Assembly (NCBI GenBank): GCA_002269645.1
Contig: NIVC01000516.1
Span: 62,001 to 126,000 of the forward strand
Source: Macrostomum lignano
Taxonomy: Eukaryota
Reading direction: 5' to 3'
Length of the DNA: 64,000 nucleotides
Shown: piece by piece, positions 1 through 64,000 of the stretch
Numbering within the stretch: position 1 is the first letter of the stretch
Layout of the letters: every line of letters starts with the position of its first letter
The notes under the pieces: generated by a model
Seen by the model: only the letters and a program-made list of their open reading frames with translations
Databases searched by the model: none
Told to the model about the DNA's origin: nothing
Translations under genes and position numbers: made by a program

Positions 1-4264
<4,264 letters not shown>

Positions 4265-4364
4265 ACAAAGTCACCAACAGCCCCCTGACTACGTATGTAC
4301 CTACCGAGAGAGACAACTCATTTTTACGTAATTTATGGATTTAATGGCGTGTTACCTCGTGTTA

Positions 4365-4660
4365 GCGGGTTGTAGCCTAGCGGTCAGAGCGTCGGACTTA
4401 TGACTGAAAGGACGTGGGTTCGATTCCCGATCCCACTCGAAATAATTGTCCTTGAGCAAGACATTTTCTTGCATTGCTTCAGTTCAGTTATCAGTTAACT
4501 AAGAAAGTTCAGGAGGCATAAGCTACTCATAGTAGTTGCAAAATTTCAGTCAGAAATATGCCTACTTGGCTTTCTGTCCCCGCGCTAACCGCGGCAACCT
4601 GTGCTTAACTTTTGGCTGATTGAGTAATCCAGGACCCTTTGGTTGTTGAAACTAATTGTT
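4365..4660 (+). mobile_element. tRNA-derived SINE with CORE-like central segment; 3' end approximate
   Basis: tRNA-like head 4365-4438 with A box TAGCCTAGCGG and B box GGTTCGATTCC and an imperfect cloverleaf. It is followed by GTCCTTGAGCAAGACATT..CTTCAGTT, resembling the MIR/CORE motif GACCTTGGGCAAGTCACTT..CTCAGTT. Confidence 0.65.
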
Positions 4661-6476
4661 TACTTTGAACAACTTATTCTTAATATACAAAAATTAAAAA
4701 TACAAAAAATGGAAATAGTAAAATCATGTCAATTTTTTTGAAATCTGTTCCACTTTCATTGGTTACTCGTATTCGCTCCTGCACAAATCTGCGCACTGCA
4801 ATTCAAGCTTACTACTTGCAGTAGCTGTACTGAATCGCAAGTAAAATTTGTGATTTTTCAGTTGAATTAAAAAATTATTTCAGGCGCTGTTGTTCAATTG
4901 CGACTGAATCTATAGCTAAATAATATCCCTATTTTTGGGAAATTTTATTGTGTTTTTAATTACTTAGATTTTTATGCATCAAGGCTCATCGCGCTGTGAC
5001 TTTGTACAGAAGTTTTATTGATTTTTTTATTTAAGATGCTTCTCGTCATCACGTGATCCTTTTTCATTTTGGATAAGAAATTGGCTTTTGATTAAAACAA
5101 AAACTTCAGATTATCATTAGGTTTGTTGAGAGCTGATTTTGTAGCCAACATGTAGTGACCTCAAGACTGATATTTGTTCTTGCGATAAACTTTTGATTTA
5201 ATTTTATGGTTGTGGAATCATCAAATTTTAAACAAAGTGGCTTCTGTACTTTCTCGTAACTCAGTTCATCCATTTTCGGACCCTCTACCGTCCTGTTTGT
5301 AAAAAAAAACAATTTTAAGAAATTGGTGTTCGCTTCACTGCCAAGCTTCTGATCTTTAATTGATTTTTAATTACGCCCTCAGCCCAGCCCACACAACCCT
5401 AAAAGCAAATTGCACTAGCACCAGCTGATGCTCGCTATTTGCCGTGAAATTGCACCGAAATTGTTGCGAAAATATCGCAGGCGGTTGCTTTTTTATTATG
5501 TTACCTTCATTAAATTGCTTCTGCAACTGGACAAAGGCCGGACCAACACATGTAAAAAGGATTTTTGTCATAAGAAATTATCGTATTATTTTTCGATAAC
5601 TTGTTTTTTGTTTCATTTTGCTTGCTTGGCGGTTCATACATTTTTTTTAATTTGAACGATTTCTCTCCGAGTTTTTTCGGGAATCTAATAAAACATGTTA
5701 ACCATGTTTTCTAAAGTAACTGGAAGCAAATTTGAATTTGCGCCAATTTTTTAAAACAAAAGATTGAATTGGGAAAGTTTGTAAATTGCAAAAAAAATTA
5801 ACTGTAAATTTATAAATCACTAAAAAACATTTTTGGCGCAAATTTGAATTGCAAATCTAGATTTACCGAACTGAAACGGATAGTGATTGATTTTCGAAAA
5901 TGTCTCCGCCTGCAGAACCATACTTCAACACATTCCTTGTTACAGGTGTACAGTCGCTAAGTTGCCTTGATGGCAAGACGTTTTAATTATAATTGTAGCT
6001 ATCTTTTTTCGGTGAATATTTTAAGATTGCCACAGCGCTGCTTAATTATGCACAGATTGCTAATCATCTTCTCTATACAAGCAATGCTATTTAGACTGAT
6101 ATTTGATGGTTCCTTAATTCTATTTCCAATAAATAATCGATGAAATATATATTTGATAAGCTATCGCTTTTAGCTGAGGTCTCTAACCATAATTAGATTT
6201 AAGCAAGCCGTTTCATTAAAGATTATAAACAGCTTTATTATTTTGTTTTATTTTAAATACAGTTACCGGTAATTTAAATTAATTTTAGCATTGCACGGTA
6301 CACACGTATATTTTAGTTAATTGAATGCTAAATAATAGAGTACACAATAAATTGTTTTTGACTCAACAACGGGAAAATCATAATCTTGCATATTTCCTTT
6401 GTTACGTCCAGATGTGTGGGGCAGTCCTACACAGTGGGAAGATAGAAACGAATTCCTTTAATTACGAGCAGGTTAA

Positions 6477-7957
<1,481 letters not shown>

Positions 7958-8072
7958 TAATCGTCAGCTGCGATGCTAATGCCCACAACACTGCCTGGTC
8001 TAGTAGCGATACTAACAGGCGCGGTGACTTACTTATTGATTTCATTAACTCCTCCTCGTTACACATTTGTAA

Positions 8073-9637
<1,565 letters not shown>

Positions 9638-9676
9638 TGAGTCGCAGCCGCGTGTACTCTGGCCGGAGACCTCAAG

Positions 9677-9816
9677 TGACGTCAGTTCTAAAAATAGAAC
9701 GAATCACGAGGTCTTGCGCGCACTGAGACCCTGCCTCGAGATCTCAAGTGACGTCAGTTCTAAAAATAGAACAAGTCACGAGGTCTTGTGCGTGGGTGTT
9801 TCCCGGCTATAAATAG
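9677..9816. promoter_or_regulatory. LTR promoter module: two copies of (CRE TGACGTCA + MEF2-type CTAAAAATAG) upstream of a TATA/MEF2-type CTATAAATAG
   Basis: TGACGTCA at 9677-9684 and 9749-9756; CTAAAAATAG at 9688-9697 and 9760-9769; CTATAAATAG at 9807-9816. Function is inferred. Confidence 0.55.
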
Positions 9817-10243
9817 GACCCCTCTCCCCTTGTTTCCGTCAAGGATTTGGCTTCTTATCTGCGGAGAATTCACTAAGATCCCGTGTGCGTCAGTGTCTAA
9901 CTAAGTGCCCTTTGAGTACTGAATCCGTTTGTACTGGTCTGACTGAGACCCCACTAAAGCCCAAGCCTAAGGGAGGCTAACACTGCCTTCCCAGCCACCC
10001 CTGAGCCCGGCGGGGATCTGCTGATCAGGACGCCTTGTTCATTAACCTGCAAATCTGCACGCTGTGCTGAGTTCGTTGACTTGTTTATTTCGTTCCGACG
10101 GGAAGCTCACCTCATCGAAGGCCGAGACCTGAAGGAACTGGTGGCAGCACTACCTACGCTACTAAGAGTTAAGAAGGCTTCTGAGTGAGAGGACGGAGCC
10201 CAAGTCACTGCGCTGTACAGCAGGACAACCACAGGTACAACAC

Positions 10244-10326
10244 TGGTGGCAGCGGTGGGATTCAAAGATCTACCAGGCCACCCCGAGAAAACCCAAACTA
10301 TTTCACTGGTGGCAGCGGTGGGATTC
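10244..10326 (+). other. Two tRNA-Leu primer-binding-site sequences TGGTGGCAGCGGTGGGATTC (10244-10263, 10307-10326)
   Basis: Reverse complement of the 3' end of eukaryotic tRNA-Leu(AAG/UAG type) including CCA (..GAATCCCACCGCTGCCACCA). Each copy is preceded by CA plus one base. Confidence 0.8.
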
Positions 10327-11725
10327 AAAGACCTACCAGGCCACCCCGAGAAAACCCCCATTCTATAACACATCCTTAGCAAACAACTCGCCTGCGGGAT
10401 GTTTGTTGACTTCGAAGGAGCGTTTGACAATGTCCTTTTCCGCTCCTTCAGAAACTCTCTTTCCCGCAGGAATGTGAGACACAGCATTGTCCGCTGGATT
10501 TATTTTATGATCCGCAATAGGTTTGCGACATCTACGCTTATGGGCGTTACCTACACCCGGGCGGTGATGAAAGGCGGCCCGCAAGGTGGCGTGCTAACTC
10601 CACTTCTTTGGAATCTCGTCATGGACGAACTTCTAACCGCTGACATTCCCAGCAGTATCACCTGGACGGGCTACGCCGATGACGTTGCCGCGGTCGTCAG
10701 CGGACCCGACCCCGCCACTCTGCGCAACCTGATGCAGCAATTCGCCGACAAGGCGGCCGACTGGGCTACGCAGCATGGCCTAAATATCAGCGTCACCAAG
10801 ACTGTCGCTGTCGTTTTCACCAAGCGCCGTGCGTGGGAGATGAAAAACCTCACTGTCTATGGCAGAAACATCCCCTTCAAGAAGGAGGTCAAATACCTCG
10901 GTGTGACGCTAACGCATGACCTGCGCTGGACGAAGCACCTTGATAACGTCATCGGTCGGGCAAAACGCTGCTTTGCCCAGCTTCGCAGAGCCATCGGGCC
11001 GACTTGGGGCCTCTCACCTAGAACGGTCCGTTGGATTTACACCGGCATCATCCGGCCCAGTATCACGTACGCGAGTCTCATCTGGACTAGCGTGCTGGAG
11101 CAGAAGACCGCCCGTCAGCGCCTGTACCAGCTTCAGGGCAGCATTTGCCGTGCCATCACAGGTGCGTACCCGTCTACCCCCTACGAGGGGCTGAACACTA
11201 TCCTTAACCTGCCTCCGCTTCACCTATTCATTAGGGCGGAGGCTATGAAGTCTGCCTCCCGGCTTATCAGAGATAAAACGTTAAATAACGCACCCTCTGG
11301 CTCTATGCCAATGAAAACATTAATCCCGCATATGGACTTTGTCCGCCGCGACCTCAACAACATCCACATGGACCTGGGCAATGTGGATAGTCGACCTCCC
11401 GCCCTCAACATCAGGAGGGGCTTCAAGACCGCCATCCCTGGCCGAGACAATATTCTGCTGGATGTCGGTGTGAACCGGCGCAGCCAGGGCATTCACTGCT
11501 TCACCGACGGCTCGCTGTTCAAAGGCCGCACTGGAGCGGGTATTGCCATTTTCCACGAGGGTAAGATGCTTTTCCAGGAAAGTCTGCACCTCGGTGAGAA
11601 CACCTCAGTTTTCCAAGCTGAAATCTGCGCCATTGAGCAGTGTGCCCAGCAACTGCTTCAGGCGAACATAAATAACTTTGACATTAATTTCTACACTGAT
11701 AGCCATGCTGCTATTAAGGCCTTAA

Positions 11726-12452
<727 letters not shown>

Positions 12453-12456
12453 TAAG

Positions 12457-12730
12457 TTCCCTCTGTGTTCTACTCCCCTCTGTGTTCTACTTCTCTCTGT
12501 TCTACTCCTCTCTGTGTTCTACTTCCCTCTCTGTTCTACTCCTCTGTGTTCTACTCCCCTCTGTGTTCTACTCCTCTCTGCTCTACTCCCATCTGTGTTC
12601 CATTCGTTCTCTTTACTCCCCACTGTGTTCTACTTTTCTCTGTGTTCTAATCCCCTCCGTGTAATACTTCCTTCTCTGTTCTAACCCCTTCGGTTCTAAC
12701 CCTTTCCCTGCTCTATTCCTCTCTGTTTTA
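12457..12730. repeat. Degenerate CT-rich minisatellite (~17-19 bp, CTACTYCYCTCTGTGTT)
   Basis: Array follows the LINE A tail; one unit lies on the 5' side of the LINE. Confidence 0.85.
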
Positions 12731-13019
12731 CTTATCCCATGCGTCTGTTCTGTTCTATTCACGCACAAAGACACAAAAATGACTTAATCCTTTCGTCATT
12801 GCAGGAACCCCTCCGAGCAGACAATTATGTGATTCCTACTGCATCTGCAGCCCTAATCTGTACCACCTGTTGCAGGCACGCAGTACTCACACAGGTGCAC
12901 TACGCTCGTAGCTGTTCGGCGTCTGATGAACTTGAGGTGAACTCTCAATACTGCGACAGTGGACTCAAAACCAGCGAAGAGAACACGGCAGTCTCATGCC
13001 CATCTTGCCGAACCTCCTG

Positions 13020-13235
13020 AGCAGGCACGCGTGAACACTGCAGACATTCACTCACACAGGGTGTACAGCCGCACAGCGGCCCTGACTTTCTCATCGTCAC
13101 ACATGTACACGTACCCGCTATGCACCTTGTGGGTTGACCCTCACGGGTGTAAATTGAACGTCAAGCCTTGTAGTTCCGTGCTAACATCCGTCCATTGGCC
13201 CCGCATTAATGTGGCTGCACACGAATGGAACCTTG
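13020..13235 (-). mobile_element. Degenerate copy of tRNA-derived SINE family S1
   Basis: Shares GGGTCAACCCACAAGG..GTGTACATG..AGGGCCGCTGT with the other copies; degenerate B box. Confidence 0.65.
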
Positions 13236-13279
13236 GTCTTTTTGATTGATTGAGCTTCATGCCCTTAGCTTCAACTATA

Positions 13280-13615
13280 TTTTAGTTAGAGGCAGGGGGC
13301 CTGTTGCGCACCCTAGCGCACTTTAAGCGACATTGTCGCACAACCGGCGAGAGGCATTGCTGCCCATTCCGCCCACTCCCCTGAGCAGGCACACAAGCGC
13401 GCGGATACGTACGCAGTCATACGCACAGGCACACACTCATACAGGAGTGTACAGCGGCCCTACTTTATTTATCGTAGGCATGTACACTTCACTGTGCCTT
13501 GGGGGTTGGCTCTCAAGGGCGTTAATTGCACGAGCAGAGCCAAGCCGAGATTCAAATTCAGCCCCAAATTAATGTGACTGCACTTGGAATCGAGCCTGGG
13601 CCGCTGGCACATCAG
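13280..13615 (-). mobile_element. SINE family S1 copy
   Basis: B box GGCTCGATTCC on the minus strand; body nearly identical to 28865-29140 and 47030-47295. Confidence 0.85.
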
Positions 13616-14342
13616 AGCTTATAACTAATCTTATAACTAACTATAACTATTTATACACATGCATATACTTTTACTTTCATTCCGTTTTTCGTCATTAAAG
13701 TCTAAGACATCATTTCTAAGTTTGCTGTAAAATATATAAAAATGGTTAGATCCCACCACTTTGCTTGACGACAACGCAGTTTACAGAGAAAAAAATCTTC
13801 AGCACCGATGGCTTTGATTTTTGCTTTTACTTTTGGTAAGAAATTGCGCAATTATTTCTCTGTGAAAAGCAGTTCCACCACCTGCCGTCTTCAGCTATTT
13901 ATCTCAATAATTCTTGTTTTATGCAGCTTTTCCAGGCAAACAAGAAAAGAAGATGATTTCCGGACACAAAGAAGTCGTGAATTCTCGCATTTTAGTTGAA
14001 GAGATTCTAAAAGCCACTGCGACTCATAGCTGATTGCGTTAAAAATTGATAAAAAGCTGTGCATGCGCTGCGCTCCGAAAAATTGCAACGACCAGCACCG
14101 GAAGAAGATCGGCCCGTATAGTAGATTTAAAATTTGCACTGAATTAAATGCATACTGACCTGCTCCTAGCGCTGCTATTTCTGACTGCCGTAGCCCCGCC
14201 GCAGTCAGCTGGCTCTTCGCTCTGGAACGACTTTGAAACGGTAACAAATGCGCGTTTAGAAACGTAATTTTTTCTAAAAATAGCATTGATTACTAACAAC
14301 TGCATATGCAGGCTTCATTCCTCCCGCGTTTGGTTCCAGACG

Positions 14343-14468
14343 ATGGACACCGAGTCCTACGACACAACGACCACTGAAGATCAGGTCGAGGCTCTTCTGC
14401 CTAAACTGAAGCCATCTGAAGAGGGCCTGAGGGGCGCCGCTGTCAGCAAGAGACGTCGTAGATACAGG
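14343..14468 (+). CDS. Candidate first coding exon (MDTESYDTT...KRRRRYR), possibly joining exon 23745
   Basis: ATG follows a pyrimidine-rich AG; GT donor at 14469 is phase 0, compatible with the acceptor at 23745. No homology support. Confidence 0.3.
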
Positions 14469-15126
14469 GTGTGCTGGCGCGTGTTCCACCCTATCGCCTG
14501 CATTGGAGTTCAGTATTTGTAATCAGCAAGGATCACCGCGGTGCAACCAAACACGGTCCAGTGCTATTAGTATCCACAGTACTGGCCGTTGGCCTGAAAA
14601 TTTAACGAACGACATTGAAATTTTTAATATGTACATCAGGGCTGCATTTTTAATAAATGCATGGGATTTAACTATATTCACAAATTAACCGGGACTCTAA
14701 CTATTCGATATAGTGTCCAATCCAAGAAATTCTAAAACAGTAATCCAATATCCAACAATAATTATTATTTGCTAATAAAATTTTTGCGCTGCATCCTAAT
14801 TGCAGCATTTAATTTCACCCTGGATATGTTAAAACCTACTAACAAAGTCAATTGCAGACGGCTCAAATTGTGTCTACTAATTTTTCCAAATTTGTGGCTA
14901 TATGACTTATGGAAATGAATACTTACTGCATCGAATCTTTTTACGAAGAATACATGTATTGTGTAAGCGAACCGGAATGGGAAATTACTTGGCATGTAAC
15001 TAGTGTTATGTAAGACGGTCTCTGACTGTTTTTATCCCGGCTGCCTTTTGGCGGCATTTCTCGGGTTGTGCGCAATCCAATTGACCTGCCCTTCGGGTAG
15101 CTCAATATCTAAGTGTCCTCACCGGA

Positions 15127-15331
15127 GCATGCAAGGCGGGTTCAGCACGCCTGTGTAGCATGAGACAGACTAGGCCTACAAGCTAAGGTCTGCGATCCTA
15201 CACACCTGCACCCCCTCTATTCTGGTGCAGGAATGGCAGGAGAACTCTCTCCAAGCTGACTCGCAAGCCGACCCAGGGGTTCACACCCCGCATGTGTTCA
15301 AGGCAGCTCTAGGGCTGCTGGACTGACTGGG
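15127..15331 (+). ncRNA. Putative HDV-like self-cleaving ribozyme at the LINE B 5' end
   Basis: Nested double pseudoknot by eye: P1 15127-32/15290-95, P2 15272-76/15327-31, P3 15277-79/15287-89, L3 TTCACAC, P4 15297-15322, J4/2 CTGA with candidate catalytic C15323. Confidence 0.65.
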
Positions 15332-15728
15332 CTCCGGCGGCGGCAACCCATCCGTGGCCTTTTGGCCAAGTTGGGTACGGGCTCCGCCCGGAAGTGAACC
15401 TGTGCGTATCAGGTACCTCTGGCCACGGCTCTGAGGAACAGGTACCACCCTCTGACCTTAACGGGGTATGCGGCTAGTCCACAGGCTCCGGAGGCAGTCC
15501 TCCTGCTTCCCTCAAGGGCCCAGTGTAGTACCGTGCTGATGGTCCTTTGGTTCGGCCTCTGGTTTTTCCAAGCCGGGCTCTTAGCCGGGGAGTTTCTCGG
15601 TTGCTAGCGGTCGGGCCGGTACGGGCTTAAGTCACCCCCCGGTCGCTAACTCTTGGCCTGGTTGTTGGGTTTGGGGTTACGGCCCAGCAGCTTCTCACCT
15701 CTAGTCCCCATTCGCCTTTCAGCGACTC

Positions 15729-19723
<3,995 letters not shown>

Positions 19724-22700
19724 CTGCCCGTGGTCGCCAGGGGTTAGCGAAATGGGCGGCAACGCCTCCTCGCTGTTTCCGGACGCACGGAGCCCCCTGC
19801 AGCTAAGTCAAGTAAGTCAAGTAAGTCCTCACTGGAGGTGATGTACACATCCAAAAAAAGATCCTCTATTTTTCTATTATTTCGGCCCTGCCAATTGGTT
19901 TAGGGGGGGGTGTACCTGGAGTGATTATGACTCTGGACTGCAGTGCGGCTAGATCGGGACTGCAGGAAAGACGACCATTCACAAAAATGTACGGTAGAGC
20001 CCAGTTGAATGCCAGCCCTGAGGCTGAGCCCCAGAATAAGGGTTCAGGTGCTCCTCTCTATTGTTTTTATTCCTTTGTGCTTTTATAAGCTTTGTGTTTT
20101 ATCCCTGGCAATTCAGCCGCCCAATCTTTAAAGTTATGAGCTCTGCCCTTCTGGTCCATCTTGCTCTCCCTTGGTCCATCAGTTGCTGGCTCCTCTGGTC
20201 TCCCTGCTTATTATGTCTTGGCTCTCATCTCTGACAGTGGATTGGTGTCCTGGGGTTGATGTTCGTCCCGAATCGGGGAATACCGGCTGAGTCCGGTGTC
20301 CCTTGCTCCATGGTGCCCCTTCTCCCACCCCTTGGCTTGGGCTTATTTGAGCTGGGTATAGTGAAAAAGCCTTGGCTTGCAGCCCTATAGGGGGAGCTTC
20401 TCGTACCTTGCCGCCTCCTGATAGGAGACTCGCCCTTGGAAAATAAGCTGTCCAGACTCGTTCCAATCTTAAAGCTATATTTCCGTAGACTTCGAGTTTC
20501 TCGCTCTCGGACCGCTTTCCAAAAAAAACTCAAAAAGTTTTTCGTTTCCAATCTTTTTGCACGCGCGCACTCGGGACTTGTCGTTGGGGCGAGGCTTGGG
20601 TGGACCATCTTTGCACCCGTCCCCCTGATTCCACTATGGGTTGGCGGTGTCTTTGTCCATGGACTTGGGGTTGTAGCGCACAATAAGGTTATTCAGCGGA
20701 GCCATGGAGTCCTAGCCCCAATCTGGGTCTCTCGGGCTTTATGCCCCTGGCAGTATAGCCCCCAATATATCCAGCGGCAGAGCCCTTCCCTAAGCTGATC
20801 TGCGGGTTGCCCACGCTTCCCACCCCGTAACAACAACAAACTAGTGTAGTGTGAAAATAATCGGTCAAATTAACTGATTCACAGGATTGGCATTGCACGC
20901 TCCTATTAGCTTTAGAACAGCAACATATATAACGGGCAGTGACGGGGCAGACAACCGGCCCGAAACTAAAACCGATCGCATGTTATTCTACATACGAATT
21001 CGTACGTTTGGGCCTGCAGCGCGTTGCTGCGCGTAACAAAATAATAAAAGCATCAACATCAGTAACCAGTCGTGAGCGAATGGCGCAGAAGGTTCCACCA
21101 TTACTCTTTTAGGCAAGATATAAAATTATATGATGACCAACGTGAGCTTTTTTCTATACATGGATTTCACGTTTTATATGTACTCGTACTACTACATGTA
21201 CTAAAATAATCTTAAATAACCGAATGCAATGCATTAAAGAAAATTTCCCTAATTATGACTCTTTCGAAATATTATACTAAGAGTTGTGCTTGAAAATGTT
21301 TGAGTTGCTATATCCTTAGAAGTAGAACTAGTCCACGAAGTGTTATTTCACCTCATTTCATAGAAAGAATTCACGAACAAGAAATTTCGACTCCGTTAGC
21401 AAACACGAGGTCTTGAAAGTGTTGTTGTTGTGCTTGAGTACTACTTTTGTTGCTTGTATTGTAGGTAGGGTCTATGCATAGCATTGTCGTGCTCTTTATT
21501 CATTGAATCAGAATATATTAGGTTATTTAACGCAAATATAAAATACTACAAAAGAATTTTCAAAGTCAAACGAATGATAAAAAATGGGTGATCTTTTACT
21601 TTCGCACAATCGCTCGTTCAATTATTTTCTTAGGCCTAGTAATTTGCTGTTCATTTAAATGTGCGCAGTATGGCGTAGATTGAAAGATTTGTTTGTAAAT
21701 TGATTCATAACTATAAACATGTTTTATTAGGGCCTATGGTATATAGCTATTTAAATAGTAGGCAATACATTTTAGGCATTATTTTTTATACTTAATGACT
21801 AATTGTTACAGGTGTGATTCTTCCTTCTTAATAATATCCCACTGCTGTTACCAAAGTTGTTACAGGCCTTTTGACTCCCTATGAGGATTCCACCGTTATG
21901 CCACCAAAAGTTGTCCTAGGGCTCTGTCTCTCTATAAAAAATCCCACCGCTAAGTCACCAAAGTTGTTACAGGGGTATTTCTTTTTACTGTTCTTACTGT
22001 TTACTTACTGGTAGCGCATGTACTTTTTACTGGTAGCATCTATACTTCTATTGTACTTTCGGGCCTGAGCGGTCTTTTTAAGCACTGTCTATCCTATTCC
22101 TATACTCTAAAGATTCAGTCCTAGGCGTTCCCGGGATCAGAGGGTCACAGTGCACTTCGCTGGGTATTCTGCCCTGAGGCAGGTTTCTCAGACTCTAAGC
22201 CTGGATTTCTCTACCCTGTGGTAGGATTTCTGCCTTTCTAAAGGCGGGTTACTAGACTTCTAAGTCTAGGATTTCTCGTTCTCTGAGAACGGACTAAGTT
22301 TCTCCCAATTTGGGGATCCTAATGCTGCTAAATAACTAAGTCAATAAGTATTAATCAAGCTTCAATTTTAGGATACTAGAACAGTTTTAAGCTTTGAAGC
22401 CATGCAACGAGGCAAGTCGGAGTTGCTCTCCTTCAGTTTTAGCTCGTGTATTTATACTCCTCTCTTAGTTCATTTTACTTTATTCATAACTTTATTCATA
22501 ACTTTAACCTTATCTCACTTTCCAGATCTCAAAAAGTCTAGATTTATGACTATCTAACTTTTGGTAACTAACAATATTACTTATTTATATTTGATATATA
22601 TCAAGTTATTAACAACCTCAATATTATATAATAATTGTTTTTTTCCTATTATCATCATTGTATATATTTAACAAAGAACAATAATGTTGATAGATATCAT

Positions 22701-23744
22701 AGTATAAATAGGCCTATTAGATGCTATTTAGGCTTAATCTTAAATCTCAAAAAAATCTCAATTATATTAAAAGTATAGATCTTGAGTTTCAAAAATCTAA
22801 AAAATATGATATCATCTAACCCCTAACTTAGCTGCAGTACAGGGCAGTCCAAAGATGCAGCAGAGAGATAGGAGTCACCCATTCCACTAAACATCATCAT
22901 CTAACCCTTAGCTTATATGCAATTGTGAATAATGATCTCCCAATTCAAATTAAAATATATTTCAAAATATTATAATTAAATGTCTTTAGCCATTAAGCCT
23001 AATTTTTACTTAAGCCTATTGTGGCTGAAACATATTAGAATAAATAATCCTATATACTAAAAATGAGTTGTCTGTGTGTATGTATGAGATAGATTAATAT
23101 TCACTATTGATAAGCAATGTATTAAACTTTAATATTTGTTAAAAATTATATAACTTAGAAATAAAAAAAAATTTCTAAGAAATTTTCTATAAAGTATGCA
23201 AGGCTACTTTAAAAGTAGTGTGCATAATCAAGTGGAAAAAATATTATTAAAACCAAAGATTTGGCTTAGAGCTAATAAAATTTATATAAAAGTATTATGC
23301 TAGAGGTCATTCAAAGACTATAATGTATAGGCTATAAATGCTATAGTGTAAAAACTCAAATGCACATTTTATAACTCTTGCTGTAACTTTTTGGGGTGTC
23401 ATCCTAATATTTTCTTTATAAGTAGATAACAAGTATATATTTTTATGCACATAGATTTCATTATAGAAATAATAACTTTTATAGCTATGTTACATAGTTT
23501 ATTTAAACCTAGACCTGGTTTCCTATTTTTTTAAAGTGCCCCAGATTATTGAATTTACATGTTTTATGTGACTTGTTTATGCACTTATTAGTACACACAA
23601 AGAAAGTATGCCTACACTAAGAAAGTACATCTGCACTAAAAGTATGTCTGTTCTAAGTAAGTACACTTGCACTAAGAAAGTAAACTTGCACTAAGAAAGT
23701 ACACATGCACTAAGCAAGTATGCCTGCACCAATGCATTTTGCAG

Positions 23745-24659
23745 GACAGTTCGCGTCATCCAGCGCCGTCTGGCGCCCGACGTCTCGCCAGCCAGCATCA
23801 GCGAACTCCGCTGACGCCTCCGCCGCCTACGCCGCCCCCGCCGCACTCGGTGACCCTAGTGGAGAGCGGTCCCCACCGCGACCGGGTCAGCTGCGCCAAG
23901 TCGCCAGCTCGAGTCACTCGTCATCCTCCAATGACTGCCGGCGCCTCCACCGCCGCCAGTCGCGCTAAACGCGCCAGCAGCTTCAGCGACACGTCGGCTT
24001 CGAGCGTGGACGATCATCGACAACTGCCTCATCAGCAGCATCAGCCTGATGACTCCACTTCGCTAATCTCCACCGAGCTCACCCTGCGCTGCCTGTGGGC
24101 CCAGGCGCGACACGCCGCCGCCGTCGCCCGACGCGACCTCGCCTCGGCTCGCGCCAACCTCCTAGCCGAGGCCGACGCCGCCCTCGCCGAGCTGCGCGAT
24201 CTGCGCGCCGATTTGCTTCGCCGTCGCCGCGAGGCCGAGGCCTGGCGCTGCGCCGTTGCCGCCGACGCCACCCTGGCCAGTTTGGAGTCGGCGGCCGAGT
24301 CGATGCCGCCAGCTGGCCAGTTCGTCGCCGCCGCCGACGCCGCCCGGGCCGCCGCCGTGGCCGCTCGTCGAATCCGGGCGCCGGCCGACTGCGACGTTGA
24401 TGGCCTCTCAGTTGACGATCTTGTCGGCGAACTGCGCCGATTGTCGGCCGGCCTGGCCCGAGCGCCGTTGAATTCGACCTGGCCGGACGAGCTGCTCGAC
24501 AATGCGGCCGGGGTTGCCGACGATCAGCGACTCGCTGGCGAGTGCGCCCGGCTGCTGGCCGAGGCCTGGCCGCTGTGCCGCCGGCGACTGGCCGAAGCAA
24601 ACGGCTTGGCTGCCAGGGCCGCCTGCGACCGACTGTCCGCGGCTGTGCTGCTGCACTGA
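23745..24659 (+). CDS. Large terminal exon, Ala-rich coiled-coil protein, possibly HAUS8/QWRF (augmin)-like
   Basis: Acceptor TTTTGCAG at 23744; long GC-rich open frame to TGA; Ser/Pro-rich linker then helical region LRCLWAQAR.., loosely like the QWRF motif. Family assignment is weak. Confidence 0.55.
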   Translation, partial: DSSRHPAPSGARRLASQHQRTPLTPPPPTPPPPHSVTLVESGPHRDRVSCAKSPARVTRHPPMTAGASTAASRAKRASSFSDTSASSVDDHRQLPHQQHQPDDSTSLISTELTLRCLWAQARHAAAVARRDLASARANLLAEADAALAELRDLRADLLRRRREAEAWRCAVAADATLASLESAAESMPPAGQFVAAADAARAAAVAARRIRAPADCDVDGLSVDDLVGELRRLSAGLARAPLNSTWPDELLDNAAGVADDQRLAGECARLLAEAWPLCRRRLAEANGLAARAACDRLSAAVLLH

Positions 24660-24856
24660 ACAAATTTTTTGGCTCGATGCTGACTAAAAATAGACGATTG
24701 ACTGGGGGGGGGGGGCACCAACGTTTCTTAGAATATACTTTTTAAGGCTCGCTGGTTGCGCACTCAAGAAATACACTAACGAGATAGGAACCTATTAGCT
24801 ATGCTATATACACATGATAATACGGCATGAATAGCAACAGGATTTTTCATTTAATA

Positions 24857-25452
24857 CAGGGGTCCGCACACTTCCATATACAAAATATGGTCTGTCGGTA
24901 GGTATTTATCTATCTAGGTAGGTAGGTAGGTATGTGATCGTTTTTGCCTAAATGGCTAGATAAAAAACCTAGTGCATGACTGCTGGCCAGAGGAGGTGAG
25001 AGAGGAGAGATAGAAGAGAGGAGAAAGAGAGGGGAGAGGAGAGAGAAGATATAGGAAGAGAAAGGAGAGATAAAAAAGAGAGAGGAGAAGGGAGAGGAGA
25101 CAGGAGAAAGATTAGAAAAAGGAGAGGAGAGAGAAGAGAAGGAGACGAGAGGGAAGAGGAGACGAGAGGGAAGAGGAGACGAGAGGGAAGAGGAGACGAG
25201 AGGGAAGAGGAGACGAGAGGGAAGAGGAGAGGAGAGAGAAGAGAAGGAGAGGAGAGGAAGAGAAAGGAGAGGAGAGGAGAGGAAGAGAAAGGAGAGATGA
25301 AAAAGAGAGAGGAGAAGGGAGAGAAGGAGATTAGAGAGAAGAGAGCTGAGAAGAGACGCAAACCCTGAGCGGGCCGGACTGCTATTGTGAAGTTTCGAAG
25401 GACCCGAGAACCGGATAGAGAGGCTTTGCGGGCCGGATTTTGCGGACCCCTG
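24857..25452. mobile_element. Non-autonomous hAT-type MITE (596 bp) with internal (GTAG)n and purine-rich repeats
   Basis: Perfect 12-bp TIR CAGGGGTCCGCA/TGCGGACCCCTG; 8-bp TSD ATTTAATA (24849-56) / ATTTGATA (25453-60), 7 of 8 identical. Confidence 0.85.
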
Positions 25453-25464
25453 ATTTGATAGGAT

Positions 25465-25680
25465 AGCTTGTTAGGTAAAGCCGTCTGCTGCTCGGACTAC
25501 GACCCCTTGGTTCGATTCCGTACGCAGCCTGCACCAAAATTGGCCAGATGGATTAACACCCGTGAGGGCCAAACCCCCAAGTCACAGGGAGTGTACACTG
25601 CCTGAGGATTAGAAAGTCAAAGGGCCGCTGTACACCCCGTGTGAGCGTGTGTATGAATTCGTGCCAGCCTCCAAAATAAT
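25465..25680 (+). mobile_element. SINE family S1 copy
   Basis: A-box-like TAGCTTGTTAGG, B box GGTTCGATTCC, body GGGCCAAACCCCCAAG..GTGTACA..AGGGCCGCTGTACAC. Confidence 0.75.
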
Positions 25681-26019
25681 TATCTAAGAAAGCGAATTTT
25701 CCCGTCCTGGTTTTCTTTGTCCAGCTTATTTCTGTGCTCAATTATAAACAATGTTTTATTTGCATTTATAATAAGTGCTCATTATTATCGTGTCCACGCC
25801 TTTCTACTAGTTAAATAAAGTTGATTTCATCCGATTAAACACTTGAATAGTTTTTCAACAGTTTATTTTTACGCCCAGCTAATATTGCTGTAGCATTACA
25901 TTTTCTGCGCTTGTTTATTTACTCAATTAACTGCACTATGCTACTGTTAGTAGAGCGTTGTAATTTATACGGAACATTCTTCGTTCCTCAGTCGTTCTTA
26001 TCCCCGTTAGCATCACTAA

Positions 26020-26720
26020 TCCCATTATAATCCCATCCCCATTTCTAACCTAATCCCATCCCCATTCTCATCCCTAATCCCATCCCCATTTCTAACCTAA
26101 TCCCATCCCCATTTCTAACCTAATCCCATCCCCATTTCTAACCTAATCCCATCCCCATTTCTAACCTAATCCCATCCCCATTTCTAACCTAATCCCATCC
26201 CCATTTCTAACCTAATCCCATCCCCATTTCTAACCTAATCCCATCCCCATTTCTAACCTAATCCCATCTCCATTTCTAACCTAATCCCATCCCCATTTCT
26301 AACCTAATCCCATCCCCATTTCTAACCTAATCCCATCCCTATTCTCATCCCTAATCCCATCCCCATTCTCACCCTAATCCCATCCCCATTTCTAACCTAA
26401 TCCCATCCCCATTTCTAACCTAATCCCATCCCCATTTCTAACCTAATCCCATCCCTATTCTAATCCCTAATCCCATCCCCATTCTCACCCTAATCCCATC
26501 CCCATTTCTAACCTAATCCCATCCCCATTTCTAACCTAATCCCATCCCCATTCCCACACTAATCCCATCCCCATTCTCATCCCTAATCCCATCCTCATTC
26601 TCACCCTAATCGCATCTTCATTCTCATCTCTAATCCCATCCCCATCCCATCTTTACTCCCTCCTCAATCCTATCCTCGTTCCTCTTCCAAATCCCATCTT
26701 CATTCCCACTCCTAATCCCC
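26020..26720. repeat. 23-bp tandem repeat (ATCCCATCCCCATTTCTAACCTA)n, G-rich on minus strand
   Basis: About 25 clear units, degenerating to the right. Confidence 0.95.
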
Positions 26721-26838
26721 AATCAGATTCCTCAGCAAAACCCGAATCCCGCATCTTTAATCCTCAGATTTTCAGCCTCCCAACGCCGGCGCAGCTTCTC
26801 AAACAGCCTCTCCATCCCCCGCAAGAAAACGCAGCGCT

Positions 26839-27411
26839 ATGCCAGGCAACTCATCGCGTCACGGCAAGTCCCGGCATCACCACCGCCACCATCGCGAGCA
26901 TCGAGACAGCTCGAAGCGGCATCGACGCGATCGATCACCGTCGCATTCGTCCTCAGATGGCAGCGACGCTAAAGACAGGAACGGCGGCAGCAGAAGCTCC
27001 GACATTCATCTGTCTCGCATCGGCAACGAACAAGATCGGGAGCGTCGAGTGGCCGAAATCGAAGCCGACGACGGGTTCCGTCCGGCCGCGTTCGTCTCGT
27101 CCCGTTCCCGAGGCGGCGGCGGCACCAGCAGCGGCGGCGGCGGCGCCAGCAGCGGCGGCTACGCCAAGATGATGAACGAGCGGGGACACGATAGCGCCAT
27201 TTTTGGCCGAGGCGAGGAGGCCGGGATGGCGGCCGCAGCAGCCGCGATGGCCGAGGCCGAAGAGGCGGCAACGGCGACGGCTGGGGAGACGACCGAAGCT
27301 GTCAGAGTCCGGGAGATTCTGCATCCGTTGCTGACTAAAGATCTGGTTAAGGCTTGGGAAGAGTACAGGACTGCCCTGTTGGCCCAGCTGCGGCTGCGAA
27401 GGTCGCAATGA
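26839..27411 (+). CDS. RSRC1: Single-exon 190-aa Arg/Ser/His-rich protein, RSRC1/SRrp53-like
   Basis: RS-like N-terminus. RVAEIEADDGFRPAAFVSS and ILHPLL..AWEEYRTALLAQLRLRR resemble the remembered RSRC1 C-terminal blocks (EIEAIESDSFVQQTFRSS; LAHPNLF..EEKWFKRLIALRQER). Confidence 0.55.
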   Translation: MPGNSSRHGKSRHHHRHHREHRDSSKRHRRDRSPSHSSSDGSDAKDRNGGSRSSDIHLSRIGNEQDRERRVAEIEADDGFRPAAFVSSRSRGGGGTSSGGGGASSGGYAKMMNERGHDSAIFGRGEEAGMAAAAAAMAEAEEAATATAGETTEAVRVREILHPLLTKDLVKAWEEYRTALLAQLRLRRSQ

Positions 27412-27429
27412 TAGACAAAGTTTGTATTG

Positions 27430-28235
27430 TGTCCGCCTTCTGTGTTTTGTGTCCGTCTTCTCACTGTGTCTTGTGTCCGTCTTCTCACTGTGTTTTGTGT
27501 CCGTCTTCTCACTGTGTCTTGTGTCCGTCTTCTCACTGTGTCTTGTGTCCATCTTCTCACTGTTTCTTGTGTCCGTCTTCTCACTGTGTCTTGTGTCCAT
27601 CTTCTCACTGTTTCTTGTGTCCGTCTTCTCACTGTGTCTTGTGTCCGCTTTCTCACTGTGTCTTGTGTCCGTCTTCTCACTGTGTCTTGTGTCCATCTTC
27701 TCACTGTTTCTTGTGTCCGTCTTCTCACTGTGTCTTGTGTCCGTCTTCTCACTGTGTCTTGTGTCCGTCTTCTCACTGTGTCTTGTGTCCATCTTCTCAC
27801 TGTTTCTTGTGTCCGTCTTCTCACTGTGTCTTGTGTCCGTCTTCTCACTGTGTCTTGTGTCCATCTTCTCACTGTGTCTTGTGTCCGTCTTCTCACTGTG
27901 TCTTGTGTCCATCTTCTCACTGTTTCTTGTGTCCGTCTTCTCACTGTGTCTTGTGTCCGCTTTCTCACTGTGTCTTGTGTCCGTCTTCTCACTGTGTCTT
28001 GTGTCCATCTTCTCACTGTTTCTTGTGTCCGTCTTCTCACTGTGTCTTGTGTCCGCTTTCTCACTGTGTCCTGTGTCCATCTTTTCACTGTGTCCTGTGT
28101 CCGCCTTCTGTGTCTTGTGTCCGTCTTCTCACTGTGTCTTGTGTCCGCTTTTTCACTGTGTCTTTCGTCCGCCTTCTGTATCTTGTCTCCGTCTTCTGTG
28201 TCTTGTGTCTCTCTTTTTACTGTGTCTTGTGTTTG
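27430..28235. repeat. 24-bp tandem repeat (TGTGTCCGTCTTCTCACTGTGTCT)n immediately 3' of the RSRC1-like stop
   Basis: About 30 units. Confidence 0.96.
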
Positions 28236-28864
28236 CTTTCTCGAGTGTTTTTTATGTTTTCTCAAATACTGTGTCCTTATATGCATTCATGCTAATGCGT
28301 GGCATTTTCCTTTATATTAAGGCATACTTATCCAAATATATTAGTGTTAAAAAGACAGAATTATGTAAATTTAAATAGCAGGTGCCAAACCAGGAGCCTG
28401 CAGTGGTTAAAATAAGTTAATTAGTCCGTAATTTGTTTTTTAAATTATTATTTTCTTCTGTTGCTAAAAATATACTGCAGAATGTGCGATTATAACAGTA
28501 GAAGTTGAGCTCAAGTTGCCTATAAAAGTAAAAAGCTTGCATTGCATTAACTATTCTCAATTCTAAATTAATTATTTAAACAGATCCGACGACCAACTGA
28601 CTGACCAACTGCTTAACTAGACTAAAATCCTGTGCGTACGGCCGGCTTGAGTAGCCACCGCCCTAACTCTCCGTTAGATACAGTTAAGTCTTGAGTTTTG
28701 ACCATCGTCATCAGTGTAACACAGCTTTTAGGTAGGCCAAGGAGGCCCTGAGAGCTAGAGCTTGGACTGGAAAATTCCGCTAATTTATGGAGCTTCCTTC
28801 AAAAAAAGATTTGGTTTGTTATAATCGGTTCAAGCCAACTCAAAGTTATGATAAATTTACTAAA

Positions 28865-29176
28865 ACCGGCGAGAGGCATTACTGCCCATTCCGCCGACTC
28901 CCCTGAGCAGGCACACAAGCGCGCGGATACGTACGCAGTCATACGCACAGGCACACACAGGAGTGTACAGTGGCCCTAACTTTATTTATCGTTAGGCATG
29001 TACACTTCACTGCGCCTTGGGGGGTTGGCCATCACGGGCGTTCGTAATTACACGAGCAGAGCCAAGCCGAGATTCCAATTTATCCCCAAACTAATGTTGA
29101 CTGTACTTTGGAATCGAGCCTGGGCCGCTGGCACACCAGAACGCCGCGCTGGACCACTGAGGCTACGGACCCCCCG
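28865..29176 (-). mobile_element. SINE family S1, most complete copy
   Basis: Minus strand: A box TAGCCTCAGTGG, B box GGCTCGATTCC, then the conserved body ending at the GGCAGTAATGCC hairpin. Confidence 0.85.
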
Positions 29177-29519
29177 CGGTCAGCCTTACAGTCGTAAACA
29201 ATCGGGTGGGGTTTTGGAAACCAACTGCAAATCCGAGTTCCGCTTCTTGGTCTCCTTGGCTACGCTCAATACGCTTTAGGGGGGGGGGGTAGGGAGAGGG
29301 CGGATGTGTCCACACCACGCCTTTTTTCTAATCCTATCCTTTGTCCGTCTGGCTATCACAGATCGACGGTTGCCGGAGAATGTGGAGAGAGAGAGACGCT
29401 AGAGTACATTCCGCGAGCCATCTATAAAACCCGCCTCCAGTGTTATTTGGCTGGATATAAATTAACTGCATCTTACCTGTAGACGTCTCTGAGTCAAGAC
29501 GTTTTTGAACTCTTCAACG

Positions 29520-36256
<6,737 letters not shown>

Positions 36257-37204
36257 TTCGACTTTTGATGAACCTGATATAAAATGAAAACTTATTGTCA
36301 CTATCGTCACTCGCTAATTGCCAGCATATCTACGATCGCACTAATGCATATTGCTTATCTCTGATTGGCTAGCGGTCACCCACTCCTACGCTCTCTGTCT
36401 CACTCTCTTCTCTCTGATTGGCTAGCGGTCACCCACCCCTCCTCTCTCTTTATCATTCTCCTCTGTAATTGGCTAGTGGTTACCCACCCCTACGCTCTCA
36501 GTCCTCACTCTCTTCTCTCTGATTTGCTAGCGGGCACCCACCCCTACGCTCTTTGTCTCAATCTTTAAGGTCGTATCTATAGTTTAGCTTTCCTGTATCG
36601 TCAAATCACAGTTCTATTGTCATAACTTGTTAGGTTAATATTTTTAATAATTTAGCCAGTAAATTGCTGCGCAAAAATCAGCATCACGAATGCTCTGCTT
36701 CACAAAGAATTGGATTGTAGTGCAATGAGTTTTCGTTTCCAGTTTGTCTGACTGTTAGATTTTTCCTTTCTATCGGGACATAATGCCCAAAACAGCACCC
36801 CTTACAGCACTTAAAGTTAAGAAGAAAACTAAATATAAGTTAAGAGTAGTATGAAAACCCTTGTAGCAATTAGTCCAAAAATTGTTGTCTAAGTTAAGCA
36901 AATCAAAAATATAAACTACTGCGAGAAACAATATTTTGCCAACTGAATATCCATAGTTCAAGCAACTGCGTGACAACTGTCTTTTATTCTGTTTGTTTAG
37001 AAAAGAGAATGCTTTTACAAAAAAATCACAGAAAATTTTCTGTTCTGTTTGTACCAAAAAATACGAAGCGTACATTCAATATCTTAGTACTTTTTGTGGC
37101 AAAATGTTTTGAAGCTTCCATGTTAATTAAAATGAAAAGTTAATTCTCGTTGGACTCAACTTGAATCAGAGATAAAATCTTGGAGGCAGTGAGGCAGTGT
37201 GCAG

Positions 37205-37615
37205 GAGGATATGCAGAGCGTGAGGGTGTTTTTGAGAGCTAGATGTGAGGTGGGTGTTTTGGCGGTAAGGCGTGGGGTAGTTGTTTTGGGGGCAGGGCGT
37301 GAGTTGAGTGTTTTGGGAGCCAGGCGTAAGGTGGGTGCTTTGGGGGTAAGGCTTGAGATGGGTGTTTTGGCGATTTAAGGCGTGGGGTGAGTGTTTGGGG
37401 GGTAAGGGGTGAGGTGGGTGTTTGGGGGTAAGGCTTGAGGTGGGTATTTTGGCAATGTAAGGCGTGGGGTGGGTGTTTGGGGGGTAAGGGGTGAGGTGGG
37501 TGTTTGGGGGGCCAGGCATGAGGTGGGTGTTTTTAGGGGTAAGGCGTGAGGTGGATGCTTTGGAGGTAAGGCGTGAGGTTGGTTTTTTGGGTGAGGCGTG
37601 AGGGGGAGGTTTTTC
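37205..37615. repeat. Degenerate second array of the 27-bp G-rich family, between plastin and the ion channel gene
   Basis: Same AAGGCGTGAGGTGGGTGTTT core and same orientation as 34305-34990. Confidence 0.9.
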
Positions 37616-38106
37616 AAATGGTAATTCAAACCATATCTAAGAAACAAAAAAACTGCTATCTGATCTTTCTTCTGTCACTATGAGTATAAAAAACAATATA
37701 AGATCTTATGCTGTAACGAACATTAATGGGAAAATTAAGAAATACGAGTATGATATTTTGCTTGGTTTGCGCTGCTCAGCATGTCATTTGTTCGAAGAAA
37801 TTTTCGAATTTCAAAAAACTTTTTTTAAGTCAAACCATCTTTCCCAGTTTTATATTCAGGTCATTTTTTCACCGGCTTAGCAGCGCAAGGCAAAAAGTGC
37901 ATGAAAAGTTCTGAAAAAGCCACACAGATTTTGCGTAACGGGTTTTATTCACACCAGCTCATAAAAATTAACGATTTAATAAATATAAGTACGATATAAA
38001 TATTGCTCAAAGCAATTCTGATTTATAACACTGCAATTATCTATAACAGAAGCTGCACGAGTGGGTTCTTTATAAAGCTCGGACGGGACAGACTTTCTGG
38101 CGCAGG

Positions 38107-38870
38107 GACGGATGGGATCTCGGGATAAGTTGGGACGGGATCCCTGGATAAGTTGGGATGGGATCTCGGGATAAGTTTGGACGGGATCTCGGGATAAGTT
38201 GGGACGGGATCTCGGGATAAGTTTGGACGGGATCTCGGGATAAGTTGGGACGGGATCTCGGGATAAGTAGGGACGGGATCCCTGGATAAGTTGGAATGGG
38301 ATCTCGGGATAAGTTTGGACGGGATCTCGGGATAAGTTGGGACGGGATCTCGGGATAAGTTTGGACGGGATCTCGGGATAAGTTGGGACGGGATCTCGGG
38401 ATAAGTAGGGACGGGATCTCGGGATAAGTTGGGACGGGATCTCGGGATAAATTGGGACGGGATGGGATCTCGGGATAAATTGGGACGGGATCTCGGGATA
38501 AGTTGGGACGGGATCTCGGGATAAGTTGGGACGGGATCTCGGGATAAGTTGGGACGGGATCTCGGGATAAGTTGGGACGGGATCTCGGGATAAGTTGGGA
38601 CGGGATCTCGGGATAAGTTGGGACGGGATCTCGGGATAAATTGGGACGGGATGGGATCTCGGGATAAATTGGGACGGGATCTCGGGATAAGTTGGGACGG
38701 GATCTCGGGATAAATTGGGACGGGATCTCGGGATAAGTTGGGACGGGATCTCGGGATAAGTCGGGATGGGATCTCGGGATGAATCCGGATGGAATCTCGG
38801 GACAAGTCGGGATAAGATCTCGGGATAAGTCGGGATGGAATCTCGGGACATGTCGGGACGGGACGAGTTG
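38107..38870. repeat. 23-bp tandem repeat (GGGACGGGATCTCGGGATAAGTT)n just downstream of the ion channel stop
   Basis: About 32 units. Confidence 0.96.
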
Positions 38871-38930
38871 GGATTTGGGATTTTGAGCAAAAATCCCCAT
38901 CCGAGCACTGAATCTTTGCGGACAATGGGC

Positions 38931-41900
38931 TCAGAAAAAGATGAAGTGACACCAGTAGCCGGTGAAGAAAATGCTGAAACTAAGCGGGAACAGAACGCGA
39001 GAGAATTTGTCAATTTTTCGCGCGATCTGACGTGAATTCGGGGCCCAGGTCTTCCAGTCGCCGTATGTGTATTCATTGACCAGCTTCTTGGCCTGCGTTA
39101 TAGGAGGGAAATGGGGGGGGTAGCAGGTTGCAGAATCGGGGCAGATTGTAGAATCGGGGGGTAGCAGGTTGTAGAATCGGGAGTAGCAGGTTGTAGAATC
39201 GGGGGTAGCAGGTTGTAGAATCGGGGGTAGCATATTGTAGAATCGGGGAGTAGCAGGTTGTAGAATCGGGGAGTAGCAGGTTGTGGAATCGGGGGTAGGA
39301 GGTTGTGGAATCGGGGGGTAGCAGGTTGTAGAATAGGGGGTAGCAGGTTGTGGAATCGGGGGGTAGCAGGTTGTAAAATCGGGGGTAGGAGGCTGTGGAA
39401 TAGGGGGTAGCAGGTTGTAGAATCGGGGAGTAGCAGGTTGTGGAATCGGGGGTAGGAGGTTGTGGAATCGGGGGGTAGCAGGTTGTAGAATAGGGGGTAG
39501 CAGGTTGTAGAATCGGGGGTAGCAGGTTCCAAGTCAGGCCCGGACTCGCTCACCATCAGAGGCGACATGAACGGATCCTGGGTGTCTCCTTCCTGCGCGT
39601 TGCCATTCATCGATCTTTTCGCCGCCGCCTTTCGAATTCGCCTGGTGACACGCCGGATCTCATTTCTAGCCATGGTGTTGACCATGGCGAATTCGAGCAT
39701 CGCGCTGAACACATACATCACTGTGACGCCCATCCAGATGTCGATGGCTTTGATGTAAGACGCTTTTGGCAGCGTCATCCACAGGCCCATGGACTGTGTG
39801 GTCATTGACAGGACGGTCATCACGCCTGAATTCGAGCATAGATTTGGTAAAGGTTACTACAGGGCCAAGATTTTGAACAATGGTAGTCAAGGGAGTCAGG
39901 GGCCGCGGCCTCCCCTCCCTCAGTCGCCTCCACAAAAATTGCGCACCTCCAAAAACTTAATGAAAGAGATAAACTCAACAGGAGCTCAACATTGGCCCCT
40001 CGTGGACGTGAAATCCACCGGGCTAAGAGACAGGGTAAGGCCGCCTAACAAGAGACAGGGCCGCCTAACAAGAGACAGGGCCGCCTAACAAGAGACAGGG
40101 CCGCCTAACAAGAGACAGGGCCGCCTAACAAGAGACAGGGCCGCCTAACAAGAGACAGGGCCGCCTAACAAGAGACAGGGCCGTCTAACAAGAGACAGGG
40201 CCGCCTAACAAGAGACAGGGCCGCCTAACAAGAGACAGGGCCGCCTAACAAGAGACAGGGCCGCCTAACAAGAGACAGGGCCGCCTAACAAGAGACAGGG
40301 CCGCCTAACAAGAGACAGGGCCGCCTAACAAGAGACAGGGCCGCCTAACAAGAGACAGGGCCGCCTAACAAGAGACAGGGCCGCCTAACAAGAGACAGGG
40401 CCGCCTAACAAGAGACAGGGCCGCCTAACAAGAGACAGGGCCGCCTAACAAGAGACAGGGCCGCCTAACAAGAGACAGGGCCGCCTAACAAGAGACAGGG
40501 CCGCCTAACAAGAGACAGGGCCGCCTAACAAGGGACATGGCCGCCTACCAAGGGACATGGCCACCCAAAAAAGACATAGCCGCCGAACAAGAGACCAAAT
40601 ATTGGGGCCCCTTAGGGTTGCGATCCCTTCCAGTTAGAATTCCTGCCTACCCCACTGCGGAGAGCAACACTTTCACAGATGCACTCTAAATCTATATCGC
40701 TATTCTTACATCTTTCCTAGTCCACTTCATCACCTGTCATTTTAGCTTAAGCCCTTCAGAGTTCCGGTTCACGGGAAACCGGATCCTAGACACGGTGCTG
40801 GCTTCTGAATTTTTCATGCTCCACCTCTATCTGGTTTAGTATAAAGTCAGTTTTTTCTATGGGGACCCAAAGAAGAGTTACTTCAAACTAAAAAAATATT
40901 CGTTGCAAATATGGATAATTGATATTTGCAACGTTTCATGCCTGAAAAGTGCCGTTTCTGACATCGACTCATAATCGAGAGAAGTTAGTTTACACAGGAA
41001 GGTTAACACACTGACCCAACGATATCCGTGCTGGCACGGCTTCAATGCTGATCCAGAAGGACACCCAGGACAGCACGACAATGAGAGTGCTGGGCACGTA
41101 GTACTGAATCAGGTATACGGCAAACACTCGACGAAGTACAAAGTGCACCCGCAGACAGGGGAACTCGCCTGAAAATTGCGGAGAAGTGAATATTGTAGTG
41201 AGTGAAACGAGGCTAAACTGCTTGTTGTAGTCGATAGTTGCCGAAAGCTTGCAGGCGAGAATAATAGCGATCAGTATATTTATTGAATTATTGAGCTGAG
41301 TCAGAATGGTGGCTAAAGTCGCACCATGCACATTTGATATTGTACGCATAAGGGTTGAGCTAGCAGAGCCACGCGGCGCAGCCGCTAACAACCCCCCAAC
41401 ACACACGATAGTAGGCGCTGCCTACAAATATCAATACTTTGATGAACCGCTAGGCTTCAAGGCTCTTGCCCTTGGCCCTTGCCAGCATCTATCAGTCCGG
41501 CCATTGTCCGGCGTTGAGTCGGCAAGCTTAATCACTCACTCACTGACAACCAGGCCCTTACAGCCAGTTTCGAGTCGGCAGGAATCACCACTCCAGTTTG
41601 CACCTCTCTGTAGCAGGTAACCCTTACAAGATACCGAGGGCATGCGGGCTCAGAGTCCTTCACCGAGTGTTCAACGGAACTCAGAGTCCACTACCGAGTG
41701 TTCAACGGAGCTCAGAGTCCCCTACCGAGTGTTCAAACAAGAGTCCACTACCGAGTGTTCAACGGAGCTCAGAGTCCACTACCGAGTGTTCAACGGAGCT
41801 CAGAGTCCCCTACCGAGTGTTCAACGGAGCTCAGAGTCCCCTACCGAGTGTTCAAACAAGAGTCCACTACCGAGTGTTCAACGGAGCTCAGAGTCCTCTA

Positions 41901-44900
41901 CCGAGTGTTCAAACAAGAGTCCACTACCGAGTGTTCAACGGAGCTCAGAGTCCCCTACCGAGTGTTCAAACAAGAGTCCACTACCGAGTGTTCAACGGAG
42001 CTCAGAGTCCACTACCGAGTGTTCAACGGAGCTCAGAGTCCACTACCGAGTGTTCAACGGAGCTCAGAGTCCCCTACCGAGTGTTCAAACAAGAGTTCAC
42101 TACCGAGTGTTCAACGGAGCTCAGAGTCCACTACCGAGTGTTCAACGGAGCTCAGAGTCCCCTACCGAGTGTTCAACGGAGCTCAGAGTCCCCTACCGAA
42201 TGTTCAACGGAGCTCAGAGTCCCCTACCGAGTGTTCAACAATGCTCAGAGTCCCCTACCGAGTGTTCAACAATGCTCAGAGTCCCCTACCGAGTGTTCAA
42301 ACAAGAGTCCACTACCGAGTGTTCAACGGAGCTCAGAGTCCCCTACCGAGTGTTCAACAATGCTCAGAGTCCCCTACTGAGTGTTCAACAATGCTCAGAG
42401 TCCCCTACCGAGTGTTCAACAATGCTCAGAGTCCCCTACCGAGTGTTCAACAATGCTCAGAGTCCCCTACCGAGTGTTCAAACAAGAGTCCACTACCGAG
42501 TGTTCAACGGAGCTCAGAGTCCCCTACCGAGTGTTCAACAATGCTCAGAGTCCCCTACTGAGTGTTCAACAATGCTCAGAGTCCCCTACCGAGTGTTCAA
42601 ACAAGAGTTCACTACCGAGTGTTCAAACAAGAGTTCACTACCGAGTGTTCAAACAAGAGTTCACTACCGAGTGTTCAACGGAGCTCAGAGTCCCCTACCG
42701 AGTGTTCAACAATGCTCAGAGTCCCCTACCGAGTGTTCAAACAAGAGTTCACTACCGAGTGTTCAACGGAGCTCAGAGTCCCCTACCGAATGTTCAACGG
42801 AGCTCAGAGTCCCCTACCGAGTGTTCAAACAAGAGTCCCCTACCGAGTGTTCAACCGAGCTCAGAGTCCCCTACCGAGTGTTCAACCGAGCTCAAAGTCC
42901 CCTACCTTTGGGCAGTGCTCCTAAAGTAGTGGTGTTTATGTCCAAAATTTTCATGATTTTGCTATGGGTGCGTGATTCATAGTTGTTAATTAATTAATAC
43001 ATAATATATATCGTAGTATATTAGTGCGAAAAAACTATTTTGCAGTGAAAGTGTTACTTTATACTTATATAAACATAAATAATTGCTCAAATGAGAACAG
43101 ACCCAAGGGTGCTTTTCTCTCAAGAGTCTCTTGTCTTATGCGTACCCCAGCAACAAGGAAAACAGCTGGGGGGGGGGACAGTTCAGTGTCTCGCTCCCAG
43201 CTTATCGGATATTTACATGATCTCGGCAAAGACCCTGGGAAATGCTAATTTTTCTGTTAGAAAGTCAGGCTTGCAGTGATCGACTGACTCGAAAGGAAAT
43301 TGTCGTCAATCGAGGAGAGTGCGAATCGAGCTCTCCTCTCACTCCAGTAAACTATTTACTAATTTTAACTGTTTCATGAACTGAACGAGTAGCGCGTTGA
43401 AATCATTAATTTAATTTGAAGCTCCACTGTCGCTCGTATTGATTACTGAACTACAGTAGTACAAGTATTACTTTTCAGAATTATTCCTTACTTGGGACGC
43501 TTCTTTGGGGACTTAGGGGCTTTAGCACCAAGGGGCTTTAGCACCAAGGGGCTTTAGCACCAAGGGGCTTTAGCACCAAGGGGCTTTAGCACCAAGGGGC
43601 TTTAGCACCAAGGGGCTTTAGCACCAAGGGGCTTTAGCACCAAGGGGCTTTAGCACCAAGGGGCTTTAGCACCAAGGGGCTTTAGCACCAAGGGGCTTTA
43701 GCACCAAGGGGCTTTAGCACCAAGGGGCTTTAGCACCAAGGGGCTTTAGCACCAAGGGGCTTTAGCACCAAGGGGCGCCAGCACCAAGGGGCGCCAGCAC
43801 CAAGGGGCTTTAGCACCAAGGGGCTTTAGCACCAAGGGGCTTTAGCACCAAGGGGCTTTAGCACCAAGGGGCGCCAGCACCAAGGGGCTTTAGCACCAAG
43901 GGGCTTTAGCACCAAGGGGCTTTAGCACCAAGGGGCTTTAGCACCAAGGGGCTTTAGCACCAAGGGGCTTTAGCACCAAGGGGCTTTAGCACCAAGGGGC
44001 TTTAGCACCAAGGGGCTTTAGCACCAAGGGGCTTTAGCACCAAGGGGCTTTAGCACCAAGGGGCTTTAGCACCAAGGGGCTTTAGCACCAAGGGGCTTTA
44101 GCACCAAGGGGCTTTAGCACCAAGGGGCTTTAGCACCAAGGGGCTTTAGCACCAAGGGGCTTTAGCACCAAGGGGCTTTAGCACCAAGGGGCTTTAGCAC
44201 CAAGGGGCTTTAGCACCAAGGGGCTTTAGCACCAAGGGGCTTTAGCACCAAGGGGCTTTAGCACCAAGGGGCTTTAGCACCAAGGGGCTTTAGCACCAAG
44301 GGGCTTTAGCACCAAGGGGCTTTAGCACCAAGGGGCTTTAGCACCAAGGGGCTTTAGCACCAAGGGGCTTTAGCACCAAGGGGCTTTAGCACCAAGGGGC
44401 TTTAGCACCAAGGGGCTTTAGCACCAAGGGGCTTTAGCACCAAGGGGCTTTAGCACCAAGGGGCTTTAGCACCAAGGGGCTTTAGCACCAAGGGGCTTTA
44501 GCACCAAGGGGCTTTAGCACCAAGGGGCTTTAGCACCAAGGGGCTTTAGCACCAAGGGGCTTTAGCACCAAGGGGCTTTAGCACCAAGGGGCTTTAGCAC
44601 CAAGGGGCGCCAGCACCAAGGGGCTTTAGCACCAAGGGGCTTTAGCACCAAGGGGCGCCAGCACCAAGGGGCGCCAGCACCAAGGGGCGCCAGCACCAAG
44701 GGGCGCCAGCACCAAGGGGCGCCAGCACCAAGGGGCGCCAGCACCAAGGGGCGCCAGCACCAAGGGGCGCCAGCACCAAGGGGCGCCAGCACCAAGGGGC
44801 GCCAGCACCAAGGGGCGCCAGCACCAAGGGGCGCCAGCACCAAGGGGCGCCAGCACCAAGGGGCGCCAGCACCAAGGGGCGCCAGCACCAAGGGGCGCCA

Positions 44901-47900
44901 GCACCAAGGGGCGCCAGCACCAAGGGGCGCCAGCACCAAGGGGCGCCAACACCAAGGGGCGCCAGCACCAAGGGGCGCCAGCACCAAGGGGCGCCAGCAC
45001 CAAGGGGCGCCAGCACCAAGGGGCGCCAGCACCAAGGGGCGCCAGCACCAAGGGGCGCCAGCACCAAGGGGCGCCAGCACCAAGGGGCGCCAGCACCAAG
45101 GGGCGCCAGCACCAAGGGGCGCCAGCACCAAGGGGCGCCAGCACCAAGGGGCGCCATTTCAGCTGCATTTTAACATCATACTAGCACTCGGGGATTACAG
45201 CAAAAGTAGCTGTCCGTCCCGACCCATTTCTGATCAAGGGATCAAATCTAGCAAACTACTGCATTCATTGTTCAATACAATATATTGATGCACTGTATAG
45301 TGCAAAGATTGATGGCTTCCATTTACATTGGAACCGCGGCCGACTCCCGTTGCTACGGAAATGCTTTTTTCCGTCTCGCATTCCCTTTTGTTTTAGTTGG
45401 TCGTATATTTTTTCACTAGTATTGGCAAATACTAGCCTACATCCATAATACTATGTATGACTGCATTGAACTGGCAGTCAGTTGTCCCTTTTAGCTCCTT
45501 AATGTCCGTCAGTCAGCTGACTGCAAGTGCTGACAGGTGATATCAATAGACTGACAGGCCGGCAATGCTTTGAATGCTTAGTAGTCTCGTTTAGTTCTGC
45601 GAATTAGTGTTGTATCTGGATTTTACTATAATTACTACAATGGAGTATCATTGTCTTTGAGTTTAGATCCTCAAATTTAAACATCCTCAAAGTTAAAGAT
45701 CATCAAAGTTAAATATCCTCAAAGTTAAACATCCTCAATGGTAAGCATCCTCAAAGTTTAACATACTCAAAGTTAAACATCCTCAAAGTAGAAAATCCTC
45801 AAAGTTAAACATCCTCAATGTTGAACATCTTCAAGGTTAAACATCCTCAAAGTTAAAAATCCTAAAAGTTAAACATCCTCAATGTTAAACATTATCAAAG
45901 TTTAACATCCTCAAAGTTAAACATCCTCAAAGTTAAACATCCTTAAAGTTAAACATCCTCAAAGTTAAACATCCTCAAAGTTAAACATCCTCAAAGTTAA
46001 ACATCCTCAAAGTTAAACATCCTCAAAGTTAAACATCCTCAAAGTTAAACATCCTTAAAGTTAAACATCCTCAAAGTTAAACATCCTCAAAGTTAAACAT
46101 CCTCAAACTCAATGTTAAACATCCTCAAAGTTAAATATCCTCAAAGTTGAACATCCTCAAAGTTTAACATCCTCATAATTAAACATCACCAAAGTTTATA
46201 TCCTCAAATTTAAAAATCATCACAGTTTGACACCCCAAAGGTTACTCACCCGACAAGTACTGTATGTCGCAATTGGATGTATTCCAGCTAGTAAGCACAA
46301 ACTGCGGCAGGTGAAAGTCTTTGTTCACTTCAAACGGTTTAGATTTGCGCCATTGAAGAATCAGCTCCTGTTTTGTGAACCGATCTATAAACACAGGAAA
46401 GTCTGCCAAATGAAAACAGTAACAAATTATTTTACTAAAACAGCAGTTAGAACTCACAGCTTTCCATGTTGATCTCGCAGACCTGCGTGTCCAATGGGAA
46501 TCGGTAGAGGGCCATGTGGCAGCCAAGCCTGAGGCTGATTCTGCAAAGACGTGGCGTTTGGGCAGTGACTAAGTAACTAGCAAGGTAGATATTCATATTA
46601 TTATTCTACTGTAGTTACCATAATTACCACACAATGCAGTAAAACTCCATGTAAATAATGTACGTGACTGTGTTTGCCATGTTATATAAAACAAGGACAC
46701 CCTCATGCAACGCTTTTGACCACATCGTTTCAACACAATTCTGCCCATTCCGCTCACTCCTCAGCACTACAAGCGCGCCAATACTGTACGCAGGCACGAA
46801 CTCATACACACGCTCACGTAGGGTGTACAGAGGCCCTGACTTTCTAATTGGCAGGCATGTACACTATCTGTGCCTTGGGGGTTGGCCCTCATGGCTGTGA
46901 ACCGCACGACAGCCCCCCCCCCAGCCAATTCTCGTGCACACCAACCCCAGAATCGCACAGAATCGAATCAGGGGTCATGGCTCTGCCGTCCAGGAAACCA
47001 CTAAGCTGATGGAACGTTTAAACTGTAACAGCTTGAGTCTGCTCGTAGAATTGACGCCCTTGAGGCCCAACCCCCAAGGCACAGTGAAGTGTACATGCCC
47101 AACGATAAATAAATTTAGGGCCGCTGTACACTGCTTTGTGAGTGTGTGCCCGTGCGTATGACTGCGTACGTATCCGCGCGCTTGTGTGCCTGCTCAGGGG
47201 AGTGGGCGGAATGGGTAGTAATGCCCATTTGTGTTGACAATGTCGCTTAAAGTGCGCCAGGGTGCACACATCCACCTGCCTCTAATTAAAATCATTATAT
47301 TACTAATTTAGGTTATTTAAAATCCTTAAAACATCGCCAATAAACAGTCAAATGGTTAAAACTGCAGGCATCACGCGGGAACCTACCTGGTAGAGTAGTA
47401 AACATCACCGTTCGGTTTGACTCTGAGCAGCTTGTTCGGTATCGTAATGTCGTGATATTTAGCCTGCTTCTCGTTCACAAAGATTATATCTGGCAGCCAG
47501 ATTTCGTCGATAAGACGCGGATCAATGGTCAGACCGATGGATTCGTTGACCGTTGGTTGTTGTTGTTGTTGGTGTTCCTGCTGCTTTTGCTTCTGACCTC
47601 TGCAGCCGCCTCCGCTGCCGATGGCACTGGCGTTGAACGCTAAACGACTGTCGTGCCAAGACAGCCGGAGAAAGATCTGAATGCTGTAGTCCTGGATGCA
47701 TCGATCGGCAGGGGTTGGAGATTAAGAATTTGGTGTCAATTTATTTCACTTAGAATGATTTTTCCCGCGGTCCAGAGAGTTATCTGGAGAATAATTGCAC
47801 TTGGGAGAATAACTTTATTGGATCCCGTGACCTGCACCTGAACTTGGCGTACTAATGCTAACTATTTGTTATTTTATGGTTCAAAAGAATAAATTCAATG

Positions 47901-49570
47901 CAATATGAGATGCAGCCACGTTTACTACTGATAATACATTGTCCAAGTGTTAACCGAAACTGTGGGTGCGGCAAAGTTATTAGTCAACTATATGCAAATA
48001 AAATGCCTTAAAATAGTAAAAAACACCCCATGCTAGCATTTTGTTTAAATTTTCTTCAAAATACCAATGGCTCCTTCATCAAGCTGCATGCTTAACTAAT
48101 ATAGTTTCCCCATTAGCTAATAATTAGCTCTCTTCTAATGCCCTAAGATTCTAAAAATGCAAATTAGGCCCCTACTTCCTAGTTAGAACGTTTTTTTGCT
48201 TGAAAAGTAGCGCTTATCTCCTATAAAAAATTCTCTCTATAAGTAAAGTAAAACTCTTTTGCCATCTTTAATTTCCTTCCATCGGGTTCGCATTCACTTC
48301 TCAGTCTTCTTTATCCTCTCGCACTCAATCGATCGACCGACCGGAATTCAATTCCTCTCTGTGCGCATGCTGCAACCTAAGCCTACAAAGAGAAATCCAG
48401 CAGCGACAAAACAACTCCCAGATCTCGATTTTTCATGGCTTCTTACTCGATTGAGAAACTGTGCAAACCGGACAGATTTGCCTTCTCGTCCGACCGGCTT
48501 ACGGGTCTCATGCTCCACTCGGGAAAGCTAGAACCTTTGAGAGGTTCTTATATAGAATATTGGATGAGGCATGAGCGTATGGTCTGCAGCAGTCGCAGTA
48601 ATCCTCTCCTCTGTTCATCTTCTACTCGATCGGCCAGGATTGGCGGATCTATGCATGGCTGGTCTCGAGTAGGCTTCAGGAAGGTGCAGCGCGTCGGTGA
48701 ATCGGGGGTCTTCCCCCCTCTCTCTACTTTCCAATAGCGTCCCTAGTATTTCTCATTCCGCTTGAGTTAACAAGAAATTATTTCATCAAGAGCCAACAAT
48801 CAGCTTCAATATAGCCTAGGTTTGTCGGCAATGCTCAGTCGATTTGATCTCACCGCTGCCAACCACCAGTGGCAGGTTAAACCTAAACTAGCAACAATGT
48901 CTATTTTATCGCTACTGGTATGCCTATGCATTTGGTATGCCTATAGACTTTAAATTGGCTAATAACCATTGCTGATTGGTGCGGTGCAGCTCATGTGCGT
49001 TATAGCTTGTAGACTTATTCCAACCAAGGAATGTTATTCGTGCCGATTCGTGCCGCTGGGTTCTAGCTTTTTGTTGCATTAGTGCTCAGTTTACTTCTCA
49101 ACTTAAACTGTCAGCACATTGTTCATTTAGAAGAAAAGTATCGAATTTTGATACCTGCTCAGTCGGTGGACTGAATGTTTGATTTGTAAACGACAGGCAG
49201 TCCAGTCCGCCGTAAGCGTCGTACAGAATCTGCTCTTTCTCCTACACAGTACATTGCAGTTGGAGTTGCATCCAGGGGCTTAGTTGATTTGCTTCAATCT
49301 CGCATCATCAGTTTAAACTTCGTCTGGGCTATTCAGCTAAGACCGAACTTATGGTGCGAGGTGAAACAGTGAACAGTCATCAGGGTGTGAGGCATGGCTC
49401 ACCAAGCTAAGAGTGAGTGAGGTATGGTTCACCAATCCAAGGGTGTTGATGGTAAGCTAAAGTATTATAACCAAAATGAGCATAAATTAGCAACCAATTT
49501 ACCATAGATTCGACGTTCACAGAGTCAAACGTGTTCACGTAGATGCCAATTTCCACTACGGTTGGGCGAC
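38931..49570 (-). CDS. Anion-selective Cys-loop ligand-gated ion channel subunit (GlyR/GluCl-like), 5'-partial. Exons 49570-49503, 47691-47387, 46540-46458, 46384-46250, 41168-41016, 39825-39554, 39092-38931
   Basis: Phase-consistent GT-AG exons, including the 68-nt and 83-nt exons typical of GABA/Gly receptor genes. Motifs IWLPD, Cys-loop [15 protein letters not shown], loop C disulfide C..C, M2 [18 protein letters not shown]3 [12 protein letters not shown]4 [10 protein letters not shown]. Confidence 0.93.
39118..39530. repeat. ~22-23-bp tandem repeat (GTAGCAGGTTGTAGAATCGGGG)n in the last channel intron
   Basis: About 18 units. Confidence 0.93.
40040..40590. repeat. 20-bp tandem repeat (CCGCCTAACAAGAGACAGGG)n
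   Basis: About 25 near-perfect units. Confidence 0.97.
41645..42905. repeat. Mixed 31/26-bp tandem repeat with core CTACCGAGTGTTCAA
   Basis: Units CTACCGAGTGTTCAACGGAGCTCAGAGTCCC and CTACCGAGTGTTCAAACAAGAGTCCA interspersed. Confidence 0.96.
43515..45156 (-). repeat. 16-bp satellite array 1 (GGCGCCCCTTGGTGCT / AAAGCCCCTTGGTGCT read on minus strand)
   Basis: About 100 units in a channel intron; two variants arranged in blocks. Confidence 0.98.
45675..46200. repeat. 16-bp tandem repeat (AAAGTTAAACATCCTC)n
   Basis: About 30 units ending near the donor at 46249. Confidence 0.94.
46735..46975 (-). mobile_element. SINE family S1 copy
   Basis: Degenerate B box GATTCGATTC and conserved body on the minus strand. 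Confidence 0.75.
47030..47295 (+). mobile_element. SINE family S1 copy (5'-truncated)
   Basis: Near-identical to the reverse complement of 13280-13550. Confidence 0.85.
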
Positions 49571-51639
49571 CTGTACAATTTGAACGTTATTTTTCTGCGT
49601 GATCTTAGTGAATGCATTAGAGAGGACGCAGGCCAGAACCGCTCAGGACTGGGGTCTATTAGATCAAGTTATAGAGTGAAAGGCAAGGCCTAATCTAGGA
49701 GAAAAAAATCAATGAGTCTTGATGAGGCCTGGAGAGAGAGTAGCAACACGTTCGATATCTTTACTGAGTAAAGCCCGGAGCCTGCGAAGGCTGCATTAAG
49801 AAACTTAAAATTTGGCAGAGTTGTCTGCAAGTGTTTGAGAGGCTATCTGTATACAGACTTTTTAACAGGATTTCAAAAAAGCGTTAATTACTTGTCCTGG
49901 ATCCATGTTAATTGCTTCCATGGCTGCCTTCATTGTCTTTTAGTCCTATAGAAGATTCTTAATACCCTGGGCCGGTGTCTGCTTTCTAATTGGCACTCAG
50001 CTAACCCATTACCAGAGCAACTAAACGGGTAGTGCTAGACTCAAAACAATAGCTTGATGAGGATGCTGCAATGAACTCACCGGTGCAGAGATGAGGCGGT
50101 GCTATGAACTCGTTCAGCATATTTAAAATAGGAGTCCTCCTGCCCGACTCCCTGAAAGCAATTTACGAGCCAGTTAAATTAGTGCATAACCTTGTAATAA
50201 AGCATTCCATTTGAAGAAGATGAAAGCAGTGTCTTCATGTCTGCTTCTTCAAATTAATATCCTGTCAAACAATTTCTTGGTCGATAAAAAGGCCGATCTC
50301 TCAGAGATAATTGCAAATCGCAGTTGCTTCAATTCTATTTATAGTTAACGGTGTTTGCAAAATGAGAATTGCATCCTCTGCCTCTTTTGCAGCGCCACGC
50401 GTCCCACTTCCAGAATGTTGTATCCATGCCAAGCCCGAGCTAACATCTCTCCAAGCAACACAAAAACAACTGGCAAAAAACCTTCCACGAGCGTTAAAGA
50501 GCATCAATTGAAGCTTGCCGAGGTTCATTGCATCGTGCACGATTTTTCCTATACTCAAGCTCATGGGCAGAGCTAGCTTTTAGGTTGGAAGATGCGGAGG
50601 CAGCTGTTGCAGCCTCAAGCATTTCCCCGCAAATCAACTCCTCTTTCCACAGACATGCGTGATGTCTGAAAAAGCCTAAAAAAAGAAAAGTTAAAAACAA
50701 GTTGCTGGCAGCTTGGGCCCGACAATGGAAGCACCGAGGAGTCATCCGTAGCATTTGCGAAGCTTGATGACAAGCAAATATCTAAAAATATGAGAATCCA
50801 CTTGGCAGCTTGGAACTGAGGAGCTTTTTTGCGGGAAAATATGCCAACTGAACTTACGCGTCGTAAAATATTTTGATGCATATAGCATTTTGAAACACGG
50901 AATTCTGCCATGCAACTGCAGTATACTCAGTTGGTCATAGTAAAAGCACAACTTGCATAACTCGTAATTCGTTTTACAATTTGAGCTGAGAACATCTCAG
51001 GGTTTTTTATTCAAAGTGCTGACAATCCTTCTTGTTTAATTCCAAGCTTGCATCTAAAACTGTCTTCATCACAGAGTCCTTGACAGAGATACCTGATGAC
51101 TCACTCATATCTGTCTTATTACACAGTGAGCTAAGAATCAAAAAATAGATTCTCGAAAGAAAACTTGGATGAAACCATGACATGCATTTAATGTAGAACG
51201 ATATGCAGATGACCTTTGCTGACCTTTTGCACGAGTTAGAGCAATGTCCACTTGGAAGCAGCACTTGCAGCAACAGCAGCAACACGAGAAGTTTCATTAC
51301 TGATTTAGATAAGGAAACGAGGACAAATGGTTGGTTTTGAAATCCGCTTCTTACTTCATTGTTGAGTAGTTTGTTAAAAGGATTTCTGCCCATGTGCAAC
51401 GATTGGGTCTAGAGTTGAGCCAATGGGATATGCCTCCCCGTGCGACTATGCTTGCTACTGTAGCTCTCGGGTGTACTCATTGGAACTTTAAATTAGCTAA
51501 ACTCATATTCTGTATCAATGTACCATATTTTTCTGCTCACAACGGCACGCAAACGCACCGACACTGAGACCGCGTGTACGGCTGATTGACAGAGCATTAC
51601 TTCCTAAAATTGAATAAACTACATGTAGCTACATCTTAG

Positions 51640-51950
51640 CAATCCCCCGTACATGTAAGCCTTCACATCTCAGCAATCCCTCGTCAGCCTTGATATCTCA
51701 GCAATCCTCCGTCAGCCTTGATATCTCAGCAATCCCCCATTAGCCTTGATATCTCAGCAATCCCCCATTAGCCTTGATATCTCAGCAATCCCCCGTCAGC
51801 CTTCACATCTCGGAAATCCCCCGCCAGCCCTGACATCTCAGTAATTCCCCAAAGCCTGGACATCTCAGAAATTCCCCCAGTAAGCCTTGACATCTCAGCA
51901 ATTCCCCCAGTAAGCCTTGACATCTCAGCAATTCCCCCAGTAAGCCTTGT
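51640..51950. repeat. ~29-bp tandem repeat (CATCTCAGCAATCCCCC..AGCCTTGA)n
   Basis: About 10 units. Confidence 0.88.
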
Positions 51951-52707
51951 AGAGAGAAAACCAACGCTCAGGTCATATACGTACTTGATAGCTGTTTTAT
52001 TGACTTCAATATCGCGTAGAAGTATTTCTTTATTCAAAGTTGATACGCAAGCTAAGAACAGTTCAGATGTACAGAGCCTACATCAATCTTGGGATGCACT
52101 CTGAAGTCTACTTGCTATTTCTTATACTTGTATTTTATTTAGCCTATTTAACGCTCTACTGACTACTAAACCACACTAAGTAGACAGTAGAGATTGTGAC
52201 GCTGATAAAGTCAAATATTCACACGAAAAAAATTTCCTAGCTGAAATTGTCACTGAGCGTGGCGTGAATCAGCTGAACGGATGGGGAGAAAATCCCAACA
52301 GAGTGTGGGGGGGGCTGTCGTGGGAGCCAAACCGGGTGCTTTCACCGCACTTGACGGCGCGAATGGGCCAGAGCAGCAGGGGAGATTATGGGTGCGAAAA
52401 AATTGACAATTGGGATGCGTGAGCATGAGAACTGCTCCAAGTACGTGCACGGATATTATCTGAGGGAATTGTGTGGCTCCCTCTTGACTTGCCGTGACAT
52501 CTCACGGGTTTTTTATTTGTTCAAGACAATGCACGGCGTGTGCAGGAGGTCGGAGCAGTGACAGAGGAACTTAGGCAGTGAATAAATATGCCAACACAGC
52601 TCAGATCGTTGACTGACAACCTGGAGAAGGAAAGCATCAGCGCATGGATGCGAATGGGGAAGAAATAGCACAGGAACAGAAATGATGGCTGTTAGTCAGT
52701 TTGTTAC

Positions 52708-53323
<616 letters not shown>

Positions 53324-53854
53324 GATGTAACTGACTTTCCATGAAACGAAGTGCGTCCTTCTATTTCCAGTGCTCATTGCTTCCACAAGTAAAAATACGA
53401 AATGAAAATAACAATCAATGTTTCACATATTTAGAATTAAGATGGAAATTTTCATTCCGTTGAGAGAGCGGTTGCGTGACAGGCAGCCAGACAGGCTGGC
53501 AGGCGGGGCTTTCTTTTATATTGCCGAGAAACAGCGCCAGTGTTCAGGAAATCAGCGCCGACCGTTGGACTCCGCTGGCTGAATGGCAGCTGGCACGCGG
53601 GACTCCGGCATTCCAGCCGCAGCCCTTATCCCTCTCTGTCATGACTAACTCTCGTTGACCGACTGAGTCTCCATCGGAATCGCCTTCCTGAGGACATTCA
53701 CTTTTTTAAATATATTGCTCCTTCAATCGCGTCCTAAACAATTTTATTGATTTTTGATTCTTCTTTATGTTCACGTGTCTGTGTCTCAACTACACTTCAA
53801 AGCATCACGCATTCTCTCTACGGTACTCCCCTGTCTCCCTTCTCTACCCGAGAT

Positions 53855-56800
53855 CTCTCCTCTCACCCACCATCTTTCCCCTCATCCCACCATCTCTCCC
53901 CTCATCCCACCATCTCTCCCCTCATCCCACTATCTCTCCCCTCATCCCACGATCTCTCCCCTCATCCCACCATCTCTCCCCTCATCCCACTATCTCTCCC
54001 CCTCACCCCACTATCTCTCCCCTCATCCCACCATCTCTCCCCTCATCCCACTATCTCTCCCCTCATCCCACGATCTCTCCCCTCATCCCACGATCTCTCC
54101 CCTCATCCCACTATCTCTCCCCTCATCCCACGATCTCTCCCCTCATCCCACCATCTCTCCCCCTCACCCCACGATCTCTCCCCTCATCCCACCATCTCTC
54201 CCCTCATCCCACTATCTCTCCCATCATCCCACTATCTCTCCCCTCATCCCACGATCTCTCCCCTCATCCCACCATCTCTCCCCTCACCCAACGATCTCTC
54301 CCCCTCACCCCACGATCTCTCCCCCTCATCCCACGATCTCTCCCCCTCATCCCACGATCTCTCCCCTCATCCCACCATCTCTCCCCTCACCCCACGATCT
54401 CTCCCCTCATCCCACCATCTCTCCCCTCATCCCAGTATCTCTCCCCTCATCCCACCATCTCTCCCCTCATCCCACCATCTCTCCCCCTCACCCACCATCT
54501 CTCCCCTCATCCCAGTATCTCTCCCCTCATCCCACCATCTCTCCCCCTCATCCCACCATCTCTCCCCCTCACCCCACGATCTCTCCCCTCATCCCACGAT
54601 CTCTCCCCCTCACCCACCATCTCTCCCCTCACCCACGATCTCTCCCCTCACCCCACGATCTCTCCCCTCATCCCACGATCTCTCCCCTCACCCCACGATC
54701 TCTCCCCTCATCCCACGATCTCTCCCCTCATCCCACGATCTCTCCCCTCATCCCACCATCTCTCCCCCTCACCCCACGATCTCTCCCCCTCACCCCACGA
54801 TCTCTCCCCCTCATCCCACGATCTCTCCCCCTCACCCCACGATCTCTCCCCCTCATCCCACGATCTCTCCCCTCATCCCACCGTCTCTCCCCCTCACCCC
54901 ACGATCTCTCCCCTCATACCACCATCTCTCCCCTCATCCCACCATCTCTCCCCTCATCCCACTATCTCTCCCCCTCACCCCACTATCTCTCCCCTCACCC
55001 CACTATCTCTCCCCTCACCCACCATCTCTCCCCTCATCCCAGTATCTCTCCCCTCATCCCACCATCTCTCCCCTCATCCCACCATCTCTCCCCCTCACCC
55101 CACGATCTCTCCCCTCATCCCACGATCTCTCCCCCTCACCCCACGATCTCTCCCCCTCATCCCACGATCTCTCCCCTTCATCCCACGATCTCTCCCCTCA
55201 TCCCACCATCTCTCCCCCTCACCCCACGATCTCTCCCCTCATCCCACCATCTCTCCCCTCATCCCACCATCTCTCCCCTCATCTCACTATGTCTCCCCCT
55301 CACCCCACTATCTCTCCCCTCACCCACCATCTCTCCCCTCATCCCAGTATCTCTCCCCTCATCCCACCATCTCTCCCCTCATCCCACTATCTCTCCCCTC
55401 ACCCACCATCTCTCCCCTCATCCCAGTATCTCTCCCCTCATCCCACCATCTCTCCCCTCATCCCACGATCTCTCCCCTCATCCCACCATCTCTCCCCTCA
55501 TCCCACGATCTCTCCCCCTCACCCCACGATCTCTCCCCCTCACCCCACGATCTCTCCCCCTCATCCCACGATCTCTCCCCTCATCCCACCGTCTCTCCCC
55601 CTCACCCCACGATCTCTCCCCTCATACCACCATCTCTCCCCTCATCCCACCATCTCTCCCCTCATCCCACTATCTCTCCCCTCACCCCACTATCTCTCCC
55701 CTCACCCCACTATCTCTCCCCTCACCCCACTATCTCTCCCCTCACCCACCATCTCTCCCCTCATCCCAGTATCTCTCCCCTCATCCCACCATCTCTCCCC
55801 CTCACCCCACGATCTCTCCCCTCATCCCACGATCTCTCCCCCTCACCCCACGATCTCTCCCCCTCATCCCACGATCTCTCCCCCTCATCCCACGATCTCT
55901 CCCCTCATCCCACCATCTCTCCCCCTCACCCCACGATCTCTCCCCTCATCCCACCATCTCTCCCCTCATCCCACCATCTCTCCCCTCATCTCACTATCTC
56001 TCCCCCTCACCCCACTATCTCTCCCCTCACCCACCATCTCTCCCCTCATCCCAGTATCTCTCCCCTCATCCCACCATCTCTCCCTCATCCCACCATCTCT
56101 CCCCCTCACCCACCATCTCTCCCCTCATCCCAGTATCTCTCCCCTCATCCCACCATCTCTCCCCCTCATCCCACCATCTCTCCCCTCACCCCACGATCTC
56201 TCCCCTCATCCCACGATCTCTCCCCCTCACCCACCATCTCTCCCCTCACCCCACGATCTCTCCCTCTCACCCCACTATCTCTCCCCTCACCCACCATCTC
56301 TCCCCTCATCCCAGTATCTCTCCCCTCATCCCACCATCTCTCCCCTCATCCCACCATCTCTCCCCCTCACCCACCATCTCTCCCCTCATCCCAGTATCTC
56401 TCCCCTCATCCCACCATCTCTCCCCCTCATCCCACCATCTCTCCCCCTCACCCCACGATCTCTCCCCTCATCCCACGATCTCTCCCCCTCACCCACCATC
56501 TCTCCCCTCACCCTACGATCTCTCCCCTCACCCCACGATCTCTCCCCTCATCCCACGATCTCTCCCCTCATCCCACCGTCTCTCCCCCTCACCCCACGAT
56601 CTCTCCCCTCATACCACCATCTCTCCTCTCATCCCACCATCTCTCCCCTCATCCCACGATCTCTCCCCTCATCCCACGATCTCTCCCCTCATCCCACGAT
56701 CTCTCCCCTCATCCCACCATCTCTCCCCTCATCCCACGATCTCTCCCCCTCACCCCACGATCTCTCCCCCTCATCCCACGATCTCTCCCCCTCACCCCAC

Positions 56801-57225
56801 GATCTCTCCCCCTCATCCCACGATCTCTCCCCTCATCCCACCGTCTCTCCCCCTCACCCCACGATCTCTCCCCTCATACCACCATCTCTCCCCTCATCCC
56901 ACCATCTCTCCCCTCATCCCACTATCTCTCCCCCTCACCCCACTATCTCTCCCCTCACCCCACTATCTCTCCCCTCACCCACCATCTCTCCCCTCATCCC
57001 AGTATCTCTCCCCTCATCCCACCATCTCTCCCCTCATCCCACCATCTCTCCCCTCATCCCACCATCTCTCCCCCTCACCCCACGATCTCTCCCCTCATCC
57101 CACGATCTCTCCCCTCATCCCACCATCTCTCCCCCTCACCCCACCATCTCTCCCCTCACCCCACCATCTCTCCCCCTCACCCACCATCTCTCCCCTCACC
57201 CCACTATCTCTCCTCTCACCCTCTG
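53855..57225. repeat. 3.4-kb pyrimidine-rich minisatellite (~21-23 bp, ATCTCTCCCCTCATCCCACS)
   Basis: About 150 variable units. Confidence 0.97.
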
Positions 57226-57879
57226 CCAGCCTTCTCTCCTTCGCTCCCCTGCTCTATTTTCTCTCTTCCCACTCTTGTCTCACGATGGAATTTCTTGTCT
57301 CCTCCCATATTTAAAGCTATTCTAATTTTTCATCTCTAAATTTCCTCCCCGATCCGAGGGTACCGCAGTGACCCAGTTTCTGTCCTTCATCTTTCATCGC
57401 CAATTGAATGCCGACTATTCAGCACAAGCAAAATAGAGAAGCAAACAAAAGCCAAGCAAAAATACCCATGCCGCCACTCAGGAAGTTGAAGTCTGTCAGG
57501 TCATTGTTTTCTATTCCAAAATATACAGAACTGCTGCAGCGTGATCGGGGCTCACGCAATCTGCCCCCACCCGCTCCCCCTACCTTGGCTCACCTGTCGC
57601 CAATAGCATTCATATCCGACATCAAGTCAGGACAATGTGAGCTGTCTGAAATTTTCGGTTTCCTGCAAAAAATTTCTCTCTGTCTTCCAGGCCGGCTTTT
57701 CCGCGTTTAGCCAATTCAGTGCGTCCCAAGTCGGAAACTGCGTCATAAATGATGAGGCTTCGCTGTTTGCAAACTGGTTTGTCGGGGTGCTTTACCTGCT
57801 TCCAACCCGTACCATTGGTAATGTTGTTTGCGAATTATGACTGCGGATTTATTAAAGAGGTGCAGCTGCTGATGGAGTT

Positions 57880-58455
57880 TTGTGTTGTTTTCTTGTTGTT
57901 GTTGTTGTTTTTGTTGTTGTTGTGTTATTGTTGTTGTGTTGTTGTTGTTGTGTTGTTTTTGTTGTTGTATTATTGTGTTGTTATGTTGTTGTTGCTGTTG
58001 TTATTGCTGTGGATCCTCATCATTCCTCTCTTTCTCCAGCAGCTTTACTCTCTCCCGGAAGTCTTTCCACAGCGAGAAGCACTCCCGGGGTTGCTGGCAC
58101 AGCACGCTGAGGTCTTCGATGCCTCTTTTGTTGTTGTTGTTGTTGTTTTATTGTTGTTGTTATGTTGTTGTTGTTGTTGTTGTTATTGTTGTTGGTTGTG
58201 TTGTGTTGTTGTTGTTGTTATGTTGTTGCTTTTGTTGTGTTGTTGTTTTTTGTTGTTGATGTTGCATTATTGTTATTGCTTTTTGTCGGTTTTTTGTTGT
58301 TGTTGTTTTTGTTGTGATATTGTTGTTCTTATGTTGTCGTTGTTGTTGTTGTTGTTGTGGTTTTTGTGTTACTGTTTTTTGTTGGTTTGTTGTTGTTGTT
58401 GTGTTGTGGTTTTTTATTGTTGTTGTCGTGTCATTGTTGTTGTTTTGTTGTTGTT
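57880..58455. repeat. Degenerate (TGT)n in two blocks
   Basis: Direct observation. Confidence 0.92.
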
Positions 58456-58514
58456 TCTCTGCTCTTTATCTCTCTCCCAATACTCTTCTCCTCCCTCGTC
58501 TCTTCGAGAGCAGA

Positions 58515-58710
58515 GCAGCTCAGCGGTGAGCGCGTCTGACTCTCGCGCCACGACCCCGGGTTCGATTCCGCTCGCAGCCGCATTCATTGGAGCTTGTGTG
58601 CTCGAAAATTGGCTGGTGGGCTGTCGTGCGGTGCGATCCCCCCATGAGAGCCGACCCCCAAGGTACAGAGAGTGTATATGCCTGACGATTAGAACGTGTA
58701 TGAGTTCTCG
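58515..58710 (+). mobile_element. SINE family S1 copy with clear tRNA head
   Basis: A box AGCTCAGCGGTGAGC, B box GGTTCGATTCC, body GAGAGCCGACCCCCAAGGTACAGAGAGTGTATATGCC. Confidence 0.8.
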
Positions 58711-59529
58711 GTCCTCTTCTCTTCCTTCTCAACTCCGTGACTCCTGCACCTGTTCCTGAAAATGTACCAGTATAGCCAGCGGAGAAAGGAAATTCCAGGT
58801 GTCAGAGTAAAAATTAGTAGACTAAAAGACGAGATGGATTTGCCCGGCTTGTTGGCTTGGCTGAGGCCCACCGGGCGGTTAATCGGATCGATAAAGGCCT
58901 GATTGACAGGTGCAGAGAGACTGGCTGGGGCAGTAGAGGAATAGCGAGGGCTCAGCTTGAGGACTCTTTTAGTCTCTCAGCTCTGCATGGCCGCTGCTTC
59001 TGCTGCTGCTGCTATTGCTGCTTTTGCAACAAAGCACACAGCTAAACTGCAGGACCCGCAGGCCTGTTGGCATTCAGCATTTTTACGGGGAACGGGGAGC
59101 TGGGCTTTGAAATATTCATCCGCGAAGAGGAAACGAGAGATGAGGGGTGGGGGGAGGGGTAGGCAAGGTAGAGATGAAGCCAGGGATGCTGGGTCTGTGT
59201 GGGTGAGCATTCTGGATGAGTAGAATAATCAGGGCCTTGGATGGGGGAGGAGGCTGCAGCTGAATGGGCTGGTCTCACAGCTATTAGGCTGTGAAACCTG
59301 TCTGAAGGACCGCGAAAAAGCCGGTATTTTCCTGTTTCTCCTATCTGTACTGCAGCAGGGGTGCAGACCAGCGCTTGCATGAGACAATTCACCAAAATTA
59401 TAAATCTTTTTATAATTACATTTTTCTAGAAGTGCCACTAATCCATTGTAGAATCGTCTGCACCAAATACTTAGTGCACCAGAATTGCCCAAAAAATCGC
59501 CGCCCCTCTGATATTGCCTCAAGAAAATC

Positions 59530-60345
59530 ACCCTAGAGAATCGCCCTAGAGAATCGCCCTAGAGAATTGCCCTAGAGAATCGCCCTAGAGAATCGGCTCT
59601 AGAGAATCGCCCTAGAGAATCGCCCTAGAGAATTGCCCTAGAGAATCGCCTAGAGAATCGCCCTAGAGAATCGCCCTAGAGAATCAACCTAGAGAATCGC
59701 CCTAGAGAATCGCCCTAGAGAATCGCCCTAGAGAATCGGCTCTAGAGAATCGCCCTAGAGAATCGCCCAAGAGAATCGCCCTAGAGAATCGCCCTTGAGA
59801 ATCGCCCTTGAGAATCGCCCTAGAGAATCGCCTAGAGAATCGCCCTAGAGAATCGCCCTAGAGAATCGCCCTAGAGAATCGCCCTAGAGAATCGTCCTAG
59901 AGAATCGCCCTAGAGAATCGCCCTTGAGAATCGCCCTTGAGAATCGCCCTAGAGAATCGCCCTAGAGAATCGCCCTAGAGAATCGCCCTTGAGAATCGCC
60001 CTAGAGAATCGCCCTAGAGAATCGCCCTAGAGAATCGCCCTAGAGAATCGCCCTAGAGAATCGCCATAGAGAATCAACCTAGAGAATCGCCCTAGAGAAT
60101 CGCCTCTAGAGAATCGCCTCTAGAGAATCGCCCTAGAGAATCGCCCTAGAGAATCGCCCTAGAGAATCGCCCTAGAGAATCGCCCTAGAGAATCGCCCTA
60201 GAGAATCGCCCTAGAGAATCGCCATAGAGAATCAACCTAGAGAATCGCCCTAGAGAATCGCCCTAGAGAATCGCCTCTAGAGAATCGCCCTAGAGAATCG
60301 CCCTAGAGAATCGCCCTAGAGAATCGCCCTAGAGAATCGCCCTAA
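59530..60345. repeat. 13-bp tandem repeat (CGCCCTAGAGAAT)n
   Basis: About 60 units. Confidence 0.97.
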
Positions 60346-60923
60346 AGGAGCAATCTATAACTTAATTCAGCAATTCAATAAGCCAAGTGCAAACGCATAA
60401 TTTCAATTTACTGCAATGCAACTGCTGTTTCACTTCCCTGTAGATTCGCAAACTCACAAGCTAGATTGGAGAATAAAATACAAAAAATCATACACTTATG
60501 CTGAGGACACAAGGATGAGGAACTAGCAACAGAGTGGCCAGCTCCTCAGTTCAGCTGCGGGAAAAAATTGTTGACAAACTTGAGCTGATGAAGAGAGAGA
60601 GAGAGAGGAAAGCCAGAAAATGAGTAAAATGAGCAGTGGCTTGGCTTCCAGCTGCCGCTTAGCCCCATCAACAGGGCCGCCGCCCCTCGAAAATCGACTC
60701 AACCGAGTAGTAAGCAGAGTTTGTGCTCGGCGCGCCAACCCGCCGAACGATAAATAAATTATGCCCCATCAGGGCAATTTCGTTCAAGTCTCCCAGCCTG
60801 CCCACTATATGACCAGTCAGTGCAATTCTGCTTATCTGCGAGGGTTGCAGAAACATCAAGGAGACCCACAGAGCCAAAACCTGGACTGACAAATTCCAAC
60901 TCTAAATTTCTGACTGACTTCAA

Positions 60924-63172
60924 GCTGGCGCCCCTTGGTGCTGGCGCCCCTTGGTGCTGGCGCCCCTTGGTGCTGGCGCCCCTTGGTGCTGGCGCCCCTT
61001 GGTGCTGGCGCCCCTTGGTGCTGGCGCCCCTTGGTGCTGGCGCCCCTTGGTGCTGGCGCCCCTTGGTGCTGGCGCCCCTTGGTGCTGGCGCCCCTTGGTG
61101 CTGGCGCCCCTTGGTGCTGGCGCCCCTTGGTGCTGGCGCCCCTTGGTGCTGGCGCCCCTTGGTGCTAAAGCCCCTTGGTGCTAAAGCCCCTTGGTGCTGG
61201 CGCCCCTTGGTGCTGGCGCCCCTTGGTGCTGGCGCCCCTTGGTGCTGGCGCCCCTTGGTGCTGGCGCCCCTTGGTGCTGGCGCCCCTTGGTGCTGGCGCC
61301 CCTTGGTGCTGGCGCCCCTTGGTGCTGGCGCCCCTTGGTGCTGGCGCCCCTTGGTGCTAAAGCCCCTTGGTGCTGGCGCCCCTTGGTGCTGGCGCCCCTT
61401 GGTGCTGGCGCCCCTTGGTGCTGGCGCCCCTTGGTGCTGGCGCCCCTTGGTGCTGGCGCCCCTTGGTGCTGGCGCCCCTTGGTGCTGGCGCCCCTTGGTG
61501 CTGGCGCCCCTTGGTGCTGGCGCCCCTTGGTGCTGGCGCCCCTTGATGCTAAAGCCCCTTGGTGCTGGCGCCCCTTGGTGCTGGCGCCCCTTGGTGCTGG
61601 CGCCCCTTGGTGCTGGCGCCCCTTGGTGCTGGCGCCCCTTGGTGCTGGCGCCCCTTGGTGCTGGCGCCCCTTGGTGCTGGCGCCCCTTGGTGCTGGCGCC
61701 CCTTGGTGCTGGCGCCCCTTGGTGCTGGCGCCCCTTGGTGCTAAAGCCCCTTGGTGCTAAAGCCCCTTGGTGCTAAAGCCCCTTGGTGCTAAAGCCCCTT
61801 GGTGCTGGCGCCCCTTGGTGCTAAAGCCCCTTGGTGCTGGCGCCCCTTGGTGCTGGCGCCCCTTGGTGCTGGCGCCCCTTGGTGCTGGCGCCCCTTGGTG
61901 CTGGCGCCCCTTGGTGCTGGCGCCCCTTGGTGCTAAAGCCCCTTGGTGCTAAAGCCCCTTGGTGCTAAAGCCCCTTGGTGCTAAAGCCCCTTGGTGCTAA
62001 AGCCCCTTGGTGCTGGCGCCCCTTGGTGCTGGCGCCCCTTGGTGCTGGCGCCCCTTGGTGCTGGCGCCCCTTGGTGCTGGCGCCCCTTGGTGCTGGCGCC
62101 CCTTGGTGCTGGCGCCCCTTGGTGCTGGCGCCCCTTGGTGCTGGCGCCCCTTGGTGCTGGCGCCCCTTGGTGCTGGCGCCCCTTGGTGCTGGCGCCCCTT
62201 GGTGCTGGCGCCCCTTGGTGCTGGCGCCCCTTGGTGCTGGCGCCCCTTGGTGCTGGCGCCCCTTGGTGCTAAAGCCCCTTGGTGCTGGCGCCCCTTGGTG
62301 CTAAAGCCCCTTGGTGCTGGCGCCCCTTGGTGCTAAAGCCCCTTGGTGCTAAAGCCCCTTGGTGCTGGCGCCCCTTGGTGCTAAAGCCCCTTGGTGCTAA
62401 AGCCCCTTGGTGCTAAAGCCCCTTGGTGCTAAAGCCCCTTGGTGCTAAAGCCCCTTGGTGCTAAAGCCCCTTGGTGCTAAAGCCCCTTGGTGCTAAAGCC
62501 CCTTGGTGCTAAAGCCCCTTGGTGCTGGCGCCCCTTGGTGCTGGCGCCCCTTGGTGCTAAAGCCCCTTGGTGCTAAAGCCCCTTGGTGCTAAAGCCCCTT
62601 GGTGCTAAAGCCCCTTGGTGCTAAAGCCCCTTGGTGCTAAAGCCCCTTGGTGCTAAAGCCCCTTGGTGCTAAAGCCCCTTGGTGCTAAAGCCCCTTGGTG
62701 CTAAAGCCCCTTGGTGCTAAAGCCCCTTGGTGCTAAAGCCCCTTGGTGCTAAAGCCCCTTGGTGCTAAAGCCCCTTGGTGCTAAAGCCCCTTGGTGCTAA
62801 AGCCCCTTGGTGCTAAAGCCCCTTGGTGCTAAAGCCCCTTGGTGCTAAAGCCCCTTGGTGCTAAAGCCCCTTGGTGCTAAAGCCCCTTGGTGCTAAAGCC
62901 CCTTGGTGCTAAAGCCCCTTGGTGCTAAAGCCCCTTGGTGCTAAAGCCCCTTGGTGCTAAAGCCCCTTGGTGCTAAAGCCCCTTGGTGCTAAAGCCCCTT
63001 GGTGCTAAAGCCCCTTGGTGCTAAAGCCCCTTGGTGCTAAAGCCCCTTGGTGCTAAAGCCCCTTGGTGCTAAAGCCCCTTGGTGCTAAAGCCCCTTGGTG
63101 CTAAAGCCCCTTGGTGCTAAAGCCCCTTGGTGCTAAAGCCCCTTGGTGCTAAAGCCCCTTGGTGCTGGCGCC
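60924..63172 (+). repeat. 16-bp satellite array 2, same family as 43515-45156 in opposite orientation
   Basis: About 140 units; GGCG-variant block followed by TAAAG-variant block. Confidence 0.98.
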
Positions 63173-64000
63173 GGCTAAAAATCCTGGGTCATAACCGAGT
63201 CTAGTTTTAAAGTTTCTCTTTCAAGTTTTCAGAGTCTCAATCAAGAAAAACATACAGACATAAAATGTTCATTCCTTGACAGTAAAACTTATTGTTTCCC
63301 CAAAGAAGGAGCCTGTCGAGTAATGATTTTTTTATTCGCATCAGAAAATGCGACAAATGAGGAATAGTTCACTGTTCCAGATCCTGCTTCCAGGGTCTCC
63401 CTGGATGAGTCGAATAACCGCTGTTCCCGCCTAACACACACACACACTAGCTTGGCCAGCGCCTTGGGGATTCGACCTCTGGACTGCATGGAAGCAATTC
63501 AATGTAGCGAGGTGGAGAATTGGACATTTTCATTTTCTCCCTTCACAGTCAGTATCCAATCCCCTTTTTCTTCCTATAGATTTTTATTATCCCCCGAGTC
63601 GTGAAATTCGCTGTTCAGGAAGCCATAATTAGCATGTTACACGAGTTGTTCCTTTAATGTTCGCCGAAAGTCATTATTTTCTCAGCCCCTCACCGTCTAA
63701 TGGTCCAACTCATACCATACTGAAAGGTACTTAGCGGCCAGCTCGGCTTGGCCCAGGGTTAGTTTTATTTTCCTTGCATAATTAATGATTAACAGACTCT
63801 GTTGGCCAGTGTCTGGCCTGAGTGTGTGTGGGCACTGGGATCGGTGATAAGACTTAACTCAACCACGAGCTGTCGCAAATGCTGAGCCACTCTGTTCTGT
63901 CTTTTTTAATCTCTCAATTGACCGCACATTGCTGTTCGCTTCTTTACAGCAATGCACTGCCCCCTGTCTGCGCCTCTGCTGTCGTCGCTTATCTCCGGGC

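Follow-up and report, generated by a model that had tools for sequence, protein, structure and literature searches.

Tandem tRNA-Leu primer-binding sites inside the LTRs of a Ty3/gypsy family of Macrostomum lignano, and a candidate route by which their number changes

Arrays of units that each join a tRNA-Leu primer-binding site (PBS) to an LTR end (att) are real and recurrent within the LTRs of a Ty3/gypsy family of Macrostomum lignano, here called family A. The tRNA likely primes mostly at the most distal PBS, and unit number would change during reverse transcription, growth occurring by out-of-register strand transfer between co-packaged RNAs, a reading to which we give a probability of about 0.65. 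One family-A copy lies in the window, the whole stretch of 64,000 nucleotides that was analysed (contig NIVC01000516.1, positions 62,001 to 126,000), as a solo LTR that interrupts the reverse transcriptase (RT) frame of a host non-LTR retrotransposon:

8426 to 9259, plus strand: left part of the host non-LTR retrotransposon RT frame (RVT_1 positions 1-60)
9256 to 9259, plus strand: left target-site duplication (TSD), CATC, from flank comparison and the empty site in sequencing-run contigs
9260 to 10370, plus strand: solo LTR of 1111 bp, TGT...ACA, of the young Ty3/gypsy family A
9656 to 9792, plus strand: two 65-nt direct repeats with a 72-nt period, in the presumed U3 (a putative assignment)
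9808 to 9817, plus strand: TATA-like box, presumed promoter (a function suggested by sequence)
10139 to 10148, plus strand: 10-nt PBS relic (TGGTGGCAGC) within the core LTR, with no att-like CA before it
10221 to 10242, plus strand: end of the core LTR (att 1), the integrated end of 0-unit copies
10243 to 10305, plus strand: unit 1, 63 nt; 1-nt spacer, perfect tRNA-Leu PBS (10244-10261), conserved 24-nt spacer with a predicted fold-back on this PBS, variable tail, att 2
10306 to 10370, plus strand: unit 2, 65 nt; PBS (10307-10324), predicted stems 10308-13/10340-45 and 10317-22/10332-37, tail, att 3, which is the integrated end
10371 to 10374, plus strand: right TSD, CATC
10375 to 11997, plus strand: right part of the host non-LTR frame, RT (RVT_1 positions 65-205) and RNase H (RNase_H)

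The preliminary description, whose coordinates covered only the tail of this 1.1-kb solo LTR, had claimed a CATC duplication at its ends and a host RT frame that is restored when the insert is removed. Exact copies of CATC are indeed found at 9256-9259 and 10371-10374, both halves of the host frame are open in phases that fit an insertion of 1115 nt, and an empty site that skips exactly 1115 nt was recovered in contigs of three of four sequencing runs, and within 1 nt in the fourth. The TSD-flanked complete elements described below, together with the empty site, rule out a chance match of CATC beside an internal deletion. The copy is therefore a solo LTR in that one LTR stands between two TSD copies with a recoverable empty site, but it departs from the expectation that a solo LTR retains no PBS, as perfect PBSs begin at 10244 and 10307. 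A second copy of the locus with the same flanks (L001, C955:320305-323479) represents either a duplicated region or a haplotype. Elsewhere in the window, positions 54001-58000 have an extreme GC skew (-0.92 and -0.66) and are probably simple repeats.

The last 128 nt of the window LTR consist of two units of a tRNA-Leu PBS, a conserved 24-nt spacer, and att; their lengths of 63 and 65 nt, their starts (C followed by TGGTGGCAGCGGTGGGATTC), and their ends agree with what had been described. The proposed complementarity to tRNA-Leu was confirmed against the 3' end of genomic tRNA-Leu(AAG/TAG) with CCA added, at 20 of 20 positions for the 20-mer and 22 of 23 positions for the units; the tRNA 3' pattern has 12 exact matches in the genome, and all eight that were fetched are tRNA-Leu genes. 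The unit 20-mer occurs twice in the window and in none of 100 shuffles. The 22-nt tail before each att is hypervariable, with 41 variants in 48 one-unit LTRs, and the tail of unit 1 also terminates the one-unit solo LTR L030. In 139 LTR pairs whose cores are near-identical, divergence is 0.25 per site over the terminal 22 nt versus 0.006, and only 59 pairs have the same unit number.

Several other explanations of the unit were discarded. In-frame repeats of 21 codons would be compatible with element L060, where gag stays open across both units, but other copies break this frame by unit lengths of 62-66 nt and by the 2-nt PBS insertion. An origin of the spacer as the real leader of a sister family was ruled out, since none of 40 fetched unit loci, taken from the matches listed (of 229), runs into a different internal region. 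A search of Rfam gave a single below-threshold match (mir-17, 22.6 versus 49.5 bits), which we take as chance, and viral_contigs gave no match. The genome pattern search also found a 28-nt minisatellite whose unit is similar to the tRNA-Leu 3' end (acceptor strand and T arm) in reverse complement and which is devoid of att ends (G000; C393:302901-303593, C928:18120-18779, C2548:18252-18945, and C4359:45973-46605).

By sequence, family A is a Ty3/gypsy family with an RT closest to Ty3-type enzymes. Its full-length relatives encode gag and then PR-RT-RH-IN, in L060 with RVT_1 at 450-610, RT_RNaseH at 709-810, Integrase_H2C2 at 1255-1313, and rve at 1330-1425, and the best solved-structure matches of the RT are 4ol8 and 7q5b (Ty3-G Gag-Pol, E ~1e-39). 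Paired TG...CA LTRs, TSD, PBS, and polypurine tract were found in 41 complete elements. In the L060 pol, RNase H is separated from the integrase zinc finger by ~440 aa (residues ~810-1250); this stretch is unusually long and in part repetitive, and it has no Pfam match. The 28-mer around the PBS relic in U5 has 370 exact occurrences in the genome, the exact unit core at least 229, and the junction of distal PBS and leader 63. The exact unit was present in 29 of the first 100 LTRs and a degenerate unit in 5 of 13 others fetched, which is indicative that roughly half of the family-A LTRs have units. Most LTR pairs differ at only 0-5 places, and the family is therefore young. Most copies have the TATA-like box at LTR position ~549. 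One insertion site is occupied in some copies by a full-length element and in some by a solo LTR, as seen on comparing L028 (C4574) with L026/L027 (C5151) and L051 (C224).

For the comparison of unit numbers, 61 junction loci were scored, and 41 complete elements were left after dropping four duplicates, five loci without an LTR start, seven without a scored 3' LTR, and four pieces of tandem elements (L047 and L064, both among the 41, may be one insertion). The unit numbers of 5' and 3' LTRs in these TSD-flanked elements were 0/0 in 22, 1/1 in 12, 2/2 in four, 4/4 in one, and 1/0 in two, so that 39 of 41 have the same number at both ends, as had been predicted from the window copy. Length classes had been predicted as well, and LTRs were found to end after 0, 1, 2, 3, or 4 units with TSDs at the distal end, which excludes a family with a single PBS and LTRs ending solely at 10242. 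Elements such as L062, L070, L238, and L246 end with a TSD at the core LTR end, and in a sample of solo-type LTRs enriched for units, 46 of 55 have an exact TSD at the distal end (4/6 with no unit, 27/33 with one, 13/14 with two, and 2/2 with three). One further PBS, followed by a different leader, lies directly after the 5' LTR of complete elements, which the preliminary description had also anticipated (e.g., two units plus a PBS in C659, four plus a PBS in C4285); all of its checkable predictions held. Equal numbers of units in both LTRs and one more PBS after the 5' LTR indicate that the tRNA likely primes mostly at the most distal PBS. Priming at a unit PBS instead seems rare, as just two of the 41 elements have one extra 5' unit, for which other explanations exist. 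Distal priming accounts for the retention of units but not for growth in their number.

The distal, working PBS is perfect in 12 of the 41 complete elements, whereas 27 have a 2-nt insertion after position 5 (a bulge), often with a G-to-A change at position 15; one more has a deletion and one a substitution. Unit PBSs are perfect, while the distal PBS is usually bulged. All ten unit-bearing elements with a bulged distal PBS are symmetric, as is L073 read by eye, and it is therefore likely that the bulged site primes while the perfect upstream sites are passed over. A similar insertion with the same G-to-A change was found in the distal PBS of one family-C element.

The fold of the unit was considered as a reason for this choice. 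The 24 nt after the PBS are predicted to form a 12-bp fold-back stem on it (-17 and -20 kcal/mol), a fold only slightly better than chance, as 137 and 73 of 1000 spacer shuffles fold as well as the units (p ~0.07-0.14). Across 143 unit instances, seven spacer changes in stems keep pairing and six break it, 14 lie at unpaired sites, and no compensatory pairs were seen in the predicted stem. By nearest-neighbour energies, tRNA pairing at the unit nets ~-20 kcal/mol once its hairpin has been opened, whereas the commonest bulged PBS nets ~-14 kcal/mol. The model still favours the unit as the tRNA site, and energetics thus do not explain distal priming. The hairpin was accordingly rejected as the full reason, though the modelled fold may lower priming at units while being insufficient on energetics alone. 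Pairing of the spacer with the 5' part of tRNA-Leu was predicted at -20.4 and -22.7 kcal/mol (p ~0.14 and 0.06), and an origin of the spacer as a copy of the tRNA D arm was not adopted since that pairing is weak against shuffles (117 and 286 of 2000).

The proposed route of growth starts from plus-strand strong-stop DNA, which would end in a perfect copy of the tRNA. If the minus strand were copied from a second, unprimed RNA, the strong-stop end could pair with any of the PBS complements; pairing at a unit PBS would stack the units of two parents, and a bulged distal PBS would bias the choice to the perfect unit sites. Units would be lost by more distal annealing, by template jumping between repeats, or by rare proximal priming. 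Copying of the primer into the plus strand, with reversion of the PBS, is described for endogenous retroviruses in the accessible text of PMC7472051; the same text describes the PBS of Ty1 and Ty3 as strictly inherited, and tRNA copying can therefore not be assumed for every gypsy element. In L048, L058, and the tandem L082/L084, the two LTRs differ at 7-9 places in the last 90-150 nt and at 1-3 in the other 900 nt, and differences so nearly confined to the U5 end are indicative of two RNA templates; L082/L084 has no unit at its 5' end and one at its 3' end. Multi-unit arrays are mosaics of unlike units in 15 of 21 cases (a tally in which five terminal tails were clipped by 3 nt), and some of their tails recur in one-unit LTRs. 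Of 12 rows of recurring U5 variants (two of which are a single, clipped variant), six are found with differing numbers of units. An LTR-core tree has 37 unit-number changes in 101 rows versus a shuffled mean of 44, a scatter that agrees with the scheme but was rejected as a count of gains and losses because reassortment of U3 and U5 alone could give it. Growth is read from end products, no intermediates having been observed, and none of the 41 complete family-A elements has more units at the 5' than at the 3' end with at least one at the 3' end, which would be the direct signature of growth. In family C, C440 (2/1, TSD ACTA) has a 3' unit that resembles the second of its 5' units, as would follow from a deletion between repeats more readily than from the growth scheme.

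The tandem-PBS pattern has 88 matches in the genome, and units are not limited to family A. The same or a closely similar unit core is present in family B, with an RT 97-100% identical to that of A and an LTR alignable over 135 nt; in family C, where the RT is 75% identical, four-fold sites are at chance, and the LTR is not alignable; and in family E (RT 68%). Families C and E have the unit in both LTRs of TSD-flanked elements, and family E has older unit relics as well as one copy without a unit. The U5 of family-E loci L203-L215 (C1474, C629, C255, C73) holds layered truncated PBS relics, each after an att-like CATTACA, followed by an 83-nt unit, and C255 resembles a tandem array with shared LTRs. 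The family-E array L202 was not adopted as a fresh microhomology duplication, since a TSD could not be verified for it and comparable relics are present in its relatives. In family D, for which no LTR boundaries are assigned here, the 59-nt units are unrelated to these and hold the tRNA copy at its full 18 nt, whereas the last PBS of the array is only 11 nt, a contrast that we count for strand-transfer growth. In L182-L184 of this family, ~3 kb of AT-rich, degenerate tandem repeats lie beyond the array and no long ORF occurs within 10 kb; this is possibly a non-coding element. Three marine metagenome contigs have unrelated units of ~60 nt. One of them, L180, contains a 359-bp element bounded by a GCAT duplication. 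It combines a palindromic TG...CA core of 48 bp with five PBS units, and the tails of these units are the reverse complement of the element's first 33 nt.

The unit could instead be a selected cis-element, a perfect PBS locked in a hairpin and retained for its function, either by decoying 3' tRNA fragments (tRFs) or tRNA-guided silencing or through an RNA structure that serves packaging or strand transfer; we consider this possible but unlikely. Between families A and C, whose RT four-fold sites are at the chance level (0.23-0.27), the 24-nt spacer differs at only 2-3 positions, and family E departs from it at 5-6, with family-level changes mostly at unpaired positions. Mismatches of the distal PBS fall where tRF seeds would pair, going by tRNA numbering, and mismatched PBSs are proposed as an escape from tRFs in the available part of PMC7472051. 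Nevertheless, the units are dispensable, being absent at the 3' end of 24 of the 41 complete young elements, a perfect site on the same RNA would attract silencing rather than deflect it, and loop positions are also conserved, which structure alone does not demand. With similarly low odds, the unit could be a small selfish module that hitch-hikes between co-packaged families via the shared PBS and gives the element no benefit. Identical or near-identical unit cores on the LTRs of family B and on those of family C, which blastn does not align, would fit such movement, as would the polymorphic presence of units in families A and E, but the families share LTR starts, A and C also a similar polypurine tract, so that conservation of cis-elements by descent is plausible, and unit divergence (A=B, then C, then E) tracks RT divergence. 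Less likely still is a neutral tandem repeat, in which one ancient duplication of LTR tail, PBS, and leader is changed by unequal exchange or slippage at the DNA level and merely copied to both LTRs by reverse transcription: 6 of 21 arrays have identical or near-identical units, LTR-sharing tandem elements (C1903, C3668, C255) show that unequal LTR exchange happens, many LTRs are unit-free, and short blocks are common to the unit spacer and the family's own leader. Against it stand the mosaic arrays, the very young elements whose LTR discordance is confined to U5, and a spacer that hardly changes between families although their synonymous sites are saturated.

The U5-PBS junction of family A resembles that of canonical Ty3/gypsy elements and retroviruses in its TG...CA ends, 4-bp TSD, PBS 1 nt after the 5' LTR, polypurine tract, and gag followed by PR-RT-RH-IN, but differs in the 0-4 extra perfect PBS+att units in U5. 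HIV vectors engineered with two primer-binding sites, work attributed to Voronin and Pathak in 2004, reportedly show frequent dual initiation, going by its title. As in those vectors, two PBSs on one genomic RNA compete for initiation; unlike them, the family-A array is natural and heritable, its LTRs are mostly symmetric, and each site has its own att end. Ty1 and Ty3 have a multipartite PBS with extra pairing to other arms of the primer tRNA. Drosophila gypsy has 5' and 3' PBSs, as given in the accessible text of Gabus et al. (2006; PMC1635307). On these accounts, more than one tRNA-pairing site per gypsy-type RNA, of which one suffices for priming, is common to these elements and family A, although the former have these sites at the two ends of the genome or pair them with different arms of the tRNA, whereas family A has complete PBS+att cassettes in tandem and in varying number. 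In mouse ETn, MusD, and IAP, the 'common' PBS is mismatched and perfect revertants occur (Cullen and Schorn, 2020; PMC7472051, available text). Family A is similar in that its commonest working PBS is imperfect and that perfect (12/41) and imperfect forms occur among close relatives, but it also stacks perfect PBSs inside the LTR, and no such units are described in the available text of that paper. We found no description of variable PBS+att arrays inside LTRs in the literature searched, which took in few subscription journals and neither Repbase nor supplements; the supplements of element catalogues for this genome may bear on the point.

A wider scheme, a "U5 ratchet" in the whole tRNA-Leu-primed gypsy group, is tentative and in our view improbable as a whole. 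The working PBS would be kept bulged to escape tRNA-fragment silencing, and the strong-stop tRNA copy would prefer the hairpin-locked U5 cassette, which would stack, move between families via the shared PBS, and seed hundreds of solo LTRs with perfect tRNA-Leu sites that could serve in trans as decoys or to nucleate silencing.

The arrays break the rule that the PBS sits outside the LTR and is lost from solo LTRs. Solo LTRs are treated as having no downstream internal sequence in the accessible part of PMC12853362, yet the perfect PBS+att units inside U5 mean that family-A solo LTRs keep PBSs. For annotation, tools would place the LTR end at the first PBS. If tRFs (PMC7472051) or pre-tRNA/Puf68 complexes (PMC13537249) act via the PBS here, these solo LTRs would be silencing targets or sponges. 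The variable tails are natural barcodes of the template RNA, and through them family A keeps a record, in the genome of a living animal, of the choice of priming site, of primer copying, and of strand transfer between two templates.

What the first reader, a model, noticed from the sequence alone, without database searches (positions are those of the whole stretch)
15115..15335. HDV-like self-cleaving ribozyme whose predicted cut site coincides with the TSD-defined 5' end of LINE B
Seen: P1 GCATGC (15127-32) pairs with GCATGT (15290-95), opening with a G-U wobble. P2 is CCCAG/CTGGG, P3 is GGG/CCC, and L3 is TTCACAC followed after P1' by GT, as in the CPEB3 ribozyme (UUCACGU, GU). P4 is TTCA..GCAGCT-CTAG-GGCTGC..TGGA, and J4/2 is C-T-G-A. 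A ~140-nt J1/2 contains its own hairpins (AGGCG/CGCCT, CAGAC/GTCTG, CCTGCACC/GGTGCAGG). The left TSD copy ends at 15126/15127, so the element begins at ribozyme G1, although the two were identified independently. Known: HDV-like ribozymes process 5' ends of R2, RTE, SART, Baggins (LOA) and L1Tc elements, and R2 versions have long J1/2 inserts. Caveats: P1 is 6 bp rather than 7, L3 has A at the G25-equivalent position (could be CpG decay), and J4/2 has G at the A77-equivalent position. Inference: a probably unannotated ribozyme in a non-insect LOA-like lineage that frees the element from host or LTR read-through transcripts.
Basis: partly seen in the sequence, partly recalled or inferred. Interest (0 to 1): 0.85.

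Follow-up and report, generated by a model that had tools for sequence, protein, structure and literature searches.

The report
HDV-like ribozyme relic at LINE start
The first 205 bases of a dead flatworm LINE retrotransposon fold on paper into a hepatitis-delta-virus-like self-cleaving ribozyme whose cut site falls at the element's first base; this is a known way for such elements to trim their own RNA, seen here in a new host and lineage, but this copy carries a probably inactivating mutation and nothing has been tested at the bench.

Summary
Window 15127-15331 can form the nested double pseudoknot of HDV-like ribozymes. It meets every sequence constraint of the published Luptak-lab search descriptor except one: L3 is TTCACAC, with A where the conserved G should be. 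Two size limits are also exceeded. J1/2 is 139 nt and P2 is 5 bp, both still within the range reported for R2 ribozymes.

A descriptor relaxed just enough to admit the candidate finds only this site in the window. In 40,000 composition-matched shuffles of the element's 5' end it never places a cut site at nt 1-2.

The predicted cut site, G15127, is the first base after an 11/12-nt target-site duplication, with 1 nt of ambiguity.

The element is a dead APE-RT-RNase H LINE whose family occurs in the flatworm Macrostomum lignano.

I could obtain no second copy of the 5' end, so there is no conservation or covariation evidence. Rfam models do not match. Nine loci from eight distant relatives show no such motif.

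Most likely this is a decayed copy of a genuine 5'-processing ribozyme: a new member of a known kind. The LOA assignment is unverified.

The parts
15116..15126 (+). Left copy of the target-site duplication, TCCTCACCGGA. G15127 could also belong to it.
   Evidence: It matches 19826-19836 (TCCTCACTGGA) at 10/11 positions, or 11/12 if the following G is counted. The one difference is a C/T at a CpG.
15127..15132 (+). P1 5' strand, GCATGC. The predicted cleavage is 5' of G15127, which is also the first base of the LINE.
   Evidence: It pairs 6/6 with 15290-95, and G15127.T15295 is the wobble. It fits the descriptor term GNNNNN*:NNNNNY.
15133..15271 (+). J1/2, 139 nt. A closed multibranch domain at 15136-15264 leaves linkers of 3 nt and 7 nt.
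   Evidence: Its minimum free energy is -55.4 kcal/mol, z = -3.0 against 200 shuffles. The same domain appears in the fold of the whole 209 nt. Peripheral J1/2 domains are known to activate large HDV-like ribozymes (PMC4908430).
15272..15276 (+). P2 5' strand, CCCAG.
   Evidence: It forms 5 Watson-Crick pairs with 15327-31, duplex energy -6.7 kcal/mol. The next position is an A.C mismatch.
15277..15279 (+). P3 5' strand, GGG.
   Evidence: It pairs with CCC 15287-89. The same P3 occurs in the published ribozyme Spur_13.
15280..15286 (+). L3, TTCACAC. A15285 sits where the conserved G belongs.
   Evidence: It matches the descriptor TYYHCG*Y at 6 of 7 positions. The sea-urchin family has TTCACGT. 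C15284-A15285 is what a CpG becomes after CpG->CpA decay, and the 5'UTR has CpG o/e 0.58 and CpA o/e 1.25.
15287..15289 (+). P3 3' strand, CCC.
15290..15295 (+). P1 3' strand, GCATGT.
15296..15297 (+). J1/4, GT. G15296 could pair with C15282 to form a one-pair P1.1.
   Evidence: It fits the descriptor term RN. Sea-urchin family 1 has the same GT. The P1.1 pairing is inferred.
15298..15322 (+). P4 hairpin: an outer 3-4 bp, an AG bulge, GCAGCT/GGCTGC and loop CTAG.
   Evidence: Fold energy is -11.5 kcal/mol, z = -2.0. The pairs are listed.
15323..15326 (+). J4/2, CTGA. C15323 is in the position of the catalytic cytosine.
   Evidence: It fits the descriptor term CNRA. The confirmed ribozyme Spur_13 has an identical CTGA.
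15327..15331 (+). P2 3' strand, CTGGG.
   Evidence: A second family copy, the M. lignano gene model P0123, has the same amino acids (AAGLTGL) across 15308-15334.
15332..15728 (+). Remainder of the 5'UTR.
   Evidence: It contains no long ORF. It is 95% identical at the amino-acid level to exons of M. lignano gene models P0123 and P0124.
15729..19803 (+). Decayed LINE coding region.
- ORF1 N-terminus, 15729-~16010.
- Internal deletion of about 364 aa of ORF1, junction ~16015-16075.
- APE, ~16030-16845.
- RT, 17446-18336.
- RNase H, ~18810-19190.
- CCHC motif, ~19469-19522.
- Several frameshifts.
   Evidence: Pfam hits Exo_endo_phos_2 (6.8e-20), RVT_1 (2.1e-32) and RNase_H (1.7e-8). ORF list. tblastn of P0123.
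19804..19826 (+). 3' tail: (TAAGTCAAG) twice, then TAAGT.
   Evidence: The left flank carries TAAGTG at 15110-15, a possible microhomology for priming.
19826..19836 (+). Right copy of the target-site duplication, TCCTCACTGGA, followed by G19837.

Best explanation
Window 15127-15331 is the 5'-terminal HDV-like self-cleaving ribozyme of a Macrostomum LINE family, preserved here in a dead copy.

Proposed mechanism in an active master copy (inferred):
- The element is transcribed as part of a longer RNA, or from its own promoter with upstream read-through.
- The 5' region folds into the double pseudoknot P1/P1.1/P4 stacked beside P2/P3. The 129-nt structured J1/2 domain holds P1 and P2 together.
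- C15323 in J4/2, with a Mg2+ bound by L3, catalyses cleavage immediately 5' of G15127.
- The released RNA begins exactly at the element's first base with a 5'-OH. Full-length reverse transcription then yields insertions that start at G15127, as this one does.

Status of each step:
- Shown: the sequence fits the architecture, the fit is non-random, and it coincides with the insertion boundary.
- Inferred: catalysis, the role in 5' processing, and that A15285 in L3 is a CpG->CpA mutation of an ancestral G that has weakened or killed this copy.
For: - All helices and joining regions are present as described.
- The sequence constraints of the published RNArobo descriptor are met for P1 (G...Y), P3, J1/4 (RN), J4/2 (CNRA) and 6 of 7 L3 positions.
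- The relaxed descriptor's only hit in 128 kb of window is this core. Shuffles gave 0.03 complete motifs per 128 kb. None of 40,000 local shuffles had a cut site at nt 1-2.
- In about 250 kb of other real DNA the descriptor found one core and no complete motif.
- The scanner recovers five published ribozymes.
- The minimum-energy fold of 15127-15335 independently forms P1, the closed J1/2 domain, a register-shifted P3, and P4. The ribozyme-compatible nested fold (-74.3) plus P2 (-6.7) is about equal to the MFE of -82.4 kcal/mol.
- The TSD places the element's 5' end at G15127, give or take 1 nt.
- Published precedent covers cleavage at the 5' end of R4, Dong, Baggins, L1Tc and RTE elements, P1 of 6-7 bp, P2 of at least 5 bp, and P1-P1' distances of 23 to more than 700 nt (PMC3774820).
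Against: - L3 has A at the highly conserved G. The same G->A change abolished cleavage in a Nasonia R2 ribozyme (PMC3774820).
- P2 is 5 bp and J1/2 is 139 nt, both outside the published descriptor (6-7 bp, <=50 nt).
- P1.1 would be a single pair.
- An alternative 5-bp hairpin, GGGGU/ACCCC, competes with P2 and L3.
- No Rfam family matched, even at E<=10 on 75-nt or 501-nt stretches.
- No second copy of the 5' end could be examined, so there is no conservation or covariation evidence.
- Nine loci from eight distant relatives (32-43% identity) show no motif. LINE A in the same window has only a ~60-nt 5'UTR and no motif.
- The TSD boundary is ambiguous by 1 nt.
Confidence: 0.65

Rival explanations
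1. The 5'UTR is a structured RNA domain with another role, such as an internal promoter region read as DNA, or a site for translation initiation or element-protein binding. The 5' end at G15127 would then be set by transcription initiation, and the HDV-like pairing scheme would be incidental or non-catalytic.
For: - The J1/2 region and P4 are stable ordinary hairpins that need no ribozyme to explain them.
- Many LINEs of the I/jockey type use internal promoters (established knowledge).
- In L1Tc the same first 77 nt act as both promoter and ribozyme (PMC3383444 abstract). Structure at a LINE 5' end therefore need not mean cleavage alone.
- This copy lacks the conserved L3 G.
Against: This reading does not explain why the published sequence constraints (TYYHC.Y, RN, CNRA, the G.U at +1) and the P1/P2/P3 pseudoknot pairings are satisfied together exactly at nt 1. 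That happened in none of 40,000 local shuffles.
Confidence: 0.18
2. The match is a chance resemblance. A GC-rich, helix-prone 5'UTR happens to satisfy a permissive motif, and the reader chose it after the fact.
For: - HDV-like ribozymes have only five or six conserved nucleotides (PMC4870747).
- A very loose descriptor hits about once per kb.
- Three relaxations of the published descriptor were needed.
- There is no comparative support and no Rfam hit.
Against: - With those relaxations included in the null model, 7 of 40,000 local shuffles gave any complete motif, and none gave one at nt 1-2.
- The expectation is 0.03 per 128 kb.
- There were no complete motifs in about 250 kb of other real DNA.
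Confidence: 0.12
3. This copy is itself an active ribozyme that tolerates A at the L3 position, that is, a natural variant rather than a mutated relic.
For: The corresponding substitution does not completely eliminate cleavage in HDV itself (PMC3774820). [quoted passage not shown]
Against: The element is otherwise dead, with an ORF1 deletion and frameshifts. The position is a CpG->CpA site in a CpG-depleted UTR. The same change killed the Nasonia R2 ribozyme.
Confidence: 0.1

Closest known systems
HDV-like ribozymes at the 5' ends of non-LTR retrotransposons (R2, R4/Dong, RTE, Baggins, L1Tc)
   Same: - It lies at the extreme 5' end of an autonomous LINE.
- The predicted cleavage is at the element's first nucleotide, as reported for R4, Dong, Baggins, L1Tc, RTE and Drosophila R2 (PMC3774820).
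- P1 is 6 bp and P2 is 5 bp, and the long J1/2 is within the R2 range of 23 to more than 700 nt between P1 and P1'.
   Different: - The host is a free-living flatworm (Macrostomum). The literature held here reports nothing on ribozymes in Macrostomum.
- The element is an APE-RT-RNase H LINE with an ORF1 and a (TAAGTCAAG)n tail, and is not rDNA-specific.
- L3 has A instead of the conserved G.
- Activity is untested.
Sea-urchin drz-Spur HDV-like ribozymes (PMC4870747 supplement, Fig. S15)
   Same: - Family 1 has L3 TTCACGT and J1/4 GT, against TTCACAC and GT here.
- Spur_13 has P3 GGG/CCC and J4/2 CTGA, identical to the candidate.
- The order of elements is the same.
   Different: - drz-Spur ribozymes are compact (about 70-83 nt, J1/2 1-2 nt, P2 7-8 bp, P1 6-7 bp).
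- The candidate has a 139-nt J1/2 and a 5-bp P2.
- There is no sequence similarity outside the core positions.
CPEB3 ribozyme (mammalian intronic HDV-like ribozyme)
   Same: From my own recollection, not tested here: L3 UUCACGU, J1/4 GU and a weak P1.1 resemble the candidate's L3 and J1/4.
   Different: The Rfam search of the window, whose library I recall (not checked here) includes the CPEB3_ribozyme and HDV_ribozyme models, returned no match at E<=10. CPEB3 is a compact single-copy intronic element, not a transposon 5' end.
Large HDV-like ribozymes with structured J1/2 peripheral domains (Webb et al. 2016)
   Same: A stable closed domain in J1/2 could 'pinch' P1 and P2 together (PMC4908430). 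Here the domain spans 15136-15264, z = -3.0.
   Different: The activating role of this particular domain is only inferred.

Membership tests
HDV-like self-cleaving ribozymes | Nested double-pseudoknot order: P1-J1/2-P2-P3-L3-P3'-P1'-J1/4-P4-J4/2-P2' | tested here: met
   All strands are in the right order and complementary.
HDV-like self-cleaving ribozymes | Cleavage-site G at +1 pairing with a pyrimidine (G.U) at the base of a 6-7 bp P1 | tested here: met
   G15127.T15295 plus 5 Watson-Crick pairs. The descriptor term is GNNNNN*:NNNNNY.
HDV-like self-cleaving ribozymes | P3 of 3 strict Watson-Crick pairs closing L3 of consensus TYYHCG*Y, including the conserved G | tested here: not met
   P3 GGG/CCC is met. 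L3 TTCACAC matches 6 of 7 positions, with A15285 replacing the conserved G. The published descriptor with unchanged L3 finds nothing in the window. This copy therefore cannot be filed as a canonical member. That the ancestor had G, lost by CpG->CpA decay, is an inference.
HDV-like self-cleaving ribozymes | J1/4 = RN, able to form P1.1 with L3 | tested here: inconclusive
   GT fits RN. Only one Watson-Crick pair (C15282-G15296) can form, beside a U.U.
HDV-like self-cleaving ribozymes | J4/2 = CNRA with the catalytic C | tested here: met
   CTGA 15323-26. The confirmed ribozyme Spur_13 has the same CTGA.
HDV-like self-cleaving ribozymes | P2 of 6-7 bp and J1/2 <=50 nt (search descriptor); P2 >=5 bp and long J1/2 allowed (R2 ribozymes) | tested here: inconclusive
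   P2 is 5 bp and J1/2 is 139 nt. Both are outside the descriptor and inside the R2 range.
HDV-like self-cleaving ribozymes | Mg2+-dependent site-specific self-cleavage | not testable with these tools
   This needs in vitro transcription and a cleavage assay.
HDV-like self-cleaving ribozymes | Conservation and compensatory changes of P1-P4 among related copies | not testable with these tools
   - No other copy of the 5' end is in the reachable collections.
- The one partial copy is seen only as protein, with the same amino acids over 15308-15334.
- Nine loci from eight distant relatives show no motif.
Rfam families (library searched as a whole; from memory it includes HDV_ribozyme, CPEB3_ribozyme and drz-Agam models, not checked here) | A match to the family covariance model | tested here: not met
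   No match at gathering score on the window, nor at E<=10 on 15000-15500 or 15262-15336.
   The domain order APE-RT-RNase H-CCHC is shown, and the family has an ORF1. I had no LOA, I, R1 or Tad reference sequences. The nearest named database hits are only generic 'jockey-like' insect annotations at about 40% identity.

The most novel reading that the evidence does not exclude
The family consensus, not just this copy, carries A at the L3 position normally occupied by the conserved G, yet still cleaves efficiently because the large J1/2 domain compensates. That would be a natural, active HDV-like variant in a flatworm LINE family, lacking the G.U reverse wobble thought to hold the catalytic metal.
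Probability: 0.07. Interest if true: 0.6.

Novelty: new member of a known kind. Interest (0 to 1): 0.4.

Why it matters
If confirmed, it would extend HDV-like 5' processing to an RNase H-bearing LINE family of a free-living flatworm. Macrostomum lignano is a regeneration and stem-cell model with a very repeat-rich genome.

It would also add a large-J1/2 example outside R2, and it would give annotators a precise marker for full-length copies of this family.

It does not change the picture of how such ribozymes work. HDV-like ribozymes at LINE 5' ends are well established.

Tried and rejected
- **Rfam cmscan.** Run on the whole window at gathering score, then at E<=10 on 501 nt and on 75 nt. No hits.
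- **Other copies in the window.** None found by a 32-mer with 3 mismatches or by blastn.
- **Metagenome contigs.** An exact degenerate 25-mer of the core found nothing. A protein-guided scan gave only two distant loci, L003 and L004, without the motif.
- **Closest relative, L001** (JGI, 77% nt identity). Its contig starts about 90 nt before the APE gene, so it holds no 5'UTR.
- **Genome contigs and viral contigs protein scans.** Nothing found.
- **A looser core pattern in viral contigs.** It gave 19 chance hits, none a complete motif.
- **Six-frame 5'UTR translation used as a protein query.** It identified the host through M. lignano gene models, but their DNA is not on record.
- **Exhaustive representative search with the ORF spanning the core.** Only a spurious repeat protein came back.
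- **Seven RT relatives on long contigs.** No motif.
- **A very loose descriptor.** Discarded, because it hits about once per kb.
- **A custom covariance model from the published sea-urchin ribozymes.** Abandoned, because MAFFT misaligned the variable P4/P2' half and gapped input is not accepted.
- **Papers.** Webb 2009, Ruminski 2011 and the Webb & Luptak 2011 review are not held in the library.

Full report
**What is there.**
- P1: GCATGC 15127-32 pairs with GCATGT 15290-95, 6 bp, opening with G15127.T15295.
- P2: CCCAG 15272-76 pairs with CTGGG 15327-31.
- P3: GGG 15277-79 pairs with CCC 15287-89, enclosing L3 TTCACAC.
- J1/4 is GT.
- P4 is a 4 bp + bulge + 6 bp hairpin with loop CTAG, 15297-15322.
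- J4/2 is CTGA.

The pair lists and energies are: P1 -6.6, P2 -6.7 and P3 -2.5 kcal/mol as duplexes. Ordinary minimum-energy folding of 15127-15335 knows nothing of pseudoknots. It nevertheless produces P1, a closed multibranch J1/2 domain, P4, and a register-shifted P3. The J1/2 segment alone folds with z = -3.0. The ribozyme-compatible nested fold plus P2 comes to about -81 kcal/mol, against an MFE of -82.4.

**The element.** Downstream lie an APE endonuclease (Pfam 6.8e-20), a reverse transcriptase (2.1e-32) and an RNase H (1.7e-8), followed by a CCHC motif. They are spread over several frames. The element ends in (TAAGTCAAG)2TAAGT at 19804-26.

It is flanked by TCCTCACCGGA (15116-26) and TCCTCACTGGA (19826-36). 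A G follows both copies, so the element begins at G15127 or C15128.

I used a six-frame translation of the 5'UTR as a protein query. It hit UniRef gene models of the flatworm Macrostomum lignano at 92-95% identity. tblastn of one of them, P0123, follows the window copy from 15308 to 19743. It also shows that about 364 residues of an ORF1 are deleted here. The window therefore most likely comes from M. lignano or a close relative, and this copy is dead.

**Is it more than chance?** The Luptak laboratory's RNArobo descriptor for HDV-like ribozymes is printed in the supplement of PMC4870747:

| Element | Descriptor |
|---|---|
| P1 | GNNNNN*:NNNNNY |
| J1/2 | <=50 nt |
| P2 | 6-7 bp |
| P3 | 3 strict pairs |
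| L3 | TYYHCG*Y |
| J1/4 | RN |
| P4 | stem |
| J4/2 | CNRA* |

The candidate satisfies every sequence term except the G in L3. It is outside the size terms for J1/2 (139 nt) and P2 (5 bp). For R2 ribozymes, the Eickbush laboratory reports P1 of 6-7 bp, P2 of at least 5 bp, and P1-P1' distances from 23 to more than 700 nt (PMC3774820).

I coded the descriptor with just those three relaxations.
- It recovers five published sea-urchin ribozymes at their first nucleotide.
- In the window, on both strands, its only hit is this core. The same core also pairs with a chance second P1 at 14992, in the flank.
- 300 dinucleotide shuffles of the window gave 0.13 cores and 0.03 complete motifs per 128 kb.
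- 40,000 shuffles of the element's own first 600 nt gave 31 cores, 7 complete motifs, and none with P1 starting at nt 1 or 2.

CNRA allows it, and the confirmed ribozyme Spur_13 has the same CTGA and the same GGG/CCC P3.

**What argues against.**
- The conserved L3 G is A here. The same G->A substitution abolished cleavage of a Nasonia R2 ribozyme, although it does not completely abolish it in HDV (PMC3774820).
- The site is C15284-A15285, which is what a CpG becomes after decay. The 5'UTR is CpG-poor and CpA-rich (o/e 0.58 and 1.25), and the TSD itself shows a CpG->TpG change. A mutated relic is therefore plausible but unproven.
- Rfam models do not match at any threshold tried.
- I could not obtain a second copy of the ribozyme region. 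The closest DNA relative, L001 at 77% identity, starts inside the coding region. The metagenome, genome and viral collections gave nothing useful. The M. lignano gene models are not on record as DNA. The exhaustive protein search returned only a spurious repeat protein.
- The only family-level information is that P0123 keeps the same amino acids across 15308-15334, which covers the 3' half of P4, J4/2 and P2'.
- Nine loci from eight distant relatives (32-43% identity), and LINE A in the same window, show no such motif. The feature is not demonstrably clade-wide.

**Conclusion.** The most likely reading (about 0.65) is that this is a decayed copy of a real 5'-terminal HDV-like ribozyme. In active family members it would cut the transcript immediately 5' of G15127 and so define the RNA and insertion 5' end, as described for R4, Dong, Baggins, L1Tc, RTE and Drosophila R2 (PMC3774820). 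This copy is probably inactive or weak.

The rivals are as follows:
- A non-catalytic structured or promoter 5'UTR, about 0.18.
- Chance, about 0.12.
- This copy is itself active despite the A in L3, about 0.1; that is a sub-case of the ribozyme reading rather than a competitor.

The clade label 'LOA-like' is untested. The literature held here reports nothing on ribozymes in Macrostomum. I therefore rate it a new member of a known kind, of moderate interest.

Noticed in passing
window 15308-19743, and the window as a whole: UniRef gene models of Macrostomum lignano (A0A1I8I4W7, listed here as P0123, and P0124) are chimeric predictions. They translate this LINE family, including its 5'UTR, at 90-97% identity, fused to host genes (ribosomal protein L19; a lipoamide acyltransferase). 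This identifies the probable host, and it shows that these gene models are contaminated by a transposon.
   Followed up: partly
window ~16015-16075: The LINE B copy lacks about 364 residues of ORF1 that are present in the family (P0123 residues 280-643). It also has several frameshifts, so it is a non-autonomous, dead copy.
   Followed up: yes
window 6563-12455 (+): A second, different LINE ('LINE A') is present.
- ORF1 is at 6625-7463 and ORF2 is 30-45% identical to the LINE B family.
- The RT is interrupted at about 9241-10504.
- It has a (TAAG)n tail and a 13-nt TSD, TTCCCTCTGTGTT (6549-61 / 12457-69).
- Its 5'UTR is only about 60 nt, with no HDV-like motif.
- It sits at the edge of a 17-nt minisatellite (12459-12683).
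   Followed up: partly
window 15110-15115 versus 19804-19826: The target DNA just upstream of the TSD reads TAAGTG, the same as the element's 3' tail unit TAAGT. This suggests that microhomology between the RNA tail and the nicked target primed reverse transcription.
   Followed up: no
window 1-64000, for example 2388-3453, 31122-32358, 43515-45152, 53853-57218 and 60924-63172: The window has an exceptional density of long micro- and minisatellite arrays (55 TRF rows). Examples are (GATA)266, a 20-mer repeated 166 times with GC skew about -0.9, and a 16-mer repeated 140 times.
   Followed up: no
window 14992-14997: A second GCATGT lies 135 nt upstream of the element, in the flank. It can also pair with P1' (with two G.U pairs). 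I judged it a chance alternative P1 outside the element.
   Followed up: partly
window 15366-15375: An alternative J4/2-P2' (CCAA + G + TTGGG) also satisfies the descriptor, with a much longer P4 region. It is weaker than the 15323-31 solution because it includes one G.U pair and an extra base.
   Followed up: no
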